From IMG/VR virus record IMGVR_UViG_3300020045_002642, positions 1 to 30,805 of that record: a stretch of DNA of 30,805 bases. The stretch is one strand, 5' to 3'. This stretch comes from a virus (taxonomy: Duplodnaviria > Caudoviricetes). Below are positions 1-30,805 of this stretch, one piece after another. Below the pieces are notes generated by a model. That model did not search any database. It saw only the letters and a list, made by a program, of their open reading frames with translations, and was not told the DNA's origin. How positions within the stretch are numbered: position 1 is the first letter of the stretch; every line of letters starts with the position of its first letter. Position numbers and translations under genes: made by a program.

Positions 1-209
1 TAGGGCAAGTATTGTTTATTTTAGATCCTGAGCAAGATAAATACATGGTAAGTAATCCGGTAGCGGCATTAGGTAAAACTAAAGACTTTATTAACGCGGC
101 AGAGGCATTAGTTACACTTGACGAGAAAGCTTGGGAGAAAACTAAGAGAGTATTACCTGCTAACAAAATAGAAAAGATAGTATATTTTGGTAAAAAGGTA
201 GTAGAATAA
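1..209 (+). CDS. C-terminal end of a phage protein entering from upstream of the window
   Basis: Open frame from the window edge; closely similar to the minus-strand copy at 1700-1908. Confidence 0.6.
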   Translation, partial: GQVLFILDPEQDKYMVSNPVAALGKTKDFINAAEALVTLDEKAWEKTKRVLPANKIEKIVYFGKKVVE

Positions 210-239
210 TTTATACATTTACACTATAAAAGTAATAAA

Positions 240-1001
240 ATGGCATTAGAAAGAATAGATTTATCAGGAAGTATATGTGTAGAGAAAGGTTGTACACAAC
301 TTTTATTCTCAGATACTACTGGTTTCCTTGTTACAGTATGTAATGATGAGTATAATGAGTTTGGATATGGATTAGTAGATGGAATAGCATTAGATGATGT
401 TACATCCGCGAAATTAAACGTGTATTATCCTGCGATGACTACTCCTGTTACTTTTGATTTCATTATTGCTAGTCACGTTATTACAGAGTGCTTATTCACT
501 GATATTAATGCTACTGTAACAGATATTACTGCTTTATTAGAATCTACTGTATTCCCATTAACTAACTTTGATATTACTTTAGCCGCTTATGGTGTTGAAA
601 TGCCTTCTTTAGCTGATGGAATTATTAAATGGGATTATACTATAAGTGGTTTATCTGGAGGTGTTTCTTTTAGTTACACAACTTCTGATGAAGCTTTATC
701 TAGTTGCTCAGTAAACTGTTGCATAGAAAATAAATATGTTGAATTAGACTTAAACTGTGGATGTTTTGACGCTAAATTAAAAGACTTAATTCTATCAGAA
801 GTAATGCTTAAAGGAGCTAAATATGCTATGAATGTATGTCAAGATAGTAAAGCAGAAGGAATGTTAGATAAAGCTAACAGTTGTTTGTATCCTAAATTAG
901 AAGCTGAATTAGCATCTCCTTTTTCTCCTTTTGTTGTTGATGTGATATTACAACCACATTTACCTGAACATTTACACATATTTAATATTTTTAATTTTTA
1001 A
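240..1001 (+). CDS. Cys-rich putative virion protein, copy 1; homology ends near 875 and the last ~40 aa are read-through into the inverted segment
   Basis: Aligns residue by residue with 998-1669(-) up to MLDKA, then diverges abruptly. Confidence 0.6.
   Translation: MALERIDLSGSICVEKGCTQLLFSDTTGFLVTVCNDEYNEFGYGLVDGIALDDVTSAKLNVYYPAMTTPVTFDFIIASHVITECLFTDINATVTDITALLESTVFPLTNFDITLAAYGVEMPSLADGIIKWDYTISGLSGGVSFSYTTSDEALSSCSVNCCIENKYVELDLNCGCFDAKLKDLILSEVMLKGAKYAMNVCQDSKAEGMLDKANSCLYPKLEAELASPFSPFVVDVILQPHLPEHLHIFNIFNF
833..979 (-). pseudogene. 5' fragment of the next gene (MCKCSGKCGCNITSTTKGEKGD...), truncated at the inversion junction near 880
   Basis: ATG at 979 follows an AT-rich spacer after the stop of 998-1669; the frame runs into the antisense of copy 1. 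Confidence 0.45.
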
Positions 1002-1669
1002 CAATCTGAACAATTACTATTACAAATCTCAGTAGCCTTATCTAACATACCTTGAGCCTTACTATCTTGACCTACATTCATAGCATATTTAGAACCTTGT
1101 AGTAATACTTCTGATAAAATTAAGTCTTTTAATTTAGCATCAAAGCATCCGCAAGACAAATCCATATCTACATATTTATTCTCTATACAACAATTTACTG
1201 AGCAAGTAGATAACGCTTCATCTGAAGTAGTATAAGAGAATGATACGCCTCCACTTACTCCACTAATAGTATAATCCCATTTAATAATACCATCTGCTAA
1301 TTCAGGTAGAATAACATCATAAGCAGCTAAAGTAATATCAAAATCAGTTAAAGGGAATGTAGTATTTTCTAATAAAGCAGTAATATCTGTTATAGTTCCG
1401 TTTAAATCTGTGAATAAGCACTCTGTAATAACGTGACTAGCTATAATGAAATTAAATGTAACGGGCGTAGTGATGCTTGGATATTTTATATCTAATTGCG
1501 CGGATGTAACATCATCTAATGCTATTCCATCTACTAATCCATATCCAAACTCATTATACTCATCGTTACATACTGTAACAAGGAAGCCTGTAATATCAGA
1601 GAATAATAATTGCGTACAACCTTTCTCTACTTCTATACATCCTGTTAAGTCTATTCTCTCTAAAGCCAT
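998..1669 (-). CDS. Cys-rich putative virion protein, copy 2 (intact)
   Basis: 223 aa ORF ending EICNSNCSDC; paralog of 240-875. Confidence 0.75.
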   Translation of the reverse strand: MALERIDLTGCIEVEKGCTQLLFSDITGFLVTVCNDEYNEFGYGLVDGIALDDVTSAQLDIKYPSITTPVTFNFIIASHVITECLFTDLNGTITDITALLENTTFPLTDFDITLAAYDVILPELADGIIKWDYTISGVSGGVSFSYTTSDEALSTCSVNCCIENKYVDMDLSCGCFDAKLKDLILSEVLLQGSKYAMNVGQDSKAQGMLDKATEICNSNCSDC

Positions 1670-1699
1670 TTCTTTATTTTTATTATGTAAATGTAAAAA

Positions 1700-2062
1700 T
1701 TAATCTATTATCTTTTTACCTAATTCATAAGCATTAGTAATTTTATTAGCAGGTATTATTCTTTTAACTTTATCCATAGCTTTCTCATCAAGTGTAACAA
1801 GTGCTTCAAAAGCAGCTATTAAGTCTTTAGTTTTACCTAAAGCAGCCGCAGGATTAGAAACCATATATTTATCTTGTTCTAAATCTAATATGAATAAGAC
1901 TTGACTAAGCATATTATTGAAGTTTAATGCCCCCTTTTTAGCTTTCTCATCATCATCTTCAGTATGTGCTAATGCCATTAATGTACCAATAGTAGCTAAT
2001 CCTTTTAAATTAGACATAAAGGCTTTGTTTTTCATAATAGCTTTAAAGTCACCTTTCTTCAA
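1700..2062 (-). pseudogene. C-terminal fragment of the upstream protein (copy 2), 5'-truncated at a junction near 2063
   Basis: Homologous to 1-209; only a TTG start; the plus-strand frame looks natural from about 2063 onward. Confidence 0.5.
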
Positions 2063-2201
2063 GTCAGGAGAAACTAATACTACTAATCTTGAGAATACTG
2101 TTACTGGAGCTTGCGCTACATCAAATCCTCCATGTTATAACTGTATAGAGAACTCTGATTTACCTAAAATGTATGAAGTATTACATAAATTATTACAATG
2201 A
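2063..2201 (+). pseudogene. 3' end of a gene whose 5' part is absent (SGETNTTNLEN...LHKLLQ)
   Basis: Stop overlaps the ATG of 2198 (ATGA); the upstream part of ORF 1917-2201 is antisense to 1700-2062. Confidence 0.45.
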
Positions 2202-3667
2202 ACGTAGTATTATCCTTAGCTGAAATAAATTTACTTTGGGAAACTAGAACTGCCCAAGAGAATTACGTTTATGTATGCGAGGATGGATTCTTATACAAAG
2301 GTCAAAAAGATGGTTCTTTACAAAGACTTCTTAATACTAATTACGATGATTGGGTTAAGCAAAGAAACGCTAATCAAACTCTGCCTTATAGAAACAAAAC
2401 TATCATACAAGGCACAAAGCTTTCCGATGGAGATATTGTAGATATTAAAGTAAGTGATGACGGTAAGCCTTTAATAGAAATAACTAAAAGTTCATTACCT
2501 ACAGATGCGGCTACTGAAACTAAACAAGATGCTGTTATACAAAATCTTGAGACTTATTTTACAGATAAGCCAGGCAATATAGTTAGTTCAGGAAATAGTA
2601 CAGCAACTCCTTTAAATTCAGCAGCTACTTTTACTGGAACTGCTGAAGATGTTTCTAAATATAACTCTTTAATTTTTAGTTGCAAAGCTGACCAGCATGG
2701 AACTATCTATGCAGAATTTTCATCTGATGGTACTAATTGGGATAGCTCACTAGCATTTGAATTATATGCTAATGTTAATGAAGTACATAGATTAACGGTG
2801 TCTAAAAAATACTTTAGAATAAGATTAACAAATGATAGTGCAAGCAATCAAACATTTTTAAGATTACAAGTTTTATACGGAAGTCATTCATCATTAACTA
2901 GCGCTTTAAATAGTGTGGTTTATGACGATGCGGATGCTCAATTAGTAAGACCTTTAGATTTTAATTTAATGGTTGCAGAAGGGTTGTACTATGATAGAAA
3001 TAACACTATAAAAGATGGGTTAAATTTAGATATTGACACCGCATCTGTTCCTGAAGATATATGGACTTCTGGCGGAACTTACACTGGATTTGTAACTACC
3101 GCTGCCGCTGCCGAATTAGTAGTAGCTGGCGCGGATACAGGTAGAGTTTATTATAGCTATATGGCTACTGATACTGATTTAGATTACACGTTTGGAACTA
3201 GAGAAATAGCTGGAGCTGGCACTTATTCACTAGGCCATAATATTTGGAGGTGTAATTTTATGTATTTCGTAGCTAGTACAACAACTGTTTTTAATGTTGG
3301 GTTAATCACTATTAGACACACGGCTACACCTGCAAATGTATTTGCTACTATTGAAATAGGTTACTCACAATCTTATTGCGCCGCGTATACAGTTCCTTAT
3401 AATAGTTCTATTTATTTAGATAGAGTTAATGGCTCTGTGCGCGGTTCTGCTACTGGTTCATTAGATGGATTTTTTTATTATAAAGCATACGGAGAAAGTC
3501 CTCGGTTAAGGTTTCCGTTCGAGTTACAGTTTGGTACTTTATATTTTGATGATATTGATTATCTAGTTAAGATACCTAGTAGAACAGATATAATGCCTCG
3601 TATTATTACAAGTTCAGCTAATAATTTATCCGCCAAAATAAGCTATAGACTAATTAAGGTTAAATAA
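2198..3667 (+). CDS. Putative structural or tail-associated protein
   Basis: 489 aa, T/S/G/A-rich, beta-strand-like composition, last gene of the plus-strand block; family not recognised. Confidence 0.55.
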   Translation: MNVVLSLAEINLLWETRTAQENYVYVCEDGFLYKGQKDGSLQRLLNTNYDDWVKQRNANQTLPYRNKTIIQGTKLSDGDIVDIKVSDDGKPLIEITKSSLPTDAATETKQDAVIQNLETYFTDKPGNIVSSGNSTATPLNSAATFTGTAEDVSKYNSLIFSCKADQHGTIYAEFSSDGTNWDSSLAFELYANVNEVHRLTVSKKYFRIRLTNDSASNQTFLRLQVLYGSHSSLTSALNSVVYDDADAQLVRPLDFNLMVAEGLYYDRNNTIKDGLNLDIDTASVPEDIWTSGGTYTGFVTTAAAAELVVAGADTGRVYYSYMATDTDLDYTFGTREIAGAGTYSLGHNIWRCNFMYFVASTTTVFNVGLITIRHTATPANVFATIEIGYSQSYCAAYTVPYNSSIYLDRVNGSVRGSATGSLDGFFYYKAYGESPRLRFPFELQFGTLYFDDIDYLVKIPSRTDIMPRIITSSANNLSAKISYRLIKVK

Positions 3668-3695
3668 AAAAACCACCTTTTTTAAGGGTGGCTTT
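3668..3695. terminator. Intrinsic terminator between convergent blocks
   Basis: CCACCTT/AGGGTGG hairpin flanked by an A-tract and a T-rich tract. Confidence 0.7.
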
Positions 3696-3795
3696 ATTCC
3701 TACTTACGATTAGGATGAATAGTGTGCCTTAACTTACTTTAGGAATAGATTAAGAGCCTATCATGGTTACGATTTGCACGTCTGCAACGAGTGTC

Positions 3796-4221
3796 TTAGT
3801 CTTTATAAGGAATAAAGAAACCTTTTTCTTTCAACTCTACGACTTTACCTAACCAGTGTTCTCCGTATATTATTAGATTAGAAACTAAAGGAATTTCATC
3901 TTTTAAACTTCCTATTCCAAACATATTCATATAAAGTAAGTTTCCTGAAAGTGTTTTATAAACATCTTCTTTACTTATATTAGAAAGCTCTTCAGATGTT
4001 AAAGTAATAGGATAGAATATATTTCTTTCAAAATCTCCATTCTTGTACTTTACACCAAATTGTACAGCATCTTGAGTTCCGCTCATTCCATCTGTTTCAA
4101 ACAGCTCTAATTTTCCTTTTTTAGAATAATCATGAAATTCAGGAAATCTATTTCCATCATGAGCTATTGCATTGATTTTTTCTAATAACGTTTCTAAGAA
4201 CGCTTTTTCTTTGTTTTCCAT
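3796..4221 (-). CDS. Hypothetical protein
   Basis: 141 aa ORF in operon context. Confidence 0.65.
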   Translation of the reverse strand: MENKEKAFLETLLEKINAIAHDGNRFPEFHDYSKKGKLELFETDGMSGTQDAVQFGVKYKNGDFERNIFYPITLTSEELSNISKEDVYKTLSGNLLYMNMFGIGSLKDEIPLVSNLIIYGEHWLGKVVELKEKGFFIPYKD

Positions 4222-4239
4222 TTTATTTATTTTTAATTA

Positions 4240-4635
4240 TTAAACATCATTTAGACTAAATATAATTCCTTTACAGAAACTTTTACCGTCTTTTCTTAGA
4301 TCATAAGTAACGTGTTTGATAAGAGTTAAGAACTTCCACTTAAATAGACTATGCTTATCCCAAAATACTTCTATCACCTTTCTTGACTTATTAGGACACT
4401 GCTTAGTATAAGGGACGCATTCATCTCCTTCTTTAGCCATGAATATCTGTCCGCCATGAAGTAAATCAAACTCATCTTTTAAAGAACCACTGAAAATTAT
4501 AGTATCGTCACCTATTGCAGATACTATGACTAGATTACTATATTTAGCAGTATTAATAACGCTTTTTGTAAAGCTATCATTTACGTCAAACCCATTTAAT
4601 TGTTTTGCTAGTTCTTCAGCAGATACTTTACTCAT
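4240..4635 (-). CDS. Hypothetical phage protein
   Basis: 131 aa ORF abutting the next gene. Confidence 0.65.
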   Translation of the reverse strand: MSKVSAEELAKQLNGFDVNDSFTKSVINTAKYSNLVIVSAIGDDTIIFSGSLKDEFDLLHGGQIFMAKEGDECVPYTKQCPNKSRKVIEVFWDKHSLFKWKFLTLIKHVTYDLRKDGKSFCKGIIFSLNDV

Positions 4636-5169
4636 TTACTTCTTTTTAGAGGATTTGGAAACTGTGAAAATTGTCTTTTTTCTAGCTTTCAACTTCTCTG
4701 TATATTCATCTTCTTGGTTAGCTTGAGCTTTATCTACTCTTTTTAATGTAGCTGCTTGTGTTTGTATCTTAGCGTTTCTACGTTTCTGTTCCGCTGACTC
4801 TGGCGCTGCTTTTACTTGAGCCTCTTCATCTAATACAATGTAATAAATAGAACTCTCGTGTGTCATTAAATAAGGTTTACCATTGATAATAGACTCTAGG
4901 TTAGCCATTGAATTGTAAATCACTAATAATCCTACTTTAAGATAATCAGAACATTCAGGTCCTAATGCTATGATTCTAGCAGTGAACTCTTGAGTACTAA
5001 CTGCATCAGGAATAATTAATCCCGTTTCAGACTTTCTTTCTCCACCTTTAACGCGCTGTAATAAAACTGATTTACCTAATGGAATAACGTTTACATTACT
5101 TTTAACTAAATCCTCTGGCACTTTGATTGCTTGGATTCTTTTTGCTAATTGCTGATTAATGTTTTCCAT
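4636..5169 (-). CDS. groES: GroES/Cpn10-like co-chaperonin with C-terminal extension
   Basis: PLGKSVLLQR, mobile-loop-like KSETGLIIPD, ARIIALGP, LKVGLLVIY, INGKPYLMTHESSI. Confidence 0.8.
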   Translation of the reverse strand: MENINQQLAKRIQAIKVPEDLVKSNVNVIPLGKSVLLQRVKGGERKSETGLIIPDAVSTQEFTARIIALGPECSDYLKVGLLVIYNSMANLESIINGKPYLMTHESSIYYIVLDEEAQVKAAPESAEQKRRNAKIQTQAATLKRVDKAQANQEDEYTEKLKARKKTIFTVSKSSKKK

Positions 5170-5329
5170 AGGTAGTTGGTTGTGTGGTTGTTAATTTAAC
5201 TTTAGGGAATTTGTTTTCTGTCATCCACGCCTTGAGGCAGTTGATTTTGACTGTTGCTTTACTTGTTTTTGCCATTTGTTTTTGTTTTGTGGTTATAAAA
5301 TTAAACTATTTGTATTAATTATCAAAATA

Positions 5330-5605
5330 TTATTCTGAGAATTTGTTTAAAAATTCAATTACTCTCTTAGCTTCTAAATCCCACATTATGTAAAGTTCAC
5401 TTTCTTTGTGTCTATCTCTGATTTCTATGACTTTGTTTTTCCAATCGCGGACTTGTTGTAAATCACTTTGTTTAAGATATTCTACTTGTTTAGTAGTAGA
5501 GAATGAATTAGGTTCTTTGACGTAAATAAGATTAGGATTAGTGTCAATAGGTTTATTCTCTAAATGATAATCATCATCTCCTGGTTTTGACGGTGTGTAT
5601 CTCAT
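5330..5605 (-). CDS. Hypothetical protein
   Basis: 91 aa ORF just downstream of a promoter motif. Confidence 0.6.
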   Translation of the reverse strand: MRYTPSKPGDDDYHLENKPIDTNPNLIYVKEPNSFSTTKQVEYLKQSDLQQVRDWKNKVIEIRDRHKESELYIMWDLEAKRVIEFLNKFSE

Positions 5606-5626
5606 GTTATTTGTTTTTGATTTAAA

Positions 5627-5656
5627 GTTTATACGACACTTAATGTAAAAGGTTAC
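5627..5656 (-). promoter_or_regulatory. Repeated phage promoter GTAACC-N15-CGTATAAA
   Basis: One of 10 copies, co-oriented with the downstream gene. Confidence 0.65.
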
Positions 5657-5660
5657 GTTT

Positions 5661-6320
5661 TTAACTCAAGTTTGAATTACTTTTATAGATACCTAATTTC
5701 TCGTTGTAGTGTCCGCGCCAATATAATCTATCTTCGGCGGATAATGGAAAGTCTAATTTAGCAACTTCTTTCTTATAAGCCATTACTTGAGCTTTCCATA
5801 ATATAAGGTCATTCTTACTCCATTTAAGCAGAGGGAACTCTAAAGGCATCTTATACTCAACATAGTCTTGATATTGCTTTCCATACCATTTAATTAAGCC
5901 TAGGTTATAGTTTATGATATTACCTGACATTGGACCGTTACAATGGAAACATTGCTGATGCAGATTGTTTAAATTGAATCTAAGAGTAGTATTTTTACCC
6001 CTACTGTGATAATGACCTGCCGACATCTTTCCTGTTGTAGAACCACAAGATATACATCCGAGTGGGCCATCTATCATTCTGCATAGGATATTAATCTCTG
6101 TTTGCAAGTCCGATTCATAGTTACCCATGGTTTTCAACTTCTCGACCATTTCTTTCTTAACCTCTTTCCACTCGTCCGCTTTTTTCTTTTCTTCTAACTT
6201 ACGATTCTTCTCTAATACAGTTTGTATCGCGTGACTTCTACATTCTTCAGTTTGCTCACAATTCTTTTGTAAGAAACGAGTAGGCTTGAATTTTGTTAAA
6301 CAGTGTGGGCATTTTGCCAT
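5661..6320 (-). CDS. ninG: NinG/Rap-family recombination endonuclease
   Basis: N-terminal CxxC, CISCG, AGHYHSRG, LRFNLNNLHQQCFHCN...SGN. Confidence 0.85.
   Translation of the reverse strand: MAKCPHCLTKFKPTRFLQKNCEQTEECRSHAIQTVLEKNRKLEEKKKADEWKEVKKEMVEKLKTMGNYESDLQTEINILCRMIDGPLGCISCGSTTGKMSAGHYHSRGKNTTLRFNLNNLHQQCFHCNGPMSGNIINYNLGLIKWYGKQYQDYVEYKMPLEFPLLKWSKNDLILWKAQVMAYKKEVAKLDFPLSAEDRLYWRGHYNEKLGIYKSNSNLS
5662..5679. promoter_or_regulatory. 18-bp palindrome TAACTCAAGTTTGAATTA, putative operator
   Basis: Five near-identical copies in the window. Confidence 0.55.
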
Positions 6321-6631
6321 TATCCAAATATTAATTTAAGTTTTTTAAGAGCCTCTGCTTCATCAAATTTAGGAGAAGTAACAAGTAATTGTATATTAAT
6401 ACCATATCTTACTGCTAACCATATAATCTGAGCTTCACTTAGTGTATTCTTTTGAGGCTTATCACTAAAGTATCTTGATAACTGCTCTGGAGCTATCTTG
6501 AATCGTCTTTCTGAGGCATCTAACACAACCGCCGAGTTCTTAAATCCAAATCCTACGTTGGACGGATATAACTCTTTCAGCCTATCGTGGATATGCTTCT
6601 TTAAGACTTTACTATCCTTTACTAATGACAT
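6320..6631 (-). CDS. Hypothetical protein, possible Xre-like HTH
   Basis: IAPEQLSRYFS...LSEAQIIWLAVRYGI pattern. Confidence 0.5.
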   Translation of the reverse strand: MSLVKDSKVLKKHIHDRLKELYPSNVGFGFKNSAVVLDASERRFKIAPEQLSRYFSDKPQKNTLSEAQIIWLAVRYGINIQLLVTSPKFDEAEALKKLKLIFG

Positions 6632-6875
6632 CTAAGTATTCATCTATATTGTTAATAGCTATATCTAATTGTTTCTCTAGTAAATCATTTGTAGCTTTAG
6701 GGAAGGTAAGTCTTCCGATTTCTACTTTAGTTTTTCTATCAACAAATGTTTGGAGGTTATGAAATTCTCCATCGGCGGTCTTACCTATTGGCTCTTTGAA
6801 AGTATCAATAGTAACAATGATGTTTCTTCCGTCTTTTGTTTTTGCTTCTTTTGAAATTGATGCTGTTGGTTTCAT
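6612..6875 (-). CDS. Hypothetical protein
   Basis: 87 aa ORF in operon. Confidence 0.6.
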   Translation of the reverse strand: MKPTASISKEAKTKDGRNIIVTIDTFKEPIGKTADGEFHNLQTFVDRKTKVEIGRLTFPKATNDLLEKQLDIAINNIDEYLDVISKG

Positions 6876-6882
6876 ATATGTT

Positions 6883-7347
6883 TTATTTATTAATTACTAT
6901 TTCTCTGTAATACTTGTCTACATAACTATCTGCTTCAGGTATTTCTATTCCTTCTTGAGCGCAGAAATTTAATACATTTTGTATAAAGTCGGACGTTTCT
7001 TGTTTACTTAATTCTGTTAAGCTTCTAGTAACATCCTTCATCCAACTCTTCTTACCTACAATTACTTTTACTTTGTAAGTTAAAAAAAGAGGAGAAAATA
7101 CTTCTTTGTGAATCTCATCTCTAGTTTGGTAGTGATTGAATTGATTGCAAGTTAAACACACACCTAAGATACAGCCGAAATAATACCCAAATTGGTTAAC
7201 GGTAGGACGCTTAAATCTTTCTTTGATTACAAGTTCAAATTCTTTACCTGCTAAACTTTGGCGTTGTTCCGCCCATAATTCGGCATTATAAAATGATATG
7301 TTACCGTTTGGTGCTACACGACCAAAATGGCGCAGTTCTACTTTCAT
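6883..7347 (-). CDS. NinB/Orf-like recombination protein; start revised to 7347 because the longer ORF overlaps the tRNA
   Basis: KRPTVNQFGYYFG...RSLTELSKQETSDFIQNVLNFCAQEGIEIP. Confidence 0.65.
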   Translation of the reverse strand: MKVELRHFGRVAPNGNISFYNAELWAEQRQSLAGKEFELVIKERFKRPTVNQFGYYFGCILGVCLTCNQFNHYQTRDEIHKEVFSPLFLTYKVKVIVGKKSWMKDVTRSLTELSKQETSDFIQNVLNFCAQEGIEIPEADSYVDKYYREIVINK

Positions 7348-7359
7348 TTGTTTTTGTTT

Positions 7360-7437
7360 TGGTACACATACGGGACTCGAACCCGTGACCACCATGCGCT
7401 AAAAACCAGGTGCTCTACCAACTGAGCTAATGTGTAC
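7360..7437 (-). tRNA. tRNA-Lys(TTT)-like gene with two bulged bases in the anticodon stem
   Basis: D arm GCTC-AGTTGGTA-GAGC, T arm ACGGG-TTCGAGT-CCCGT, acceptor GTACACAT/ATGTGTAC, loop TT-TTT-AG. Confidence 0.7.
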
Positions 7438-7450
7438 TGTTAATTGTTAA

Positions 7451-8215
7451 TTAGAACGCTTCATCGTCATCATCTGCTGGATTGAAAACAATATCAGATT
7501 CTTTCTCTTCCATTTTAACTTCTGATTTAGGAGTTACTTTAGGTTTAGAGTTTAATCCATTATCTTGATTTTCATCAATAACTTCAGTAGGTGTCGCCGA
7601 TGCGTTTTTAGAAAAGTAAGCAGTTAAATACTCTTGTAAAGTTTTATCTAACTCAATAGCCTCTGCATTAGCTTTTTCAGATACTTTTACAGCAGTGTAA
7701 ACAGGCTCGTAATAAGTAGTTTTACCTTTCTTCTTCTCTACTGTATCTTTAACTGATACCGCAATTTCATTTACGTTATTATCTTTGCAGAACTCGATGA
7801 AAGCAGATAATCCAGATCCTCCTAATTGGATATTATTTAAAACTAATCCATCTCCTTCTTTCTGTCCAATGTAAACCGATTGGTAATACTTTAATCCTTT
7901 AGTTCCTAATTTCTCTTTAGCTGCCTCGTATAATCCTGAGAATACTATTCCTTTCTTATTACGAACTGTAATAGTATCAGTTTTAGTACTTCTTACTTCA
8001 TTTGAGTAATAACCCATTTGTAGGCTATCGTCAAATCCTTTGCAGGTACTTAATGTATCTAATACTAGAAAGTTGAATGGCATCTTCATAAATACCTTTT
8101 CGCCTTTTTCTCCTTTATCCTTGTCGAAATAAAAGAATTGTCCTTTGTCTCCCGACCATTCGTAAAAACGTTTTGATGGGTTAACTAATTTTTCATGTGG
8201 ATTACTTCTTGACAT
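7451..8215 (-). CDS. Putative ssDNA-binding protein
   Basis: 254 aa in the replication block, acidic tail ending DDDDEAF. Confidence 0.5.
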   Translation of the reverse strand: MSRSNPHEKLVNPSKRFYEWSGDKGQFFYFDKDKGEKGEKVFMKMPFNFLVLDTLSTCKGFDDSLQMGYYSNEVRSTKTDTITVRNKKGIVFSGLYEAAKEKLGTKGLKYYQSVYIGQKEGDGLVLNNIQLGGSGLSAFIEFCKDNNVNEIAVSVKDTVEKKKGKTTYYEPVYTAVKVSEKANAEAIELDKTLQEYLTAYFSKNASATPTEVIDENQDNGLNSKPKVTPKSEVKMEEKESDIVFNPADDDDEAF

Positions 8216-8244
8216 TTGTTTTTGTTTTTATGGTTTATAATTTA

Positions 8245-8274
8245 TTTATACGTTTAATTTTGATATAAAGTTAC
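8245..8274 (-). promoter_or_regulatory. Repeated phage promoter GTAACT-N16-CGTATAAA
   Basis: Motif copy upstream of the ATG at 8215. Confidence 0.6.
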
Positions 8275-8302
8275 ATACTTTGATTAAAATATGCAAGGAA
8301 TT

Positions 8303-8524
8303 TTATAAATATCCTTTATTTCCTTCCTTCCACTCTTCTTTTGTTATTTCAATTATAGGAAGCCCTTTTAGTTTAGGATTAAGATTGTGCGACTTAGCTA
8401 CAAATTTACCATCTACTTCTTCATATCCTATATTCCAATGACCAGCATCTCTATAGTAAATTTTAGACCTTAGTTTTAATCTCATTTCTGTAATTCCTAT
8501 TCTTGCGTATTTTGGTGGTTTCAT
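8303..8524 (-). CDS. Hypothetical protein
   Basis: 73 aa ORF. Confidence 0.55.
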   Translation of the reverse strand: MKPPKYARIGITEMRLKLRSKIYYRDAGHWNIGYEEVDGKFVAKSHNLNPKLKGLPIIEITKEEWKEGNKGYL

Positions 8525-8526
8525 AA

Positions 8527-8793
8527 TTAAAATAATAATGTTGTATCTGTAAATAGGTTTACTTTAAACATATTCTTCTTGTGGTACTTTCTGTCTACTA
8601 TCTTAGCTCTACTTACTGCATTACCGTGTGTGTGGATAGTTCCTAATTTATTAATAGTTAGTTTAAAGGTTTCTGCTTTAGAGAAGATGCTATTCATTGC
8701 GCCGATATGTCGCATTATAACACATCTTATTTGTTCCTCAGTGTACTCAGGATGCTTATCTTTTAGTTTATGTAGTAGTTGAGCGTTTAGCAT
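8527..8793 (-). CDS. HU/IHF-like DNA-binding protein
   Basis: Small basic protein, two helices then KLTINKLGTIH resembling the HU I-x-x-F-G-T-F segment. Confidence 0.45.
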   Translation of the reverse strand: MLNAQLLHKLKDKHPEYTEEQIRCVIMRHIGAMNSIFSKAETFKLTINKLGTIHTHGNAVSRAKIVDRKYHKKNMFKVNLFTDTTLLF

Positions 8794-8796
8794 AGG

Positions 8797-9162
8797 TTAT
8801 TTATCGAAAAATTTATAGTCGGGATTATCAGACTTTATTTTATCTTTAACAATGGCTTCTATCTTATCCCATAATTCTGAAATAGTCTTCATTTCACTTG
8901 ACCAATACTCATCGTCTTTGAAATAAATTCTACCTTCCCATACTCCGCGCCAAACAAATGACCACTCGAACCAAACTCTAGCATCTTTTATATTGTTTAC
9001 CATTTCAGAGGATGTATTTGACCTATACTCCCATTCGCCGTTATTATATATTTCTATTTCGGTAACGCTTCCTTCCCATCGCATATTATACTCAGAAGTT
9101 CCCATGTTATTAAAATGAACTATAAAGTCATTATCATTTGCTTTTATTATTATAGGCTCCAT
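8797..9162 (-). CDS. Hypothetical protein
   Basis: 121 aa ORF. Confidence 0.6.
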   Translation of the reverse strand: MEPIIIKANDNDFIVHFNNMGTSEYNMRWEGSVTEIEIYNNGEWEYRSNTSSEMVNNIKDARVWFEWSFVWRGVWEGRIYFKDDEYWSSEMKTISELWDKIEAIVKDKIKSDNPDYKFFDK

Positions 9163-9992
9163 TATACAGTTACTTTTAAATCTTTGTAATACTTAATACC
9201 ATTTACTACTTTACCATCTTCTAATGACTCAGAATTAGCTTTTAGATACTCTTTTACTTTACCCTCATCTACCATTAAGAACTCTTTAGGAACTGAGTTA
9301 ATATCTACTACTTCGTAAGTCCATGGATTTCTAGTCTTCTTAAACGTAAATGAAATTACTGGAGTAGTATCCTCCGACTCGATTTCTTGTTTTGCTTCTT
9401 CTGCGTTTTGTTTTATAGCTTCTGCTTCATCTGGCGTTGCTGATTCTAATGCTAATAACTCTTCTTTCTTCAACTCAACAAGTTTTTTATACTTATCAAT
9501 TTCTGTTTTAACCCTTTCAGTAAATCCTTTCCATCTATCTTCTTTTACTTCTTTTGATAATTTTATAAGGAATAAATCGCATCCTCCAACACTTTCTAAA
9601 GCATCATAAGAATTTTTAATCCAACTCAAAAATGAGTTATAATCTGTTGTTAATTTAATAAAAGCTATCTTTTCATTCTTTAAATACTCAATAGGGTCAA
9701 CTTTAAAATCTAATACATAGTTCTTAGCGCCGTCATAAGCTTTACATTTATCCCAATAAGGTTTCTTTCCATCTGCGTGCATTTTCTCAACGGCGGACAC
9801 TAAATCATTCATTTTGCCTAGTTGGTTCTCCATAACTGCTAAACTATTCTCATCAGTTACTTTAATTTGTAGGCAGGTTTCAGCCGCCTTGTCGAGTTGT
9901 AATTTTACATTCTCGAATTTAAGAAGAGATGGCTTTAACTCAGGAGTTTGTACAATCAATTCTTGTAGTGTTACTTTTTCTTTCTTTGCCAT
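9162..9992 (-). CDS. Coiled-coil phage protein with Gp157-like C-terminus
   Basis: WTYEVVDINSVPKEFLMVDEGKVKEYLK...VNGIKYY. Confidence 0.6.
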   Translation of the reverse strand: MAKKEKVTLQELIVQTPELKPSLLKFENVKLQLDKAAETCLQIKVTDENSLAVMENQLGKMNDLVSAVEKMHADGKKPYWDKCKAYDGAKNYVLDFKVDPIEYLKNEKIAFIKLTTDYNSFLSWIKNSYDALESVGGCDLFLIKLSKEVKEDRWKGFTERVKTEIDKYKKLVELKKEELLALESATPDEAEAIKQNAEEAKQEIESEDTTPVISFTFKKTRNPWTYEVVDINSVPKEFLMVDEGKVKEYLKANSESLEDGKVVNGIKYYKDLKVTV

Positions 9993-10119
9993 AGGTTATT
10001 TTTTATTTCTTAGTGGTTTAAATGCGCATCCGCAATGGTATAATCCACGTTGTGGCACAAAGCATTCATTAACCATTTGATATTTTTCTCCTTTTATTAT
10101 TTTACCGCAATTATCGCAA

Positions 10120-10554
10120 TTAATAATATTGTTCTTGTTGTTTGTCTCTAATTTTCCCATCAAAATATTCTTTAGATTCTTTCATGTAATCAAACTCAAA
10201 TTGAAATGGATACAAATTCATTCCAGTTTGTCTAAGTATTGATAAAATACAAGCAGGACAATCATCATATCTTCTTCTAAGTTCGTCCATAGTTGTTTCT
10301 TTTCCAATCCATTCTATTTTATCTGATTCAAAATCAAACATATTATCTAATGGAGTTGATTTTGATTTAACTATTTTAAAGCGAGATTTAAAGTAAACAA
10401 TGTCTTCGGTTAATTCAGTGCTATTCTCACATAACTTACAATATCTTAATGGATTTGCTGTGCAATTTTTCTCGTGATTAACAATAGCGTCCTTTCTTAG
10501 ACCTTTCTTTTTACAAAAATCACAGTAGTAAACATATTTCTTAATTGATTTCAT
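10120..10554 (-). CDS. Cys-rich hypothetical protein, probable zinc binding
   Basis: YYCDFC...HEKNC, CKLC, CPAC. Confidence 0.65.
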   Translation of the reverse strand: MKSIKKYVYYCDFCKKKGLRKDAIVNHEKNCTANPLRYCKLCENSTELTEDIVYFKSRFKIVKSKSTPLDNMFDFESDKIEWIGKETTMDELRRRYDDCPACILSILRQTGMNLYPFQFEFDYMKESKEYFDGKIRDKQQEQYY

Positions 10555-10560
10555 AATATA

Positions 10561-10589
10561 CTTTAACGATAATAAAAATAAAAGGTTAC
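10561..10589 (-). promoter_or_regulatory. Repeated phage promoter GTAACC-N15-CGTTAAA
   Basis: Motif copy directly upstream of the ATG at 10554. Confidence 0.65.
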
Positions 10590-10618
10590 AATAATTTGAT
10601 TATTTATTCAATTATTTT

Positions 10619-11038
10619 TTATTCTTCTCTTAATAGCCTGAATTTGTGATACATAGAATCTACTTTAGGAATAACTATTTCATCAGGCATTACTCTTTTA
10701 TCTAAGTCTGCTTTAATATTAAGCCATATCTCCGCCATCTTACATTTACAGTAGTCTTGATAGATTTTCTTATGCTTATCTTTATCTTTAATACTCTTGT
10801 CTTGAATGACTAGGTAGTCTGCTTTACAATTCTCTAATACTTCTTTCTTGATATTTTCATCAACAGTCATATCATTACCTGCCCATTTAAGTAAATCATA
10901 AAGCATGGCTCCTGAGTGGTGGTTGGTAATTATACCACATCCTTCATTATCGTAAAGGTTATAGAACTCTTTTAGGCAGATAGCGCATAGTGCTAATCCT
11001 ATTTCTGATTTAAAATCTACTTTAGAACTCTTCTCCAT
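10619..11038 (-). CDS. Hypothetical protein
   Basis: 139 aa ORF overlapping the dnaB end. Confidence 0.6.
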   Translation of the reverse strand: MEKSSKVDFKSEIGLALCAICLKEFYNLYDNEGCGIITNHHSGAMLYDLLKWAGNDMTVDENIKKEVLENCKADYLVIQDKSIKDKDKHKKIYQDYCKCKMAEIWLNIKADLDKRVMPDEIVIPKVDSMYHKFRLLREE

Positions 11039-12398
11039 TGCTTCCTCCTGTTATTATATCATTTGAATCTGGAGTATAATCTTTAAAAGCCGAATATTTA
11101 CCTTCAAATCTTACATAAACCTTTCCTGTGCTTCCGTATCTGTTTTTAGCAACATTTATCTCGCATAATCCGCGCAAGTCCATTCCTGATTTAGGATCTT
11201 TAGCATCAGCATCGTAGTAATCGGCTCTGTAAAGTAACCAAATTTGTACCGCGTTTGCCTCAATAGCTCCTGAGTCTTTCAAGTCAGACATATAAGGGTA
11301 TGGAGGACTTCTTTTTTCTACTTCTCTTGATAATTGAGATAATTCAATCATGCAGCAGTTTTCGGTTTTAGAAGTCTCTAGTAACCCATTACATCTATCT
11401 CCAACTTGTTCTTCTTTAGATTTTCCAACCGTCTCTTCTTTTGTATTCTTCATTAACTGTAAATAGTCAATCATTACAGTCATAAGAGTACTTAATGGAA
11501 CGCCTAATTGTTTACGAACTTTTCTTATTTTAGTTCTAGCGTATTGCCATGTAATAGCAGGTGTATCATCAATAACTAAGTTTCTTTTAATTCTACTTCT
11601 AAGATTCTTTATTCTAATCATATCTTCATCAGATACATTTCCGCTTCTAATCTGCCAGCTATTAATCTCTAGGCAGTTGGCCCAAATGTTTTTCATTAGC
11701 TGTTTCGCAGGCATTTCTAAAGAAAATATAATCAAAGGCTCTCCTTTATCAACAGCAATATGTTTAGCTATATTAATAATTAAGCTAGTTTTTCCCATTC
11801 CTGGTCTCGCTCCAACAACAATTACCTCTTGCTTTGCCCCTGAAGTTAATTTATTTAAGTCTTTTATTCCATAAGAGTGACCTATAACTTCCGATTTACT
11901 ATTTTGGGCTTCTAACAACTCTTCAAATGCTTCATCAAAAACATCCTCAATATTCCTTTCTACAGATAGGTTATTCTTAATACTCTCAATATCCGACACT
12001 ATAGACTTTAAATCATCAATAGAACTATTTACATCACTAATCTCATTACTAAGCTCTGAATGAACGCTATGAAGCACGGGAAGCATTTTGCGCTTAGTGT
12101 ATTCATCAAAAATATCATTTACATATTCTGATACGTTTTTAGCAATAGCATAATTAGGCTCTGACACCTCAAGTCCAATTTCCTTTTTATTGCAACCTGC
12201 TTTAATAAGCATATTAGAAAGTAAATAAACATCAGACTTTTTATTTTGCCCGTGGTTATGCTTAATTATTTTGTACTTAACCTTGTTAAAGTTTGTGGAC
12301 CACAACTCATCAAATATTAAATGCTGGCATCCTTCAAATAAATTCTCATTATCCGCGTACAAATTGAGTACAGCGCGTTCTTTTTCTTTTAATGTCAT
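11022..12398 (-). CDS. dnaB: Replicative DNA helicase
   Basis: GARPGMGKT, FSLEM, IDYLQLM, LSQLSR, SDLKDSGAIE, KNRYG. Confidence 0.95.
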   Translation of the reverse strand: MTLKEKERAVLNLYADNENLFEGCQHLIFDELWSTNFNKVKYKIIKHNHGQNKKSDVYLLSNMLIKAGCNKKEIGLEVSEPNYAIAKNVSEYVNDIFDEYTKRKMLPVLHSVHSELSNEISDVNSSIDDLKSIVSDIESIKNNLSVERNIEDVFDEAFEELLEAQNSKSEVIGHSYGIKDLNKLTSGAKQEVIVVGARPGMGKTSLIINIAKHIAVDKGEPLIIFSLEMPAKQLMKNIWANCLEINSWQIRSGNVSDEDMIRIKNLRSRIKRNLVIDDTPAITWQYARTKIRKVRKQLGVPLSTLMTVMIDYLQLMKNTKEETVGKSKEEQVGDRCNGLLETSKTENCCMIELSQLSREVEKRSPPYPYMSDLKDSGAIEANAVQIWLLYRADYYDADAKDPKSGMDLRGLCEINVAKNRYGSTGKVYVRFEGKYSAFKDYTPDSNDIITGGSNGEEF

Positions 12399-12946
12399 TT
12401 TTGGTAGTATTTAAAAGTTGTATTATTAAATCTAGTTCCAGCTAATTTTCTCTTAAATCCGCTATATTCTATTCCGTTTTCTTTAGCGGCTATTTTTATA
12501 GAATCATAAATCTTACCATTTGATGTATCAATTACTTTCATAGAACACCTTTCTATGGTTCTGCTTATCAATAAATCTATTTGATGAGGATATATTTTGT
12601 TTAACCCTGTATCAAAAGCGTGTTGACAATTTTCTTGATTGGTCGCCCATGCTAAATTAGAAACATGGTTATTTAACTTATTACCATCTAAGTGATTTAG
12701 TTGAGGTTTATTTTCAGGATTAGGAATGAATGCCAATCCAACTAGTCTATGAACTTTTTTAGTGTGTCCCTTTTTGTCTTTAACCAAGGATACTAAATAA
12801 TATTTCGTTGTGCCTATTCCTGGTTTTAAATTTCTTTCTCCAAATCTACCTGCGAATTTTAGTGATTTTACATTTCCGAAAGTAGATACAGCATACCTGC
12901 CTTCAAATCCTTCAATGTCTTTCCAAATTTCTTCTGTTTGTTCCAT
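12395..12946 (-). CDS. NUMOD4-HNH homing endonuclease
   Basis: EIWKDIEGFEGRYAVSTFGNVKS, VHRLVG, NHLDGNKLNNHVSNLAW. Confidence 0.9.
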   Translation of the reverse strand: MEQTEEIWKDIEGFEGRYAVSTFGNVKSLKFAGRFGERNLKPGIGTTKYYLVSLVKDKKGHTKKVHRLVGLAFIPNPENKPQLNHLDGNKLNNHVSNLAWATNQENCQHAFDTGLNKIYPHQIDLLISRTIERCSMKVIDTSNGKIYDSIKIAAKENGIEYSGFKRKLAGTRFNNTTFKYYQK

Positions 12947-13064
12947 AATTAAAATACCAGCGCCTACAAAGACTCATCCACTCGCTAAGTATTAGCATTT
13001 GGCAATGTAAGCAACTGGATTTTTTTTAATTTCGTTTTAGTGAATGAGTGATGTAAATATACGA

Positions 13065-13442
13065 TTAACTTCTGAAAAAACTAGATGTTTGTTCTGTTTT
13101 TTCTTGTATTTTATTCTTGTCAACAAACCAAACTGATAGCGCCTTTCCTTTCCAATTCAATACAGGTGAACCATTAGCTCCTTTCCATTCCATTGTAGAA
13201 TAGTATTCAAAAAACTTATTCGCGGATTCTAAAGTATATCCCTTTTCTTTAAAATAAGCTCTCACATCTTCTATTTTTGGCGCAGGCGCAGGCTTCTTTT
13301 TCTCCTTCTTAGGTTTACTAAAATAACTTTTAATAGCTTCATGTGTAGCTTTAGTGTATTTCTGTTGTTTCTTTGATCCATCCGCCAAAGTGAAATTATA
13401 TAGGAATAAATTTCCTTCTTCTATTACTTCTAGTTTTACCAT
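13065..13442 (-). CDS. Putative replication initiator or helicase-loader protein
   Basis: PKIEDVRAYF...ANKFFEYYSTMEWK...VLNWK motif; lies upstream of dnaB. Confidence 0.6.
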   Translation of the reverse strand: MVKLEVIEEGNLFLYNFTLADGSKKQQKYTKATHEAIKSYFSKPKKEKKKPAPAPKIEDVRAYFKEKGYTLESANKFFEYYSTMEWKGANGSPVLNWKGKALSVWFVDKNKIQEKTEQTSSFFRS

Positions 13443-13447
13443 GTTTT

Positions 13448-13465
13448 TAATTCAAGTTTGAGTTA
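13448..13465. promoter_or_regulatory. 18-bp palindrome TAATTCAAGTTTGAGTTA
   Basis: Fills the gap between the integrase stop and the initiator ATG. Confidence 0.55.
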
Positions 13466-13583
13466 TAATTTGATGTTTGATAGAGGGCTTTGTATTTTAC
13501 TTATGTGATTATGACTGATGTGGAGATAGATATTAGTGGTTTTTACACTACTATGACCAGCGAGTCTTTGGATAAGATTAATA
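13463..13583 (-). pseudogene. Tyrosine recombinase C-terminal fragment (box II His and catalytic Tyr)
   Basis: [21 protein letters not shown]...IQSPL. Confidence 0.85.
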
Positions 13584-14147
13584 CTTTTCATAAGAAAATA
13601 TAAAACCTCCGCATGTTTTTGCCCTATTCCCTCTACATACTTCACAAATTGAATTATAAATTAATCCAAGCTGTCTGCCAGCTTCTCTCGCACAAGGATA
13701 TTCTTTTATAAAATTTTTATTTAAATCGTATTGAAAAACAGGCTTACTTCTATTATGTTCAGAATTAAATTTACCACTAAAAGAACCTTTTTTTCCAAGC
13801 ACATAGTAAGCATGTTTATTGTTTTCTGAACTTGTACACCACTCTAAATTTTCAACTCTATTATCTGATTTTATACCGTTTATATGATTTACAGTAAGTT
13901 TATTTTCAGGATTAGGTATAAAAGCCATTGCGACTAACCTATGAACAAAAATATTTCCTTTGTTAAAACTCACATAAGGATAACCTTGTTTGCTTATAGT
14001 TGCAGTTTTTAATTTACCTTTTAATTTCATTTTGAAAGAAGTTCCACCTCTTTCACATAATTTTTCAGAATCAATAGTTTTAACATTTCCTTTATCAGAA
14101 ACTAGCAATTCTATGCCTCTATAATTAGACGTTTTCCATTTTTCCAT
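13578..14147 (-). CDS. HNH homing endonuclease with NUMOD1-like C-terminus, lying inside the integrase
   Basis: [43 protein letters not shown]; own TATATTTG promoter element at 14162-14169. Confidence 0.9.
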
Positions 14148-14568
14148 AATTGTTTTTTATACAAATATAATTAATTATATCAATACATACTAATATGTGA
14201 GTAATTACCTTATGCTTTGTGTTAACGCAAGCTTTAAACATAGATTGAACTTCATCTATAGACAGAACTATTGGCAACTTTTTATCCTTTTTACTAAATG
14301 GTATTTTATCTAACTTTAACGGCATTCCGACTGTGATTTCATAGAATGATTTTATTCCACATAACTTATGGTTTCTAGTGTTGATAGTATCAAAAGAACA
14401 AAGCCACTCTTTAATCTCTTGCGTTGAAATCCTAGAAGGCTCTTTAACATCCTTGAATTTATAAAGGAATGATTTTACAGAGGATTGATAATTTTCCTGA
14501 GTTTTCACGCTAGGATATTTTAACTTACTATCTGTACAATATCTATCAAGCCAAATTGGAATATTCAT
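14125..14568 (-). pseudogene. Integron-type tyrosine recombinase, N-terminal half
   Basis: SVKTQENY...FL SAM-like domain, KKLPIVLSIDEV, NTKHKVI; similarity stops near 14200; divergent from the cassette array. Confidence 0.8.
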
Positions 14569-14599
14569 TTTTAAAGTATTGATTTTATTAGTGATTAAA

Positions 14600-14626
14600 A
14601 AGGTTTCTTACATAGTATAGTTAGAA
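14600..14626 (+). other. attI-like site, crossover G/TT at 14620-14622
   Basis: GTTAGAA is complementary to TTCTAAC of the first attC; no hairpin upstream; about 50 bp from the integrase start. Confidence 0.65.
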
Positions 14627-14631
14627 AGAAA

Positions 14632-14778
14632 TGTTTTTGGGGTGTGAGAATCGAACTCACGGGCGGATGCCTCCTTTCTACAACCATTAACTTATTTCTA
14701 AGCCGAAGGGAATCGAACCCTTGATGTACCATACTTTCAGCTTGAATCGAACAAGCTCCCTCCAAAACCCCAAAAACA
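14632..14778 (-). ncRNA. Putative structured RNA with three T-loop hairpins, in cassette 1
   Basis: Three GTTCGATTC loops with perfect but different stems, one GAAA hairpin and a 12-bp closing stem. Confidence 0.6.
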
Positions 14779-14783
14779 CATTC

Positions 14784-14837
14784 TTCTAACATGGGCTATA
14801 AAACATTAAAACGATTTTATAGCCCTATCCGTTATGT
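14784..14837 (+). other. attC-like site 1 (54 bp)
   Basis: TAAC-AT-GGGCTATAAAA...TTTTATAGCCC-TATCC-GTTA. Confidence 0.75.
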
Positions 14838-14843
14838 GCAAGG

Positions 14844-15068
14844 CTACACCCGAATAGCATCGACCCTTCTTTCACTAAGTTGCTTCAATAAATTAATTAG
14901 TGTGCTTAATTCACCATCTTCAAAATAATATGTGTCACCTTTTCCGTTTTCAACCTTATATGAGTTTGATACGGTTTGAAAGCTTAAAACCATTTCGTGT
15001 TCAGGGCATCCTGATTGAACACAATCATCTGAACATCTATATTTTTCCTTTAAAACTACTGTTGCCAT
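14844..15068 (-). CDS. Cassette 2 hypothetical protein
   Basis: 74 aa ORF filling the cassette; CSDDC...CPEH. Confidence 0.7.
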   Translation of the reverse strand: MATVVLKEKYRCSDDCVQSGCPEHEMVLSFQTVSNSYKVENGKGDTYYFEDGELSTLINLLKQLSERRVDAIRV

Positions 15069-15109
15069 TTTGTTTTCAAATTAATTTTAGTACTGATAGA
15101 CCGCCCAGC

Positions 15110-15202
15110 ACATAACAGCGGTTTGGCAAAAGCTGCCATTGAAATTTGTGCAAATATTTAGCATCCGTTAGGCAGCCTTCGCCAAGCCGCAAAACGTTAT
15201 AG
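15110..15202 (+). other. attC-like site 2
   Basis: TAAC-A-GCGGTTTGGC-AAAA-GCTGCC...GGCAGC-CTTC-GCCAAGCCGC-AAAAC-GTTA. Confidence 0.85.
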
Positions 15203-15216
15203 GCAAATAAATTTTA

Positions 15217-15438
15217 CTACGCTATCCTGTAACCAACATATCCGCAGTTCTCTTTCATACAAGCCACATTTTTTTGTGGTGGGTTGCTTGTTAATGTCAT
15301 CATTGGCTGGCTGTCGTAAAGTTCCTCACCGCATTTAGGACAAGCAATACCATTTAGTTGTGGCTTGTTATAATCAAATGAATGAACTGCTCTTGCTGTT
15401 GAATTGTGTTCGTCTAATGTTTTTAATTTCTTGCTCAT
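15217..15438 (-). CDS. Cassette 3 zinc-ribbon protein
   Basis: CPKCG...CMKENCGY. Confidence 0.7.
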   Translation of the reverse strand: MSKKLKTLDEHNSTARAVHSFDYNKPQLNGIACPKCGEELYDSQPMMTLTSNPPQKNVACMKENCGYVGYRIA

Positions 15439-15458
15439 AATCCGTAAAATTTATCAGC

Positions 15459-15589
15459 CTATAACATACGCTATACAAAAGTGGGGCTGTGTGCCAAATC
15501 TGTACAGTTGTGCATCTAATTTGCTTTTTTGCGGTAAGAAAGGGTTGTGCATCTTAATCCCCACCTTCGTATAGCGTCAGCCGTTAGAA
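15459..15589 (+). other. attC-like site 3
   Basis: TAAC-AT-ACGCTATAC-AAAA-GTGGGG...CCCCAC-CTTC-GTATAGCGT-CAGCC-GTTA. Confidence 0.85.
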
Positions 15590-15595
15590 CCAATA

Positions 15596-15802
15596 CTAAG
15601 ACCGAAGTGCATCTAAGTCAAATCCCATTTCTTCTAACTTTGACCGAAGTGCAATTTCCCAACCTTCTTTTGGTCGTTCTAAAAAACGATATTCGCTATC
15701 GTAGATTAAGTCTTTCATTTCAGCTTCCTTAAAGCCACCGCTATGAACTGATGTAAAAACACAGTCAAAGCATTCGATTAATTGTTCTCTTGTTGGTTTC
15801 AT
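15596..15802 (-). CDS. Cassette 4 hypothetical protein
   Basis: 68 aa ORF filling the cassette. Confidence 0.7.
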   Translation of the reverse strand: MKPTREQLIECFDCVFTSVHSGGFKEAEMKDLIYDSEYRFLERPKEGWEIALRSKLEEMGFDLDALRS

Positions 15803-15815
15803 AATAAAGTACTGG

Positions 15816-15910
15816 TGCTAACAGCGTATATACAAGATACGCCTACAAGCATTTGTTTATAATTTGAAATTTCGTTAAGGTGTACCTCGTATATACACAA
15901 ACCGTTAGCC
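15816..15910 (+). other. attC-like site 4
   Basis: TAAC-AGC-GTATATAC-AAGA-TACGCCT...AGGTGTA-CCTC-GTATATAC-ACAAACC-GTTA. Confidence 0.8.
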
Positions 15911-16066
15911 GCTATCCGCTTTATTCAATCCATTATTATTGTAATTAGGAACTATATTTATCTCTATAGTTTTCACAACCTTAACTTCTCTTTTCTCACA
16001 AGGCTTTAAAGATTTAAAATATCCAAATAAAACTAATCCTATAAATATATACTTGATTGCTTTCAT
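15905..16066 (-). CDS. 53 aa protein with hydrophobic N-terminus (not in the ORF track)
   Basis: MKAIKYIFIGLVLFGYF...NKADSG; follows a promoter motif; stop lies in the last attC core. Confidence 0.55.
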   Translation of the reverse strand: MKAIKYIFIGLVLFGYFKSLKPCEKREVKVVKTIEINIVPNYNNNGLNKADSG

Positions 16067-16071
16067 AGACT

Positions 16072-16100
16072 GTTTAACGTAGATAAAATAAAAAGGTTAC
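16072..16100 (-). promoter_or_regulatory. Repeated phage promoter pointing into the cassette array
   Basis: GTAACC-N15-CGTTAAAC. Confidence 0.65.
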
Positions 16101-16107
16101 GTTATTA

Positions 16108-16452
16108 TTAATCTTTTTTATCAGCAGCATACATAGCTTTTTGTAATAATTCCCCTGACAACTTCTGTATAATATAAGAGGCATGAATTAGTTTATCGTA
16201 TCTATCATTAAATTGTTTTTTCTTATCGGCGGATAGTGCTTTATATATATCGCTTCCTTTAGTCATCTCAGAGTCTTTTTTAATCATTTCTACTACTCCT
16301 CTTGAGTGAAGCATCGCGGCTATGTCGTTATTAATAGTGTTAGATGTTTCTAATTCATATCCTTCTTTAGATATAGTTAGTTTGTAGTTAATAGAGCCTT
16401 CTATTACTAATTCATTTGGAGCATCCGCCGACTTGTTTTCTTGTTTTTTCAT
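16108..16452 (-). CDS. Hypothetical protein
   Basis: 114 aa ORF. Confidence 0.65.
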   Translation of the reverse strand: MKKQENKSADAPNELVIEGSINYKLTISKEGYELETSNTINNDIAAMLHSRGVVEMIKKDSEMTKGSDIYKALSADKKKQFNDRYDKLIHASYIIQKLSGELLQKAMYAADKKD

Positions 16453-16636
16453 ATTATTTATTTGTTTTTATTTTCATATTCATAGTTTTTATATCCATCA
16501 ATTTGAGCCTTTACATTTCCTCTTCTTCTTAAACTATTCATGTCTAAGAAATACATTTCAACTCCATGTTTTTCAGCTATTTTCACGTCTGTTTGCCATT
16601 CTGTATAGCATAACCAATTTAAGAAAGTCATCATAT

Positions 16637-16867
16637 TTATTTTTTATTAGTTATGTGTACTTTTACTCCGCAATATTCGCCGATAATATAGCTTTCATTT
16701 ATAAGCTCTTTATTGTATTCCACCCTTCCAGTAATATCTTCAAACACTTTATCATAATCTTCTTTATCCAAATCTATTTTAATAGATACGTTTGTAGGAA
16801 GCTCCATATATTTATTAGACAGGTTATTTATAAACCATCTTATCTTATCGCTTGTATCAATTTTCAT
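16637..16867 (-). CDS. Hypothetical protein
   Basis: 76 aa ORF. Confidence 0.55.
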   Translation of the reverse strand: MKIDTSDKIRWFINNLSNKYMELPTNVSIKIDLDKEDYDKVFEDITGRVEYNKELINESYIIGEYCGVKVHITNKK

Positions 16868-17005
16868 TTTTATCAGTTTTACAGTTATTTGCTAGGCATT
16901 TAAAGCATTGTTTTATTCCTTTGATAATCTTCATCTCAGAAGTAAATACTGGGTGTAAGCTATACTCTGTAGGTTTCTTACAGATGTAACATACTTTTGT
17001 TTTAT

Positions 17006-18604
17006 CTACTTCTTTTTCCATTTGTTCTCGTTTCCTTTTATGTTATGCTTATAGTAAGCCGCATTATAGTTGCCTATTGTCGCGCCATTTGCATCGTATC
17101 CATTAGCTTTAAGCCACTCAACTTCTCGTTTTCTAGCAGGCTGTGATTCAATAATCTCATGCGCTTGTTTTTTTGTAAAGGTAAAGTTTTCTGTATCATA
17201 TCCACCTATTCCTTTCAACCACGCTAATTGTCCTTCAGAAGCTTCTCCCTTCCAATGTACAGTTAAGTGTTCAGGAAGTCTCAATAAATCAACCCTCTTA
17301 TCTTCTTTTCTTATTTCTGAAGTTATTTCTCTCTCTCTCTTTTCTTTAGCTTCTAAAAGTAATTGTTTTGTAGCTGTTGACAAAAACAATCTGTCTTCAA
17401 TAGGCTTACCTTTATCTAGTTCGTGTGTATTTATAATTTTATGCTTGCTAGTACCATCAACTATATCCAAAATAGTACCTATCTGCCCAAACTGCTTTAC
17501 AAATGATTCAGATTTAAGTCTAGTGACTCTATAAAGCTGCTGTAGGAACTTTCTTTTAGATTTGGTAGGACAAGCTAGTATTACACACCCCGTGTCTGGT
17601 GCGTCAAATCCTGCTGAAAAAATATTATAATTAACTAATCCTATTATTTTACCCTTCTTATAATCTTGCACTATTTGCTTTCTGTCAGTTCCAACAACCA
17701 TTTTAGTTTTATCAGATACTACATAGGCTGTTTTTACACCCTCTCTTTCAAATGTTTCGTGTAATTCAATTACATGGTCAACATCAGCTCCAAAACAAAT
17801 AAACTGCTGTCCTTCACAATACTCAAAATACTTCTTCACAATCAAGTTATTTCGTTGTGGAGTGTTAACCTTCTCTGTAAGTTCTTTTATCTTAAAATCA
17901 CCAGCCATCATTCCTAAATCGTCTAGGTTTGTAGTGGTTCTAACCACGATGGCATTTAATTCAGTTAGGTATTTATCCTTGATAGCTTGTTCTAAAGTGT
18001 ACTCGTAAACCGTTTCATCAAAAATATCAGTCATTTCAACGCCGTCCGCACGAAAATTCGTGGCAGTCAATCCAAGCAGTAATTCATACTCGAAATACTC
18101 TAAAGGCATCTTAAATGTTCTCGAAAAGAAAAGATCGCATTCATCAGCTACAATTACTTTAAACCAATCTTTAGGAATCTTACTCAATCTAGCGTGAAGT
18201 GTCTGCGCCGAGGCTATAACTATTGGCTTATTAATATCGAACAAGTCCGCCTTAATTATGCCTACGTTTTTAGCTATTAGTTTTACGTTTTCAGATAAGA
18301 ATACTTGCTTTTTACTATTCTCAATTAACTGTATTAATCCGCCTTCAGAGTTAATTGTTGTAATTAATTCATTAAATGGCATCAAATCTAATTCATCAAG
18401 CAGTGCTATTGCTCCTTGCTCACCTAAACTCTCTTCATGTACAATCCATAATTTCCTTCCCATTTCTGAGATTATATTTACAGCCGTGCGAGTTTTTCCT
18501 GTTCCTCCTGGCATTAGCAACAGAAGCTTCTTAACACCTCTTTTTAATGCTTTTAAAACAGCTTCTTTAGCTTCTATTTGATAGTAGCGCAAATCTTTAC
18601 TCAT
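17006..18604 (-). CDS. Superfamily 2 DExD/H helicase
   Basis: LRYYQ, MPGGTGKT, DECD, GLTAT, GFDAP, QQLYRVTR. Confidence 0.9.
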   Translation of the reverse strand: MSKDLRYYQIEAKEAVLKALKRGVKKLLLLMPGGTGKTRTAVNIISEMGRKLWIVHEESLGEQGAIALLDELDLMPFNELITTINSEGGLIQLIENSKKQVFLSENVKLIAKNVGIIKADLFDINKPIVIASAQTLHARLSKIPKDWFKVIVADECDLFFSRTFKMPLEYFEYELLLGLTATNFRADGVEMTDIFDETVYEYTLEQAIKDKYLTELNAIVVRTTTNLDDLGMMAGDFKIKELTEKVNTPQRNNLIVKKYFEYCEGQQFICFGADVDHVIELHETFEREGVKTAYVVSDKTKMVVGTDRKQIVQDYKKGKIIGLVNYNIFSAGFDAPDTGCVILACPTKSKRKFLQQLYRVTRLKSESFVKQFGQIGTILDIVDGTSKHKIINTHELDKGKPIEDRLFLSTATKQLLLEAKEKREREITSEIRKEDKRVDLLRLPEHLTVHWKGEASEGQLAWLKGIGGYDTENFTFTKKQAHEIIESQPARKREVEWLKANGYDANGATIGNYNAAYYKHNIKGNENKWKKK

Positions 18605-18607
18605 ATA

Positions 18608-19837
18608 CTACTTACCTAGTTTTTTAAGATTACTAAATAAGGCTGCTACTACAGGAATATCTTTAATTCTGTTACCTGTAATGTTAGCGTGTGGGTAACA
18701 GTTTTCAATGTCAGCGAGACTGTATTTAGGTTTATTAAATTCTATGTATTCCTTAGCTTTTTCTTCTGTTGAAAATCTTATTTTGCCGTAAATATTTCTT
18801 TCTCTTACAATAGAGCTACTTAACTGAAAGTCTAATTCATCAGTAAAATGCCATACTGTATCTCCTTCATACATATCTTTCCCGTCCGCCGAAGTAAAAA
18901 TAGGATTTAGTTTTTTCAAGTATTCACTAGCAGCTTCATGACTAGAGAATCTAATACCTCCTTCTGTAGAATCTTTACCTGCATGGTAGGGAACTATTGT
19001 TTTACTTTGTAATATTGCCATGTAAACCATGTCTCCTTCATACATATCTTTACCATCCGCCGAAACGAAAATAGGTTTACGAGTATTCTCTTTGATGTAT
19101 TTGTCTCTGTTTTCTTCTGAAGTGAATGTTAAGTATCTATTGCATACTTCGGCATCTTGACTATTAAAACTGTAAACTACTCTTGCAGATGGGTCTTGAG
19201 GTAATGTTAAATCTTTATTTAAAAGATATAATCCATTATGTTCATCTCCTTTGTAAATATCCACGCCATCAGTAGTAGTGTATATTGGAGTTTTAACTTT
19301 TTCTAATAGTTTAATAGAACATCCAACCATTCTTCCGTCTCCTTTTCCTCTAGCAAAGCATCCATCAATATACGCTTCGTTTAAATCAAATGATTTTATA
19401 ATAAAACACTCTACTTTATCAGTTACTTTATCTCCAATAGTAAACTCTTCTCCTTTAGAGTTTTTAACTGAGTATATTTCAAAATCATTTGATTCTACGC
19501 ATGGCGGATTTTTAAGCATTCCCTCTAATGTATGCCATCCTCCATATAGTCCATTTTTACCTAAAGAAGCTATTTTCCTTTCTCCAAATAAGTCTTTTGT
19601 TTCTCTAAAAGCAGTAATAAGGTAATTAGGTTCTTCTTTGTGAGATAATTTAATAGTTTCCGCGCGAGATAAACTATCTTCTGTTAGTTCCCAAAATGAA
19701 GGATAGCCTTCTACTTCAATTTTATCAAGTATTAACAATGGCCCTTCAGCCACGTATTGACCTAAATCATCTTTCTTTACAATAGTTCCTCCTTGCGGAC
19801 TTCCTGGATACGTTTTTATTAATTTGTATTTTCTCAT
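18608..19837 (-). CDS. Hypothetical protein with three internal repeat modules
   Basis: PIYTTTDGVDIYKGD / PIFVSADGKDMYEGD / PIFTSADGKDMYEGD. Confidence 0.75.
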   Translation of the reverse strand: MRKYKLIKTYPGSPQGGTIVKKDDLGQYVAEGPLLILDKIEVEGYPSFWELTEDSLSRAETIKLSHKEEPNYLITAFRETKDLFGERKIASLGKNGLYGGWHTLEGMLKNPPCVESNDFEIYSVKNSKGEEFTIGDKVTDKVECFIIKSFDLNEAYIDGCFARGKGDGRMVGCSIKLLEKVKTPIYTTTDGVDIYKGDEHNGLYLLNKDLTLPQDPSARVVYSFNSQDAEVCNRYLTFTSEENRDKYIKENTRKPIFVSADGKDMYEGDMVYMAILQSKTIVPYHAGKDSTEGGIRFSSHEAASEYLKKLNPIFTSADGKDMYEGDTVWHFTDELDFQLSSSIVRERNIYGKIRFSTEEKAKEYIEFNKPKYSLADIENCYPHANITGNRIKDIPVVAALFSNLKKLGK

Positions 19838-19854
19838 AATTATTAATTTATATG

Positions 19855-19884
19855 TTTATACGATAAATGATTTAGAAAGGTTAC
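19855..19884 (-). promoter_or_regulatory. Repeated phage promoter
   Basis: GTAACC-N16-CGTATAAA upstream of the ATG at 19837. Confidence 0.65.
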
Positions 19885-19899
19885 AATTATTATAGAAAA

Positions 19900-19917
19900 T
19901 AATTCAAAGTTGAGTTA
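19900..19917. promoter_or_regulatory. 18-bp palindrome TAATTCAAAGTTGAGTTA
   Basis: 15 bp upstream of the promoter motif. Confidence 0.55.
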
Positions 19918-20071
19918 AAAAAAAGATTATTGGACGTTGCAACTTATTCTTACATCGGTTTTTGTCTCTCCGAATCAATAATCTCTTAATCCGCCACGGA
20001 TTTAATGTGCGGACACTATACAAATAAGTTAGCCTCACTTATTATTATCTTTTAAATATATAGTGCCGTCG

Positions 20072-20173
20072 TTACAGTAACGGGATTCGAACCCATGGAC
20101 CTTTCGCTATAGACTTAGTAGAGTCAGCTATAGGCCTACTACAATACGTTTAGTCCACTCACGCATACTGTAA
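20072..20173 (-). tRNA. Atypical tRNA-like element, isotype not assignable
   Basis: Acceptor TTACAGTA/TACTGTAA, D arm CGT-GAGTGGACTAA-ACG, T arm ATGGG-TTCGAAT-CCCGT; oversized non-canonical middle. Confidence 0.5.
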
Positions 20174-20308
20174 TTTTCAACAGAGTCTTATCGTTGTCTT
20201 AATTAAACCACTGTTAAAATGATTTACGAGGACTCTGCTGAAGTTGTTAAACTAAAAAAAATTATAATGAAAAGAACGATAGGTTTCCCCGATTGTAAAG
20301 GTAATAAA

Positions 20309-20521
20309 TTATATTTGTTTGTAAGGATATACTCCTTTAAAATATAAGTTGAAGTGTCGTCCGATGCTGTCCGCCTCAATCAACTTTCTAAACTCTTCTG
20401 AGGATACATCAGAGTATTCGTATTGCTTACCTTGATTAAATGTTACGATAAGAATATTAGTCTCTGTATCGTATTCTAATAACTTTATTTGACTACTTAC
20501 TACTTCTGTTTTAGTTTTCAT
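20309..20521 (-). CDS. KTSC domain protein
   Basis: VVSSQIKLLEYD...LIVTFNQGKQYEYSDV...ADSIGRHFN. Confidence 0.9.
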   Translation of the reverse strand: MKTKTEVVSSQIKLLEYDTETNILIVTFNQGKQYEYSDVSSEEFRKLIEADSIGRHFNLYFKGVYPYKQI

Positions 20522-20540
20522 GTTTGTTTTGATTTATACT

Positions 20541-20569
20541 GTTTAACGTAAATAAAAAATAAAGGTTAC
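20541..20569 (-). promoter_or_regulatory. Repeated phage promoter at the head of the minus-strand block
   Basis: GTAACC-N15-CGTTAAAC. Confidence 0.65.
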
Positions 20570-20616
20570 AATATTTATTAAAAAACTTATCTTATTATTA
20601 ACAATGCCTCTATAAT

Positions 20617-20642
20617 TGTTAATTAAATATTCCCTATTTTTG
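20617..20642 (+). promoter_or_regulatory. Bacteroidota-type housekeeping promoter, -7 element TATTTTTG
   Basis: Matches TAnnTTTG, 16 bp upstream of the ATG at 20659. Confidence 0.45.
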
Positions 20643-20658
20643 ATAAAACAAAAAATAT

Positions 20659-21918
20659 ATGACACCAAAGTATTTTAATTACCATGATGAAATCCTTAGT
20701 CTATGGAATGACGGAGACGGTGAAGGTCACTCTGCAATAGCTAGAATACTTAAAGCTAAGTATAGTTTAGAGGGAACTGAAAATTCTATCAGAAACTATG
20801 TTCAATCATTTGTTAGAGAACAATCTTATGATAAAGAAATAATTGAAGAGAATGTTAAGCTCGGTAAACAGAAACAACGCGCGCAGGACCAAAATAGAAT
20901 AGCTAATAAGTCTTTCAGGGAATACGCTAGAGTAGAGAATGCTGTATCAGAGTTTGCGGAAGCTATATCTAAGCAAAATAAAGAGTTTGGTAAAGAATTA
21001 AGTAAGATAAAATTAAAGCCTTGTAGAATAAAGAAAGGTGGTATAGGAGTAATTCAAATTACAGATGTACACGCTAATGAATTGATTGATTTACCTCACA
21101 ATAAATACGATTTCAATATACTTGCTAAGAGATTAAAGAAGCATATATCAGAGAGTTTAGCGTACTTTGAATTTAGAAAAGTAACTAAGGTTGTAATGGT
21201 GTTTAGCGGAGATTTACTTAACTCGGATCGTCGCCTGGATGAATTACTTAACGCATCAACGAACAGAGCAAAGGCTACTGTATTAACTATTCATATTTTA
21301 AAACAAGCTATATGTGATGTGAGAAATATGTACCCTGTAGATATAGTTAGTGTGCTAGGTAATGAGAGTAGAGCGAATAAAGAAATGACTTTCAGTAATG
21401 AAGCACTAAGTGATAATTATGATTTTACTATAATTGCTCAGTTAAAACAAATATTTGAATTTGCTAAGATTAAAAATGTAAACTTTAGAGGATATGATAA
21501 GGTTTGGGAGATAATAGATTTTGGAGAGCAAAAATGGGGTGTATCTCATAACTTATCTGGTTCTGTAGATTCTCAGAAAGGAGCGCAAAGTCATATAGGT
21601 ATGCTTTCTTTACAAGGGCATAAAATTGATTACTTAATCGGCGGACATATCCACGCATTAAACTTAACTGAAATATCCGCCAGGTCTTCTTCTTTATGTG
21701 GAGATAATTCTTATGCTAATAACGCACTAGGATTAACAGGAAGAGCAACACATAATTGTTATGTAGTACAAGGCAAGAAAAGGTTTACTCAGGTGAATGA
21801 TGTACAAGATGTGGATGATATAGATGGATACGAAATAATAAGTCAGCTAGAGGCTTATAATGCTAAATCTAATAGTAAATTAAACACTCATCCTGTAATA
21901 ATGCAAATAGTAATATAA
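20659..21918 (+). CDS. Calcineurin-like metallophosphoesterase
   Basis: TDVH, SGDLL, LGNE, SHN, GHIH motifs. Confidence 0.8.
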   Translation: MTPKYFNYHDEILSLWNDGDGEGHSAIARILKAKYSLEGTENSIRNYVQSFVREQSYDKEIIEENVKLGKQKQRAQDQNRIANKSFREYARVENAVSEFAEAISKQNKEFGKELSKIKLKPCRIKKGGIGVIQITDVHANELIDLPHNKYDFNILAKRLKKHISESLAYFEFRKVTKVVMVFSGDLLNSDRRLDELLNASTNRAKATVLTIHILKQAICDVRNMYPVDIVSVLGNESRANKEMTFSNEALSDNYDFTIIAQLKQIFEFAKIKNVNFRGYDKVWEIIDFGEQKWGVSHNLSGSVDSQKGAQSHIGMLSLQGHKIDYLIGGHIHALNLTEISARSSSLCGDNSYANNALGLTGRATHNCYVVQGKKRFTQVNDVQDVDDIDGYEIISQLEAYNAKSNSKLNTHPVIMQIVI

Positions 21919-22039
21919 TGTTTGAGAAGCTTTTAAATATAATTCGCAATTCGCAAATCAAGAAGTGTAAATGTAATAACTTTGTACTTACTAACGAAGT
22001 ACGTTACTATTGCTATCAATGTGGTAAAATCTTAATAAA

Positions 22040-22390
22040 ATGAATATAAAACATTTAAAGTGGCTAGAGATTGAAGTTTACTTCCCAATAGATGCAAGTT
22101 TATTTGAGGAGAATGAAGAGCTTACAGAAATACAAAAGATGACCGCTGGAGTAGTTGAAGGCTATGAAACAGGAATGGCTTATTTTAATATGGGACAGAT
22201 AGCTATACAATCAATATTACCAAAGTGCTTTATACCTAAAGGTAATAAAAATAGAAAATTCTATACTGAATTAATGTTTAATGATGGTTCCTTTGCTTTT
22301 GCAACAGCTAGACCTTCCGAAGTGTATAAATTAATAGATGATTACTTAGATAAATTCCCTGAACCCGAAGAAGATGTTAAGGAGGCTTAA
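22040..22390 (+). CDS. Hypothetical protein
   Basis: 116 aa ORF. Confidence 0.65.
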   Translation: MNIKHLKWLEIEVYFPIDASLFEENEELTEIQKMTAGVVEGYETGMAYFNMGQIAIQSILPKCFIPKGNKNRKFYTELMFNDGSFAFATARPSEVYKLIDDYLDKFPEPEEDVKEA

Positions 22391-22506
22391 TTGTTTGGTA
22401 TTACCTATAATAACCGCAAATCTGCGGATAATAATAGATGTATTCACCGCATAATATCGTATCGCTATCGTATATAATTGAATCATATCGTATCAATTAA
22501 TAAAAC

Positions 22507-22530
22507 AAAACCCTCAATTAAGAGGGTTCT
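22507..22530. terminator. Terminator-like hairpin
   Basis: AACCCTC-AATTAA-GAGGGTT. Confidence 0.5.
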
Positions 22531-22606
22531 GCTGGACAAAAACAAGAAATAATCTTTTAAATCAGTAACACCACAAATTTGAAAGCTTGTGTAAATTTAA
22601 TATTTT

Positions 22607-22624
22607 TAACTCAAAGTTGAATTA
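22607..22624. promoter_or_regulatory. 18-bp palindrome TAACTCAAAGTTGAATTA
   Basis: Upstream of a TTTG...TAATTTTA promoter-like element at 22652-22682. Confidence 0.55.
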
Positions 22625-23220
22625 TTTTTTGAAAGTAATTGAAAATATTTATTTGGAGGTAAAGAATTTATTTGTAATTTTACAGCATACTATTTTAGTA
22701 CATAACTTCTAGCAGGGTTCTGATTATTAAAATAATAATTTGTAATTAAAGATTTTTCGGTTTAACCGAGCAAGACCCTATCGTGAACCCTGCTAAATTT
22801 ATTTGGTAGGGTTTTGTGTTATAGATAGGTTTGATAATAGAATAAAAAAGACAACGATGCTTGGTTTATTTGATTTAAAAAGATTTATTTATTTTGGGTG
22901 TACTTGGTCGGTTGAAAGATGGCAGCATTTACACTTGTATTCGTTACTGTGAGGAACTATATAAAGCGAAGCAATGGCACTAATTACCGAGTTGCATATA
23001 TAGCGGTTTGATGAAAGACTGAAAGTTGGGTAAAAGTTAAAGCACTTCATTGATGACTTTAGCCACAGCTCAGAGGGTTGGCTCCATAAAGGTAGACTAC
23101 TTTGGCGGTGAGTGATACTTTTAGACGTAAGTCTTTAAGGAAAACTCACTTTGCACAGTCTAAAGGGATTCACCAAAAGGTAAACAGTTAGACTTAGAAA
23201 ACACTAACAAAATAAGTAAG

Positions 23221-23532
23221 ATGAAAAACAACAAAATACCAAGCGACAAGCACAGTAGAGTTCAACATTACATTAACTCCGTAATACCTCAAGAAGCATT
23301 AGATACTCGTAAGATTTATATGGATAAAATTTTACCTGAATTAAGGCTTCTGTACACCGTAAATGTTTTACATAGAACAACCATGCAAACGAGAGTAGTA
23401 AATGAGTCTAATGACAAGAAAATAGGCTATTACCCATATTACAGAAAGGTGAATGACTTTCAATATAAAAGTTGGAAACAATTAGCTAACGATGGAGAAA
23501 TATTGACTGTTATAAAAACTTTATTAAGATAA
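23221..23532 (+). CDS. Hypothetical protein
   Basis: 103 aa ORF. Confidence 0.6.
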   Translation: MKNNKIPSDKHSRVQHYINSVIPQEALDTRKIYMDKILPELRLLYTVNVLHRTTMQTRVVNESNDKKIGYYPYYRKVNDFQYKSWKQLANDGEILTVIKTLLR

Positions 23533-23535
23533 ATT

Positions 23536-23946
23536 ATGGGATTAACTAAAGAAGAGCAACGAGAAAAAATAAGATTAGAAAATGAATCCACAAGAGCCTA
23601 TGCTAGTTCTATCCGCAAAACTACTGAGAAAAAAGTAAATAAAATGAATTATGGATATAATGGCAAATTATCATTCAATATGGTTGGATGTTATTTTCTT
23701 TGGTATCAAAATAATATAGTTTATATAGGTGAAAGCACTTGCATTATGAGTAGATTAGTTCAGCATCAGAAGGAAGGTAAAAAAGTATTTGATAGATGGA
23801 CTTTTAAGCAAGTTAGCGGAAGCGATAAACAAAGGCTGTCGCACGAAAAGAAGTTAATAAAACATTATAAACCAAAGTATAATAAAACTCACAAAACACC
23901 CGTAAAAAGAAAGTCGAAATCAGTTTACTTAGTATTATCAAAATAA
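23536..23946 (+). CDS. GIY-YIG nuclease family protein
   Basis: GCYFL...VYIGES...SRLVQH...EKKLIKHYKPKYN. Confidence 0.8.
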   Translation: MGLTKEEQREKIRLENESTRAYASSIRKTTEKKVNKMNYGYNGKLSFNMVGCYFLWYQNNIVYIGESTCIMSRLVQHQKEGKKVFDRWTFKQVSGSDKQRLSHEKKLIKHYKPKYNKTHKTPVKRKSKSVYLVLSK

Positions 23947-23948
23947 TT

Positions 23949-23978
23949 GTAACCTTTTAAAAGATTAATAGTATAAAC
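23949..23978 (+). promoter_or_regulatory. Repeated phage promoter
   Basis: GTAACC-N15-AGTATAAAC; further copies at 24390-24419(+), 24846-24875(+) and 30356-30385(-). Confidence 0.6.
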
Positions 23979-23982
23979 TGAT

Positions 23983-24393
23983 ATGAAACAAAGAGAGATA
24001 AAATACAAGTCACTATATCGCGGAGAGTGGTATGAAGTAGAAGAGATGTTTTTAGAAAATGGAAATGTAACTCCTACAAAATTTAAAGGAGAAAACTTTA
24101 GTCCAGACTCAGAACATATTAAATGCACAGTACAATACACAGGACTTAAAGATAAGAATAGTAAAGATATTTATGAAGGAGATATTTGTAAGTATTTAAT
24201 GGATGAAACTCCATTTAGTGATGAAGAAGATTTATTTAATTATAAAGAATTTAAAGGAACTGTTGAATACAATAACAGAAAAGGTTGGTATCATTTTGTA
24301 GGACTTGATTATACGCCAACATTGAGTAATTATACTATTTCGGATATAGAAGTATTAGGCAATATTTATGAGCATCCAGGATTATTAGTGTAA
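23983..24393 (+). CDS. YopX family protein
   Basis: REIKYK, QYTGLKDKNSKDIYEGDI, EVLGNIYEHPGLL. Confidence 0.9.
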   Translation: MKQREIKYKSLYRGEWYEVEEMFLENGNVTPTKFKGENFSPDSEHIKCTVQYTGLKDKNSKDIYEGDICKYLMDETPFSDEEDLFNYKEFKGTVEYNNRKGWYHFVGLDYTPTLSNYTISDIEVLGNIYEHPGLLV

Positions 24394-24418
24394 CCTTTAA
24401 TAATAAATACAAGTATAA

Positions 24419-24721
24419 GTGGATATGAAAATAAGAAACAATAAAATAATCGGCGAGTTTCATTTTAAGAATAAGTCAATAACAGGTAATCAATTACATA
24501 CTTTTGTACACACTAGAAAGAATGGAACTATTGATATTACTAAATTTATTTTAATTGACGGCGCGGAAGACATTGAAGGATTTAAGAAAGTAAGAACTAT
24601 GTTTGGTAAAACTGTTTATAAAGAACATGGAGCTTATAGATTAGAAACTTTAAAATTGATAGTTTATCATTGTCAAAAAGCTATGATAAAAGCAGGTTGT
24701 AAATTAAGTGATTTAGCATGA
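24419..24721 (+). CDS. Hypothetical protein
   Basis: About 100 aa ORF after a promoter motif. Confidence 0.6.
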   Translation: MDMKIRNNKIIGEFHFKNKSITGNQLHTFVHTRKNGTIDITKFILIDGAEDIEGFKKVRTMFGKTVYKEHGAYRLETLKLIVYHCQKAMIKAGCKLSDLA

Positions 24722-24971
24722 AACACACACAAAGCGAGATAACAGCAATAAAGAAACTAAGAAGTATTAAGTTGCATCCGCGCGATGTACAAAAGAAGAA
24801 TAAAGCAATATTCGATAAAAGTTACTTCGGAAGTGAATATAAAATGAAACCTTTTAAATAAATTAACGTATAAACTAATCATGGAAGAAACATTAATTAA
24901 ATCAGCGTATTGGTATAATTTCAATCTTAATCTTTACATTAGCTACTTACAAAAGAAAATAGCATTAACTT

Positions 24972-25160
24972 ATGGAACAAAATAACGACATGGGAGCAAA
25001 TAAATCAATAAAAGTAATATTCAGGGCATTTGACCAAACTCAGGAATTAATCTTTCCTGCGGATCACAAACTAAGCGATGTGGCTAATTACCTTCGCAAC
25101 GTGTGTCACACTTATATTATCTTAGAAATGACCCCAACTAGTAAATTACCTAATATATGA
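24972..25160 (+). CDS. Small hypothetical protein, apparent HNH insertion target
   Basis: Its last 42 bp are duplicated at 25704-25745. Confidence 0.65.
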
Positions 25161-25729
25161 CAACAGAAGTATGGAAGCCAGTAAAAGATTACGAATCATT
25201 TTATGAAGTAAGTAATAAAGGATTTGTTAAATCTTTATCAAGATTTATAAATAATGGACAGGGAGGTGTAAGTCTTATTAAAGAAAGAATTATGAAAAAT
25301 CAAATAATAAAAAAATATTCATATATAAGACTGTCTAACAATATATGTTTTAAAAATAAAAAGGTTCACAGATTAGTCGCCGAATCTTTTATTCCAAATC
25401 CTGAAAATAAACCATGTGTCAATCATATTAATGGAATTAAAACTGACAACAGAGTTGAAAACTTAGAATGGTGTACTTATTCAGAAAACACGCAACATTC
25501 ATGGGATACTAAATTACTTGTTATGAGTGATTATAACAGAAGTAAAATAATAGAAAGAGCTTGTAAAAAAGTTATAAATATAAAGACTGGAGAAATACAT
25601 AATTCTATTAATGAAGCCGCTAATTCTATAGGATATAGAAATACTAGGTTATCTCAAATGCTGTTAGGTGTAAATCCTAATAAAACAGATTTTAGATATT
25701 TTAATCTTAGAGATGACTCCAACAAGTAA
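25157..25729 (+). CDS. NUMOD4-HNH homing endonuclease
   Basis: [42 protein letters not shown]. Confidence 0.9.
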
Positions 25730-25742
25730 AAATCCAACAATA

Positions 25743-25760
25743 TAACTCAAGTTTGAATTA
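25743..25760. promoter_or_regulatory. 18-bp palindrome TAACTCAAGTTTGAATTA
   Basis: Identical to the copy at 5662. Confidence 0.55.
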
Positions 25761-25844
25761 TAAAATAGCATTCGGCGGACTAGATAAGCTAAAAGAACAG
25801 CGTAAAAGTTTAATGAACTATTTGAATAGTGATAATGATTAAAA

Positions 25845-26087
25845 ATGATAACGATGAAAACTAGAGATGAAATAGCAAAGGCTTGGAGTGTATTAACTCA
25901 TAATGATGGGTTTACTAAAAACAACGATGTTTTAAATGCTATGCAGGATTATGCAGATGAAGCAACAAAAGATTTAAAATTCCAAATAGATTTAAAAAAT
26001 AAAGAAATTGAATCATTAAAAGAAAGAGTAATATTTTGGAATGAAGCTCACGATGATTTAATAGAACAATTAACTAAACAAACTTAA
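25845..26087 (+). CDS. Hypothetical protein
   Basis: 80 aa ORF. Confidence 0.6.
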   Translation: MITMKTRDEIAKAWSVLTHNDGFTKNNDVLNAMQDYADEATKDLKFQIDLKNKEIESLKERVIFWNEAHDDLIEQLTKQT

Positions 26088-26098
26088 AACCAATAACG

Positions 26099-26542
26099 AT
26101 GAAAACTAAAGACGAACAAATAGACTTAATTGCAGGTCGCATAATTGATGAATATAGAAAACATCCGTTATTAGAATGGAATAAAATAGCTGCTGCTAAA
26201 ATACATTCACAATGGTTTGATTATTTAAACCAACAAACAAAAGAGTTACAAGAGCAACTAGCTGTCTTAAATCAAGCTGAAAAAGAGTATATTGAAAAAA
26301 TTGTTAAACTTGAAGAGCAACTAGAAGAAAAAACAGAAGCATTAGAAAACTCAGAAAACGGAATGCTTAATTTGATTAAGTATAAGAATGAATTGGTAGA
26401 GCAACTAGCAGCAAAGGAGAAGGAGTGTTTAGATGTTTTAGATATAGCCCTTAAATACTTTAATGGATTTGATAGTCCTGAACAAAACGAAGCTGCTTTT
26501 CACGCATTAAATAATTTAAGAAATAAAATTACCAACACATAG
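26099..26542 (+). CDS. Hypothetical coiled-coil protein
   Basis: Repeated ELxEQLA segments. Confidence 0.65.
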   Translation: MKTKDEQIDLIAGRIIDEYRKHPLLEWNKIAAAKIHSQWFDYLNQQTKELQEQLAVLNQAEKEYIEKIVKLEEQLEEKTEALENSENGMLNLIKYKNELVEQLAAKEKECLDVLDIALKYFNGFDSPEQNEAAFHALNNLRNKITNT

Positions 26543-26953
26543 AAATTATGAAATACTGTAAGATAATAATAAACTTTACAATTTGGCATTTAAAGCCTTA
26601 TAGAATAAAGCATGTATTGTGTGATAATAAATTAGTTGAATATGGCTTTTTATGCTTTAAATTAATTATAACTAATTACTAACCCCCAAGTAAACGATAA
26701 AAAATAAAGTAAACAATATGAAAAACAAAAACATTAAACAGTTTGTATTAATAATATTAGGTTCTATTATAACAATAAGCCTTTTAATTTATAGTATTAA
26801 TCAAATTACCAACACCCCCAAGTAAACTATAAAAATATGGAAAACACAATAAAATGTTTAAAGGAATGGATTTGTAGTTGTGGTACTTATGTAATATTTG
26901 GAAATGATTGTCCTAGATGTAATAAACCTAAATTTATAAAAAAATAACCAACA

Positions 26954-27397
26954 ATGGAAAAACAATATAGATACTTGATTAATAACGAAGTCTTAGGGAG
27001 TGATAAACCTTATCAAGAGCCGTGCTATCAAACACTAACTGATTTAGAAGGTGACGAATACCTAGATGATTGGAATGATAGTAAGGTAAAATTAGAGTGT
27101 AGAGAAGTAGAGTTGGATAAAATTAATTACGAAGTAAGATTAGATTTTCGTGTGACTAAAAGCGATTTATTTTTAAGTCAATATTTATCAAATCCCATCG
27201 ACATCACCTCAATAACAACGGTTAAAGATGGTAAGGTTTATTTTAAGGAGGTTGAGAGTGAAAGTAATGAGGCTATTGAGTTTGCTGAGTGGATTTTAAA
27301 TAAAGCGTTTAATAAAAATAAAGGTATATGGAATAATAACATAACAAAAGGAGCTTTAACAACTAAAGAACTATACGAAATATTTAAAAACAAATAA
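26954..27397 (+). CDS. Hypothetical protein
   Basis: 147 aa ORF. Confidence 0.65.
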   Translation: MEKQYRYLINNEVLGSDKPYQEPCYQTLTDLEGDEYLDDWNDSKVKLECREVELDKINYEVRLDFRVTKSDLFLSQYLSNPIDITSITTVKDGKVYFKEVESESNEAIEFAEWILNKAFNKNKGIWNNNITKGALTTKELYEIFKNK

Positions 27398-27399
27398 CT

Positions 27400-27639
27400 A
27401 TGGAAACACTAATGTATATATGGGAGGTATTGTGTCAGATATGGCCAATAGGATTAATAATGGGATTTATAGCTATTCATTTACTTTTTATATGGTTTAA
27501 TGAAGAGAGTGAATACGAACCTCTTGATGACTACTATGTTACATCCGCCAGAGAGCAAATAGAAAAACGTAAACAAGAGAGTAAAGACTTCAAGAGAAAA
27601 TTATACGAAATAGATAAAAAGCACTTAAACAATGACTGA
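27400..27639 (+). CDS. Small membrane protein
   Basis: Hydrophobic stretch IWPIGLIMGFIAIHLLFIWF. Confidence 0.6.
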   Translation: METLMYIWEVLCQIWPIGLIMGFIAIHLLFIWFNEESEYEPLDDYYVTSAREQIEKRKQESKDFKRKLYEIDKKHLNND

Positions 27640-27988
27640 GAAACAACTATTCACTTACACTAATACGGTAATATGCGCCGAGTTACTATCTAACTATCTT
27701 GAGGATTTAAAGAATACTCCAGTGTATAGACAGCAAATTAAACGCTTGTCAGGTAATCTATCCGCCGAGTTAGAAAAGATGCTTAAAACAGAACTTCCTA
27801 AGATATTTGATGTAGAGGAGGAGTTTACAGTTAATCTAATGAGAGATTATAAAGACTTAGTAGAAAATCTAACTTCTGCTTCGGCGGATGATTTAATAGT
27901 TATAAGTCAATTAATAAAAGCCTACAAAGGAGATAGAGATAAGTTCCTAGATAAATTTGAAATAAACCTAACTAAGATAGATGAGTAG
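27632..27988 (+). CDS. Hypothetical protein
   Basis: 118 aa ORF overlapping both neighbours. Confidence 0.65.
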   Translation: MTEKQLFTYTNTVICAELLSNYLEDLKNTPVYRQQIKRLSGNLSAELEKMLKTELPKIFDVEEEFTVNLMRDYKDLVENLTSASADDLIVISQLIKAYKGDRDKFLDKFEINLTKIDE

Positions 27989-28604
27989 TACAAACAGAAG
28001 TAACGCGAGAGATAACCACGTAAGTGATTATTATGTAACTCCGCACCGACCAATATCAGATTTATTAGACGCGATGAGTAAAGAAGATTTAACAAAACAC
28101 ATATTTGTTAATGGAAATTGCTTGAGAAATTATATTGATATTTTTGATCCTTGCGCTGGAGGCAATCCTTCAAATGATAAAATGGGATTTAATCCTATGA
28201 GTTACCCATTTGTTTTAGAAAAACATGGAGCTAAACACGTTAATTCAAATGATTTAAGGGAAGATAGCTTAGCGGATGTTAAATCTGATTATGTAAATTC
28301 AGAACCTATTTTTAACCGCGCGGATATAATTATTACTAATCCTCCATTTAATATAGCAGTATCTATTATTAAAAAAGCACAACAAGAAGCGAGAGAAGGA
28401 GGAATGGTAGTTATGTTGCTTAGATTAAACTTCTTTGGCACACAGGAGAGAGAAGAGTTTTGGACTAATAATATGCCCGTAGTAACATTTGTCCATAGAA
28501 AGCGTATAAGTTTCTTAAAAGGAGCAACAGATAGCATAGAATATATGCACTGTGTTTGGATAAAAGGAGTTAATCAGAACCATACCAAGCTAGTTATAAT
28601 CTAA
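27981..28604 (+). CDS. DNA N6-adenine methyltransferase
   Basis: DYYVTP, FDPCAGG (motif I), ITNPPF (motif IV). Confidence 0.85.
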   Translation: MSSTNRSNARDNHVSDYYVTPHRPISDLLDAMSKEDLTKHIFVNGNCLRNYIDIFDPCAGGNPSNDKMGFNPMSYPFVLEKHGAKHVNSNDLREDSLADVKSDYVNSEPIFNRADIIITNPPFNIAVSIIKKAQQEAREGGMVVMLLRLNFFGTQEREEFWTNNMPVVTFVHRKRISFLKGATDSIEYMHCVWIKGVNQNHTKLVII

Positions 28605-28714
28605 ACTCTAAAACACCCCTGAGCATAATAAAGAATAATGGGTAAAAACCACCCAAAAAACAAAATATATAGGTTTATAGTAATTATATGAATAAAATAA
28701 TGCAAATTTGAGTT

Positions 28715-28915
28715 ATGATTTTATACAAAAGTGAAGATATTATAATATTTTGGTACAAAGGAATCGAAATAATGAGTTATAGGCAAGATTCTGAGACTGG
28801 CAATCATGGATTTGTATCAAAATGGTTTGGATTTTGGAGAACAGGTAACTCAGATAATAAAATGGTATTATATAATGAATGTATTAAATGGCTGAAAGAG
28901 GAAATACTAAACTAA
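28715..28915 (+). CDS. Hypothetical protein
   Basis: 66 aa ORF. Confidence 0.5.
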   Translation: MILYKSEDIIIFWYKGIEIMSYRQDSETGNHGFVSKWFGFWRTGNSDNKMVLYNECIKWLKEEILN

Positions 28916-29439
28916 TAGAAACAATAACCTTAAAAGAGGTTTATCCTAAACAGGAGTTGGCGGACCAGTCCACAAATAAAGCCTTCACTCGTCATTACTG
29001 TAATATATTCCTATACCTAGACATAACAGAATGTGCTTTATTTACATGGCTTGTAGGATATAGTGACCAAGTAAACGTATTTACATACTCTACTACACTA
29101 TTAGAACAGTTTGATAAAGCTTCTGATAGAGCTATGGAGATATATGGAGTAGATAAAGTGAAGTATAAAACTTCTAGGGACAACGCGCGGATGACATTCA
29201 TATCTTTAGTAGAGAAAGGACTATTAATAAGAATAAAAGGTAAGAATAGATTTATGATAAATCCTTATATGGTATATTCAAGTAATCCAAGAAAGTTCGC
29301 AAGAGCATCCAGACATAAGGAGTATTTAGATATTGTAGAATACAGTTCGGCGGATAAACTAGCAGAAGAATTAACAGAATATTGTAATGATATAGAGAAA
29401 ACATTTAAAGAATACGTAAGGAAATATGGAAACTGGTAA
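28888..29439 (+). CDS. Winged-helix protein, RepL-like
   Basis: SRDNARMTFISLVEKGLLIR...RFMINPYMVY. Confidence 0.55.
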   Translation: MAERGNTKLIETITLKEVYPKQELADQSTNKAFTRHYCNIFLYLDITECALFTWLVGYSDQVNVFTYSTTLLEQFDKASDRAMEIYGVDKVKYKTSRDNARMTFISLVEKGLLIRIKGKNRFMINPYMVYSSNPRKFARASRHKEYLDIVEYSSADKLAEELTEYCNDIEKTFKEYVRKYGNW

Positions 29440-29764
29440 TCGTAAGTCCAAAGTAATAAGATTAAAAGGAGAGGATGCTTTCATAAGACTCCTGGCATCT
29501 CAATTTGGCACAACGGCAGATATGGAAATAAATCTTATCAAAGTCCTTATTAAATTCGACTTGTTCACACCATTTTGCATGGAGAAGCATATCAGACGGC
29601 GGATACAGAAAGAGATGGGTGTGCCTTACACAACATTAGGAACAGCTATAACCCGACTAATAAAGTCAGGTATAATAGCAAGGAATGGAAAGAATGTATA
29701 TGTTAATGTTGCTTTTAGGGGATTGGAGGATATAGATTCAATAGTATTCAAAAAACCATTATAG
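29426..29764 (+). CDS. Winged-helix DNA-binding protein
   Basis: IQKEMGVPYTTLGTAITRLIKSGIIAR. Confidence 0.65.
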   Translation: METGNRKSKVIRLKGEDAFIRLLASQFGTTADMEINLIKVLIKFDLFTPFCMEKHIRRRIQKEMGVPYTTLGTAITRLIKSGIIARNGKNVYVNVAFRGLEDIDSIVFKKPL

Positions 29765-29777
29765 TTCCTCTTATAAA

Positions 29778-30155
29778 TTAATCTCTAGCAAGTCCTGAGT
29801 TGCGTTCCTCATATCGTTGCTCCCAATACTCGAATGCAGTATTTTCATAATGCACCTGGCACTTCCATTTAATATCTTCTATTTGTTCTGCTTTGATCCG
29901 AGCGGTGTCTTTTAAACTTCTCTCAAAACTATTGTCTTGTCCTATTGCTTCATCTAACCAATTAATATGGTTATATTTCTCACTTGCCTGGCTTATTAAC
30001 TGGATTCTTTGTCTATATAATTGCATAATCTTGTTAGCTTTCTCACTCGGCGCGGCTGTTCCTCGTTTTACTTCTGTAATATCATTACTAAGCATTTTTA
30101 ATACTGCTTTTAATGCTTCAATGTTTGCTTGGTCTCCTTTGCTTAATGGTTTCAT
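29778..30155 (-). CDS. Hypothetical protein
   Basis: 125 aa ORF convergent with the plus-strand block. Confidence 0.6.
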   Translation of the reverse strand: MKPLSKGDQANIEALKAVLKMLSNDITEVKRGTAAPSEKANKIMQLYRQRIQLISQASEKYNHINWLDEAIGQDNSFERSLKDTARIKAEQIEDIKWKCQVHYENTAFEYWEQRYEERNSGLARD

Positions 30156-30401
30156 AGTTGTATGTATTAAGGGTTAAAATGTATTATAGTTCCTTTATTA
30201 AATTAGGTTACTTGATAGCAATATAAACTGTCCGTGTTTGTCTATCATTTGTTGTTAAAACTCTGTTAAGTCTTGTGTATCTGTGTAAATTTCTGTCACT
30301 GGTCCGCGCGGTGTTAATAGTTTTATCTCGTATTTCATGGCTTTAATATTTATCATTTATACTAATTTATTTATACAAAGGTTACATTATATCTCCCTTA
30401 A

Positions 30402-30593
30402 TTAATTGAGTCCTTTATCATTAAACTTAACTCTTACACTTATTCTCCCTGTATCTTTCCAAAAAATTAATGTTTTTGGGCCAAACATATAACAAAACTT
30501 ATATAGTGCCTTGTCTGTTTCTTTTACAGTTGCTCCGTTGCAAGTTGCTAAAAATGCTCTTTTGTTTTCCTGGATTACTTTATTGCTTATCAT
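30402..30593 (-). CDS. Hypothetical protein
   Basis: 63 aa ORF. Confidence 0.5.
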   Translation of the reverse strand: MISNKVIQENKRAFLATCNGATVKETDKALYKFCYMFGPKTLIFWKDTGRISVRVKFNDKGLN

Positions 30594-30805
30594 GGTTTCT
30601 AATTATTAGGGGGTTAAAATTTCTTATTTATCAATCGGCGGGCGTTATCGAATACGGTTAATATAGTTGTATAGTCTTAATCTAGCTTTATATCTTGTAT
30701 CACAGTATATCTCAGCGTCAAATTTAATTTCCCACTTCTGGGCTATATCGCTATCATTAGTTAGGCGTTCTATTGTTTTACCTTTCTTATTGGTATAAAC
30801 TACGT

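Follow-up and report, generated by a model that had tools for sequence, protein, structure and literature searches.

The question raised by this locus is whether a phage can carry a cassette-capture system of its own, and whether the copy described here still works. The window analysed is an entire 30.8-kb record (30,805 nt, IMGVR_UViG_3300020045_002642), classed as a virus record. As in an integron, a tyrosine recombinase gene adjoins an attI-like site that is followed by an array of hairpin-bounded cassettes. We suggest, with a probability of about 0.7, that this is a phage-borne array whose relatives shuffle cassettes at G/TT, likely by means of a short recombinase acting on the folded bottom strand, and that the array is likely frozen here.

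The cassette array of the window and its phage setting

The features of the locus are as follows.

13463..13582, minus strand: C-terminal remnant of the recombinase (residues ~240-279), with the last His and the catalytic Tyr kept
13578..14169, minus strand: NUMOD4-HNH-NUMOD1 endonuclease gene with its TAnnTTTG box (Pfam and PHROG matches)
14203..14568, minus strand: N-terminal 122 codons of a short integron-like tyrosine recombinase (PF13495); the ORF continues to 14125
14575..14626, plus strand: attI-like docking site, with the crossover G/TT at 14620/14621
14621..14831, minus strand: cassette 1, 211 nt, ORF-less, RNA candidate; attC-like site (YAAC..GTTA span) at 14787-14834
14832..15196, minus strand: cassette 2, 365 nt, 74-aa ORF at 15068-14844; attC-like site (YAAC..GTTA span) at 15113-15199
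15197..15583, minus strand: cassette 3, 387 nt, 73-aa Cys-rich ORF at 15438-15217; attC-like site (YAAC..GTTA span) at 15462-15586
15584..15904, minus strand: cassette 4, 321 nt, 68-aa ORF at 15802-15596; attC-like site (YAAC..GTTA span) at 15819-15907
15905..16066, minus strand: 53-aa anchor gene ending the array, with its stop codon within the last GTTA core

The GTT at 14620 and the four pairs of cores reported in the initial annotation were found in the sequence exactly as claimed. On the plus strand all four sites have AACA at the start and CGTTA at the end, which makes plus the top strand; the reading direction of the array therefore leads away from the recombinase gene. The four imperfect hairpins also hold up when the bottom strands are folded: the minus-strand folds gave z = -4.3, -3.1, -2.2 and -3.5, with 0, 1, 6 and 0 shuffles folding equally well, and the plus-strand folds gave z = -4.9, -2.2, -1.6 and -1.4 (200 shuffles for each site and strand). 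The window thus shows both marks of attC: YAAC/GTTR cores in inverted orientation and a bottom strand that can fold. A strict scan of the window returned five sites, the four of the array and a weak one at 29631-29819, whereas 20 first-order Markov sequences matched in length gave 0-2 sites each (mean 0.2). The docking site is nearly identical in two related loci, L001 and L006, as far as GTTA, and then differs.

None of the three cassette ORFs has a match above curated cut-off. The ORF of cassette 2 is without a Pfam or PHROG match; nine of its ten homologues are full length, at 64-95% identity. For the ORF of cassette 3 the nearest Atlas cluster is 94% viral and has no common Pfam family. 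A 65-aa ORF at 14792-14595 was rejected as a gene, as it spans attI and has no matches. The plus-strand ORFs 14900-15115 and 15547-15732 have no matches either, whereas the ORF on the minus strand of cassette 2 is conserved.

No full homologue of the window cassettes was found among the integrase loci. Contigs of sequencing runs X1 and X3 match the window from 15581 and 15582 (cassette 4), with other sequence beyond, and in a contig of run X6 the match begins at 14620 (cassette 1). A joint that skips a whole cassette was not found among the matches listed for such contigs. No run contains more than 0.11 of the window's words, and there is no RNA run among the matches listed. By blastn the array matched two uncultured records, over site-sized pieces, and a plasmid search gave matches below 60% only.

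A Pfam/PHROG scan of 53 ORFs in the window gave matches that include NinG, NinB, DnaB, helicase, exonuclease, YopX, GroES and three HNH genes, in agreement with the phage location first proposed. No capsid, terminase or other structural gene was recognised in the 30.8-kb record (Pfam, PHROG), and we therefore regard the window as a fragment. This lack could also be cited for a bacterial chromosome, a reading that we find scarcely credible in view of the virus record and the phage-type matches from NinG to YopX. The host of the phage is probably a member of the Bacteroidota, because most named matches of the recombinase family come from that phylum.

A broken local recombinase and its intact family

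According to the initial annotation, a tyrosine recombinase gene starts at 14568. A recombinase is indeed present, but it is not whole: it consists of residues 1-122 and ~240-279, with the HNH gene between them. Residues 1-122 match a homologue, P0021, at 93% and the intact 279-aa gene of L001 at 89%, and the C-terminal remnant is identical to P0021 240-279 at 35 of 40 residues (88%). Residues ~123-240 are absent, and the catalytic set has thereby lost its Arg, Lys and H-x-x-R. The place of the catalytic core is occupied by the HNH gene (14147-13578, 189 aa), which is preceded by a TAnnTTTG box at 14169-14162, a motif that we take to be the Bacteroidota -7 promoter element. Judged from its sequence, the local recombinase is dead, since the catalytic core is gone and the HNH gene stands in its stead, and the window copy is a relic. 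For the same reason the cassettes are likely locked in place, barring an enzyme supplied in trans. The idea that the phage carries its own cassette-capture platform therefore fails for the local copy, which cannot capture cassettes by itself.

The HNH lesion looks private to the lineage of the window. Among 56 relatives of the HNH gene, none is flanked by integrase pieces. In a contig of run X1, the match to the C-terminal piece reaches 13583 and different sequence follows. It is just as scarcely credible as the chromosome reading that the HNH gene is part of a group I intron whose removal from the transcript yields a working integrase. Splicing could not restore the integrase, because the Arg, Lys and H-x-x-R are gone; ~117 residues are absent after joining the remnants, and no Rfam intron match was found in the window at E<1. 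This candidate was rejected.

A cut-off of E<=1e-40 assigns 2386 clusters, out of 3464 candidates, to the recombinase family. A few bins among its matches are labelled with other phyla. The catalytic R, K, H-x-x-R, H and Y are invariant in 45 homologues. The spacing from the Lys to HxxRH, measured in 45 short enzymes, is 64-70; for IntI it is 106 in 12 of 13 measured (one was mis-parsed). The best PDB sequence match is Vibrio cholerae IntIA (2A3V, E 5e-33), and an alignment with it has a gap where the IntI insertion with the I2 helix sits. In brief, the short enzyme shares the SAM_4 N-terminal domain and the SP-L tail with IntI and differs in lacking the ~40-residue IntI insertion. TIGR02249 scores 186 bits on it, in two stretches, with a cut-off of 265.

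The short enzyme is also like XerA, XerC and XerD in length, fold and the short Lys-to-HxxRH spacing. Their profiles, among them NF040815 with 189 bits, gave 189, 173 and 165 bits, all below the respective cut-offs of 220, 330 and 335. The predicted fold (pLDDT 84.6) is matched best by XerA (Z 22.4, rmsd 12.6, 254 aligned) and next by VchIntIA (Z 20.6, rmsd 6.8, 270 aligned). Unlike Xer, the short enzyme is tied to a variable array and groups with IntI in a quick tree of 74 proteins. In this tree, in which the outgroup was three Xer-like proteins of one genome (G001) and XerA was absent, the short enzymes and IntI share one side of a branch with 96% SH-aLRT versus the Xer-like proteins. The phage set lies on one side of an 87% branch. 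The family probably works like an integron, and it is outside the IntI family by its defining feature.

Cassette exchange, site shape and cargo in related loci

We surveyed 182 loci with at least 45% identity and at least 130 nt upstream; the set is partly redundant and includes the window. In this set 146 of the 182 loci carry the attI motif just upstream of the start codon, and the consensus of the attI-like sites was built from 114 distinct sites. The contig ends less than 400 nt upstream of the integrase gene at 10 of 80 viral loci, and downstream of it at one. Some loci with an intact integrase and 6-7 kb of flank (e.g. L014, L079 and L250) gave no site. Among 50,697 cultured or annotated phages, one weak record had a family integrase at E<=1e-30.

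Relatives had been expected to vary at the GTT boundaries, and the variation was found exactly there, in two sets of loci. L001 and L006 lie at opposite ends of a single 46.6-kb record (CheckV 100%), and L001 has an intact 279-aa enzyme behind its near-identical docking site. At one end of the record the docking site is directly followed by cassette X; at the other, one extra cassette lies between, bounded exactly at G/TT. The L006 array is closed by a homologue of the window's 53-aa anchor gene (52% identical) and has no cargo in common with the window. The second set consists of eight loci (L219-L226) that share an identical 831-nt integrase stretch and have four different first cassettes. 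Shared cassettes are reordered, E-F-A-D-B in L223 versus B-G-D-A in L221, with a common end anchor. These loci are variants and not clones, because their downstream flanks are of two types. In relatives, cassettes are thus gained or reordered at G/TT, as in integrons.

The match of each left core to its own right core, and not to the next one, proved to be a property of the whole family. With a custom site finder that requires YAAC/GTTR plus a stem and drops units over 1100 nt, the own right core was matched at 6/6 positions in 130 of 182 non-redundant cassettes, and the next core in 4 of 182. Based on this own-core pattern, we infer that an intact enzyme would excise cassettes as circles and insert them at attI. 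Homologous or illegitimate recombination between similar hairpins, with no site-specific enzyme, is a highly improbable source of the variation. Sequences related to the sites are common in other samples, with depth peaks over the four sites, and this speaks for such exchange; but the breakpoints lie at the G/TT base, and a left core that matches its own right core is not expected from crossover within hairpins.

The family sites have core-to-core spans of ~40 to 135 nt and little sequence in common. In predicted folds, a bulge of +3 or +4 on the bottom-strand 5' arm, beside the core, was present in 155 of 182 sites. In constrained folds of the 182 sites, positions 6-9 of the 5' arm were unpaired in 75-89%, versus at most 20% for positions of the 3' arm. 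No consistent unpaired base was found on the bottom-strand 3' arm in the predicted folds of these sites, where extrahelical bases were looked for. The family sites thus differ from the attC of integrons by a 3-4-nt bulge that replaces the extrahelical bases. As the sites keep their shape and not their sequence, recognition would be single-stranded, with the enzyme acting on the folded bottom strand, and the bulge may be the strand mark, in place of the extrahelical bases that I2 reads.

Of the 182 cassettes, 175 have their longest ORF on the bottom strand and three on the top strand; four have none. In 60 of the 175 reversed cassettes the ORF starts inside its own site. Cassettes were obtained from 10 of the 56 genome loci with less than 45% identity; of these 29 cassettes, 28 are canonical. 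The enzyme and the site type are common to bacteria and phages; the reversal is confined to the phage branch, since the bacterial short-enzyme loci are canonical. The system is like integrons (IntI1/attI1/attC) in a recombinase divergent from attI, array growth at G/TT, YAAC..GTTR hairpins and the own-core signature. It should be noted that the canonical integron layout first assigned to the window does not apply: the ORFs point toward attI, the IntI insertion is missing and the usual extrahelical bases are absent. The window differs from integrons by its broken local enzyme, and the phage branch by its reversed ORFs.

It is unlikely, in our view, that the short enzyme recombines double-stranded cores in the manner of Xer, with the hairpins serving mainly as RNA elements (for processing, termination or translation start) before reversed genes. 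In favour, the enzyme lacks the I2 insertion, its best fold match is XerA ahead of VchIntIA, and in phages the hairpin is on the coding strand upstream of the ORF, which in the 60 reversed cassettes starts inside it. However, spans so variable in length and with so little shared sequence are a poor double-stranded target, and bacterial arrays, in which the hairpin follows the gene, retain the same bulged shape.

Of the 175 bottom-strand ORFs, 150 were scanned for cargo and 35 had a Pfam match. These are 23 DNA methyltransferases (one below cut-off), Mom, Tad3, Lar and nine others. The reversal would place the cargo in the phage's own minus-strand replication operon, from which, and not from a Pc promoter, it may be expressed, and selection could be for counter-defence cargo.

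Phage P12002L, host integrases and the first cassette

Whether phage-borne integrons are new had been left open at first. They are not: integrons and CALINs have been reported in 21 phages (Qi et al. 2023, PMC9892861), and phage carriage of integrons and attC is thus already known. In that work the integrase is a true IntI or there is none, and the available text describes neither the short phage enzyme nor reversed ORFs. What the arrays described here share with Polaribacter phage P12002L and the other phages of that study is the presence, in lytic phages, of attC-like sites and of cassettes with methyltransferase genes. A phage system with a short enzyme and reversed cassettes was not found among the papers listed from the literature covered, in which subscription journals are few.

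Of six phage sites, five were recombined by IntI1, P12002L_attC2 being one of these; the exception is P12002L_attC1 (PMC9892861). We found that P12002L_attC1 (30008-30056) has the bulged shape of the family and lies ahead of a reversed methyltransferase gene. Several family-type sites in P12002L lie ahead of reversed methyltransferase and Mom-like genes; a family integrase was not found in this phage. P12002L_attC2 ends in GTTAGGCAC, the reverse complement of the core of attC1 itself, and carries the family motif ATTGATTTTA. Because of this mirrored end and this motif, P12002L_attC2 would read better as an attI.

These results bear on the possibility that a host IntI moves the cassettes in trans, with the short recombinase as an accessory or an unrelated neighbour. 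A host enzyme could act in trans, since of 151 genomes sampled from the phylum to which the host likely belongs, 50 have full IntI genes. The recombination of five of six phage sites by IntI1, P12002L_attC2 among them, points the same way, as do arrays that persist with a dead or absent local enzyme (the window; G153, with a stop inside the match; P12002L). Against this, the distance between the attI motif and the short gene is constant in the 146 loci noted above, and the catalytic residues do not vary. In addition, the bulged P12002L_attC1 was not recombined by IntI1, and G001, a Flagellimonas genome, has an array and no IntI above cut-off. We consider a host IntI decidedly unlikely as the agent and regard the short recombinase as the likely one.

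The phages likely have a gene-shuffling system that works without a protein segment thought to be essential in bacterial integrons. In Escudero 2020 (PMC7790495) I2 is linked to extrahelical bases, intermediates are said to be missing, and integrases are considered to have become able to recombine folded single strands when they acquired I2. A large I2-less family, with hairpins that lack extrahelical bases and with cassettes that are shuffled, makes the I2 idea directly testable. Few complete integrons are reported from Bacteroidetes/Chlorobi (Neron 2022, PMC9024848), and Bacteroidota are listed among integron hosts (Ghaly 2021, PMC8618304). Searches with IntI profiles would miss short-enzyme platforms. 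A Riemerella paper from 2026 (PMC13148043) describes a gene with an attC-like stem-loop that was taken up independently of homology. On balance we lean towards a second, hitherto overlooked integron class in Bacteroidota and their phages, with an I2-less sister of IntI that would recombine bulged single-strand hairpins. It would be canonical in bacteria, form a reversed pool of counter-defence and RNA cassettes in phages, and be the missing intermediate between Xer and IntI. It would offer phages a counter-defence equivalent of the bacterial store of defence cassettes. The window contributes the end state with a dead enzyme and an ORF-less, probable RNA cassette.

This cassette, cassette 1, holds a candidate structured RNA at ~14620-14790 on the bottom strand, with a fold z of -3.3 and three GUUCGAUUC loops; its closing stem extends into both cores. 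It recurs in the array of another phage (82% over 206 nt), next to a family integrase whose matched stretch contains a stop. In six sequences, cassette 1 and its relatives, all 92 cells of the four hairpins pair and 9 of 16 pairs are altered on both sides, figures to be read with the sequences being few and related and the structure being derived from their own consensus. A search for the triple T-loop pattern gave 65 loci, many of them simple repeats, and just L295 and L331 align well with cassette 1.

Like tRNA, tmRNA and other T-loop RNAs, cassette 1 has hairpins, three in number, with a TPsiC-like GUUCGAUUC loop. It differs from them in that the window copy and its five relatives gave no ARAGORN call and no Rfam match at gathering score. 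In the literature on T-loop RNA nothing matched by title or abstract start. A contig of run X18 over cassette 1 was rejected as evidence of expression, being labelled probably DNA. Cassette 1 is likely a conserved gene for an RNA with three T-loops, a candidate put forward from sequence comparison. If this is true, a free-standing RNA gene would have been turned into a cassette, and its free-standing relatives bear on the origin of cassettes: four further relatives of cassette 1 are free-standing, two of them directly behind a TAnnTTTG box.

Arrays and sites in other genomes

The short enzyme, an integron-like tyrosine recombinase of about 279 aa, is also found in bacterial arrays with canonical gene orientation, i.e. 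with the cassette ORFs reading away from attI (L184, L165, L170, L178, L186 and L216; arrays upstream of 7000 in each locus). The array in L178 holds two copies of one 311-aa cassette. An inverted layout, in which the short recombinase is followed by a downstream array in the same direction, occurs in L189, L196, L209, L213, L182 and L195 (arrays downstream of 7560-7810). In L031, the cassette ORF at 4085-4696 matches Tad3 (E 2.6e-20), which inhibits Thoeris.

The phage locus L001 has a second row of three sites, approximately 4-5 kb downstream of its intact integrase:
5135-5219, site
5560-5634, site
6617-6665, site

The cultured lytic Polaribacter phage P12002L (L462) has an attI-like site and bulged attC-like sites, and the integrase is absent. 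Its methyltransferase and Mom-like genes are both reversed and preceded by bulged sites. The attI-like and bulged sites and the genes concerned lie within:
29176-30056
38035-38090
38879-38936
40761-40949

Other features of the window

The window has three NUMOD4-HNH genes in its 31 kb, together with a single GIY-YIG gene. The two NUMOD4-HNH genes near the array have 60% in common, over 47 residues only. A weaker fifth hairpin, again with a +3 offset, lies far from the array and may be a chance occurrence.
12395-12946, NUMOD4-HNH gene
13578-14147, NUMOD4-HNH gene
25157-25729, NUMOD4-HNH gene
23536-23946, GIY-YIG gene
29631-29819, minus strand, fifth hairpin
7361-7436, minus strand, tRNA gene, anticodon TTA

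tRNA gene and T-loop hairpins

Judged by its anticodon, the tRNA would have the UAA stop codon as its predicted target. An element of three GGTTCGATTCC hairpins, which may be related to cassette 1 of the array, is present in other phages, with matches near 1501 in L291, L293, L297, L307, L315 and L316 and at 128 in L317; in several of these loci a tRNA-like sequence lies immediately ahead of it.
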